64,000 nucleotides of DNA, from contig MNCI01001065.1 of NCBI GenBank assembly GCA_015680685.1, forward strand, positions 683,728-747,727, in the 5' to 3' direction. Numbering within the stretch: position 1 is the stretch's first letter; each line of letters begins with the position of its first letter. Under the pieces are notes generated by a model. It was not told where the DNA came from and did not search any database. It worked only from the letters and a program-made list of their open reading frames with translations. A program made the position numbers and the translations under genes. This stretch comes from Gnetum montanum (lineage: Eukaryota; Plantae; Gnetophyta). Below are positions 1 to 64,000 of this stretch, piece by piece.

Positions 1-253
1 GTACGTCACACTCGAATAAAGGTGTTGTACAATTACAAGCATCACACTGCGGGCATGCATTGGGAAAATATTCTAACTCCTACAGAAACAAAATGCAAGG
101 GCTTCTCTACAACTACTAGAAAGGTGCCTAAGTGCGACGGGTGCATGCTTATTTATAGGCTAGAATAGACGTTGCATATACGGGGCCGCATATACGCAGC
201 AGGCTTACCATATAGGGCCTAGTATATAGGGCCTGGTTAACCACGATTTATCA
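1..253 (-). mobile_element. Terminal part of an Athila-like LTR in reverse orientation, nested into the pol of the next element
   Basis: Ends in ...GATTTATCA (TGATAAATC on the minus strand, the same start as the solo LTR at 10932). It shares motifs with the reverse LTRs at 12072-12880 and 41019-41877 (ctcgaataaag, tatttatagg). Pol sequence resumes at 254, matching the uninterrupted copy at ~5875. Confidence 0.8.
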
Positions 254-2190
254 CACACCAACCTAAAACTGTAAAAGACATCCGATCATTCCTTGGACAC
301 ACTGGCTATTATAGAAGATTCATTGAGAACTTTTCAAAGGTTGCAAAATCATTGGTTGAATTAACGAAAAAGGACATACCTTTTAAATGGACCAAAGAAT
401 GTGAGTTAGCTTTTCAAACTTTGAAACAGAAGCTTGTAGAAACACCTATTCTACAAGCTCCTGACTAGTCTAGACCATTCCACATAATGATTGATGCATT
501 CAACTATGCTTTAGGAGCTGTACTTACATAGTTAGATGACCAGAAATGACCCTACTACATTCACTGTGCAAGTCAAAGTATTGTTGGTGCACAACTCAAC
601 TACATCACAACAGAAAAAGAATTAATGGCTGTAGTGTTTTCACTAGAAAAATTTAGGCACTATGTATTGGGCTATAAGGTCTTTGTACACATGGATCATA
701 GTGCAATATTATTTCTAATGAATAAACCAATGGTGAGCCCTTGCATCATACGATGGCTTATGATCTTACAAGAGTTCAATTTTACAATGATTGATTGTAA
801 AGGCACCAGGAACGTTGTTGCTGATCATTTATCTCAATTAAGATGGGATAACAAAGAGGATGAATATCCACTTTCTGATTACTTTCCTAATGAATTCCTC
901 TTTGTAGGTGTAGTAAATAATTAATTAACCATGAAGAAAAATTGGTATAGTAGCATTCTTACCTATCTCCTTACACAAGAAACACCACAAGAGTTAGATG
1001 TTAAAAAGAAACAGTAGTTGCTACACCAAGCCAAGTATTTCATGGAAATCAATGGGCACCTTATAAGATATGTCTTGATGGCTTGGTTCAATGGTGTGTT
1101 CCCTATATAGATCAATTACAAGTTCGCCAAGATGCTCATGAGGATCCTTGTGGGGGTCATTATGCTGGGAGACGAAAAACCATTAAAATCTTACTTGTAG
1201 GATATTATTGGCCTACATTGTTCTAGGACACTCATCATTTTGTCTAATCTTGTAAGCACTCGCAACATGATCGGGGAATGATTTCTAGGATGGAGGGTCC
1301 ACAACAATGGATTCAACCTTTAGAACCCTTCAATGTATGGGAAATTAATTTTATGGGGCCTATTCCACCAGTTTCGAATGGAAAAGTTTGCATTGTTGTT
1401 GCTATTGAGTATTTCACAAAGTGCATAGAAGCAGCTGCTGTTATGGACTGTACATCATCTACCACTGCCCGATTTGTTCAACAGCAAATCATAAACAGGT
1501 TTGGTGTGCCTCGTGCACTTATTTTTAACAATGGTATTCACTTTACAGGTGTGACTTTCCAAAAATTGATGCAATGCTTGGGAGTCGAGCATAAACTGAC
1601 TACACTATATCATCCTCAAGCGAATAGTCAAGCCAAGGTCACCAATAGGGAGATTACCAAAATATTGACATGAACCACTAACAAATATAGGTGAGACTGG
1701 AGCACCAAACTGAACAATGCTCTTTGGGCATACCACTCCACATGGAAACTCCCTATAGGCTACTCTCCCTATGAGTTAGTGTATGGTAAACTTCCAATGC
1801 TTCCTATTCAAGCTAAGCTCTATACACTATCTACGGCATGTGATCTTAACCTTGACCTTAATCTAGTACAAAAAGAACAATTGATGAACCTTAACTTGCT
1901 AAATGAAAATTGATTAATTGCCCAGTCATTTAATGAATTGCACAAGGCCTTTAACAAACAACATCATGACCTAAGGATTAGGAAAGTTAAATATCAACTG
2001 GGAGATAAGGTTCTCTACTGGAATCCCACACATGTGCTACAACAAACTAAATTTCAAACATTGTGGGAAGGATCTTATATTATCCATGAAACCTTTCCTT
2101 CAGGGGCCATGATGATCTACAAACATGAGAGCTCAGATAAGAAATTGTTGGTCAACATCCAACCAAACCTTTCCATGAGCCTAGAATAGC
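254..2190 (+). pseudogene. Gypsy (Athila-like) pol fragment: RT C-terminus, RNase H, integrase (copy A)
   Basis: Motifs SFLGHTGYYRRFI, TEKELMAVVFSLEKFRHY, NVVADHLS, GGHYAG..GYYWP..C..S, INFMGP, YHPQANSQ and WEGSY; many stops and frameshifts. Confidence 0.92.
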
Positions 2191-4150
2191 TAGTACCAGT
2201 ACTACCTTTGTTAGTGGACAACCCTACTTGTTATTTTGGATCTCCTCCTTCCAACTCAGTTGTGGGGAAGATGGCCATCGATGCTAACCATTCTAAGCCC
2301 TTAGCTCTTTTTTTTATTTTTTACACATCTTTTCAATTTTACTTATTTTTGTTTTACACCATCGTTCACATTTTTACTATTTCTTTGTTTGATTTACTTT
2401 CATTCGTTATATAATAAGTGCTCATGATGGTGGATTGTACTATAATGGTGTTGATTACTAATGTTTGGTTTTTACCTTTGACTCTTGATGTTGACACTAA
2501 GATATGGTTCTTTTGATAAAATAGGCAACGAGTCCACATTGTCCATTCATCCATTCAACTCTGTTTTCTCCCTTGGCTTTGGAACTATACTATCCCTTTT
2601 TCTAAATAAACTTATTAATGAATTGGTGGCTAGGTATTTTTCAAACCAAGGAAGGACTCAATGGTTGAAAAGAGTGTTATTTCAAGGGGATTCGATGCAC
2701 TTGTGCTGGCTATTCTCTTAGATACTTGGATGCTTTTCATGGGTTTTCCACCATTCCACCATTGACCAAACATTAGGAAGTTGAATGAATCAAATAAGTC
2801 TTTGCATGGTGTGGTTCTCACGTAAAAAAAGTGGGTGAGATTTCAAAGCACACCCCTTAGACATAATAACAAAATATGGGCTACAAACACTGGTTATGGC
2901 ACTAGAAAGACATGTTACCCATGCCTGAAGGTTCCCTGTAACTAAGGCCCTTTCTCAGTTCCTACTTCTCTATCTTTCTCTCCTTGGAATGGTGGTAACT
3001 CTATGAATGCATTCTTGTTACTTTAAGAGGACAAGTTGGTCAAATGTGTTGATGCGAGGTCATTGCATGTGATTTATTTGAATCTAGATTTGGAATGAAT
3101 TCTATTCAGTCACCTTAACCATATAATACACATGGGACTTTACACAACCATGCTCTTGGGATTTCATTCCATTTTCTCCTCTCCTTCCATATTTCTTCCC
3201 ATATTCCACCTCATTGTTGATTTTATGATCAGTCTATATCTTGGTTAAGGCATTATTCATTTTTGGTAACTTCTTGTGGGTAAGTTCTTAACCATTGTTC
3301 CATACATCATTCTTAGAGCCTACGGAATCTTTGGTTTGTGGGTTTGTCAGGGCATAAAAGGCATGAGCCTGCTTTGGGGAGGACTCACTAGCATTCTTTT
3401 TTTGTTGTGCAATTATTAAGTTCTTTCCCTTAAAAATTCTTTGCAATCAACCATTTCTTATTTCATCCCTATCCATGACATCCATTTTATTGGCTTCACC
3501 ATATTCCTCTCATCCTTCTTATTCTTTCAATTTTTCAATCTTATTGCTACCATAGGTTCACTTTTAGTTTTGGGGGCCTTGTCACAAATTTTTCCATTCT
3601 ATTACCTATCTCACCCCTACACCTTGGGTAGTTATTAATTAAAAACCTCTAATCCAGTATCTACCATACCCACAACCCAGCCAAGATACTTCATATCAAG
3701 GCAAGGTATTGACTACATTGTATCTTAGTTATCCTTGCTAATTCATGACTATGTTGTGTGTGTAGATGGTGACCATACAAACAATGGACTGGGATAGGAG
3801 GAAGCACTTGGGATGGACTGGAGTGGGAGTAGTTATGTAAGGAACACACTTCATCACATGGCTATGGATAAACAATGGAGTGCACAGTTTTGACATCAGC
3901 AGCAATGTGCCTCATTTTCTTTTCTCTCTCTCTCTTTCTCTTCAACTTGTCAAATGAAGGTCTGGATTTCATCCATGTACAGTTTTTACCACCATGGATA
4001 TGAACACCAATGTTGTAATATGTTTGTCGATCCATTCACCAGGCACTTTGAGTTTGTCACCCATGTCACCATCAGTTGTCATTCAGTCAATAATCCCATA
4101 CCTTCCCAATATTTTGTAAGGAACTCAAGGATGAGTTTTCATTTAGTCAT

Positions 4151-4219
4151 GGGGGTATGATGAACTATGATATTGGGGCCACAACATCACATCTGCGATA
4201 TCAGAGCCTACCAAGCGAT
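4151..4219 (+). mobile_element. PPT plus truncated LTR (first ~62 bp only) of copy A
   Basis: GGGGGTA followed by TGATGAACTA at 4158, as at 9566-9582. LTR homology stops at AAGCGAT (~4219). Confidence 0.85.
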
Positions 4220-7200
4220 TGGATTAAAGTTGGCCATGTTGACTCATGGAAATTTTCTAATCTTGGAAGTCCTCTTATATATCTACAAATTGCTGGGAAT
4301 GAACAGTGCAAAGCTCTTTTGGATATAGGTTCTAGTGTTAACTTAATCTCTCAAGAAATGTATAAAGCCTAGAACTTGCCTCCACTAAAAAAGAGTAACA
4401 TACGTTTAGAGTTGGTCGACCAGTCCATCATTGTCCCATTAGGAGTAGTAGAGGACATTATCACCACTGTTTGTGGGTGGTAATATCCAGTCGAATTCCT
4501 AGTGATTCAAGTTAACAATAGAAAGGGGGACTTCCCAATCATAATGGAAAGAGCATGGTTAAGCACAATTGACGCATGCCTAGGAATACGTGATCTTTCC
4601 TTAGAAATATCAAAAGAAAACACATTTAGAAATAATGAGAAGAAGAAAGTTCCATGCATCATATACAGTGACATAGGGTGTAATTGTGTGCAGAAGTCTT
4701 GGTTTGTACAACATTTAGCATTGCCTAGATGCAACCAATGTGCATAAGTAATCAACATACAAGGATGCTTGTATCCAGCAGCCACAAGATAGGAAGGCAC
4801 CTAGTGGTTGACAAGTGACCAAGAGAGCAATTCAAGTATATGCATGAAACCAACTGAGAGTTTTACTTACACTTACATTGATAACATAGATACATTAGAG
4901 CAAGTCCATCATCAACTTTCAGATCTCGACATTGAAAGTATCAACTGGGGGAAGTTGGAAATCCTTGACAACTTTAAGCAAGAGCCCCTTGAGTTAAAAT
5001 TTTTGCCCATCGGTATGGAGTATACATTTCTCAAAAATGGAAAATCAATAATTATTAATGCTAAGCTCACTCCTCAACAAAAAGAGAGACTGCTAGAAAT
5101 AGTAAAAAAAATGGTCAAAAGCCTTTGCTTGGTCATATCAAGAATTAACTAGAATAGACCTTAGGATATGCCAGCATAGAATTTACATTGACCCCTCTAT
5201 GAAGCCTCGACAACAACCGTAGAGGCAACTGAACCTAAAGCTAAAGCGAGTGATTAAAGAAAAAATTGAATAACTTCTAAAAGTCAGGTTCATTTACCCC
5301 ATTGCTGATAGTGAATGGATTAGTCCCTTAGCCATTGTTCCCAAAAAGGGAGGTCAATGGAGGATGTGTACAGACTTTAGGCTACTGAATATGGCAACAT
5401 TCAAAGACCACTTTCCATTGCCCTTTGTCGACCAAGTCTTAGACAACATTACAGGGCATTGCTACTATAGTTTTTTGGATGGGTATAGTGGATACAACCA
5501 AATCCAAATAGCACTAGAAGACCAAGCCAAGACTACGTTTACAAGTCCTTGGGGGACATTTGCATAAAGACAGATGTCGTTTGGCTTGTGTAATGCCCCT
5601 GCAACATTTCAACATTTGGTTCTAAGTATCTTTCAACAACAAATAGGGAATGGTGTGGAGGTCTTCATGAATGATTTCTTCACCTATGGAGTGGACTTTG
5701 ATCAAGCATTGGACTAATTAGAGAAAGTACTAAAATGATGTATTGAAACCAATTTAAGGCTCAACTAGGAAAAAATCCATTTAATGGTCCAAGCAGGCAT
5801 AGTATTAGAACATAAGATTTCACTAATAGGGATAGAGGTAGACCCCGAAAAGATCAAAGTCATCTAAGGAATCACACACCAACCTGAAACTATAGAAGAC
5901 ATCTAATCATTTCTTGGATACAGTAGCTATTATAGAAGATTCATTGAGAACTTTTCAAAGGTTGCAAAACCATTGGTTGAATTAACAAAAAAGGGCATAC
6001 CTTTTGAATGGACCAGAAAATGTGAGTTAGCTTTTCAAACTTTGAAATAGAAGCTTGTAGAAACGCCTATTCTACAAGCTCCTAACTAGTTCAAACCATT
6101 CCACATAATGACTGACATGTCCACTATACTTTAGGAGCTGTACTTACATAGTTAGATGACCAGAAATGACCCTACTACATTCACTATGCAAGTCGAAGTA
6201 TTGTTGGTGCACAACTCAACTACACCACAACGGAAAAAGAATTAATGGTTGTTGTGTTTGCACTAGAGAAATTTAGGCACTATGTATTGGGCTATAAGGT
6301 CTTTGTACACACAGATCATAGTGCAATATGGTTCCTAATGAATAAACCAATGGTGACCCCTTGCATCATATGATGGCTCATGATCTTACAAGAGTTTGAT
6401 CTTATAATGATTGATTGTAAAGGCACCAAGAACATTGTTGCTGATCATTTATCTTGGTTAATATGGGACAAAAAAGAAGATGAATATCTGCTTTCTGATT
6501 GCTTTCCTAATGAATTCCTCTTTGTAGGTGTAGTAAATAATCAATTAACCATGGAGACAAATTGGTATAGTGGCATTCTTACCTATCTCCTTACAAAAGA
6601 AACACCACAAAAGTTAGACGTTAAAAAGAAATAGTAGTTGCTACACTGAGCCAAGTATTTCATGGAAATCAATGGGCACCTTTATAAGGTATGACCCGAT
6701 GGCTTGGTTCGATGGTGTGTTCTCAATATAGATCAATTACATATGGGGAATTTATTTTATAGGGCCTATTACACCAATGTCCAATGGAAAAGCCTACATT
6801 GTTGTTGCTGTTGACTATTTCACAAAGTGGACAGAAGCAGCTACTGTTATGGATTGTACATGATCTACCGTTGCACGATTTTTTCAATAGCAAATCATAA
6901 ACAAGTTTGGTGTGCCTCGTGCACTTATTTTTGAAAATGGTACACACTTTATAGTTGCAACTTTCTGAAAATTGATGCAACACTTGGGAGTCAACCATAA
7001 ACTGACTACATCATATCATCCTCAAGCGAACAGCTAAGCTGAAGTCACCAATATGGATATTACCAAAATATTGACACAAACCATTAGCAAATATAGGTGA
7101 GACTAGAGCACCAAACTGAACAATGCTCTTTGGGCATACTTCTCCACATGAAAACTCCCTATAGGCTACTCGCCCTATGAGTTAGTGTATGATAAACTTC

Positions 7201-7600
7201 AAATACTTCCTATTCAAGCTAAGCTCCGTACACTATCTACAGTGTGTGATCTCAACGTTGACCTTAATCTAGCACAAAAATAACAGTTGATGAACCTTAA
7301 CTTGCTAGATGAAAATCGAGTAGCTACCCTGTCATTTAACAAACTGCACAAGGCCTTTAACAAACAACGTCATGACCTAAGGATTAGGAAAGTTAAATAT
7401 CAACTGGGAGGTAAGGTTCTCGACTGAATCCCACACATGTGCCATAATGAACTAAATTTCAAATGCTGTGGGAAGGACCTTATATTATCCATGAAACCTT
7501 TCCTTCAAGGGCCATGATGATCTACAAACTTGATAGCCCAGATAAGAAATGTTTGGTCAACATCCAACAAACCAAACCTTTCCATGAGCCTAAAACAGCT
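4220..7600 (+). pseudogene. Gypsy (Athila-like) pol: protease-RT-RNase H-integrase (copy B); ~215-bp deletion removes the integrase zinc finger
   Basis: KALLDIGSSVNLI; DHFPLPFVDQVL, FLDGYSGYNQI, TTFTSPWGTFA, VFMNDF; TEKELM; WEGPY. At ~6741 the sequence jumps over the segment equivalent to 1121-1335 of copy A. Confidence 0.92.
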
Positions 7601-9572
7601 AGTACCAATACTACCTCTGTTGGTAGACAACCCTACTTGTTATTTCGAATCTCCTCCTTCCAACTCAGTTGTGGGGAAGATGGCCACCAATGTTAACCAT
7701 TCTAAGCCCTTAGCTCTTTTATTATTTTTTTTACACATCCTTTCAATTTTACTTATTCTTATTTTACACCATCGTTCATATTTTTACTATTTCTTTGTTT
7801 GACTTACTTTCATTCGTCATATAATAAGTGCTCATGATGGTGGATTGTACTATAATGGTGTTGATTGCTAATGTTTGGTCTTGACCCTTGACTTTTGATG
7901 TTGACACTAAGATATGGTTCTTTTGATAAAACATGTAATGAGTCCACAACATCCATTCATCCATTCAACTCTATGGTCTCCCTTGGCTTTGGAATTATAT
8001 TTTTGCTTTTTCTAAATAAACTTATTAATGAAATGGTGGCTAGGTATTCTTCAAACCAAAGAAGGACTCAATGGTTGAAAAGGATGTGACTTCAAGGGGA
8101 TTTGACACACTTGTGTTGGCTATTCTCTTGGGTACTTGGATGATTTTCATGGGTTTTCTGCCATTCTGCCATTGACCAAACATTAGGAAGTCAAATGAAT
8201 CAAATAAGTCTTTGCATGGTGTGTTTCTCACTTAAAAAAAAATAAACGGGTGAGAATTCAAAGCATACCCCTTAGACATAATAATGAAATATGGGCTACA
8301 AACACTGGTTATGGTACTAGAAAGACATGTTACCTATGCCTAAAGGTTCCCTCTAACTAAGACCCTTTCTTGCTTCCTACTTCTCTATCTTTCTCTCCTT
8401 GGAATGGTGGTGACTCTATGAATGCATTCTTTTTGCTTCAAGAGGATGGGTTACTCAAATGTGTTGATGTGAGGTCACTGAATGTGGTTTGTTTAAATCT
8501 AGATTTGGAATGAATTCTATTTAGTTACCTTAATCATATAATACACATAGGACTTTACACAACTGTGCTCTTGGGATTCCATTCCATTTTCTCCTCTCCT
8601 TCCATATTTCTTCCCATATTCCACCTCATTGCCACTTTTATGATCAGTCTATATCTTGGTTGAGGCATTGTTCATCTTTAGTAACTTCTTGTGGGTATGT
8701 TCTTAACCATTGTTCCATACTTCATTCCTAGAGCCTACGGACTCTTTGGTTTGTAGGTCTGTCAAGGAATAAAGGGCATGAGCCTACTTTGGGGAGGACC
8801 CACTAGCATTCTTTTTTCTGGTGCAATTTTTAAGTCCTTTCCCTTAAACATTCTTTGTAATCAACCATTTCTTGTTTCATCCCCATGCATGACATCCATT
8901 TTATTGGCTTCACCGTTGTTATTCCTCTCATCCTTCTTATTCTTTCAAGTTTTCCATCTTATTGCTACGGAGGTTTGCTTTTAATCGTGGGGGCCCTGTC
9001 ACAAATTTTTCCATTCTATTACCTATCTCACCCCTACACCTTGGGTAATTATCAATTAAAAAAATCTAACCTAGTATCTACCATACCCACAACCCTGCAA
9101 AGGTACTTCATATCGGGGCAAGGTATTGACTACATTGTATCTTATCTATCCTTGCGAATTCATGACTGTGTTGTGTGTGTAGATGGTGAACATACAAATA
9201 ATGGACTAGGATAGGAGGGAGCACTCAGGATGGACTGGAGCAGGAGCAGTTATCTAAGGAACACGCTTCATCACATGGCTATGGATAAACAACAGAGTGC
9301 ATAGTTTCGACATTGGCAGCAATGCGCCTCATTTTGTTTTCTCTCTCTCTTTCTCTCCAAGCTCTCAAATGAAGGTTTGGATGTCATCCATGTACAGTGT
9401 TCACCACCATGGATATGAACACCAATTTTGTAATATGTTTGTCGATCTATTTACCAGGCACTTTGAGTCTGTCACCCATGTCACCGTCAATTATCATTTA
9501 GTCAATAATCCCATACCTTCCCAATATTTTGTAAGGAACTCAAGGATGAGTTTTCATTTAGTCATGGGGGTA

Positions 9573-10418
9573 TGATGAACTACGATATCAAGGCTGCAAT
9601 ATCACATCCACAATATCAGGTCTACGATATCGAAGCCTGTTAAGCGATATCAGACATCTGATTTTGGAACCTGTCTCATCACCTATAAATGAGAGGTGGG
9701 TGCACTTGGTTTGGCAATAGGTTTAATTTAGTCTCTTAGTCCCTTACACAAACTCTTGCACTTTTTCCTTCTCAGAGTTAGAATTATTTCTGAGTGCTCG
9801 TAGTAGGAGTCATAAAGCGAACGGATGTTTATTCGAGTATTGTGTACCTAAGCACACCTTATGTTCAGAAATAAAGATAAACTTTGTGATAAACCTTGCA
9901 GCATTTAGAATAAATTATCTCTTACCCTTAATGTTATTTAATGCTTTCTATAGTTAATTAATGTTTTCTCTCTCACCTTGTTAATACTCCCATGTAAGCA
10001 TACTCAGTATGACCACTTCGAGCATGCGTGGGACACTTGGTAACCCAATAACAATTAGCGGTTGGTAATCCCAATAGTTCTACACTGGTTCAGGATGTGT
10101 ATGACAAGTGGGAACAGATGCTAGTGTTAGGACTAGTTAAAACCTAGTTGGTTAATTAAATTAAATTAGTTACTTAATTACTTCACTTCTCCCTTTGTAG
10201 CACTAGGACATAAAACATAAAAACCATAAAAATAATATGCCTCAAGTTTACTTAATCATACAACGATGTCATACAAGTAAGGTTGGGAAGACAATGATTA
10301 ACTAACTTGTTCTTGTTCTGTAAAGGTGCATAAGTACCTAGTCCTTGGAATTCGACCGGATCGTGCATGGATGCTCGTATTTGTATGATTGATTGTAGGG
10401 ATACCTCGCCACTCATCA
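9573..10418 (+). mobile_element. 3' LTR of Athila-like copy B (846 bp)
   Basis: TGATGA...TCATCA inverted termini, preceded by PPT GGGGGTA; TATAAAT at ~9684. Confidence 0.9.
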
Positions 10419-10931
10419 ATTTGTATATTTTATGATTAATTATTGATATCCAATTATTTTTGAAATTTTTTCTTTCTATTAGTGATCATCCCTTTACAAG
10501 GATTTCACTATGTATATTTTATTCTTTATGCACATTTACTTATGCATATTTATTCTCTATCATACACATGATTATATAATATTCTATTTATGGAGCATTT
10601 TAAACCCTAACTATCATGTCCTCATTCCCAAATGGAGCCATTCCATCACAAAGATGGTGTCATTTTGTAATAAATGGGTGCTAATTGAAGCAAGATAAGA
10701 GGGTGACTAGCCTTCTGTTTTAGTTGATTATTGGCCTAAAAGTGGTGGCAATGTTGGATTACCTCCAAAGGATAGATACTGAAGGAAGACAACTCCAAGG
10801 AACCCTCAAAGCATGACCTACATATATTATTTCTAGATTAGTAAAGATTCTTTTTTATTTTCTTCTACATTTTTCCTATTGCATTCATTACGCATAATGT
10901 CAAATGTTGCATATATTTGACATTTACCATG

Positions 10932-11827
10932 TGATAAATCTTTCTGTATCTTGACTATGACATCGTATCTACAATATCGTAGTTGTGCATATGTCATTGT
11001 TGATATAATAGTAGGTCCTCATCTCTACTATAAATACCAACCCACCTTCATGTCAAACAAACAACTTTGGTTCAACACTTAGGCAAATGCTTGTAGTTTG
11101 TTTATGTGATTTACACTTAGTAATATAGTGAATGCCTGCAGTGGTATGTTAAACAATTGTACGAAATCTTTGTTTGAGTGAATCATTCTTGGGCACAATT
11201 CATGGCCAGAAATAAAGATCAAGATTTTTTTCCATCATTATAGCATTTTACTAGTTTATTTTACTTTTAATTGGTTCATTTTTACTTAGCTTAATTACTA
11301 TCTTTTAGCATGTTTGCTTTTCTTAAGTTGTTTATAGTTCCTAAGTACTTTACTTTTCCATTATTCTTTAGTACAATAGTATAAGTACAACTAGTTTCAA
11401 ATGTATAGTGTAATCATTTGGTAATTCTAGTAGTGTTATTGCTTGGTTTGCCCAATAGCGTAACACTTGGTAACCCCAATGATGATTGCATAAGCCCAAG
11501 ATGTGAATAGTAAACTAAGAATAGATACTTATTACCTATAGGATAGACTAGTCTCTTTACTTTCATTACTCTTAGACTTAGATTTTATTGCTATGTTTTA
11601 ACCATGTTATTTTTAGTTTGAGTTGATAAGATCAACCTATCATATGCTTTACCAATAGTTAAACCATACAACTTGAACTTCACTAAATCAACATGAGAAG
11701 AGAATGATCACAAACTGAACATTAACTACTCGCATATTTACATTGTTCATCCATGGATTACAATGTGGTTACACATGAACACTTGTGACTTATATGGTAG
11801 GGTGTTGGAATACCCAATTGCTCATCA
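10932..11827 (+). mobile_element. Solo LTR of the Athila-like family
   Basis: TGATAA...TCATCA termini; perfect 5-bp TSD CCATG (10927-10931 and 11828-11832); TATAAATA; motifs shared with the 9573 LTR. Confidence 0.9.
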
Positions 11828-12071
11828 CCATGACATCTGGGAATAGGATGTCACAATTGGTTTTAGAGAAAACCACAACCTAAGAATTAATCAGAATCAA
11901 GAGCTATCTCAATCCAATGATGGACCATGAATCACAAACCATAGCTAGATGCGCATGAGGTCCGAGACAAATCATGCCAATCAAGAAAATGTATTTGAAA
12001 AGACTTCTATGAACACTTATGATCAAAATTCTATGAGATTTGACCATACATCCAAAAGAGAAATCAATTGC

Positions 12072-12880
12072 TGATGAGCAATGAGTAGACCCTATGCCCA
12101 ACCATACAAATCACTAAGCATTCACCCATGATCCAATTGAATTTCGTGGACTTATAGCCTTCTAAGTACATTGGTCTCTAAGAAGCAAAACTAACTATTA
12201 TAATCATTGTCTTCCCAATTACACTTGTGAAATGCAAAGGTATGGTTAAGTGCAACTAAGGCATATGATTTTTTTCATTTTTATGTATAAAATAAAATAA
12301 TTAAATTACAAATTAAATCTAACTAGCTACACCTAGCTAATCCTAACATAAGCATCTATTCTCACTTGCTGTAGACATCCTAAACACATTTAATGCTAGT
12401 GGATTACCAAATGTTAAACGTTACTGGGATTACCAAGCATCAAACATATGGTTGTACTTATGTGCTTAATTTATCACTATTTAATCTAGCTTAATTTAGC
12501 TTAATTACTTAAAGCATTAAAGGAAATTGCATAAAACATTAAATGCATAAATAAACAATTAATCTATTTCAAAGTGCTGCAAAATTATCAGAAAGTTCAT
12601 CTTTATTATCACACATACTACTGTGCTTAGGTATAACAATGCTCGAATAAAGATCTATACACTTTTTGACTCCTACTATGGGAACTTAGAAAAACATGCT
12701 AACTTTTAAGTAAGAAAACTACAAGAGCTCCACTACAACTATGACAAAAGATGTCATAAACATGGTGGATGAGTGCATATTTATAGGCAAAAATAGACAT
12801 TGCATTTCTGAGGCCACATCAACACATCAAATCCCACGTCAATGACACCTCATTGATGTAACCCTTAACGTGACTCATCA
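12072..12880 (-). mobile_element. 3' LTR of the minus-strand Athila-like element
   Basis: TGATGAG...CTCATCA termini, followed on + by TACCCCCAC (reverse PPT) and the conserved ACTAAATGAAAACTCATCCT block also seen (reversed) before 4158 and 9573. Confidence 0.88.
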
Positions 12881-13136
12881 TACCCCCACAACTAAATGAA
12901 AACTCATCCTCAAGTAAACAAAAGGAGGAACAAGTTTCTTACAAAATTTTTGGGAAGGTATGGGATTATTAACTAACTACTAACATTCACAAGTACAAAT
13001 ACAAATAAATACTAAGTACCCGAGTGTATGGATTTACAATCATTACAAAATTTTAGTGTTTAGGATAACAAAATTGAACACTAGAACAAAATTGACAAAT
13101 AAAATTCCTTTGATGGTGCAAAGACAAAGAAGAAGT

Positions 13137-14445
13137 TCAAACTGTCCCAGGCAATGGAGGATCCTAAAGCTCTAAAGGACCTTCTTTTGCTTTAGGCACA
13201 TGTGATGGTTAAGGTGGTTGTGGTTGTCCTATGGCAACTGCAACTTTCTGCAGAAGATGGAAGGCATCCAACAATGGCTTCATCTTCTCTTCCTTACTCT
13301 TGGGATCATTCATAGTTCATGTCGCATCGTAAAGGTGGGCTCGTGTGGGAACATCCCAAGGACAAGGCATTATTGGGAGCAGCTCCTTCACATTGATGAA
13401 CCATGCAACAAAAAGTTTTCATTCAACATTGAATGCTTTTACTGCATTCTGCAGCTCCTGGTAGTCACTCATTTTCCTGGCCAAGTTCTCAACTATAGAC
13501 CATTGGTCGATGAAGTGCTACCTGGGAACATCGAGTTCTACATTTACCACCTCAAGCTTTTGCTTGGTATCTAGGTGATGCTTGAGCTTAGCTTCATACA
13601 AGAAGTACGAATTGGTCACCTATTTCTCCAATTTAGACATAGTCGTTTGACAGTTAGCATCATAAAATTTTCATAATAGAGATTGGAAAGCTCCATGTAC
13701 TCCATTATCTCCTCGATCTGTAGCTCCTTCATGTGGATCTCCACCTTGTTGTAGTCATTGAGCCCATCAAAGATAGGCTGCCAAACATCACCTTCTTCCT
13801 TGAACTACTAGAGGGTCTCATTAGCTTTCATCTTCATCATCTGAATATGAAGGGTTTTCATTGATCTCTTTTTGTAGATCAACCTGATCTCTATAGTGAT
13901 TTTTGACTCTCTCAAATTTAATAGCCTCATTTTTCCAAGCGGCTATCTCTATTGTAGATTTTTGGTAAAGGGCCTAAATTTCCTCCATGGAGAGGTTTCA
14001 ATTTTTGTTTGCTAATCTCCTTAGTTTAATGTTTACTCTAGCTAGTTACTCTTGTTGTTAATGGATGAAATATTACATTTGTTTCTTCTACACATCAACA
14101 TTCTGCAGGTGGTGATTTTCTATGGTCAAAGTGACATTCTCCTGGTAAGTTTGATCCAAGGCCTTTTGGATATTATGCATGGTAACATCATCCAAGGACT
14201 GATAAAAGATCATCATCTCCTTCATGTCCTCAACCTTCTTGAGCTCTTCCTAAAGCTATTGAAAAGCGTCATCACAAGTTGGTGCAGGGCTAAGAAACAT
14301 AGGGTCAGCAAGGCAAGCTCTTAATTCAACAACCTCTACAATTAGGCATTGATTTTGAGCCTAGGCTATTTCAAGTTGGCCCTTCCATGATAATGCATTT
14401 ACCCCTTGTTTCCAATAGTTTTGATTGGATTGGAATGATTATATC
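13137..14445 (-). pseudogene. C-terminal (coiled-coil) part of the Athila-type env-like extra ORF
   Basis: Minus-strand frame reads NYWKQGVNALSWKGQLEIA...EELKKVEDMKEMMI and is E/K-rich, with stops explicable as CAG/CAA>TAG/TAA. It continues the 32801-31244 part across the Tat insertion. Confidence 0.6.
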
Positions 14446-15652
14446 TAAAACATCATGAAATTTTGAGACCTCGATGATTCAGTAAGGTCTCGAAGCTTTG
14501 GCAAGGATTTTCAACAAGTGGCACATGTCGACAAGTTTTCTTTTTTTCAGCTAAGGGCCCGCATGCTATGCTACACAGCGTAGCGTAATAGACTCTAGAA
14601 GGACTAAACAAAAACAAGGGATGTGCAACAACAACACTTCAATTTTGCAAGATAGCTGTGTTACGCTATGTTATGCTATGTAGCGTAATGTAATGCAACA
14701 TAGCGTAACGCAAGTAGACAATTGACTTAATCGCAACAACGGAGATAGTAAAATCTAGGTGGTGATAGGAATTATGCCACGATACGCTTCCCAGTGTATC
14801 ATAGTGTAGTCGCGGGACAGTTTGTTCAGTGCAAAGGACAAAGCCAAATGAACCATCTTCTTGAAGGGTGATTACGCTATACTACGCATCAGAGCGTAAT
14901 GTAGTGTAGTGCCACAAACTTCGGCTACAACACATTAGGTCAACGACATCTTGTGGGCTCAAGACACGCGTCATCTAAACTGTGTTTTTCTCCTAACCCT
15001 AATCTTATAAATACCCTGGAAGACAATGCTCAAGGGGTTGGCAAGATTGGCAATTTTTTTTTGGTTGATAGCTGTTGGCAATTGTTGACATTTTTTGGTG
15101 AATATTGGCGAGAGAACAAAAGAGAATCCATAATCGAAAGAACATCGACGATGACTGACAAGAGCTTTCAATCAGAAACTTTGAGTTAGTAGACACTTTG
15201 CTCCAAGTCTGACTCCCTTGTGCCCAGATTCGCTAGAACAAGGTAGATCAACCTTTGCTTGTTTCATCTCTGAATAGCGTTCTTGTTTTTGGCATGTGCT
15301 TCGTCTAAACCGAAGTCTGCCTGCAATCATTGTATTCGACGTATTTGTTTATAAGATAAATCCCAGATCTCAGGATTGCATATTCTCTAAATTTAATTTA
15401 TTGCATCATATTTACATAAAATTTACAATCATTTTGCATTGTTTACATCGTCCTCATTGCCTTTGAGATCACCAATATCATATCTCCCCATCAAAATCAT
15501 CATCTTGTAATCCAATCATTACAAAATTTGCTAATTAAGTAAGTCCCTTTTTAATATACAAGACTGTTCAGGGCACCTTGGATTCATTTTCTCTAGCATG
15601 GCCCTTGCATGGATCCAGGGTTGAAACTGTGTACACGGAGCTTCGCTCGATA
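14446..15652 (+). mobile_element. 5' LTR of the Tat element
   Basis: Aligns end to end with 30036-31243; TG and CA termini decayed to TA; TATAAATA at ~15007. Confidence 0.9.
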
Positions 15653-15658
15653 GTTTTC

Positions 15659-15690
15659 TAGCGCTAGAAGGAGGGTTTGAACCTATGATC
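15659..15690 (+). promoter_or_regulatory. Primer-binding site complementary to tRNA-Asn(GUU), apparently extended
   Basis: TAGCGCTAGAAGGAGGGTTTGAACCTATGATC is close to the reverse complement of the plant tRNA-Asn 3' end as I recall it (…GGTCGGAGGTTCGACCCCTCCTTCTAGCGCCA). Confidence 0.8.
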
Positions 15691-15969
15691 TGCATTTCAT
15701 AGGTAGTCCTGTAAGTTGTCTGTACTTATTTTCAATCGACGTAAACGTAATACCTCTGTGGTTGTTTATGAGATTGTGTGGTGCAGATCGGTCGCTTCGA
15801 CGGTTCCTCTGGAATCCTACATTGTAGAAAGCCCATTTTTTCCTTAGCTTGCCTTTACCCTTGCAATCTTTATCCTTGTTGTCATTACTCTCGAGCTACG
15901 TAGAGAATGGTTGCATCAACCACTACTATTGACACTGCTAACCTCGAGAACCCTTGAACACTGTAAGTT

Positions 15970-18900
15970 ATGCCTCCTATGGTCGAGCCGCCAACTAGTC
16001 CGGTGCGACCACACCAGTCCCTCAGGATTCAAAACAAAGAGCCTGAGGGACACATTCAGCATAGGGAACATTACAATTTCCCCTATGCTAAACTTATAGC
16101 AGATTTACCCATGTATCCATAAGAACTCGAAGTGATACGCGAGTATGAGTTCATCTACTATAACAGGAAGGAATTTGTTCCTTCGCCTAACACTTCCATA
16201 CCTTTGACAGACCAGCAACAGTGGATGTTGGACCAACTGTTAATGGCTAGTGTGTCAACGGAACAACAAGATGAGATGTTCCATGATGAAGCATCCCACG
16301 ATTGGCAAGAGGATTTAGACTCCCACTCCGAGGGAGGTAGTCACACTAGCTTTGTCATGGCTCCTCCCTCCATAGCATCCCGCATAAATCCACTATTTAT
16401 GGTCACTACACTATTATCATTGACTACCACCGACCGTGTGGTGCATAACGCCCAATGACATTTCTTCTCTCCGGTTACCTTCTCGAGTGGTATTCTTTTA
16501 CAGACCATCCCTCCGTAGTCACAATTGTCCAATCCATCTCACCATATACCTACGCCTACATCACTATATGTGAACACAGTGCCTACTTCGCAATTACACA
16601 CAACACCTACATTCATCCCAACTCACACGATAGGACCCGCCACTATAGCATGGTGGGCTCTAAACACATAATCCCTTGTAGCACAACCTACGTTGATGTC
16701 TCATCTCACTCATCATTAGCACCAAGTCCCGTAGGCGCTAAACCCAACTGTAGGATCATTTTCTATGCCCTTGGCCATGCAAAAAATGTATCCCATGGCA
16801 CAGTCGACGGTGGTCGCCCCACCTGCACCACCTACTGGGTGGTGGATGTCACAAGTGGCACTGCCTGTAGGGGTAGTCCTCATAACATTGCACATAGGCC
16901 AAGCTACCACCCCTATCCTACCACCCAACGTGGCTCATCCTGCAATTTCACAAGCAACCACTTCGTCTACAAGTCTGGATCAAGCCTTCCAGCTTATTCA
17001 GACCCTTACTAAGGAAGTTAAATGCCTCAAGGCTGCCGGCTTCGACACAATACAGGTCATGGATTTTTACCATGATGATCCTATTAGCCCAACAATGCCT
17101 ATTTTGTCATTACCTCCTAGGATGCCACTCCCCCATTTTACAAAATACAATGGGGAAGGTGATCCCAACACCCATCTAGTCACCTTCAAGTCAGAGTCGT
17201 TATTATTGCAACAATGGCCACATACCATCATCCGTGTCTTTGCTATGTCCCTAATGGGTAAGGCTTTAGACTAGTATCGTGCACTCCCACGCTCTTCCAT
17301 CTCAACCTTGGAAGAGCTGTTAACTCAGTTCGTGACTCATTTCAAATACAACCTAAAACTAGAAGTCACGTTGGATCAACTCATGGGAGTCATGCAAGAT
17401 TTGCTCGAGCCAGTCCAAAAGTTTATACAGCGGTGGAGCGCCACCTTGAACAAAATTTGTGAACCCATCGTAGAGGCTCATCTATTCGCAATCTTCAAGG
17501 GGGCAGTCAATGACTTCATTCAGTCCAAACTGTATTACCTCGCTCCCTACTCCCTCAACCAAGCCCTCGCTTAGACTAAGAGCATTCAAGACGCGATAGA
17601 GGCTAGCAAAGACCCAGCGTATGTGGTCTATAAAAATGCCCATAACAAGGGTAAAGACAAAGGAAAATCTACAACAACGACTGTAGCAATGGTAGCCAAA
17701 GGGGCCAAGAAGAAAAATAATAACAAGAAAGTATCTACGGTGCCTGCTAAGCCCACAACTAGCTCAAACAACACTAACTAGGAAAATCCACCCACTCCTA
17801 AGGCATTTCCACAGCTGAAGCCTAATTTTGAATGTAAAGATCACTCAAAATATATAGCTCTACCTATAAAACCTTTAGAAATTCTGAGGCAATTACTGGA
17901 AACTAGTCATATTCAACATAAGAAGGTGTCTGAGGAAGGTTTGAAATGCCATAGATAGCATTGTGAGTTGCTCAAGAACCCCTCTTTGGCCCTGCCAAAT
18001 GAACCGCCAGTTCCCAAAAACTTTAGGCTAGATCAGTTCTGTGACTACCACCAATTATGTGGTCATGACATGGATTACTTCTGGGTGTTGAAAGATGACA
18101 TTCAACGCATGATCAATCAAGGTAAACTGATCTTAGACAACAGTAGTCTAGTCTGTCCAGAAAATCAATCCCTGCATGTGTACCAAGACCCGTTAAACAT
18201 AAATAACGCAGGGTACACTATCAACGTAGTGGGTACGGAGGGAAATGACCAAGCACAGCCAAAGCAACCCTTTTTGCTACATGTACCTCCTTACCCATCT
18301 CAAATGACAAGCTCATCAACATCAACGGGCGTGGCTCAACGACAACCCTTCATTCTCCGGGTCCCATCTCCTACCTTCGTCCCACAGCCCACCATCGGTA
18401 AAGCCGTGGCCCAGCCCACGCCCACACTTAGGGCACCCTTTGTCATCAGTGTACCAAAGCTGTCAATTTCTCCTGCTATGCAGGGGCGAGTCTCTAAGTC
18501 AACACCTCAATCACAACCTAATAGGAAAGGAGAATGACGTATGATAGCTAATACAGCCAAGGACCGAATTACGGTGGGGTTTCCCAAGCCTATGCCCCTT
18601 GCCTTAGTGCCCTTGGCCCCACCTTCTAAAGAATATGATGCTATGCAAACGCAACCATCTCCTCTCGACCCAAGAAAATGCAACCCTTAACAAGAAACCA
18701 TTCCTCCCCAAGAGAAGGGTGATAAACAACTAGATCGTGGACGTGCTCTCCTCGACGCTTTTACACATGTTAAGCAGGCTTTGAAACAAAAAAGTACAAT
18801 GTTGAGCCTCTATGACTTGCTGATGACGACACAAAAGCATCATGAGGTCATGGTTCACATGTTAATGTCCATATTTGTGGATGAGAGCCTGTTAGCGGAT

Positions 18901-19625
18901 GAGGAAGCAATCCACTCCATCATGCTTCCCCTTGCCACTGAAAACCCTGGCATTCCCTACTGACTTTTCACGATGAGTCCATTAAGGACAACCCAGAGAA
19001 GGGTCAAGTAACAATAGGACCTATGTTCATCACTATCTAAGTTGGCCAATACTGAATCCAAAGATTACACGTAGATGACAGGGCAGCTGCCAATGTCATT
19101 CCCTACCCCATAGTGGATAAACTGGGTTTGATCGACCAGATCAGTCCCACGACAACGTCATGTTTAAAGTCATTCAATGGGGCACAAGTGCAAGTCAAAG
19201 GAATAGTACACATCAGCTTCGTAGCAAGGGACCAATTCCCCATAGATGTAGTATTTATCATTGTCGAGGAGATGTCTGGTTTTAACTTAATTTTGGGGAG
19301 GTCCTGGTTGGCTCAATTAAGGGCAATCTCATCACCCATCCATCAGGAGATCCATTTGCCCTATGCAGGAGGGGAAGTGATCATCCATGATGATAAGATG
19401 ATCCCTCAAGCTATTAATAATGTAGAAATGGAACAGGGTTCAGAAGTTGAAATCCCCAAAGACCAGTCTCCTGTCCCAATACTTGAACAGGCCAAAACAG
19501 TGGCTGATGACAGCTTGATTTGGGCTGAACTACCTTTTCAGGGGGAAGATGGTGACATAGAGGAATGGAGTAATAAACCTCCTTGTCCATACGCTTCACC
19601 AAAACTCAAAACAATTAAGAAGTAG
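15970..19625 (+). pseudogene. Tat gag-protease
   Basis: Gag core KYNGEGDPNTHL..F, FAMSLMGKALD*Y; knuckle FCDYHQLCGH; protease VDDRAAANVIP and FNLILGRSWL. Several stops and a frameshift near 18960. Confidence 0.88.
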
Positions 19626-19746
19626 CTACGGAGCTAGCAAATAAACATGTTTCCGTGACATGTCACATTAGTCCACGTTCTTTACTGTCACGCAATTTAT
19701 GCTCTCTCTTTTTGCATTGTCCTTATTATGCTTTTTCATATGCACT

Positions 19747-19905
19747 ACAGCCTGAAATGGCCTTAAACTAGCCCATCCCAAAATGGCCTTAAACTATTTG
19801 CGGCCCACTACAGCCTAAAACTGGCAATTTTCTTTATCCTTTTACGCTTACGATGGCCCGGCCCGAAATGGCCTTAAACTATTAACGGCCTGCAGTGGCC
19901 TAAAA
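19747..19905. repeat. Short degenerate repeats (gcctgaaatggccttaaacta-like)
   Basis: At least three copies of AAATGGCCTTAAACTA plus partial copies. Confidence 0.7.
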
Positions 19906-20028
19906 TGTGTAATCCTTCTAACAGTATGTTTCACTTCATGAAAACTAAAGTGATTATATCACATAGATCGAAGAACATTGTCCTTTACTTATTTTCATTG
20001 CAACAAAATGTTGGCCAATATAGCCATG

Positions 20029-23000
20029 TCACACGTTGCCTTTGTTACCACTTCCACTTGTGTCATTCAACTCCACCTCTACCTCATGAAGATCATCCTC
20101 ATAAGGATCTTCTTCGCATGGTATCTCTTTGTGGGGGCGATTCTCTCTGTGAGACTCTTCCTCATGGGAATTCTTGGCACAAGGTTGATCATATTCATTA
20201 CGCTCCTCCTCATGGAGACCCTCTTCGTGAGGACCATCATCTCCATTAAGCTCCTCCTCATGAGGATCCTCTTCGTGTCGATCCTACAATTTGACATGAA
20301 ATGCATGTTAGCATCACTACCAAAACTACATATAAAAAGAATGCAATAGTCCTACAACTTACTTGTGATGGTCCTGCATTAGCTGCGAAAGGAATTTGTT
20401 CCAGACCAACCCACAGGCATTGCAAAAATCTCATCCTCGATAAGCTCGGACCAAATGCCATCTCCTAGATCAGTTCTAGCCCTAACCTTCCCCTTTTCCA
20501 CAGGAGTCCATCGAGGTGGTTTAGGGAAGAAGGAAGGGATAATGGTTTCCCCACCAGGGAGGTTTATTTCTCTCTATGGGGAGACGCTTACTGTCACTTG
20601 CTCCTAAAACTTTTTGTACACTCCAGAAGCACCGATGACATCGAGGAATAGCCGGAGGGACCATGCTTCAATAGCAAAATCCTTGTAATGTTGGCGATAG
20701 ATGGCACTTTCTTACTTATACACATGCTTGTGGTCCTTTTGTGCCTACCCCCATGCCTGGACCCTTGCGCTGAAATCCTTCCAGTCTTGGTTCTTCTAGG
20801 CTAGGAGATCCATTTGCATCTGTTGCTCAATGAGCTCGCAGTTGTCTTGGACGTTGTTTCTGACTACCATCCAATAATGGGTGTAGTCAATCACAGCTAT
20901 CTACCAATTATCATCATTGGCCTCCCAAGCTTGCAGAAATTTGTTTCGAGACTCTAGATCCTCAACTGTACTAGTTAGGGACGTCTTCTCCTTTTCTGCT
21001 TTCTGCAACCTCTTCCAAAGATCTTCGTTGACATCCTGACACTCCCATAAAGAGTAGGCCAAGTGTAACGCACATTTATGCATTTCATCGTAAAGGCTAC
21101 GTGGCACTTCGGTCACCTCCAGTGAGGGTTTAGGGGTAGCATCTAAGTTAACTGGCTCTTTGGGATCCCATCTGAGGCGAGATCCTGTAACATAAAAATA
21201 ACAATTAGGTGCAACGAAATAATGTAATGTCACAATGCCAACAATCCCTGTGTAATAATAGTGATGCACCAATCTTAGGATCGATTTGCTCTAGGTGACT
21301 GATCATATCATTCACGATGCCCTCCATAAAAGAGAATTTATCAAGAGTTTCACCCCAACGCTGAGTTGGTGCCACTGACAAAGGCATATCACTTTTGTCA
21401 GAAATGCCTACTACGTGAACAAAATGAGTTAGACATAGTACAGTAGACATAAAGGGCAATTGAGACGATTACAATAACACAAAAGTCAATTCAACAAAAT
21501 CCTCAGGGGTAGTAACATGAGGTTTACCCTCTGAGGAAAGGTCAAACTCACTAGTGACAAACCGCTTCTCTTTTCCCGACTCATCCGAAAGGACCTCGGC
21601 ATCCTCTACTTTCGTCTCTTCTTCGGGCACAGGAACCTGTGTGCCGCCTACATTACTAACAGGGGTCTCCTTTTCCAAAATTGGGGTCCCTTCTCCACAC
21701 CATATAACTATTGCTCCTATTTCAGGGATCAACTCCTCTACATATTTCCCTTTGTCTGCCAAACAACACAGTTAGCCAAAAAATTTACAAACACTACATG
21801 ATGCCACGACATCTATACGAAGCATAATACATATATAAAATAATTATGCATCCTTCTACTTACCAATCGAAGGGTCATTCCTATGAAACCTGATTTTCAG
21901 TTTCCTTCCCTCTTCATTAGTTGGGCCAAAAGACTCCATAGCCAGACGATGCTTTTTCCATTGGACTGATGAACTCACTATTTCTTCTACCAGGCATTTC
22001 CCCCTTGATGCACTACCAGTGTAAGAAGGGAGTGCCCCACCCACATTGTCTTGGCCCCGTGTAGGAGGCACTGCTAGATCCTTAGTCGTAAGTGAAAGTG
22101 AATCCCTGATACCTTTAGGGGGATCTTGCAACCGAATGGTGCGGAAAACCTGGAAAATCTATGGTTTGGAAATCTGGTTACGATCTTGTTGCACCCAGAC
22201 TCCATCCCTACGAACCACTAGGATTTCAGCAAAACGCCGAAAGCAAGCTATAAAAAAGGTGAAATGCATGTTGAAAGAAGACTCAAGCTTCTTGTGAAGC
22301 TTGACCATTTCAGCCCGCAGGCCTTCAGCGAGGTAACTAGCCCAACTATATCGTGTTCCCTCCTCCATAACCTCCCGCATGATCTGAGCCTGCTCTATGG
22401 TAAGGATTCTTCCCTGGGAGAGCAGCTTGGGAAAGGTGCATGCTCGAAAGAGGGGATAAATGGTATTAGCCACCTCCAGTTGGATTTTATCAGCAAGGAT
22501 TCCTTTCAGTTCCTTTTTAACCCCTATCCACTCCTCTATCTCCTTTTGGTGCTTAGAACTCCTCTTTGAATTTTCTTCTACTAGAAGGCCATCAGAGGGA
22601 ACACCAAAAAAGTTGACGAACAATTGAGCGTCAATATCAAAACTCACATGCACGTTATGCATACGCAGGTAAAGACGCTTAGGTTCTTCGCTGAAGGAGT
22701 CAACTAGGATTAACATTTCGACCGCGGTGACGTCGGGGGTTACAGCAAAAAATAGCTCCATCAATCCAGCTTCCTGGAGGTTATTGGTTAGGGTAGTTGG
22801 GGCCGCTCCATGGCAGAGCCGACGTTGCACATCTTTTATGTCACCATAACGAAAGAAGAGACTGCTTGTTTTAGGCCCAAAGGCTATCACTATGACCTTT
22901 CGTGATTCCCTAACTGTGAACATAAAGTAATGGTTTAGACAATACAACAAAATAATACAAATTTATACATTATTTCCATTCCGTAAGATTGCACAATGGA

Positions 23001-24450
23001 CCACCATAGCATAATTTACTATATCCAAAGGGTGAAGGGAATGGTGGGATTTTCTCTTGCACATCCACAAGGATGATAGGACGATCCAAAGTCCACTCCT
23101 TATCCAGCCATCCAGAGTTTTTACACTTGGCGAAGAATTTAACATAGTAGACAGGGTAGTGTGGAATTTCAAATTCTAGTTGTCCTAGGACACCAACACA
23201 TACATTGCTAATAGAAGTAAACTCCTTTATGGCTGCTTCTGCTGTAGATAACATACTTGTATCACCTTGGAGACTATGCTCATTGATAAAAAAACTACAT
23301 AATAGAATGTGGACAATTTTCTATACTTGACACAAATTCAAACAACAATTAGCACATCATAATGCCTTAAGAACACTTACCTGCCTACATAATACACAAT
23401 TCCAGGTGGATTTTTTAAGTAGGTCATAAGATGACGAGCCACGAACAGAGTGTTGTAGGCGTGATAACAATCAAACCTTGGCATCTCCTAGATCCAAGAT
23501 AAATGCCTCAAACCCTTGGCACTGTGTTCACAGTCCTACACCTACATGATTTCGATTGAGCCGTCAACTAGAAACGTTAAGATGCTTTGCGTTGATCCAA
23601 CCAGTAGTGTCTCCAGAATGGCGGCGACTATCTCAGCCAGTAGATGCAACCAGATAATTACGCTGAAATTATGCAATAAAACTCCCATGCACCTGTTCAG
23701 AAGCAAACCACCTCCTCCCCTACACGAGCATGAGGAGGAGGAACGTTGGCCATGATGACATGTAAACAGCACAGAACATCAACAATGTCCAAGATGATCA
23801 GGACAAGCTTCAGCGTAATCCTTTACAATAAAACACACCACCATTACTAAAAGTAATTTAGACATACTAATGATGTAAGACCAAAAAAAAAGGTTCATAA
23901 AAATCCATTATGTAACACTAGAATTTTCATTACGTTGACACCCAGAAAATTGCAGGTTACGCTAGAAATGCATTACCAAAACCGCCCAAACCCTTACAAC
24001 AGTGCAAGGTCTGTCCCTAACAATGACGATAAAAGTAACACCACATATTGTCCCAGCGTAACATACAACCATTACGGGCAAGACAACGGAATCCTATTTA
24101 CACTGCATAATAGTATAATACCTAGACCCCTTCGATTATGCATTGCATTTGCACAGTATTATCCAAGATCACCCAAACCCTTGCGACGGTGCAATATTAC
24201 AAACTGCAATAGCTTAGCCCGTGCAACTAGGTATCAACACCTAACATAATATACATCTTCGAAATAAATACAATTACGATGCCATAACAACGAAAATAAC
24301 AATCATGCAGGAAAGGTAAAAAGTGACCTATTGGGCTAGTGGAGTAGCCTCCCAAGTTTCGACCCTGGCCTTTGAAATTCGCTTCAAACTCTCTTGCACT
24401 TCATCAATCTTCGCCAATTTGGCATGTTTGCCTTTGGTCTTCGGTGTCAT
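20029..24450 (-). pseudogene. Multi-exon antisense accessory gene inside the Tat element, between PR and RT
   Basis: Phase-consistent GT-AG exon chain: ~23630-23381, 23273-22969, 22913-21864, 21755-21528, 21407-21270, 21184-~20363, 20283-20029. Probable first exon at 24450-24328 (MTPKTKGK...). Stops are of the CAG/CAA>TAG/TAA type; one frameshift near 20400. Confidence 0.75.
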
Positions 24451-25012
24451 GGTTACGCCTGAACAACCTTTGCAAAATCGTTTACTTACGCCTTCCTTCT
24501 GCTATAGCCTAATTCAAATTTGCGATGTTTACAACCTGCTTTGAGGAAGAACCATTGACTTATAAATGTAATTGTTGAAACTAATTGTTTTCATGTCTGA
24601 TTAACGTGGAACTTTCCTAAAATGCAGGCATGTCAGTTCCACATGCAGTGTAAAGATCACACTATTAATCTCGTAGATATCACATTGATGGAGGTCCGAA
24701 AAGACCCTAAACTAACGCGTAGCTTATCGTCTCATAATTTGGTCACATTAACTATAGTCTACACAAAATTCTAAATTAGCTGCTTTGACACGCTAGACAT
24801 GCCACATTACACCTTTCATCATAGTTCACAAAAGTCTTACGCTAACATCTAGGAAACCAGGCTTGCTACTTTCTTACAAACTGTGCATATTGTAACGGTT
24901 CGCTAAGACATTAAAATGGCAACCTTTTAACACGCATCTCTAGAAAACCTTCTATCATTTCAAAAAATTGGCAAAAACAATATAACAACTTCCATTCTTG
25001 GCGTTTTTGCAG

Positions 25013-28000
25013 TTCAATTTGCAAATGGACACAACTTTACTCACACCCCTAGCCCTAACAGGTCCATACAGGGAAACTATTAGACAACTCAACCTTGCAC
25101 TGATAGAAACTAATGCTTCCCTTTGTGACACAACCATAGCAACATCAAAAATATCACCAGACTAGCCAGAACATTTGGCCTGAACCCTAGACTTGGAAGC
25201 TAGTGATGTGACCGAGGATCCCCTTACTGAGGTCCCTATAATTACGCACAAAGGGGAAAACAAAACTCTGAAGCTTAGTTCTCTCCTTGACCAATAAACG
25301 CAGAGCGACATACTTCAAGTGCTCCAAAATAACATTGCAGTATTCACCTAGTTATACGAAGACATGCCGACTTTAGACCCGAGACTAATACAGCACAACA
25401 TAGTTTTAGACCCACATATCAAAGCAGTTAAATAGAAAGCATTAAATATTAAGCCTAAAATCGTGCTGGTAGTGTGTGATGAAATCACTAAGCTATATCA
25501 GGCTGGTTTCATTCAAGTGGTCGATTATTCAGACTGGGTGTCAAATATCGTAGTTGTCTCTAAGAAAATAGGAGGAATACACATCTGTATAAACATCCAT
25601 GATATGAACAAAGCAACGATTAAAGACAACTTCCCATTACCAAGTATCAACCAACTTATCGATACAACAGCTGGCCACGCGTTACTATCCTTATGGATGG
25701 GTTTTCGGACTATAATCAAATTTCCATCAACCCAGAACATCAACTAATTACAAATTTCATGACCCCCTGGGGAACTTTTTGTTACACCATGATGCCTTTC
25801 AGGTTAAAACACGCTGGAGCAACTTATCAACGTGCCATGACATACATCTTTAGTGATTACCTCTAAGAGAGATTGAACGACTACGTAGACGACATAGCTA
25901 TCAAATCTAAGAAGTCGAAAGATCACCCAAAAGACCTAGAGTTAATCCTTAAACAATGTCTCAGGCACGACCTATGGCTCAACCCAAGAAAATGTGTATT
26001 CGGAGTCAAAACCAAATGCATGTTGAGGTTTGTTGTGTCGGGGGCTGGCATACAAGTCGACCCCGACAAGGTTAAAGCCATCGTTAACCTAGCACCACCT
26101 ACAAACCTCAAAGAACTATGTGGGTTGCAGGGTAGGTTGCAATTTATCATGCAGTTCATCTCAAAGTTAATAGACAAATTACGTCCTATGCAGCATCTAC
26201 TTAAGAAAGGAGTTAACTTCGAATGGACTGAAGATTGCTAGCGTGCGTTTGACGACCTGAAGAAAGAGCTATTACATTTGCCAACAAAGGGATCAACCTT
26301 TCTACATTTATCTGGAAAGCTTAGATGTGTCTATAGCTGTGTTGTTGTGCCAAAAAAGGGATGATGGGTTAGAAGTCCCTATCTATTATCTAATTCACGC
26401 TCTATTTGTGTACGAAACAAGGTACAATGAATTAGAGCGTAACTTTTTGGAATTGGTGTTTGCATTAAAAAAATGTAGACACTATCTTTTCTGTAGCCAA
26501 GTCAACATAGTTTGCAAGAATAACATTCTGCAGGCCATCACAAACAACTTATACGAGAGCAGGAGTATAGCCTACTGGAAGGTCATCCCAGTGGAATTTG
26601 ACTTGCACTACGTCAACCAATCATCCACAAAAGGCCAGGCCATAGCCGACCAGCTTGTAACATCACCTGTTAATGATCAAGCTACAATAGAGCCCAAGTT
26701 TCCTGATGAACAGATACATAGTTTAATCCCTGTACCGACAGGACTCGAAGCAATGTTATATTTCAATGGAGCTTCAAGTACTAGAGGCGGTAGTGCTACC
26801 ACCGTCATTACGCTCTCCCCTGAAGATGTTCGCCCATTGGCTTACCGCCTGGTGTTTCCTTATACGAACAATGTGGCAGAGTATGAGGGGCTCCTCAGGG
26901 GATTGTTGACAGCCAGGGAACTCAACATTCAACACCTGGTAATCTGAGGTGATTCGATGCTCATCATCAATCAAATCATAGGAGACAACGCCTACAAAGC
27001 TGTGCATCTGCAATCCTATTGTGATATGGCTAAAGATCTCCTAAGATAATTCACAACAACTAACATCCAACACATGTCACATAATGATAACACTGTAGCC
27101 GATGCACTAGCCACACTAGCTTTAAACATGCCACCACATTTGTTTGCCACCTAGCCTGCTTTAATGACAGAATGTACAAACCTTGTCATTCAAGCAACAC
27201 AAATCTCTTCTCTAAGCACAGGAGGAATGCCAGAATGGTATGATAACATTAAGACCTACCTTCTACATGGTGAACCACCGCACGAGTTAACACCTGCACA
27301 AAAAGATGTAGTCTGGAAGCATGCCAGGCAATACGTCATCATCGGAGACAATACTCTATGTAGACACTCTTTTGATGGAGTATTTCTAACTTGCGTTAAT
27401 AATGAACAAGCACAAAGAATAGTTAGCAAATTCCATGAAGGACTATGTGGAGGACACATAGCCCCGCTAGCCATGGTTGCTAAAATCAGGTGCTTAGGGT
27501 ATTACTGGCTGTACATGGAACGAGACTGCCTTACCAAGGTTAAGACATGTGATACATGCCAATGTTACACAAATTTAATACATGTGTCACCAACTGAATT
27601 GCATACTACACAGATCACTTGGCCATTCCAACGATGGGGACTAGACATCATAGGCCTCATCATGCCTAAGTCTTCCGCAGGACATAGCTTCATTATCACC
27701 ACCACCGAGTATTTCATGAAGTGGGTCAAGGCTATTCCCCTACGAAAGATTACATCTCAATAGGTTTTCCATTTTATCTTGGACAATATAGTAACCAGGT
27801 TTGGGCTTCCCATGACTATTGTGACTAACAATGGGCCACAATTTAGTAGTACCGAAACCAAATATTTCTACAGTAACCTTGGTATTAAGAAATCTTTTTC
27901 CTTACCCTATTACCCACAAGAAAATGGTCAAGCAAAGGCAACAAACAAGGTGATCATCAATTTACTAAAAAATATGTTCAGTAGCAACAAAAAAAGATGG

Positions 28001-28477
28001 CATGAAAAAATCCTCTATGTTCTATGGGCCTATTGTACGACATGTAGAACAGCTACCGGTAGGACACCCTATAGCCTAGTCTATGGATTTGAAGTAGTGT
28101 TGCCCTTGGAACTATAGGTTCCCTCATTGTGGATGGTCATCTCCATGGTTATAAATGAGACTCAACACAACAAGTCCAGGATCGTGGATTTAGACTCAAT
28201 AGAGGAGAAATGCATCTAAACACTTGATAGCATTGAAAGATATCAAGATAGGCAGAGAAAAAAGCATCATCACAACCTACATCAGCGACCGATCAAGAAA
28301 GGAGACTTAGTTCTCAAAGCCGTTTGTGAACCAGTAAGCAAATTCTTTGCAAGCTGGGAAGGCCCTTTCCTAGTCGTCAATGCATACGGCAACAGAGCAT
28401 TTAGGCTAGCAGACATCAACGACAACGAACTCCTGAATCCGGTGAATCATATGTACCTGAAGCAGTACCACATCTAG
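25013..28477 (+). pseudogene. Tat RT-RNase H-aRH-integrase
   Basis: FT*LYEDMP, KDNFPLPSINQLID, YVDDI; aRH YFNGASS..TNNVAEYEGLL..GDS; HEGLCGGH..GYYW..CDTC; WGLDIIG; YYPQENGQ; WEGPF; YLKQY. Confidence 0.93.
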
Positions 28478-28499
28478 ACATCGTCTTGGCTCAAACGCA

Positions 28500-28835
28500 A
28501 GGTAACAAACATCCACTACAATGTAAAACTAGTAGTGTCGTAAACATCTGCTACGATGTAAAACTGGCAAAGTTTTCGACCATCCGCCATGACATGAAAC
28601 TGGTAAGGTAAGTATCCATCTACTGAGACGTTAAACTAGCACAGACTTGTCCCTTGGTCATGACACAAAACTGACACCCACAACATGGTCTGCTAGGACC
28701 ATAAAATAGCTCTTTCACCGTCTGCTATGACGTAAAACTAGCACACTTCAGTCTCCCCAGACTTTAAACTGGGACCATGGTCAATTGGGACTTAAAACTA
28801 GCAACAACAGTCCACCAGGACCTAAAACTAGAATC
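28500..28835. repeat. Degenerate ~30-40 bp tandem array in the Tat 3' region
   Basis: About ten recurrences of a ..cgctacgacgtaaaact(g/a)gca-like unit. Such arrays downstream of pol are known in Ogre/Tat elements. Confidence 0.75.
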
Positions 28836-30035
28836 TGCCAATAGACAATCCATGAAGCAAGCGATCGTGATCATTCTTGCACAGAATCCCTACTAGACGG
28901 AACAGGTAGGGCGTTGGAACAGATGCAACACTGCTACCCTACTGGCATCCTACTGATTCCTTCGATATGCCAAAAGGCATACTACTGACCCCTCGAAGAT
29001 GCTGCTACGATAGCCACTCTATAGTTGCAACTCTTGGGATCAACTTCACCACTTAGGGCCCCAAGGAAACTATCGTCACCCATATCTTTGGTGGCCTCCA
29101 CCCGTCGCTACTACCAAACTCTGCCTTAGCAGATTCATCTGACTGGTTCTTTGCCCAGTCATATGGATAAGATGAGTCTGGCTATTGATGGTGAATTCCT
29201 AAGCCACGACATCAACAAAGGGAACCTGCCTCTTGCTATGGTCCCTTCTCTGTGGCCTGCACTCTCCTTTCCTCTTTGGACAGCACTTGTTTCAACAGCC
29301 TCCCTAGCGATTAGGACGATTTCTTTTGCTCTCTGTTCTCTGTTATGTTTTGCAGGTTACTTGCTATGATAGCATTGTTCAAGAATGCATTCACTAGGAG
29401 GTGAGGCGTCATAGCATTTTGAGGTGGCTGCTCAGACTAGCCTAACTGCTTGGGAGTGCAGACCTTGCCTTTTCCCCCACTAAGCACATTATCTTACTTT
29501 CTCCTCCCCTTATCTTTACAACCACCCTCATCCTTTCCTCCTGTTTGTATAGAATGTGAGTATATAGGAACTCTTTCACACATGATAATCAGCCCATCCA
29601 TGAATTGGCGTAACGCAACTCGCCTCATGGAAAGCATCTACGATTCAAAAAAAACAAAAAATGGCAAAGCTAGGCAGAATGGATGAAACACAACTCGTCT
29701 AGGCCATACGAGCGTAACGCAACTTGTCCACGCAAGCCCCGCATATAAAATATAGTACAATAACCTCTCGGGAAAACACCCATGAGAAGATGCCTAATAG
29801 CATGTTTTCGAAGTATCCTGCTCATGCTTGAGTCTTCCCCGAACCTCCCTCTCTCATGATGGTAAAATCCCTCTTCTGTTCCTTACGCTTCCAACCTTCA
29901 CACTTCCACGCTTAACAGAGCAAAATCTAAGCAGCTGCCAATAGACGATGTTGATGTCTTTACCTCTATGGTGTTTTGTATTCTTTGTCGACATCTCTCA
30001 GGCAAGCCCTCCAAATGTCAACAAAGAGGAGCCAT

Positions 30036-31243
30036 TGAAACACTGTGAAATTTTGAGACCTCGATGATTCAGCAAGGTCTCGAAGCTTTGACAAGGATTT
30101 TCAACAAGCGGCACATCTCGGCAAGTTTTCTTTTTTTCGGCTAAGGGCCTGCTACGCTACGCTATGTAGCATAGCGTAATAGACTCCAAAAGGACTGAAC
30201 AAAAACAAGGGATGTGCAGCAACAACACTTCAATTTTGCAAGATAGTTGTGTTATGCTATGTTACGCTATGCAACATAATGTAATGCAACGCAACGTAAT
30301 GCAAGCAGATAATTAACTTAATCGCAACAATGGAGACAGCAAAATCCAGGTGGTGACAATAATTACACCACGATACACTTCCCAACGTATCATAGCATAG
30401 TTGCGGGATAGTTTGTTCAGTGCAAAAGACAAAGCCAAATGAACTGTCTTCTTAAAGGGTGATTATGCTATACTACTCTTCAGAGTGTAATGCAGTGTAG
30501 CACCACAAACTTCGGCTACAACACATCAGGTCAACGGCATCTTGTGGGCTCAGGACACGCATCATCTAAACTACATTTTTCTCTTGACCCTCATCTTATA
30601 AATACCCTAGTAGACAATGCTCAAGGGGTTGGAAAGATTGACAATTTTTTTTTGGTTGACAGCTATTGGCAATTTTTGATATTTTTTGGTGAAGATTGGT
30701 GAGAGAACAAAAGAGAATCTGCAATAGAAAGAACATCGATGAAGACCAACAAGAGCTTTCGATCAGAAACTTCAAGTTAGCAGACACTTTACTCTGAGTC
30801 TGACTTCCTTGCGCCCATATTGGCTAGAACAAGGTAGCTCGGCCTTTGCTTGTTTCATCTCTAAATAGCTTTCTTGTTCTTGGCATGTGCTTCGTCTAAA
30901 CCAAAGTTTGCCTGCAATCATTGTATTTGATGTATTTGTTTATAAGCTAAATCCCAGATCTTGGGATTGCATATTCTCTAAATTCAATTTATTGCATCAT
31001 ATTTACATAAACTTTACAATCGTTTTGCATTGTTTACATCGTCCTCGTTGCCTTCGAGATCACCTATATCATATCTCCCCATTGAAATCATCATCTTGTA
31101 ATCCAAACATTACAAAATTTGCTGATTAAGTAAGTCCCTGTCTAATCGACAAGACCGTTCAGAGCACCTTGGATTCATTTTCTCCAGCACGGCCCTCACA
31201 CGGATCCAGGGTTGGAACTGTGTACACGAATCTTTGCTCGGTA
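30036..31243 (+). mobile_element. 3' LTR of the Tat element
   Basis: Starts TGAAACAC after the purine tract AAAGAGGAG (~30023-30031); aligns with the 5' LTR. Confidence 0.9.
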
Positions 31244-32801
31244 TTTCCAATGATCGACATTTTCCATCGTTATAATATCCACAGTTAGTTGCCTGGTTTC
31301 CACTAGTTAGTCCAGCAACTCCTCATACTGGGCTATGTTGAATTTGCTACTAACTATTCCTATGGATGTCTACACATCTTGAACTACAAAATTTTTTGGT
31401 ACAGATGCTACAAGTATGTTCAATGCCTTGGCAATTTTATCAACAACCACCTTTGCTATTGTCTTGTGCCCATGATGCTGCATCATCAAGATAGTTGCCC
31501 CCTCACCTTCCTCTAGATGCACTGATAAAGTAGCACCATTCCCAGAGATTTTTGGGAATTGTTACTATTATGAGAGAGAAATTGTTACCTCTCAAGTGCT
31601 AAGATTCGATCTTGTGAGTAGTTTCATTCTTTGGGTTGAGAAAATTAGTCCACCTCTCTCCATCTAGCTAATGGTTTAAGCCACTTTGTTGAGGTGACAC
31701 ATCACTAGGCAATACATAGATGGATTGCCATCACTCATTCCTACTTGTTGCTCCTACTCACACAAGAGCTACTCTTAGATCTCGCGCATTTGTTCAAGGG
31801 TAGTGTGAGACTTCGACGTTATTTTGTGAGTGAACGATGGAGGTCATGGTTGCTACTTCTCTTCCTTGATTGTGTTAGGGGTCTTTTCTTTCATCATTTC
31901 TACCCAAGAAGTAGAAGGAGCATGCCTGATTATATCATTGCCTTTTGCATGGTTTTATGATGATGCAGGGAAAGGGAAGGGCCTTTCTTCCATGTTCATT
32001 TTTCTTAAATTACTTCTCTATCTCTAGATAGATCAATTGTTGAAGATTGATAGGGAATTTTCCACTTAGAGTGGCACACACATGAACGAAAAAGGTAGTT
32101 ATCTTACTTGGCCTCACCATTGGATTAAGGTGATAGGCCACTATCTTGAAATATACATGCTTCACCAAGGTAAGTGCATCATACTCCTTGCAATCCACTT
32201 CATAACATTGCTCGGTCCACTCCTTTTTTTCCTCTAGGTCTACCTATGTAGATATCTTTGCCGAATTGTTTTCATTATCAAGCAACCTGAGGGCCTACAC
32301 AATGATCTCCATTGAGTAGGACACTTGAATATCCTTGATCTTCATAATGGCTCCCGCTTGCCTACCATCCTAGAAAAGATATGTCTCTCTCATGTATCAT
32401 TCCCCATTAGAAGTGATGATTGGCCACCTGGGAGAGTTCTGCATCTACATCTTGACTTCTACTAAAGCATGTTTAAATAATGGTCTAAAGTTTAATTCTT
32501 GGAGAATTAAACGTTGGATGTCACCAAGCTTGATTTGATTAAGGTAGGCTTGAGTCAATGTAACCTCAAGTCTTGGCACCAATCCTAGCACCTCATCTCA
32601 ATGGGATTGTTCGGTTATGGTCCCTTCCTAGAGAATCTATTGGATAGATTTCACTTTGGGCTCTTCCTGAAGAGGTCTCATCACATGAGTTTTTGCTCCC
32701 TATTCTTGGGCTTTTTCTTGCTATTCTCTTCTAGCTCTAGGTCGTTTGTCCCTTGGTTGGGATGATCCTCCTTCTTGCAGATGTTTTGGTTTAGGTGTCA
32801 T
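31244..32801 (-). pseudogene. N-terminal part of the Athila-type env-like extra ORF (Transposase_32/PTTA-like region)
   Basis: Starts MTPKPKHLQEGGSSQ at 32801. Contains VSYSMEIIV*ALRL and VAYHLNPMVRPSKITTFFVHVCATLSGKFPINL, which resemble the motif pattern of Athila extra ORFs. Confidence 0.6.
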
Positions 32802-34899
32802 TTGTAATCACAACATGGCCAAGCATTAGCACTTTTTGTGTAACTTTGAAACATTTGGAATACCTTATGTCTTAGTGTAGTTACACTAGGCTAAGTTGTG
32901 ATCAAGGTTGGTTTGATTATTTTAATATTATTTTATTATTATCTGATTAAATAGGTTACTAGAGTGTGTTGGAAGGGTTTAACTATCATAGGTTGATGAT
33001 TTAATATTATTTTATTTATTAAACCCATGGAGGAGTTAGAAAATTTTCCTATCAAAAACCTAAGGTTTGTGGCATCCGCAACACAAAGCATACCTTTGGA
33101 AGTTGCAGGGTTCAAGAATGGAGTGAATTGGACAAATGGTTTGAAAGTTACAAGCTCTAGAAGGTTTTGAGCTCTAAAAATTTGCAAAAACTCACCTTAT
33201 GTTTGAAGCAAATGGAAAAAAAAATTCTAAGTGGTGGGTGTTATATATATAATTTTTCTCATGCATCGACTAGGCCTTGTCAATGGAACCTAGTCGATGC
33301 GGTTAGCTGCGTCGAATGGGCCTAGTCAACACAGTTATTGACCACCATTGACCAAGTCAAAATTCTTAAAATACAAGAAGTTTTTGAGTGAAATTAGAAT
33401 TAAATGAAAGCCCAAGAAGCCAAGAACACAATGAGATGCATGAAGAGGGCTTGAGGTTTCACAAAAGATGGAGAATGATTGGAGAAATTCCTTAAGGAGC
33501 CAATAGTTGGATGCAACTGATGGGGAATGCAAAATATTTGATTGCCAAAATGCCCAAGGATAAGGGACTTAACTAGCCCAACCAAGAGCTATGCAAGTGG
33601 ATCCTCCCCATAGTAGGCTTATGTCTTTTTTCCCTTGCATAACATTAACTAAGAAGTCTATGGACCCCATAGTTGATTAATGGTTACAAAAAATTACGTG
33701 CTGAATCCTAAAAAATCTACCTAAGAATTTTAACATGTCAAATGAAGATAATAAACAAAAACATGAAAATTGGTAGTGAGGTGAGTTATGGAAAGTATTG
33801 ATTAGTGAGATAGAAAGTAGAATGGCTTTCCCAACCATGGTCACATGAAGTCCCTTGTGGGGTTTATGGTTAAATGACCCAAGCAAAGTCCATCCTTAGT
33901 TTAAATCAAAACCAATGACTTTCAATGACTTCACATCACCATCCCAGAATCAGTCCACCCACCTTGAGACATAAGAATTCTCCCACAGACAACCACTGTT
34001 CCTTCTTTGAGAAGAAAAGAGAAGTAAGAAGTGAAAAAGGACCTTAGTTAGAGGGGACCTTAAGACAAGGGTAACATGTCTTTCTAGTCCCATAACCAAT
34101 GCTTGTAGCCTATTTATTTTGTTTAAGAGGTATGCTTTGAATTCCCATAATGTTTGTAGTTGTTTTTATTTTTGAATTTTTGGATGGGAACCACACCATG
34201 CAAAGACTTATTCAATTTCCTATTATTGGTTGACATAGAATGGTAAGAAATCCATGAAAACACACATGCACTCAAGCAAGTAGAGAGGCATAAAGAGTAT
34301 TAAATCCCATTGAATTCACACACTTTTCAAACCTTTGAATCTTTTCCAAGTTTGGAAACTACCAAGGTCACAAATTCGTTAAATTTTTATTAATTAAAAA
34401 GGAACCTCATACTACTAAAACTAGAAAAACCATAGAGTTGATGGATGGGAGGATGATGTGGACTTACTACCTATTCCATGAAAAAGAAACTTGTCTTAGT
34501 CATTAGTCATTAAAACTCAAAAATAGAAACTAGACATTAGTAATAAAAAACATTAGGTATAAATTACCATTAGTAAACAACTATAACATCACTATGTCCA
34601 GTTGGCAACAAAGTAATTTTATTAGAAACTATGTAAAATTCACACAAAAATAAAGGAAAATGTAAAAGAAATTGTAAAAATAAAATATACTAATGATGTT
34701 GTAAAATAAAAATTTGGAAAAATAACAAAGCGTAAAACAAAAATGTGTAAAATAAAAAATTAGAAAAACTAAAGAGATACTTTAATTGTTAGCTCAAATA
34801 GCCATCTTTCCCACAACTGATTTGAAAGAAGGAGATCCGAAAGATTGAGCATGGTCATCCATCCGATGAGGTGTTGATGGCACTAGTTTGCTTGGGCTC

Positions 34900-37800
34900 G
34901 TGAAAAGGTTTTACTTATTACATGTTAACCAACTACTTTTTGTTTAGGCTCTTAGGTTTGTAAATTAACATGGCCATAGAAGGAAAGATTTCATAAATGA
35001 TATAAGGTCCTTCCCATAATGTTTGGAACTTAGTTCATTGAGGTGTGTGTGTAGGATTTCAGTAAAGGACCTTGTCTCCAGGTTAAAATTTTACCTTGCA
35101 TATTCTAAGGTCATGGCATTTTTTTTAAATGCTTTATGCACTTCATTCAAAGATAGGGCTACCAACTGATTTTCATTTAGCATATTAAGGTTGATCAATC
35201 TCTCTATTTGTGTTAGGCTTAAGTTAAGGTCCAGGTCATAGGCTGTTGAAAGTGTATGGAGGTTGGATTGAATTGGAAGAGTTGGTAATTTTCTGTACAC
35301 CAACTCATTGGGAGAATAGCCTATAAGGGGCTTCCATGTGGAGCAGTGGGACCAAAGGGCATCATATAGTTTCATGCTCTAGCCTCTTCTATATTTGCTA
35401 ATTGTTTGAGTTAAAATCATAGTGATCTCCCTATTGGTAACCTTTGCTTGATTGTTAGCTTAGGGATGGTAAGATGTTGTTAGCTTATGTTCAACTCCCA
35501 AGTGTTGCATGAGCTTGCAAAAAGTAGCACCTATAAAATGAGTATCATTGTCAAAAATTAGTGCACATGGCACTTCAAACTTGTTTACAACATTTTTTTG
35601 TACAAACTGAGCAATAGTGAAAGATGTATAGTTAATGATGTCTGCTGCTTCTCCCCATTTTGTACAATAGTCAATAGCACCTATTATGTATGCCTTTCCA
35701 TTTGACTTGGATGTGATGGGATCCATGAAGTCTATGCCCCAGATGTTGAAGGGTTCTAATTGTTGGATCCATTGCTGATGTTCCTTCATTCAATTGGTCA
35801 TCCCACCATCTTGTTGATAGCATTCATAAGAGTGCATGACTTGATGGACATTCCTAAAAAGTGTTGGCCAATAGTACCATACCATTAGGATTTTAATGGT
35901 TATGAAAATCCCTATATAATGGCCCCCATAAAGACCCTCATGAGCATCTTGGAGAATACATAGTTAAGTAGGATCAGGAACATACCAAAAAACCAAGCCA
36001 TCAATGCACACCTTGTAAAGATGTCCATTTATCTTCATGAAGCATTTGGCTTCATAAAAAACTATTTTTTTTTTTGGAAGTCTAGGTCTTGTGGCATCTC
36101 CTGAGTGAGAAGATAAGTGAGGATGCCATTGTATCATTTTGGTTCAATAGGCACTTATTCATTTATTGCACTAGCAAAGAGGAGTTAATTAAGAAATTGA
36201 TTAGAGAGTGAGCTCTCATCCTCTTTGTTGTCCTATTGTAACCAAGACAAGTAATCCACAACCACATTTTTAGTTCCCTTTTGATCTACCGTTATAAGAT
36301 CAAACTCTTGCAAGATCACTAGCCACTGTATGACATAGAGGCTCAACATCAATTTATTTATTAGAAGCAAATGACACTATGATTAGTGTGCACAAACACT
36401 TTGTACCCAAGCACATAGTGCATGAACTTCTCCAAAGCATACACCATGACCATCAGTTCTTTCTTCATTGTGATGTTTCTAATCATCCAACTGTGTAAGC
36501 ATGGCTTCTAAGGCATAGTTTGATGCATCTTTCATGATGTGAAACAGAGGTAAACAATCAGGTGCTCATAGAATTAAAGTCTCTACAAGGCTCTCCTTAA
36601 GCTATTGAAATGCCTTTTCACATTTCTTAATCCATATGAATGGAACATCTTTCTTTGTGAGCTTGACCAATAGTTTTGCAATCTTAGAGAAATTCTCTAT
36701 GAATTGTTGGTAGTAGCCACTATGTCTAAGGAATTACTAGACATATTTAATGGTTTCTTATTGGTGGGTTATTCCTTGACTATCTTGAATATTTTTAGAG
36801 TCCACCTCAATCCCTACTTGAGAAATTCTATGCTCCAACATAATTCCCTCTTGGACCATGAGGTGGCTCTTTTGCTAATTGAGCTAAAGATTAGTCTCCA
36901 CACATATTTTAAGCACTTGATCAAGGTAGTCTAGGGCTTGCTCAAATGTAGCACTATAGGTGGAGAAGTCATCCGTGAAGACTTCCATCCCACTACCAAT
37001 CTACTATTGAAAAATGCTCATGAAAAGGTGTTGGAAAGTTTTAGGGGCATTGCATAAACCAAATGACATATTTTGATATGCAAAAGTTTCCTAGGGACTT
37101 GTAAACATAGTTTTGACTTGATCCTATGATGTGATTTGAATTTGGTTATAGCCACTATAACTATCCAAAAAGTTATAATAGCAATACCCAGAAATAGTGT
37201 CCAACACCTAGTTCACAAATGGCAATGGAAAATGATATTTGAACGTTGCCATGTTCAACAGCTTGAAATCAATACAGACCCACCACTGGCCACCTTTCTT
37301 TGGCACAATTACAAGTGGGCTAATCCACTCACTGTCCACAATTGGATAGATGAACCCTACATTGAGGAGTTGTTCAATTTCCTCTTTGATGATTTGCTTT
37401 AATTTAGGGTTTAGCCACCATTGTGGCTACCTCTTTGGCTTCATGGATGAGTTAGTATAGATGCAATGCTGGGATATCCTAGGATTAATCCTTATGAGTT
37501 TTTGATATGATCAAGAAAAGTTTGTTGGTCATTTGTTGACCACCTTTAACAACATCCTTTTCTACTTAGGAGCAAGGTTGACATTAATTATCACCAGATT
37601 TTCATTTTTTAGAAATACATATTCTATGCTAGTAGGTAGAGTTTTCAACTCTAAGGGATCTTATTTAAAATTATTAGATATTTCCAGCTCTTTCCAATTG
37701 GTATTATCAAGTTCATCATCAAAGAGTTGGCAATGAACTTACTCCATCCATGCCTTCAAATTAGGCACAACTTAGGCACTTAGTAGGGTCCATACAAAGT

Positions 37801-40800
37801 GTGCTACTTTTAGAATCAACTATCAGCCACTAGGTATCCTCTTGATTTTTGGCTGCTATGTACAAGCACTTTTGTATTTTAGATTCATCTACACACTGTT
37901 TACATACATTGAATGATGTGTTTTTGAGAGACTAGACTTTCTGCACACAGTTGCACTTGATATTGTTCTATGCAATGCATGGAACTCTCTTCTTGATCTT
38001 TTTTAATGCATTTTCCTCAAAAATATCCAAGGAAAGATCTCTAATGCCCATTTTCACATCAACAATGCTAAACCAAGCCCTTCCCATAATGATTAGGAAG
38101 TCCCCCTTGCAATTGTTAACTTTGATCACCAGGAAATTCACAGGATATGATCACCCATAGATAATAGTCACAATTTCCTCCACTAATCCCAAGGGAATAG
38201 TGATGAATTGATCTACCAATTCTAAATGGATATTGCTCTTCTTACGAGAAGTTAGGTTCCAAGCATTGTAAATTTCATGAAAAATTAGGCTAACACCAGA
38301 CCTAAATCGAGAAAAGCCTTGCATGGCTCATTTCTTGCAATCTACAAGTAGATGAGAGGACTTCTAGGATTAGCTCTTTTCCTAAGAAGGTTGCTAGCCT
38401 TGATCCAATCAAATATAGTGTGGCTTAACATGATTATGTGGATCTTGGGAGGCATCTAGTTTGAAGGGATCTTGAAAGGAATGGATGTAGGAAATGAAGG
38501 AGACAAATGGAAACTAATTGCATAAGTTGGTAAGGGTTTTATAGTGATATTGGTTTGAAAAAATGATCTTTTACAGGATTTAGGTTCTGAACCACTTGGC
38601 TAAGGAGTTGGGTGTAAGTTAATAGCCTTAGTAGTATTACATTGCTACGGCTGTGTAGGAATTTTGCCTTGCATTGATGGAGCAGGTGATAATTGGGTTA
38701 AGGATGGAGGAACATGTGCTTAAGGATGAGAAGGGTGATAAGGATATGGGGATTCACCTCTAGGAGATGGAGATGAAGTTCTGTAATACTCTAGAGGGTA
38801 GTAGTAATGTTGAAAAGAAGCATGACTAGAAGAGTCACGTAGAGACATGGGTTGTTGAACATAGTACCCATATAGATCTAACTGCCTATAAGGGTACTAT
38901 TTCCTTAGTGGTGGCATCCTCCATGATTATGGATGCTACTACTGATGGTACTGCTCATATGATTATGGTGAAGCTCCACTTGGATAATAAGCTTATTGTT
39001 GGTGGTGGAACTACCTTGGGTTGCCTTGAGGATAAGGCAACCTTCTTACTGCTTACTTTCATGCCAGCCTATGATTCAAATCATACACCACAAAATCTTG
39101 TAAGTGTGATACAACAAGGCAACATTCCTTCGAATGTTCATATTGGCAGATATCACACCCACCATCATCATCTAATTTCAACTTCACAACCTCTTCTACT
39201 ATAGCAGCTTTTCCCTTACACCTTTGATAGGCATGTTCAGCTTCTTTTATTGTCCTACAGTCATGATCACTACCTTGTTCTTTGGATCCTGCTAGAATTT
39301 TTAAAGTAAGTTAAAATTTTTCATCTAAATATTTTCACTTTTTGTCAACTTTAGCCAAAATTTCAAACATAGATTTTTGAATTGGCAAGGTTTTCCACTA
39401 CACCACTTCATCAAGTGATGCCTCCTCCTCATTGTCATAGAATCAAACCTCTTTGTTTTTGATGGAAGGGTCTTGGTTATACTCCTCAGCACTTTCCCAT
39501 TTTTTCATCTCACCTGCTTCTTTTGCAATCTTCTCAATTAGCCTTTGAATTTGATGGGCTCTTAGTTTCGACAATCTTCCCTAGGCATAGACCCCAAGAG
39601 TTTTGAGCCCATCTATATATGGCAAAGTTGCTCCTACTAAGAATAACCATGGCTAGGACATCTATGCAAAAGAGAATAATACTTGCCCATGGCTACATCC
39701 AAGGGTTCATGTGTTTCTTGTCACTAGCCTTGGATTTGCTTTTCAAATTGGACACTCTGGAGTACATTTGATATTTTTCATTGAATAGCTTAAGCATCGT
39801 ACTTCATCTACGAATTGATTCCAACTCCAAGGAATAGTACCAACTTTCTACTTCTTTATGAGTGTCTTAAGGAATAGCTTAAGTTTATGCCAGTCATTTT
39901 CTATGTTCTACAAGGCACAAGCATCATGAATGGCTTGAAGATAGTTATGTGGATCTAAGTTATTTTTCCCCTCAAATATGGGGATATTGTTCATATCCAA
40001 CCTCTTGATTCTGTGATCTTTCACATGCTTGGTTGGAATTTTAAGTACCTTTGCAATGTTCAGCATGCTTCAATTTGCCAACAAAGGTTCATCATCATCA
40101 TGATTTTGATGATGCCTATGTTGTCCCCTACTACCTCTTTGTTCATGGTAGGGCCTACGATCATTATCCCATCATTCGCCTTCATTGTGGTTTTGTGCCT
40201 TGCACTTTTTATGAAATTCAAAGGAGGAAGAAGAAGATGTAGATGAAGAGGATGAAGAGGAAGGAGGACTACCACCACCATGGTGTCTACCACCTCCTCT
40301 TTGCTTGTCACAGCCACGATCATTAGGTTTACTATCATCACGATGCTTGCCCAAGCCACTGCCTTGACTCCCACTTTTTCCTAAATCCAAATTGTTGATA
40401 GTGGACTACAAATTTAGGTTCAAGCCCCCTTCACCAGAGTCAAGGTGTGGAGAATATTCATGTTGAGAATTCCTAGAGGGAGGATCCTCATTGTCATTTT
40501 GGTTCAGCAGGAAAAAGGGGTTAGTGAACTGTTTCCCCTTCATAGCTTCATGACACTTATCTTGGTGTCGATCTCATTTGTGTTGTATTTCTATGGAATA
40601 GTAGTCTCAATAGTCATGATCCTGCATAATGTATTCATCATGGAGATCTTAGATGTCCAACCTTCTAAGAGTTTAGAGTAGCATCCTAGGAATAGATCAA
40701 GCAAGAGGCAACACAACATTGCCCTCCATATCTCTCCATCGTAGCTACTTATCTTGATGTAGGATGAAGGTGAAATTAGGTACAAACTCATCTGGATGAG

Positions 40801-40827
40801 TGTACACCACTTGGAATTCTTGGGGCA
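34900..40827 (-). pseudogene. Athila-like gag-pol (gag, PR, RT, RH, INT), highly degenerate
   Basis: Gag IPIFEGKNNLDPHNYL..ESWYYSL; reverse-complement similarity to the 4220-7600 pol; VFTDDF; WGIDFMDP; KLTTSYHP; KLYDALW. Confidence 0.88.
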
Positions 40828-41000
40828 TTGGTAGTTTTAATTCATCATGCTTATGAGAAAAAAAAAACATTTTGGATGAAAGAAAAATTTAGTATGCTTA
40901 AATTATAATTATTTTGAATGATTGTGACCTTAGGGTTTATGCCAATGATCTTAAATAATATTCACTATGTCCTAGATAGCGCATGTATTAAACTATAAGT

Positions 41001-41018
41001 CCTTGGCAACGATGCCAA
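41001..41018 (-). promoter_or_regulatory. PBS, tRNA-Asp type
   Basis: TTGGCATCGTTGCCAAGG on minus, a transition-decayed form of the Athila-type TGGCGCCGTTGCCGGGG, directly beside the LTR end. Confidence 0.75.
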
Positions 41019-41877
41019 TGATAAGTGGTGAGTAGACCCTATGCCCAACCATATAAATTACTAAGTGTTCACACATGATCTGATTAAATTCTATGGACTT
41101 ATAACCTTCTAAGTACATTGGTCTCTTGGAAGTGAAACTAATCATTGTAATCGTTGTCTTCCTAATTAGACTTGTGAAATGCAAAGGCATGGTTAAGTGC
41201 AACTAAGGCATATGATTTTTGTCATTTTTATGTTCTATACTTTAAGTCACCTAAGGGTAAAGAATAATGTATAAAATAAAATAATTAAATTGCTAATTGA
41301 ATATAACTAGCTACACCTAGCTAATCCTAACATAAGCATCCAATCCCACTTGTTGTACACATCATAAACATGTTTAATGCTACTGGGTTACTAAATGTTA
41401 AGCATTACTGGGATTACCAAGTGTCAAGCATATGCTCGAAGTGCTTGTACTTATTTGCTTAATTAATCTCTATTTAATCTTACTTAATTTAGCTTAATTA
41501 CTTAAAGCATTAAAGGAAATTGCATAAACCATTAAATGCATAAATAAATAATTAATCTATTTCAAAGTGTTGCAAATTTTATATTAAAGCTTATCTTTAT
41601 TGCTAGACACCCTACAATGCTTAGGTACAATAGTGCTCAAATAAAGATCTGTACACTCTTTGACTCCTACTACAAGCACTTAGAAAAATATTCTAACTTT
41701 CAAGTAAGAAAACTACAAGAGCTTAGCTACAACTATGACAAAAGATGTCATAAACACTACAAGTGATTATGTATTTATAGGTGAAAATAAACACTATGTC
41801 TATGAGGCCACATCAATGCATCAAATCCCACATTGAAGCGACTGCATCGATGGGGTCACATCAATGAGGCACATTCA
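41019..41877 (-). mobile_element. 5' LTR of the minus-strand Athila-like element (right end approximate)
   Basis: Co-linear with 12072-12880 apart from a ~36-bp indel and a repeat-rich outer end. Confidence 0.8.
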
Positions 41878-41999
41878 AATCCCACATTGAAGTGTTTTAT
41901 GTTTCATATTATGTGTTGTATGTTATATTTTACTAAGTTTAAATGATGCCACATTGTTTCTAGTTTTGATGTTGATAAAATATGATATGACATTAACAC

Positions 42000-44300
42000 T
42001 CATATTTTTCAAAATCTCCTTGGAAAAGAGAGCATTTGAACATGAGGTAAAGAAGCTATGTTTTAGCCTTTCTTCCATCCCTAAAGACCAAAAGGAAGGT
42101 ATAAGAGGAGTTAGATTCCCTAATTAACCTGATTTTAGCAAAGAAAGACAAAGAAGGGAACAAAGACTGTTTAAGTTCTTTTTCTAACTTCTTTGGTTTA
42201 AACCTCAATGAAATAGGATAGGAAGGGCAAGATACCTAGGAGAGTGAAAGAAAAAAACTTCCAAAAATGAAGATCCCTCCTCCACCTCTTACTAAAATCA
42301 GTCCTTCACTAAGAAAACTAATTTTGAGCAACTGAGAGGTTTACAAATTGATAAATGAAGTGACAAGCTTCAAACTCTCCACATCAAATTGTAAGTTTAT
42401 TTTGAGATTACATCAAAATATTATACACGACTTTGCAAATATTATAAATAACTTAATCCATTATTGTCTTTTCTAGAGATGAAAAAGAAAATTTGGGCTT
42501 TTATTAAGGACAAGCAATTGATGCTAGAGGATTTGGCTAAGAATATGAAGAGAAAGCTAAACTTGATCTTTCTAGGAGAAGGTGGGTAGACTTAACATTA
42601 TTACAAGAATAATGCTCATGTTAGTAGTAGAAAATATAACACTCTTCATTTGTCATGTAGAAATAAAAGGTAAGCTAAATAAGGATAAGATAACATTCCA
42701 TGATCATGATACTAAAATATGCCAAGGACATGAGGGTGTTTTCCATTGAGCAAGCCAACACAAGTTCCATATGCCTAGATTCAGTAAAGAAAATGTGCAA
42801 GAAAGAAGAAGAGAATGAGAGAGAAATAAAGATGTTTTATAATCAAGTAAAGCTCCTAGAAGCTCAAATGACAAGCAGCAACATAGTTAGATGTAACTAT
42901 CCTTTTCATGTATATGTGAGAAAGAACAATAAAGCTATGGAATTTTAGAGGACTCTAATCAAGTGTAAAAGATCAGTGTTAACCTTGATGCAATCCATGA
43001 CTAGTTTAAGAAATTCTATGGTAACATGGAAGAGTTGGGGCAAAAAGCATCAAACTAATAACTGATGGTATAATAGAGAATACCACAAGTTGATAAAGTA
43101 AAATAAAGTCAATTTGTAGATAGGGAAATAAGGAATCTCTTTGTTAAGTAGACCAATTTAGAGGAATTATTTGAATATTTTACCAATAGTATGGTGATTA
43201 CCACATTAGAAGAACAACAACAAGGTCCCTAGGAGGAACCTACAAAAGAAGGGGATGATGATGATATCATCCTAGAAGGTCAAAAGAGCTATGAAGAAGA
43301 ATGGACTAGCATTCTATTGAAGCTTCTAAGTTCAACATTTAATGCATTGGATATAGCTAAATTTATCTTGGAGGAGATAGAAGAAAGAATTTTAGAGATG
43401 TCTAGAGAAATACATTGTAAGTATAGAGATTTAGAAAGTTAGTTTATTTTATTTTATGAAATAACAAAATAAAATTTTGTATTTGTTGTGGCTTTTTGAG
43501 TAGATCCTAGAGAAAGTAGCTACGAGTTGACAGTGGAACCAACTCCTATGCAGATTGATGAAGAGGAGGAAGCTACTAGGAATGATAAATAAGGCTATTA
43601 AAGCTTTGTGAGCATTAGTTCTATGTGTCATTTGTGTTTGATGGAGAAAGATATTCTTTGTAAAATTTCAAGCATAGATGATATTGTAGAAATAAATGCA
43701 ACATTAAATGTTATGATGTGCATGAATTGTAAAGTTTACAAAGAGATAATAAAGTTGGATCATTTTGATTAACCAATTATTATGTGTTATTAAGGTCATG
43801 AAAATGATGTAATATATTGACATTAAGTAACCACTTATTGCTTTGGCATTATCTACTAATAATAATAAGTAATAAATAATAATAATAATAAAGTGATAAA
43901 GTTTCAATGTAGAGTTTTTAATATCATTCCTAATAAGTGTTAGTAGATGTCCACCATTTAGAAGAAATGCAACAAGATTAAGCATCTAATACAAAAAGCA
44001 AGTGTAAACAAAATTTGTGACCAACATATAATGTTAAATGTTATGACACACACTAGCTATAATAATTTCATATTCATCTACCATGTCATTTCTTAATAAT
44101 ATTAAATGATAAAGATGAAAGGAAAAAAATTGAATGTCTAACAAGTACTAGTAGATGTCTACTGCCTAACAAAAGTGGCAAATAAGACTAACAAAATATT
44201 TCAAAGCTCATGCATCTAATGTCATTATGTTAGTGATGAAATTTTGAGTGATTGAGTGAGAAGGATAAGAGGAAGCTTTTTCTTAGGGGGGATATGTCAG
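42000..44300 (+). mobile_element. Possible old 3' fragment of another LTR element (purine-rich ORF remnant, PPT)
   Basis: E/K-rich broken frames at ~42460-43420; AGGGGGGA-TA-TGTC at 44285-44298 looks like a PPT/LTR start. Confidence 0.35.
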
Positions 44301-44899
44301 GTTCTACAAAGCCTGAGTTAATGAATCTCATATCAAAGATAGATTCATCATTTAGGTCTATTAAGACTTTGATATTGGCAGAGTCCTTAGAAGGAGAGTC
44401 AAACTAATGAATGATATAAAACTCCCTAAGTGAAAAATTATGAGCCTTACGTTTTGGATTAAAAGCTAAAATAGTGCTTCCAACTCCCAAGGGATTTTGA
44501 AACACCTCTAGCTACTGATTATTAGAATGCATAGTGGATGGTTTAGTCCCCACTACTATCTTGTCCTTATCTATGAGATCTTGAATGTCATCTTTCAAGT
44601 TTCTACAATTATTTGTATCATGACTAATAGTCTCATGATAATAGAAGTACTTTTGGTGGTCATATTACTTAGGAATCTTAGGGTTACCTTCTTGTTTCTA
44701 AGAATGATATATTGATATAAGCTGAATGTAGCAGTAATGCACTCTTGCTTGATCAGAAACTTACTTCCTCTTAAGGTGACCATCCCTAAGAAGAGTATTA
44801 AGAAGTAAAGAGCACTTTTTTGTATCTTAGTGTATCAATCTTTATTTCTTTAAGGTCTACATTATTGAGTTGATGTAAAAGTAGTTGAGGGAGTGTTGT

Positions 44900-45480
44900 T
44901 TTGTTCCATAGAAAAAGAAGAAATAGCAAGAGATTTTGGTTGTTTTTTCTCTTATTTCATAGCCTTATTAGCTTTGTTATGGATTGATAGGAATCCTTGG
45001 TCACCATGTTGAATAATAGCTTTTTTAATGCATCTATCAATTAGAAAGGCATCATGTAGAGAATGAGAATTCAAATAAGTCATCCTCTTCTAAATGTAGT
45101 CAATAACTATAATTTCAAAAATTTCTTATAGATAACACTCCTTCAAATGATATGGAAGTTTAATTGATATTGTTGTCCATTGAGAAATAAACTTGTCAAT
45201 GGGTTTATTTGGAGCTTATTTGGTTATTACAAATGAAATAACACTTATGATTTGAGAAACATTGAACTTAAAGTATTCAATAAAAGATGATAGCATTTAT
45301 TCTAAATAGGTAATAGAACCATGAGGCAAGGATCTATACCACTTCAAAGCTCCTCTCGAATGAGAGTTAGAAAAGCATCTTAACATTATGTGTGGGTAAG
45401 GGGCAAGAAGCATCTTAGCATCTTAGCACCAAAAGGATGTTGCAATATGAATCATCATAATTTCAGATTCTTCACAATCC
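44900..45480 (-). pseudogene. Decayed retrotransposon gag fragment
   Basis: Minus strand at ~45375-45310 reads FSNSHSRGALKWYRSLPHGSIT, resembling the Retrotrans_gag motif at 17240-17310. Confidence 0.55.
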
Positions 45481-45995
45481 TAGATATAAATGAGCCAAGC
45501 AACATTGAAACAATATAACATATATTAAAGTGAAAATTCCATATCTTTTGCCTAAAGTACATAAACTTATTTAGAGTGCTACATTTTATTGAATAAATAG
45601 CATATCTACTTGTCTTTTTTTAAATTCTTCTTAGAGATCTTATGTATCTCTCTCCTTTATTTGTATGCTTATAGTCCTAAAAACATATATTCAAACATCA
45701 TTGATAAATGAATAAACAATTATTTTGAATTTTATGTATTTTAGTAGGTTTGTTGAAGCTTATTATTAATCAAAGTAAACCTAATTATATCTTAGATGGT
45801 ATGAAATTTTAATTTTTAGGATTGGCATTATAAATATGCAAAGAAATGTCATTTGAAAAATGGGATTTACATTTTGAACTTGAACTCATGAAGGATATGA
45901 AGAAATATCATAAGAATAGCATAACGCATTGGTATCTAGTGGAGGAAAAACATAAACAAAACATACAACTCAGAGTGAACGCAGCAACAGGAGTG

Positions 45996-47408
45996 ATGAA
46001 CGCAGCAACAAGAGTGACGGCAAGGGCGAAGGTTGCGACGGCTGGTGGGGAGGCAGGAACGGAGGCAGGGGCGAAGGCTGCAACGGCTGGTGAGGAGGCA
46101 GGAACGGAGGCAGGGGTGACGGCAGGACTGGAAATGATAGGGGGGGCGGGGCAGACGGAGGGAGACTTGGGGGAATGCTGCAGAGATGGAACAACGTGGA
46201 GGATTAAAGTATGTAGACCAGCCGCTGACACACTCGCCAGATTGGAACGTAGCCTGATCGGCAAATTCGTGTCAGAAGGAGCACGACCCCGCCTCGACCT
46301 GATCCGCCGCTGGGCCCGAAATACATGGGGGCTAGACTCGGTGAAGGTTACCTCCCTGGCGGACGACCGCCTCCTCTTCTGTTTTGCGTCTAAGGAGGAG
46401 CGTGAACAAATCCTGGTGGGGGGCCCTTGGTTCTACGGGGCACACGGACTGGCGCTGGCGGCCTGGCGCCCCGGAGCTCACAGAGACCTGGGCCTGTTTG
46501 AGCGTGCACCGGTGTGGTTTCGGCTGTATGGCCTTCCCCTCAAATACTGGTCACCAGTGTTCCTGCGGTCGTTGGCTGATCTGTTCGGCGAGTTCATCAG
46601 GTTTGATCACAACACAGAAGCTATGGACCATCTGGGATTCGTTCGGTTCTGCGTCTGGCGACCTCTCCTACCGAAGGAGCCTGTTGAGGCGCTGGTTCTC
46701 ATCATGGACCATGCCGAAGAGCGGATCCGCATTCTGGTTGAAAACCAGCCATTGCCCCAGAGCCGGCAGAGGGATGCGCGGGCAGGGGGTGACCTGGGTC
46801 ACCCAGAAGACCCCAAGGTCGCTCCAGAGGACGGGTGGAGGTTGGTTGGCAGAAAGGGCCGCGCTGTTAACAGAAAACCATCGGCCCCCAGAACAGGGGC
46901 CCAACGCCCGCGAAAGGGACCCTCTGTGCAGGGAGAGATCTCGAAGCCCAGCAGGGGGCAGCTTACTAGGCCGGGGGGGCTGGTGGAGACGGCAACACGG
47001 ACCGCGGTCGCAGAGCCAGGAAAGTCCTATATGCACGCTCTGGTTGGGGAAACTCTGAATTCCGCCGATGGCCAAACGACGCACACGCCGACAGAGACAG
47101 AATAGTGGGAAGGACCCCACGGAACGCACAGGACACCTAGGTCGAAGGGGGCAGGCCCTTCCCATAGCGGACTGTCTCCGCCACCGGTCACGGACTGGAT
47201 AAATACCAGTCGGGGTTCGGCAAGGCCCAGCTCCCCTCCCGCTGCGAAGGGGAGCCTGCAAAATCAAGGAATGACAGTGGCCCCTCTCCCTGCAAAGGCT
47301 GGACGTCCTGACTCCCACGCCCGTCGACATAAGGTTACACAGCTCTTCGTTGATCTGGGCATCCAGCCCACGCTCCAGGAGGTATTCCAGCGCTCTTGTT
47401 CTCCATGA
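45996..47408 (+). pseudogene. LINE ORF1 (DUF4283/RRM-type), one premature TAG at 47103; true start uncertain
   Basis: LIGKF..IRRWARNTW..GGPWF..APVWFRLYGLPLKYW. The frame stays open after the TAG until TGA at 47406-47408. Confidence 0.85.
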
Positions 47409-50400
47409 AAGTCCTCTCCTGGAACTGCAGGGGCCAGGGTACCCCGTACAAATGCCATACCCTGCGTTGCTTAGTGCGAGATGAGAAGTGTGACATTATT
47501 TGCCTGCAGGAAACAAAACTCCAGCAGTAGGAGGCTCAGACGCTCCTTTGGCCCGGGTGGCACAGCCACCTGGTGCCCAGCAGGGGACGTGCGGGCGGCC
47601 TCGCGGTCCTCACCCAGATGGACTCGTACGTGTTAGATTTGTCTGATTGGTGCATTACGGTTCACCTACCCGGCCCAGACGTGTGGGTGACAAATGTCTA
47701 CGGAGCACAAGAGTGGCAGGCTCGCCTCCATGAGCTCTCGCGGGTCGCGGGGTTGGTTCCCAACAAAGCCAACTGGCTGCTGATCGGCGATTTCAACCAG
47801 CGACTTTTCAGCTGGGAAAAGACCGGTGCTAATTTGGCGGACCCTCTTGGGGCACCCGAAATGCTCACGCTGCTGCAACAGTCAGGCTTGACGGACATGG
47901 AAATCGCCAGCTGCATGTAGACCTGGAGCAACCGCAGGCAGGGCACCACGAGGGTCCAGTCCCGTATTGACCGGGTGTGGGCCAGCCGAAAAATTCTAAA
48001 TGATTGGGGTATTCACGTTTATGGGGGTGCTCGCATGGCCTCAGATCACCGGCCCATTTTCTGCCAGCTGGAGAGGGGCGATTTCCAGCGCCCCCCCCNN
48101 NNNNNNNNNNNNNNNNNNNNNNNNNNNNNNNNNNNNNNNNNNNNNNNNNNNNNNNNNNNNNNNNNNNNNNTGGCGAAACTACAACGCCTCGGTGGACCCA
48201 CATGAATTTTTGAAGAATGGGTTGAAAAAACTAAAAATGCAAATTAAAAAAATCGGCTCTGCACAGAAATACAGTTTCAGAACCGGCCGCAGCCAGATCC
48301 AGAATAAATTGCAAAATATTCAGGCGATGCAGGAGCACGGGGCAGACCACGCTGGGGAGGAACTCGCCTTGCAGGCCGAGCTGCAGCTTCTGCACCTTGA
48401 GGAAGAGGAGTACTGGCGCCAACGGGGCCGTGTGCAGTGGCTCCAGGCGGGGGATCGGCATACTAAATTCTTCTTTTCTGCAGCAAAGGAGCACCGCGGC
48501 GCCCGCCATGGCTCGTTGCAACGCCTTTTACAGGGCGATCTGCACTCCGGCGCCAACAACATCCTGAACTACTGGCAGCAGGTCTGGGAGTGGCAGCCAA
48601 CGGAACCGATTTCGGCTCCTGCAAAATACTTGACCAAACGGATAATTTCCGGCTCCTGCAACCTTTTTCACGCCAGGAACTCCATGATGCGCTCCAAAAC
48701 ATGCCGGCTGACAAGGCGCCTGGTCCCGATGGCTGGCCCATTGAGCTGTTCCAGGTTTTCGAGGGCATTCTCGGGACTAACCTGCTGGACGCTTTCAACC
48801 ACATGCTGGCATGGCTTCAGATCCGCAGAGAGATTAATTGCTCACGTGTGGTTTTGCTGCCAAAAACAGAAAATCCCACTTCCCCTGGCCATTTCCGCCC
48901 CATTGGCGTCTGTAACTGCCTGCTGCGGCTGTTTTCTTGCCTGCTCGTGGCCAGGCTGCGTCCTCTCATGACGCGCCTCGTGGGTACACAACAGGCTGCC
49001 TTTCTGAAAGGGCGTCATCTCCAGGATCAGGTTCTCCTGCTCCAAGAAATTCAGCACTCCCTACGTGCGGCCAGATTACCAGGCCTTTACATCAAGTTGG
49101 ACATCGCTAAGGCCTACGATTCCGTCAGTTGGGCCACCCTGCGATCTGTGCTGCACGCTAAAGGCTTTGACAGAGCCTTTATTGACCTCTGCCTGCAGAT
49201 CCAACAAAGGGGGCGGTATTCTTTGGACATTGATGGGTAGTTATGGGGCTTCCATCGAACTGGGCGCGGGCTTCGCCAGGGAGACCGTCTCTCGCCCCTG
49301 CTCTTTCTGATGCTGATGGACCTCCTGCACATGTATTGCAGGGAGGAAGTGGTCCAGGGGTTAAACGTTTACGGCATCCCGTGCATTTCGGGTGGTACCG
49401 CAGGCCAAGGCAATCCTGAAGGCGCTAGATCGGATGCGCTAGGAGGTGGGCCTGGCACCCAACCCCGAAAAATCAGCCCTCTACTTTACCCACACGCATC
49501 CGTTGGTCCGCAGCAAGGTTATTCAAATCCTTGGAATTCTTCCGGGGGGGGCAGCTGACAAATATCTGGGCATTCCTATGCACAACTGGCAGCGACAGCA
49601 AACCTGGCAACCGCTTATTGAGAGAATCCAGAAACGCGTCGCGCGCTGGACAAACAATTTCCTGTCCCGCAAAGGTAAGATGGTGCTGGCGTCCGTGGTC
49701 TTAGGGGCCATGGTCAGGTTTGTTGCCTCTGTGGCCTCCCCGCCCTTGGGTGTCGCCACTAAGATTGACCAGATAATTCGCGATTTTGTTTGGTCTGGGG
49801 AAAAGGGGGAAAGCGGATGCACCTGGTTGCCTGGATGAAAATCGCTCGGCCCCGATCTGCAGGGGGGATCGGCCTCCTTCCCTTCACCCTTGAGGTGTCC
49901 CTCGGGCGTCATAGGCTCCTTCAGCGCCTGTATATCGAAAACGAGGATCCCTCCCTTTGGGCGCAAGTTATGAGAAGGAAATACAGGCCCTGGACGTCCG
50001 TCAATTCCGACTCCCACATTTGGCAGCAGCTCTGCGGGCACGCCAGATCGCTGGGCAATGCTGAAGTGCTCTCTCTCCACCCACGGCAGCTACTGCAGAA
50101 GTGGTTTCCAGCCGATCCGCGCTGGATGAAACTGTGGAGGGGCATCCTCCCGGAGAAAATAAAAGCCTTCGGGTGGCTGATCCTTCATCAGGCCCTCCCT
50201 GTTCACGTCGTCCTGCAGTCTCGAGGGCTGGATATCAATACCCAGTGCCCTCTGTGTCACCAGCAGGCAGAAACTTTGAAGCACTTCGTGCACGATTGCC
50301 CGTGACCACGCAAGTGTGGCGAATGGCCGGACTTCATACCCCTGAATTCTCCGGGAATTCGGCTACGCTGGCGGCCCTCTGAATCCTATGGCGGGCCAGG

Positions 50401-50786
50401 AATGATCACATTTTCAAGGGAGCGTCTCTCCCTTCCTGAGCGTCCTCTCTAACAGGATATGCAAGTTTTGGCAGGAAATCACCTCCGCTATGGTGCCGCT
50501 ACAATCGCAAACACAGCGGGTCTTGGAGAGACTGCGGTCTAGGACCACCCCCCACGTCGTGAACCAGAGCCCGATGCCCCAAGGGCCGAATCTGGAGGAG
50601 GAGAGGCACGAGCAACAAGGGGGGGTCACTGTTGTTCCAGGGGAACAAAGCCCGAGCTTTCCCGCGCGGGATTGGATGGAGAGCATCCCCAACAAGCGAA
50701 CGACCGGCATCGCCCAAATAATTGCAGAAAACCGGCGCCGCCGCGCTGCCGGACCCGACCAAACCAGCACTGGCAGCGGTATCTAA
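47405..50786 (+). pseudogene. LINE ORF2 (APE endonuclease, RT, zf-RVT), disrupted
   Basis: MKVLSWNCRG, LQETK, GDFN, SDHRP, KAPGPDG, FRPI, KLDIAKAYDSV, GLRQGD.LSP, YLGIP, CPLC..ETLKHF..C; stops and frameshifts. Confidence 0.92.
48099..48170. other. Assembly gap (72 N)
   Basis: Run of N directly after a C8 tract inside LINE ORF2. Confidence 0.99.
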
Positions 50787-53102
50787 TTCTCCGGCCGCTG
50801 CTGACGCGGGTTGACAGGGCGCCCGGGGTGAGGTTTCCTTGCTGCGGCTTGTTTTTCTGGTCCTTGGTGGGTGGATCGTCTTTGGGTGGTCGTGTGTCCT
50901 TGACGGGAATTTCTTGACGGGAATTTCCTGACCTGGCGTGGGGCCAGCGGCCCTGGCCCGAGCTGTACCATGTACCGCTTCTTTTTTTGATATGAAAATT
51001 CGCCCGACCTTTCTTAAAAAAAAAAAAAGAGAGATTTTCAAAATAAGCTATGGAGCATGGTTATTATTAAAAGAAATTATTCTAAAGGTAAGTGCTATGG
51101 AAGCAACTCATGGATTTATTTTTATTACAACATAAATAAAAGTAGTTTTATTGCACAAGTTAGGTATCACTTACCTTGAATTGGAAAAAAAGAACAAATT
51201 GTGGTATGTAAAAGAATGTCAAAATTTGAAGGAGAAAACCTTGTAAGATAGTTCAAACATTTTGAAAAGATGCATGTAAATAAAATCATGTGCATACAAA
51301 TGCTAATCATTTAGTATCAAACACTAGTATAGAGAAAATGTTTGATGTTTCAAATAGAAAAATGGGAATGCAATCATAGGAAGACTTTTTTATGCTTATG
51401 GCATACCTTTTAACATTGCTAAATCTCCTTATTGGAAATAAGTTGTACAAATGATAAATTTTGCTCCAAAGGGTTATGTTTTACCTAGTTATGAAAAGAT
51501 TAGAATAACTTTGTTAAGTGACGAAAAATCTTGAATGGAAGAAAATTTAAGATACATAAAGGGTTGTTTGTCTACAATAGGTATGTTTATTTTATCAGAT
51601 AGATGGAGAAATATCAATAATAAACCACTTACTAATATTCTTGCATCATATTTAAAAAGTATTATATTTATAAAGTTACATGATACCTAGGAAAATGTTA
51701 CAAATGTTGCATATTTAATGGAATTATTTCATGCGGTGATAAATATTATGGGTAAAGATAATATTCTGTAGATTATCACAGATAGTGCTTCAAATAATAT
51801 GTTGGTAAGAAAAATGATAGAGGATGAATTTTCAAGTATATTTTGGACTCCTTGTGTAACACATTACTTGAATTTATTACTTAAAGATATTATTGTAGAT
51901 GTTTAATAGATATCAGAAGTTATAAATAATGCTAAAAAAGTTCAATAGTTTATTATGAACCATTCATTTATAGTTTATTGTAGAATTTTTAATGAAATTT
52001 TATTTATTTTGATTAAATATTCTAGAACCTTTTTATGTATTAAAGGTATTAATTTAGAAAACTTTATTAGCATAGATACGTAGTAGACTAAGTAGACTTA
52101 GTACTTAAAGGCTTAAGATATAGTTCATGTCAATTCAAACATCAAGTTATTATCTTAGTCTTCTCCAACTTACAAATCAAGTCCTCATCAAATGTGGGAC
52201 TATGAAGGATCTATAGATGATAGACATGATGAGTTTCCTATAGAAGTTTTAGATTCTAATTTTGAGAAAGTGTTTGATAGTGCTAAAAATAAAAAGCACT
52301 TTTAAAAAATTGAGTATTAAGCTATTTTCATCATTAAGTAGCATACAATACATGAAATGCTATGAAGTTATTTTGTGATCTTTGTTAAAACTCTTATCAA
52401 TATTAAATAACATACAATATATGACCTTTTATAAAGTTACTCTATGATAGGTTAATAAGTGATCTCCTTTTTTCCCGGGTTAAATATAGCTCCACATTTT
52501 CTGATCAAAAATTAACATCATTAGAATAATGTGTTATATATGTTATTATGCAAATATCTTTCCTTTATTATGATAGAAAGCTTTGCATCTAATAAAATTT
52601 ATTATTAAAATTTCACTTATATTATTCCTAATTTATATAACATATTATTTTTAAATGGTTTCTTGTACGCAACCTTTCACCTTGCCATTTTCGTCACATT
52701 GTAGGTGCAAATGCTACCTCATTACCTATTTTTGTTAACTATGATTAATATTTAAAAATAAAAAAATAGACTCCTTTGATTTTTTTAAAAAATATTTCAA
52801 CGTCGTTTATGAAGTTGAAGTAGACAGAAATTTTGTTAAGTGCATCGAGTATAACAACTTAATAAAACGTTGGAACTTTTCGCACTGACTTCTATTTAAA
52901 ACTTTGAAATTTTCAGATTCAAAAATGAACTCGCAACACTAAAGCAAATACGCTCTGTAATGTAAAGTAATAAACTTGCTTGTAGTATTATTTTATCAAC
53001 TTCTTACCCAAACGCCAAAAGCCAGGGAATTGATAATTTGCACATAAAAGTGCATAACCTCTTTAATGCTCAGTTTTATAAAAAAAATACATTTACCAGA
53101 TA

Positions 53103-56100
53103 TCACTCGTATATGCATTTTACATTTAAATCAGCATTTTCCAGCTCTTGCCATCTTTGAATAAGGCGTGGACAGTTGTCGATGTAAAGGAATTGGAGTG
53201 ACTTCATGTTTGTAAGCACGTCCATCCAATTTGGCTCCAACTCAGAGCAATCATTCAGATCTAATATTTGTAGAGATGGAAGAGAGTGAAATGTTGCACC
53301 TAACCTCTTTAGATTTCTGCAGCCCCACAAGGACAGAAACTTAAGAGACACCAATCTCCCGATGTTTCCTGGAAGCTCTTCCAGGCTCTCACACATGGAA
53401 AGATTCAGTGACTGTAACAACGAAAGGTTCTCCAAGCCCAAAGGCAGTCGTACAACTTTCCTGCACCCTCCGACTGTTAATCTTTTCAATAAAACACACC
53501 CGCCAATACTCTCCGGAACTTCTCTTAATGCAATGTTACGGATTGATAAAATCTGGAGATGCGGGAGGGTATGGAGTTCATCAGGCAGCTGCACCAATTG
53601 CTCAGCGTTCCGCAAGGATAACTTTACCAAGGACTTCATATGTGATATGAGTCCTGCTGATATTTCTCTCAAATATTCTCCTCCTAAAACTAAGTACTCT
53701 ACATTTAACATCTGGGATACAGGCTCAACAATAACCAGCTTGTCGCTATCTGTTATTATGGACTCGTGTTCAAAGAGGAGGCGTAAATCCTTCAAGTTGG
53801 ATGGCAACTATGTATGTGCAGCAATTAAACAGCAGCAGCGTCAGTTAACATATATTTGAACTTTATACATGCTTAAATATTTCCAGAAACTTTGCTACGT
53901 AAATATTTGAAAGTTTGACCTGGTGTAAAAGCACGGTGCTGGTGGGCGCGTACATCAGGGTCCTCAGCTCTGGGCATTGCTTCCCATAAACAAGCGGTGG
54001 CTGCGATTTTGATGTCCCTGAATGCCAACAAAGAAGGTTGGGAAAAGCTTCCTTGCATTCACCTTCAATTTCAATGACAGTGTACCGATTATTATTTGTA
54101 GCATAATCCAGGGATAGAATTCGGAGGGAGGCGGACATGACGTCGAGCTTGTGAGATGGCAGGATCAGCTTTTCTCTGTCTTCCACCTTCTCTTGCAAAT
54201 AAATGCCTTTAATGTTGCGCAAATTCTGCAGCAGCAGCTTCAATTACGGCTATGGCTGTTACCCCACGAATACAATTTAATATTAAAGAAACGAAAAAGC
54301 AGATGATTGAAATTACATGAGAATCAGTCGACTCGAGCATAGATCGGAATTGCGAGACAGTGGCGATCCTGCTGGATTGCCCAATTCTTCGGCCCATTTC
54401 TAAGACCACGTCATGGACTTTTGCTTTTGCGTCAAAATCGTTATGTATCATCACTCCCGCGGTGTACTCCAGAGGCACTTTCTTTACGAGGGCCCTCCTT
54501 CGCAACACCTCCATGGTATGCTTTCCAAACGTGCGCTCCAGAAAACGCCAACCCCAAGGAGAAGAGGAAAAGCCGAAAGAGAAAGCGCACATGTCGAGAA
54601 AAGCATCTCGGCAGCATTGCTGCAGGCTATCAAATGCAAAAGAGAAGAATTCGATGCTCTGCCCACCAAAATGTTGCCCATCATCGTACCTGCGCTCGTC
54701 CCGAATCGCATTAAGAGCTTCTGCAACGTTATTCTCGTATCTTAAGTATCTTCCCACCATGGCTATAAGCAAAGGCATGCCTCTGCAGATGCTGAGCAAA
54801 TATTGCAAATCGTGCTGACTAATTTGCTCTACCACATCGCTACCCATTTGTTTCTTCAACAATGTCTCTGCATCTTTCTCCTCCAGCGACTCCACGCTGA
54901 AGAATTTCACGTCATTTCGATTTTTAACATCAACACCGTTGCGCACAGTTGCGTCTCGAGCAGTTAGAAGCAGCCTCAGCTTTCTTGAGCGGTCCAGGTC
55001 AGATGGTAGCAGTTTGCCAAGTTCAATCCCGTCCAGGACGTTGTCGATATAAACAAAACATGGCTCCTTCTCAAAGTATTTAAGCAGAAGATTTTGACCA
55101 TCTGAGCTTGTGGATGGCTCCTCCGTTACCTGGTTTTCTGAGATTGCAGCTAAAATTTTTCGCTGTACCGCCATGGTATTGGGTTTACTTCCGGTGTTTT
55201 CGTAAAGGGCCGCCTTGGAGAATTTAAATCCTAATGCATCGTCTACCCTTGCATAGACAGCTTCAGCAAGTGTACTCTTCCCTATTCCTCCCAAGCCATG
55301 AAGAATAACAACCAGTACTTTCTTTGGACTTTCTAGTTCTAGCATTTCTACAATGCTTGTCAACGTTTCTGATTGGATCACTGAAAAATAAGGAGAATGC
55401 TTTTAGGCGAAACTACTTACTAGTAGAGAATTTCTTCACAAGGAATAACATCAGTGTTTAATATTTACGTAAAAAATAGAGTTTCCATAACTTGCCTGCA
55501 TGGTGAGGGTAAAACTCCATTCTTGGCAATTGGAGAGGTTGATTGCTATCGTATACTCTGAGAATAACGTGCAACATCAGGTGTCTGTGAGTCTTCTCAA
55601 GACGGCTTCGAATATCTTCCAACTGCCTCTTCTCTACATTTGCTCCAAAGAATCTGCAAAACCTTAAAATGTTAAGACACTACAACATCCAACTGGTTCG
55701 TTACAATCTAAAATAGGAATTAAAAAATTGAAAAAAAAAATATAATGTCACTCACTTGTACCACCAGGAAGATTTGGCTTGGCAGAGGCACACAACCGCT
55801 CCTTCAACCACCAATTGGAGGGCCTCTTCCATTAAACTTGCAATATGTTTTTTCAACGTGCGTCTTTCCTTCAGAATCTGAAGGTATTCTGCCAATCGAT
55901 ACATCTCATCTAACACATCTAGACATTCTGCATTGTTTGCGGATACCATTTCAAATCTTTCGAGAACAAAAGCAACCGCGAGCAAGCCGGCAGCAACCCA
56001 ATGGGCCTTTCCAATCCCATTTAGCACTATTTTCGCGACATCCATCACGGTAGCACTTTGCTCGTTGGATATCTGTGCGTAACTTAATTGTTAGCGGTTC

Positions 56101-59100
56101 AAATTTTTTTTTAAATAAAATTGGTTTTGCTTTTAGGATGGAAAAGGTATTGTTACTTTATCTGGATTTTAGTAAACAGGTGAAAAAAATGTGATATATA
56201 ATATAAGATCTCTGATTCCAAATTTAAAATCTTTAATAATTTTGATTTAAGAATTGAAATGAAATCACGATATAACATGATTATTTTATTTTTAAATATT
56301 TAATAATTCATTCCAAATTCCTAAAAGGTAATTTGACTGGCACAGGTACCCGTCATTGATTTTGCCAGTTTGTCAAACTGATCAAACTCTAATCCAAATT
56401 CAAAGGAAGGATTATCTTAAGAAAATGATCAATGTACCATCTATAGCTTTGCTGTTTTTAAAGCTTTTTATTTTTAAATCAGTTGCAATTGATTTGTAGT
56501 TTCAGGAAAATATTTTTAACTAAAAAAATCAATAAAAAAAAGTTTCAAAGAAGCAAAAAATAGTAAAATAAGGATATTGTAAACATAATTGAACTTGCAA
56601 CTTCTTACATAGCAATTATCTTGTAAGTAAACTTATAAAGTTGTAGAAAAGCAAAGCTAATAGAAGGACTCATAGAAAATCTAAGTTAGTAGGCAACAAG
56701 GAATTATAGACAAATTTCATAGGAGGAATTCTAAAAATGGTGTAGTTTAATAGATCCAAAAGGGTATCAATGAATATAAGTGAAAATTTGATTTTAGTAA
56801 TAACATTTAAAAATTATTAATACATGTTTAATAAAGAAAAAAATAATTAAATATCTAAAATTCAATCATTTTATATCTTTTATGTAAATCTATAAGCTCC
56901 TATTTTAAAACAAAGCTTGACTACATAGTGTAAAGGTGTTAAAAAAAAGTATATATCATAAATTCATAATACAACCAACAATTGGGATGCACATGCAACT
57001 GTTTAAAAAACACAAATATGATTCTCATAACTTTCTTAGTGATCAGCAAGAACATCTTGTAAGAATAATATGGAAAAATATATAACAAATATATAATATA
57101 CTTAGTATTGCAAAATTTCTCATTTTACCATAAAAATTAAACAAAAAAGTGCATCAACCCATCAAATTCGCACCCTATTATATCATTCTGCTTCAAAACA
57201 TATCTTGCAAGGCATCTATTACTCTAATCTCTCTGGGATTATTAAAAAAAAATATTAAAGCAAAATCATAAGATAGACAAGATGGACCTGAATGATAAGG
57301 CCCCACAAACGAGTTGTATCTAAGCTTTTAGAGAGAATAGCTATTTGAATATAGTAACAATATTAGGTAAATTTGAACTTTACAGAAGAGAAAATACTCA
57401 AAAGAGTGCTTGCAGCGTCGGCAGATTCAGAAAACATATCCTTGAATTTTACAAGATCCGTTGTATTCACAAATTTCCACTCTTTCTGCTGAGGTTTAGA
57501 ATCCTTATTGGAAGATGAAGAGTGTGATTCCTATTACCAAATCATGCATTGTGCAAACTTTGTTATTTGTAAAATATTACTAGCTCCAAAATAACATAAC
57601 AACAAGGGAAAACAACTTGCTAAATGGAATGAAAGAGAAACAAGGGAGATAAATAGGAAAGCAACTTTGCAACTTTTAAAACATTTCAAAACTACCAGGA
57701 TACTCAAAGATGTTTACAAAGACGACAACTGGGTTGCTTCCACAGCAACCTTTACACAAGACAACACATACTCTCTCAACTGACTGACCATAACCAACCC
57801 AAGATGGATTTAAATAGACGAGAGTTAAAAGAATGGAAACAACCAATAATTAACTCAAACAAATTTTCACTTTTCTTTTACAAGAGGTTTTAGAAATCTT
57901 AACTCTTTTTTAGAAAATTCTAAAACTAACAAAAGGTAGAAGAGAAAAGTGAAGTTCAACACAGGTTAACTACAAGTTGTCTTTGTATTTGTAACAATCT
58001 CCCACTTAAAAAGACAAATCACTCAGAAAAATAAACTAGAAAAACTTCATCAATCAATATGCTTTCCACAATATGCAAAAAAATCACAGGTATGCACACA
58101 ACCATTGGAAGAGCATCTCTGCATGAAGCATCCTGACCAAGCTTTCTTTAAGCCAAAACAACATGAGATAGCATTATATTAGCATTACCAAATACTATCC
58201 CAAAAAACTATAACACAAAACAAAAAAGACGTGGAGCTTAGACTCTTAACATAATAATAAGATGTCTCTTCAATAGCAACAAATCCAAAAGACAACATCA
58301 TCACATCTCAAACATAGCAATCCCTTTTTCACATGTCCAATACAGTGACAACATCATGGTCTCTTTTCTTTTTCATCTGTTTCATTACAAAAACAAAACA
58401 TCTTGACTATCTTGTACACATAAACAAAAAATAATCTGCACTGAAACAGAAAGACAATGTGCAAATAATCCAAACCAACTTATAAAAAAAATAATCTATA
58501 AAAACATAATCTGCACTCAAACAAAAAGACAATCAGCAAATAATCCAAACCACCCTATATAACCTTTTGTGCTCCACCAATGACCAGCATTGCACAACTT
58601 AACATCATTCAGCCTCGCTCCAATATCACTTGTTACCAAATTATGCATTGTGCAAACATTGTTATTCGTAAATATTACTGGCACAAACAACGTAACAACA
58701 AGGGAAAACAACTTACAAATTGGAGTGAGAGAGAAATAAGGAGATAAACAACAAAGCAACTTTGCAACTTTTATAACATCTTCAAAACTACAGAGATACC
58801 CAAAGATGTTTACAAAGACCACAGGTTAGTTGCTTCCACACAGCAACTCTTACACAAGAGATGTTTACAAAGACCACAAGTTAGTTGCTTTCACACAGCA
58901 ACCCTGAACTGAGACCACATATTCTCAATTCACTGACCATAACCAAACCAAAGTTCAAAGAATGGAAACAACCAATAATTAACTCAGAAAGATCTTTACT
59001 TTTCTTTTACAAGAAGTTTTAGAAATCTTAACTCTTATTTGAAAAATCCTAGAACTAACAAACTGTAGAAGAAGAAACTGTAGAAGAGGAAAGTAAAGTT

Positions 59101-59593
59101 CAACTAACTACAAATTTTGCCTTCATACCTCTAACAATTCCTACATTAATCCAAATGAAAGAAAAACAAAAATCTCCTCAACAAAACAATTATGCAAGGC
59201 ATTGCCAATTGTAAAACAGCAGGAGAAGTAAAATCGTAAACAGACCTTGGCATAATCCAGAAGAATTCGAGTGTAACTGATCAGGGCGCTTAAATCTCCA
59301 TCCACACCAGATTTTGAAATATCAAGGATGTTTTGACCTGCTTCATCGGCAACAACAGATGCAGAAGTTGAAGCTTGCTCTGTACTTGTATCAATGACAG
59401 CAGGGGACGTAGGAGCTGGCCCTGTTTCTGCACTTGTTTCAGTGGACGCAGAAGCTTGCCCTGCTTCTGTCCCTGCTTCAGAAGCAGAAGTAGGAGGCCA
59501 TGCCATGGCAGGATCGGTTAGGGTTTGCTGAGCTGCAACATGGCGACTGTTGAAACACCGGCAACAATCACAGATCGACCTTGCATTACCCAT
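53103..59593 (-). CDS. NLR (NB-ARC-LRR) immune receptor, ~1014 aa; exons 59593-59246, 57530-57384, 56072-55756, 55653-55496, 55380-54317, 54225-53920, 53807-53103
   Basis: P-loop GLGGIGKS, kinase-2 FVYIDNV, RNBS-B LLLTARD, GLPL-like CRGMPL, MHD-like VHD and LxxLxLxxC LRRs. All junctions are phase-consistent with no internal stops. The last five exons are secure; joining the first two is inferred. Confidence 0.85.
57532..59136 (-). mobile_element. Small non-autonomous copia-like LTR element (1.6 kb) in NLR intron 1
   Basis: LTRs at 59136-58631 and 57996-57532 (TGTTA...TAA(C/T)A); decayed Met-type PBS TGATATTGGAGC; PPT AAGTGGGAGAT at 58007-57997; perfect TSD ATTCC (57527-57531 and 59137-59141). 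Confidence 0.88.
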
Positions 59594-59728
59594 TAGGTAA
59601 CAAAGCTTTGAACAAGGGCGAAGATGATATTATCAGAGGGGCAAAGAGGCAAGAGGAAGATCCAGAACTCCCGTATATGCAGAAATGGAACATTAATGTT
59701 TCAATACATAAACACCCTGACTGAGAAT

Positions 59729-59884
59729 CCAAGGACAGCCAGAAAGCGTCAGTCAAGAAGTTCAGAACAACTTGCAGAGCAATACTTCAAAAGTTTATTC
59801 CTAAGGACAGACAGAAAGCGTCAGTCAAGGAAGCTGCTGGGAAGTTCAGAACAACGTGCAGAGCAATACTTCAAAAGTTTATTC
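59729..59884. promoter_or_regulatory. Tandemly duplicated ~72-84 bp block upstream of the NLR; each copy has an overlapping W-box and TGACG
   Basis: CGTCAGTCAA (TTGACTGACG on minus) at 59747-59756 and 59819-59828. Confidence 0.55.
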
Positions 59885-61339
59885 TTTTAAATTGCAAGTG
59901 GGAAAACTTTATCGGAAGAAATCCCTTATCCCTCGGTCTTGGAAAAAAAAAGATTCCATCCCGACCCATTAATTTTGTTTTAATTGCAAAAGATAAAGCA
60001 GCGATAATGAAATAGGCATTGCTTAATACAAACTTTTGACTTTGGCTTTCACCTTGGCTTCTTTTAGAATTTTTGGTAAGCTTCTAGATATATGCCTTGT
60101 CTTATATGTTTCCAACAGACTTGAGACAAGAACACATTGTGTTAAATACAAGATGGTAGGTTGCCGAGAAAGCAGTTTATTTTGCGTGGGATCATCTATG
60201 ACGTGATTTCAACTTTTGCCAAACAGATTTTCGCATGGCGCCGCTGGTTATTGTTCAAGGCAAAGGCCATCGGGATGGAGGATTTTCTTAAGCTGGCGCT
60301 GCTATTGCTTAACGCAAAGGCATCTGCCGAAGCCTGCGTGACTTGGAGCACATTGCTGCACTTTTACCTACAGATTTTTAATGGATTTCTAATTTTCTAC
60401 TTTGATTAGTTTGGGGAATAATGAGGAAACTTTATGGATTTTTAATTCCTTGATTAATTTTTGGATTATTGATGGAATGGCTAAATCATACTGATTTGAT
60501 TGGACTTAATTAAAACAGTAACAAACTTAGTTAATTAATAAATTAAGGTCATGTTCATGTTTAAAATGTGCCTTAGGTGTGCCATTGTCTTAAATAGGAT
60601 TGTAAAACCATTAATTTTAATCTAAAATGTGCCTTAAGTGTACAATTATCTTGAATAGGATTGTAAAACTATTAATTTTAAAGAATGTTAAAATATGCTC
60701 TAATTTAACCATGCTTTCCTTGCTAACTACACAAAGACATGATTGAGGAAGGTGCACCAAGCTTTTTGATGAAATAAAGATTACTAAGATGATGCTTACT
60801 GTTCTATGTATTCTAAGTATTCTATTAACTTATGGGTAGTTAGGGCTTGTTTATCAACACAAGTATCTACGTAGTTGTGTAAATAAAAAGTGTCCCTTGA
60901 AGTCTAATATCTTTTTGAACATGCCTCTAATTAATATGTATTCTAAATGTGGCTATTTGTCTAGTTTTCTAAAGCTTGGATTCCTTGAATGCTTTGATTT
61001 CTAAGTACTATCATGAAGCATTTTTATTATTTGAAGGCATACAGAAAGTTGGCTTAGAGTCAGACTTCGTCATTGCAACTAGCTTGGTACTTACTTACCT
61101 TGTTGTAATTAAGAATGGTATGGTATCATATATTTGTTGATGCATAAATTTTGGTCATGCCAACACCTGAAAAACTCGTTTGAGGAGACTATTGCCTAGG
61201 GCGCCTCCAGTATGGGTACGGAAACCCGGGAATAGTCTCAGCTGGAGAGAGCCATGTGACCAAGTGATAGAGAGAAAGAGAGAAAACATAAAGAGAAATA
61301 AAGCATGAAAAGAAAAACTAAAGGAGAGAGAAACATGAA

Positions 61340-61780
61340 CCATCGACAGGATGCATGGTTGTGTTGCCGCAAGAATCATGTGTAGCTGCAATCAAACATC
61401 ACCAATGCCCTGTGAACCGCCAACTGCATAAATATAAATCCACCACCACCACATGCCATTTGCTGAAATAAAAGTAGATGAAGAGAAGATCCATCGACAA
61501 GATGCATGGTTATGTTGCTGCAAAAATCATGTGTAGTTGCGATGAAACATCACCAATACCCTGCGAACCGCCAACTGCATAAATATAAATCCACCACCAC
61601 CACATGCCATTTGCTGAAATAAAAGAAGATGAAGAGAAGATCCATCGACAGGATGCATGGTTATGTTTCCACAAAAATCATGTGTAGCTGCGATCAAACA
61701 TCACCAATGCCTTGCGAACCGCCAACTGAATAAATATAAATCCACCACCACCACTTGCCATTTGCTGAAATAAAAGAAGA
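61340..61780. repeat. 151-bp tandem repeat, about 3 copies
   Basis: CCATCGAC unit starts at 61340, 61491 and 61642. Confidence 0.92.
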
Positions 61781-61805
61781 TAGAAAGAACCACATGCCAT
61801 CTGCT

Positions 61806-61938
61806 AAAAATAAAGAAAATCTGCCGACGTCCAACCGCCCAAATTGCTCAGAAAATAAAAGAAAATCTGCTGACGTCCAACTGCCCAAATTGCTCAGAAA
61901 ATAAAAGAAAATCTACCGACATCCAACCACCCAAATTG
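61806..61938. repeat. 46-bp tandem repeat, about 3 copies
   Basis: GAAAATCT..GAC.TCCAAC at 61815, 61861 and 61907. Confidence 0.88.
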
Positions 61939-62750
61939 CCCATTACTGGAATAAAAGAAAGAAAGAGAAACCATTGGCAACCACCCAGGGAGAGAGGAGG
62001 TTTACTCCATGGCTTCATGGCCCTGGCCTCATTGGGCTAGGGCTTCCTGGCCTGACTTCTCCTCTCCCTCCCCTTCACAACTCCATCACCTTGATGGCTT
62101 TTTATAGCCAATTTTAGGGTTAGGGTAACCCATCTTTTTTTTTATTTTTTACTTTTTTTATTTTTATTCTTCTTTTTTTTTTTAAAAAAATAAATAAACA
62201 AAGGCCCCATGCCCAAGCAAGCATGGGCATGTTGGTATCAACAATATCCTTTTGCAAAATTCTTTTGTAGTTATGTAAGCTATATTTGCAGACTTGATGT
62301 CTATGTAGTATTAGTAAGAAAGATTTGGTAATGATGAAAATGAACACTCAGTTAAGACACTAGATCTTTTTCATAAAATGATAAGTGTGAATGTATCTCT
62401 AGATCAGGTAACCATGTTGAATGTCCTTGAAAAATATGCCCATTCTTTAAAATCAAATGAATCTGAATTTTTTACATGATTTCAATACTAGAAACAACAG
62501 CACTCTTAGATATGTATGTGAATCATAAAAGAATAGAAAAGGCACTCAATTTATTCTCCAAAATGACTAATAAACTTTAGTTTCTTGGAATGTTAGATAT
62601 GTCCAAAGTGACCTTGTATTGAAGGCTTTAGTTATGTTTCAATGCATGCAGTTAAAACATTTTCCACTAGAATATATTACTATGGCAAGCCTTGCTTCTA
62701 CTTGTTCTTTGATGGGATTTCTTCAACAAGGTAACTCAATCCATGGTATG

Positions 62751-63578
62751 TGATGAATTGTATTTTACATGAGCTCCAATATTACATACACGATATCGGG
62801 TACGCAATATCACATGGTATTCCCAGGCCTATAAATACAGCCTTTGGGCACATGATTCAAGAGTAGTTTTTGAAGTCAAGTAAGAAAATTCTTACAGTTT
62901 GTTCATTTGAGAGTTAGAATATTTTCCAAGTGCCCACAACAAGAGGTCTAAGTGTAATCCGATATTTATTCAAGCATTGATGTACTTGAACACACCATTG
63001 TGTTGGCAATAAAGACGAGCTCTTTGATTCATCCTTGTAGCACTTGAGACTTTCTTTCTTTATGCATTTATACATTGTGATTCCATGTAGTTCACATTTA
63101 ACATTATTCATTCAGAAAATAAATTTGATTAATTAAGCAATTAATTAAAATACACAAGCATGGCCCCTTCGAACATATGTGTGACACATGTGACACTTGG
63201 TAGCTTAGAAATGATTAGTGTTTGACAACCCAGCAGTGTTTACATGAAGTTCAAGATGTGTTCGGGATGTAGGGACGATTACTTGTGGTAGGTTAGATTA
63301 GACAATAGTTCTCTTAGCATTTAATTACTCTCACTTTCATTATTGTTTTAGGCAATCAAATTGATAAAACATAAAATAATAAAAATCTTATGCATTAGTC
63401 ACACTTAACCATACACTTGCATTTCACAAGTGGGACTGGGAAGACAATGAATGGACAACATGAACTCACTGTTTAGCTCTAGCGTACTTGGTAATTAAAG
63501 TCTGTGGAATTAGACCAGATTGCACATGAACACCTATGATTCATATGGTTGGGCATAGGGTAACCTCGTCGCTCATTA
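62751..63578 (+). mobile_element. Solo LTR of the Athila-like family (828 bp)
   Basis: TGATGA...TCATTA termini; perfect TSD GTATG (62746-62750 and 63579-63583); TATAAATA; 3' half resembles the reverse complement of the 12072 and 41019 LTRs. Confidence 0.9.
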
Positions 63579-64000
63579 GTATGCATTGAGAAGAGATTAT
63601 GTATTGCATGTTTCTTTTATAAATTCTCTTATACCCATGTACTCAAAATGTGGACAAATGAAAAGTGTGTTACCACATGTTGAAAGAATTACAAAAATGT
63701 TGTAACATGGAGCATGATATAGTGTACATGGGGATGGAGAGTGATTTTAAATATTTTTTCCAAAGTGCATCAAGAAGATGTGAAACCAAACAAAGTTACA
63801 TTCTTAAGTTTACCATTTCCTTGTAATCATGTAGGGCTAGTGGAGAAAGGTAAGTAATACTTGAATTCAAAGTGGTAGTTAGATTTGTCTTAGTTTTTTC
63901 TTTAATTTTCTTGATAACTAAAATACCACAAATGAATTGATTTCAATTAAATTTCTACAAATAAACTAATTTCATTGGTAATAGAGACATTATCGAAGTA

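What the first reader, a model, noticed from the sequence alone, without database searches (positions are those of the whole stretch)
57527..59145. Retroelement inserted on an NLR 3' splice site and rebuilt the acceptor
Seen: the TSD (GGAAT on the gene strand) is the last G of the intron AG plus the first 4 nt of exon 2. Removing the element restores a 105-nt intron ending ..ATGTAG|GAATCAC. At the far end, the LTR-terminal A plus the TSD G form a new TAG|GAAT at exactly the original exon start (57530). At the near end, the old acceptor is followed by GAA TTG TTA GAG|GTATGA. This gives either an in-frame 12-nt micro-exon (ELLE, 59140-59129) with a good donor, or read-through to a TGA giving a ~121-aa product. 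Inference: the whole element can be spliced out without damage, and it gives the NLR up to three isoforms, possibly under chromatin control as established for COPIA-R7 in Arabidopsis RPP7.
Basis: partly seen in the sequence, partly recalled or inferred. Interest (0 to 1): 0.8.

Follow-up and report, generated by a model that had tools for sequence, protein, structure and literature searches.

The report
Old retroelement rebuilt an NLR acceptor
An old, non-coding jumping gene sits exactly on an intron end of a gymnosperm immune-receptor gene, and its own end restores the splice signal, so it is likely spliced out with the intron, while the extra regulated isoforms that were proposed have no support so far.

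Summary
The anatomy is confirmed. A 1605-bp non-autonomous LTR element (59136-57532) sits in intron 1 of a gymnosperm-type NLR. Its 5-bp TSD, GGAAT, starts on the G of the acceptor AG. The 3' LTR's last bases plus the TSD G give TAG|GAAT at 57530. Related transcripts splice exon 1 to exactly 57530 in 4 of 4 runs, and one contig shows the empty site. These are 88-97% relatives; at 97% likeness or more the few records laid showed no such joint. The rebuilt acceptor follows from geometry: any TG..CA element in this register does it. The LTRs differ by K=0.14, yet the reading frame is intact, so the gene stayed functional after the insertion. The element is most likely a tolerated intron passenger. 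No micro-exon joint was seen; LTR polyadenylation and chromatin control were not testable. Known kind of event (dog merle, maize waxy, introners). Interest 0.3.

The parts
59246..59506 (-). NLR exon 1 coding part (87 codons from the ATG at 59506; an upstream in-frame ATG at 59593 would add 29)
   Evidence: top-ranked but weak match to the family's N-terminal profile, E 0.3 among 1474 peptides
59141..59245 (-). original 105-nt host intron 1, GT..TAG; old acceptor TAG at 59143-59141
   Evidence: empty-site contig in X1
59137..59141 (-). TSD copy 1, GGAAT (last G of the intron AG plus 4 exon bases)
59129..59140 (-). hypothetical 12-nt micro-exon (ELLE) with donor-like GAG|GTATGA at 59128; TGA at 59125-59123 on read-through
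   Evidence: sequence only; no supporting joint seen
58631..59136 (-). 5' LTR, 506 bp, TG...CA
57997..58630 (-). 634-bp non-coding interior; PBS-like stretch at 58630-58617 (motif recalled, imperfect); purine tract at 58007-57997
   Evidence: the longest ORF overlapping it has no Pfam hit; no Rfam hit
57532..57996 (-). 3' LTR, 465 bp, TG...TA (the 5' LTR ends CA)
57531..57533 (-). rebuilt acceptor TAG (TA from the LTR, G from the TSD)
57527..57531 (-). TSD copy 2, GGAAT
57402..57530 (-). NLR exon 2 (43 codons, phase 0-0) as delimited by paralogue transcripts
   Evidence: weak family-profile match, E 1.7
57396..57401 (-). position of the paralogue's exon-2 donor; reads TTGAGT here, not GT. In-frame alternative GTs at 57383, 57452 and 57470
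   Evidence: (X2 loose end at 56072)
55756..56072 (-). exon 3, helical N-terminal domain shared by gymnosperm NLRs and kinases
55496..55653 (-). exon 4, followed by a GC-AG intron
   Evidence: joints
54317..55380 (-). exon 5, NB-ARC
   Evidence: PF00931 E 5.5e-20; joints
53920..54225 (-). exon 6
   Evidence: joints
53103..53807 (-). exon 7, LRR and stop codon
   Evidence: PF23598 E 4.1e-18

Best explanation
A 1605-bp non-coding LTR element sits with its 5-bp target duplication starting on the G of the intron-1 acceptor of a gymnosperm-type NLR, so the LTR end plus that G restores an acceptor at the original exon start, and the element is likely removed as part of one enlarged 1715-nt intron. 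Shown: the anatomy, the empty site in a relative, and use of 57530 as the family's exon start. Computed: every TSD register up to this one keeps AG before the exon at the far end, and the next register does not, so this is the last position at which a TG..CA element spares the exon. Inferred: the insertion survived purifying selection because this splice works, making it a tolerated passenger and not a designed switch. Use of the old acceptor or an LTR poly(A) site would lower full-length mRNA as a side effect. Inferred: after exon 2, this copy would need a cryptic in-frame donor (57383 gives an open 985-aa frame), unless the TT at 57401 is a private allele or a sequence error.
For: Joint 57529/59245 (GT..AG, 1715 nt) in 4 of 4 runs, with 24 reads from 23 starts in raw RNA run X17. 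Empty-site contig in X1. Register analysis. LTR K2P 0.138, bootstrap 0.10-0.18, while the full frame is open. Under neutral decay at the LTR rate, exons 3-7 survived in 0 of 2000 runs and exons 1+2 in 0.35% (5% at half rate, 22% at quarter rate). In X2 at 97% likeness, window-identical pieces occur in exon 1 (83 nt, depth 16) and exon 2 (48 nt, depth 19), with zero depth in all bins across the element. X1 holds a 112-nt element-interior piece with no substitutions at depth 14, below exon depth. The new acceptor's U content (0.34) lies within the range of the gene's five downstream acceptors (0.30-0.45). Most relatives (86 of 141) carry 70 or more residues before the exon-3 domain.
Against: No joint at 57530 at 97% likeness in any of 4 runs (25, 14, 6 and 47 records laid), so the joint may come wholly from insert-free paralogues. 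The new acceptor lost the host U-rich tract (0.57 down to 0.34), and the old, stronger acceptor is still in place. Thirteen pyrimidine-rich YAG sites lie inside the element. The exon-2 donor position reads TT. Exon 2 alone could stay open by chance (14-62%). X3 has a 354-nt identical LRR piece but no record at 97% on exon 1, exon 2 or the laid part of exon 3. LTR mutation and indel rates may exceed those of exons, and two of the indels fall in tandem repeats.
Confidence: 0.55

Rival explanations
1. Exon 2 is now mostly skipped. With an LTR-derived acceptor on one side and a TT donor on the other, exon 1 is joined straight to exon 3, giving an in-frame 936-aa NLR. The rebuilt acceptor kept the gene alive at first but matters little now.
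For: Exon 2 is phase 0-0 and skipping leaves the frame open. A paralogue splices at 57402, where the window has TT. Exon 2 alone does not show selection in the decay test. Retrotransposon-induced alternative splicing is reported for maize waxy (one sentence in PMC8882774; the exon-skipping detail is recalled).
Against: Window-identical exon-2 sequence is present in X2 at a depth like that of exon 1. No 59246/56072 joint was listed (the list was truncated). The +3 to +6 bases of the dead donor still match the consensus, which suggests a recent change.
Confidence: 0.2
2. This copy was functional for most of the element's life but has recently become a pseudogene or starts at the ATG near 56045. 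The loss of the exon-2 donor would be the first sign of decay.
For: TT at 57401. No near-identical junction at either end of exon 2. Near-identical records are a small minority, 49 of 7459 in X17.
Against: No stop or frameshift in about 2.9 kb of coding sequence. Pieces 99.5-100% identical occur in exons 1, 2 and 7 of runs that show spliced joints.
Confidence: 0.15
3. One reading: the element is a domesticated switch. It yields full-length, ELLE micro-exon and truncated isoforms in proportions set by chromatin, as COPIA-R7 does for RPP7.
For: Sense-oriented LTR element in intron 1 of an NLR. An in-frame, stop-free cryptic exon with a donor this good arises at only 2-4% of random start points in the element (a post hoc test). 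The donor is in the 5' LTR but not at the same place in the 3' LTR. CpG depletion (o/e 0.15) points to past methylation.
Against: No joint at 59246/59140 or 59129/57530 among 15 of 67 joints shown, nor among the 3 of 3 joints. At RPP7 the effect is polyadenylation in the 5' LTR upstream of the whole coding sequence, not acceptor choice (PMC7529245 passages). A retrotransposon in an NLR intron can have no effect on expression or function (Sr22b; PMC8882774 passages).
Confidence: 0.1

Closest known systems
Canine merle allele: SINE-Cf at the PMEL intron 10/exon 11 boundary (PMC7349775; passages read)
   Same: A retroelement inserted into a splice acceptor, flanked by a TSD, leaving an original and an alternative acceptor in competition.
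   Different: There it is a SINE in reverse orientation with a 15-bp TSD, tuned by poly(A) length and with a shown phenotype. Here it is an LTR element in sense with a 5-bp TSD that supplies only the G, and no isoform shift is shown.
Maize waxy retrotransposon alleles (Varagona, Purugganan and Wessler 1992; paper not held; seen as a title and one sentence in PMC6829137 and PMC8882774)
   Same: LTR retrotransposons in plant introns that alter splicing. That they are spliced out with the intron, cause exon skipping, and that one lies at an intron-exon junction is recalled, not read.
   Different: Those are recent mutant alleles with larger elements. Here the insertion is old and the frame has been kept.
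Introners (PMC12130899; passages read)
   Same: Transposons that encode or co-opt splice signals; about 12% of the classified examples are LTR elements, and most are non-autonomous.
   Different: Introners create new introns inside exons, in many copies. This element lengthens an existing intron and uses the host donor. Only the unobserved micro-exon route would make it an intron of its own.
COPIA-R7 in Arabidopsis RPP7 (PMC7529245; passages read)
   Same: An LTR element in intron 1 of an NLR gene.
   Different: RPP7 control works through H3K9me2/EDM2-dependent polyadenylation at the 5' LTR, upstream of the coding sequence. Here the element lies within the coding region on an acceptor, and no polyadenylation or chromatin data exist.
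Non-autonomous LTR retrotransposons, TRIM in the wide sense (PMC13570524; passages read)
   Same: Two LTRs, a TSD and a short non-coding interior.
   Different: At 1605 bp it exceeds the strict TRIM limit of 1 kb and falls in the 1.5-4 kb range that the paper calls undefined.

Membership tests
Non-autonomous LTR retrotransposon | two long direct terminal repeats | tested here: met
   506 and 465 bp, 87.5% identity over 433 columns
Non-autonomous LTR retrotransposon | TG...CA termini (feature recalled) | tested here: met
   5' LTR TG..CA; 3' LTR TG..TA, one transition away
Non-autonomous LTR retrotransposon | 4-6 bp TSD (feature recalled) | tested here: met
   GGAAT on both sides; single copy at the empty site in an X1 contig
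Non-autonomous LTR retrotransposon | primer binding site and polypurine tract | tested here: inconclusive
   purine tract before the 3' LTR; the PBS-like stretch matches a recalled tRNA-Met motif only imperfectly
Non-autonomous LTR retrotransposon | no coding capacity | tested here: met
   six frames broken by stops; the 102-aa ORF has no Pfam hit
TRIM in the strict sense | length of at most 1 kb (PMC13570524) | tested here: not met
   1605 bp
Introner | the element itself forms a new intron inside an exon | tested here: inconclusive
   the main route extends a host intron; the 59129/57530 joint was not seen, but coverage of the copy was thin
Introner | many copies forming introns across the genome | not testable with these tools
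   no genome is held for this window
RPP7/COPIA-R7-type regulation | LTR element in an NLR intron | tested here: met
RPP7/COPIA-R7-type regulation | proximal polyadenylation in the 5' LTR | tested here: inconclusive
   no pile-up of molecule ends (table 6 empty), but near-identical raw-read depth was only about 1-4
RPP7/COPIA-R7-type regulation | dependence on H3K9me2 and EDM2 | not testable with these tools
   no chromatin or mutant data
Plant NLR | NB-ARC followed by LRR in one open frame | tested here: met
   introns 3-6 confirmed by joints
MLKL-like or Cbl-N four-helix-bundle NLR | N-terminal four-helix bundle | tested here: inconclusive
   four helices predicted (pLDDT 72, pTM 0.34); MLKL_N hits in 5 of 31 relatives, best E 0.002; fold search gave generic helical bundles only, best Z 8.2, rmsd 2.7, 88 aligned

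The most novel reading that the evidence does not exclude
The element has become an intron in its own right. Its 5' LTR supplies a donor 12 nt behind the old acceptor, and its 3' end plus the TSD supplies the acceptor. A tens-of-millions-of-years-old insertion would thus have added a micro-exon and a premature-stop route that tune this gymnosperm NLR through chromatin. More generally, TG..CA termini would let LTR elements pile up at the single-base edge of splice sites across gymnosperm genomes.
Probability: 0.1. Interest if true: 0.65.

Novelty: new member of a known kind. Interest (0 to 1): 0.3.

Why it matters
The case shows clearly how the fixed CA end of an LTR element can spare a gene when it lands on a splice acceptor, and the gene has kept its frame over a long time. 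It gives a testable rule: surviving LTR insertions should be found up to the register that starts on the acceptor G and drop off one base later. If the micro-exon or LTR-terminated isoforms were real and regulated, this would extend RPP7-type transposon control of immune receptors to gymnosperms. On present evidence it is an ordinary tolerated insertion.

Tried and rejected
No genome is held for this window, so paralogous loci and other element copies could not be read as DNA. The run search listed no holder on record as RNA; this is no evidence either way. Runs X1-X3 are guessed to be RNA, but they show spliced GT-AG joints and exon-high depth. Two metagenome scans gave nothing useful: 595 pattern hits with none confirmed, and one 20-mer hit, L001, which matches the window over only 29 bases and was taken as chance. 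Word-index protein searches found only 24-29% relatives for NB-ARC and nothing for exon 3 or exon 1. The PDB sequence search gave no hit better than E 0.4, and the fold search was inconclusive and listed no MLKL chain among 50 rows. Rfam gave no hit in 56000-62000. Literature searches for an LTR-end-plus-TSD acceptor found no paper describing this exact geometry; the library lacks most subscription papers and Varagona 1992, so this is weak evidence. No supplements were read. Rejected: that the repeat pair is a chance or tandem duplication (TSD, termini, purine tract and an empty site all agree); that the NLR family normally starts at the ATG near 56045 (86 of 141 relatives have 70 or more residues upstream); that rebuilding the acceptor was an improbable coincidence.

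Full report
Observation. On the minus strand, exon 1 ends at 59246 (AAG|GT). A 105-nt intron ends ATGTAG at 59141. GGAAT lies at 59141-59137 and again at 57531-57527, and between the two copies lies a 1605-bp element. It has a 506-bp 5' LTR (TG..CA), a 634-bp interior with a PBS-like start and a purine tract, and a 465-bp 3' LTR (TG..TA). It is in sense with the gene and encodes nothing recognisable. The LTRs are 87.5% identical over 433 columns, K2P 0.138 (bootstrap 0.10-0.18). That is about 23-41 million years at the 2.2e-9 rate used for gymnosperms in PMC12122422 (passage). The date is rough, because methylated elements may mutate faster (CpG o/e 0.15). One correction: the TGA read-through product is 92 aa from the ATG at 59506 and 121 aa only from the ATG at 59593.

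The gene. NB-ARC and LRR domains are clear. Named relatives come from Cryptomeria, Ginkgo and Taxus, so this is a gymnosperm-type NLR; the species was not determined. Exon 3 is a helical domain shared with kinases and has weak MLKL_N hits in 5 of 31 relatives; its fold was not resolved. Of 141 relatives, 86 have at least 70 residues before this domain. A profile of those stretches ranks exon 1 first and exon 2 fourth among 1474 window peptides, in the right order, though each score is weak (E 0.3 and 1.7). Exons 1 and 2 are therefore likely a normal part of the protein.

Transcript evidence. At 88% likeness, 4 of 4 runs showed a joint that skips 1715 nt, GT..AG, from 59246 to 57530; raw RNA run X17 had 24 reads from 23 starts. 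One X1 contig shows the empty site with the intron retained. Introns 3-6 were confirmed as well. Most laid records were relatives, however: only 43 of 364, 26 of 194, 7 of 77 and 49 of 7459 were at least 99% alike. At 97% likeness (25, 14, 6 and 47 records; X18 replaced X17) only three joints appeared, none at exon 1/2, the micro-exon or exon 2/3. So 57530 is the family's exon start, but splicing of the element-bearing copy is not shown. There is indirect support. X2 has window-identical pieces in exon 1 and exon 2 at similar depth (16 and 19) and no depth across the element. X1 has an element-interior piece with no substitutions over 112 nt at depth 14, which suggests that this insertion or a duplicate of it is in that run. 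Against this, X3 has a 354-nt identical LRR piece and nothing at 97% on exon 1, exon 2 or the laid part of exon 3. No micro-exon joint was among the 15 of 67 joints shown, nor among its 12 of 55 rows of inserted letters.

Why the acceptor is rebuilt. LTR elements end in CA in either orientation (established knowledge). If the TSD starts on the G of the AG, the far end must read (C/T)AG before the original exon start. All registers from -7 to -1 keep AG there, and registers 0 to +3 do not. This insertion sits at -1, the last register that spares the exon, and the only one where the LTR supplies a letter. The new acceptor has lost the host's U-rich tract (0.57 down to 0.34 U), but it resembles the gene's downstream acceptors (0.30-0.45). 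The old acceptor is still present, as are 13 pyrimidine-rich YAG sites inside the element, so some mis-splicing is plausible.

Did the gene stay functional? The joined frame is open for 985 codons. In a neutral simulation at the LTR-derived rate, exons 3-7 stayed free of stops and frameshifts in 0 of 2000 runs at full, half and quarter rate. Exons 1+2 did so in 0.35%, 5% and 22%, and exon 2 alone in 14%, 37% and 62%. The gene was therefore under selection after the insertion. Exons 1+2 probably were too; exon 2 alone is not proven. Two LTR indels fall in tandem repeats, which inflates the indel rate used.

A paralogue transcript in X2 ends exon 2 at the base equivalent to 57402 (27 of 30 letters match). 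The window continues TTGAGT there, not GT. The paralogue's genomic donor was not seen; GT is inferred. This copy must use a cryptic in-frame donor (57383, 57452 or 57470), skip exon 2 in frame (936 aa), or carry a private change or a sequence error. With both ends of exon 2 altered, skipping is the main rival.

The regulated-isoform idea. The donor behind the old acceptor scores 6 of 9 against a recalled consensus. An in-frame cryptic exon of this kind arises at 2-4% of random start points in the element, and the 3' LTR lacks the donor at the same place. This keeps the idea alive but is post hoc. COPIA-R7 acts through polyadenylation at its 5' LTR under H3K9me2 and EDM2, upstream of the RPP7 coding sequence (PMC7529245 passages); none of that could be tested here. 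Sr22b shows that a retrotransposon in an NLR intron can be without effect (PMC8882774 passages).

Comparison and verdict. Retroelements on intron-exon boundaries with competing acceptors are known (merle, PMC7349775 passages; maize waxy, seen only as a citation). So is splice-site co-option by LTR-derived introners (PMC12130899 passages). An earlier, unchecked note of this scan describes a similar rebuilt acceptor for a fungal Copia element; it is a lead, not support. Four paper searches found no description of this exact geometry, in a library with large gaps. The element is a non-autonomous LTR retrotransposon, too long for a strict TRIM (PMC13570524 passages). The event is a new member of a known kind: most likely a tolerated intron passenger (0.55), with exon-2 skipping (0.2), recent decay (0.15) and a regulated switch (0.1) as rivals. 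Interest 0.3.

Noticed in passing
window 57401-57396 (-): The exon-2 donor position used by a paralogue reads TTGAGT here; possible recent donor loss, private allele or sequence error.
   Followed up: partly
window 55495-55381 (-): GC-AG intron (CAG|GCAAGT), spliced in all four runs.
   Followed up: yes
window 55756-56072 (-): Helical N-terminal domain without a firm Pfam family, shared by gymnosperm NLRs and kinases (P0012); some relatives also carry a C-terminal thioredoxin-like domain (P0010, P0021).
   Followed up: partly
window 54225-54323: Relatives show several alternative joints at the end of exon 5 (skips of 91, 93, 97 and 100 nt), pointing to variable donors or indels among paralogues.
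   Followed up: no
window 59731-59884: Direct repeat upstream of the start codon; an X3 relative lacks 72 nt of it.
   Followed up: no
window 60562-60681, 61340-61789, 61807-61939: Tandem arrays of 61, 151 and 46 bp upstream of the gene.
   Followed up: no
window 45834-51000: GC-rich stretch with a DUF4283 ORF, LINE-like (label recalled), containing an N run at 48099-48170.
   Followed up: no
window 250-41831: Degenerate LTR-retrotransposon remains: integrase at 1248, RNase H at 26261, integrase zinc finger at 27155, and long direct and inverted repeats.
   Followed up: no
window 59136-59117 versus 57996-57977: The first 20 bases of the two LTRs differ more than the rest, and only the 5' copy has the donor-like site.
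   Followed up: partly
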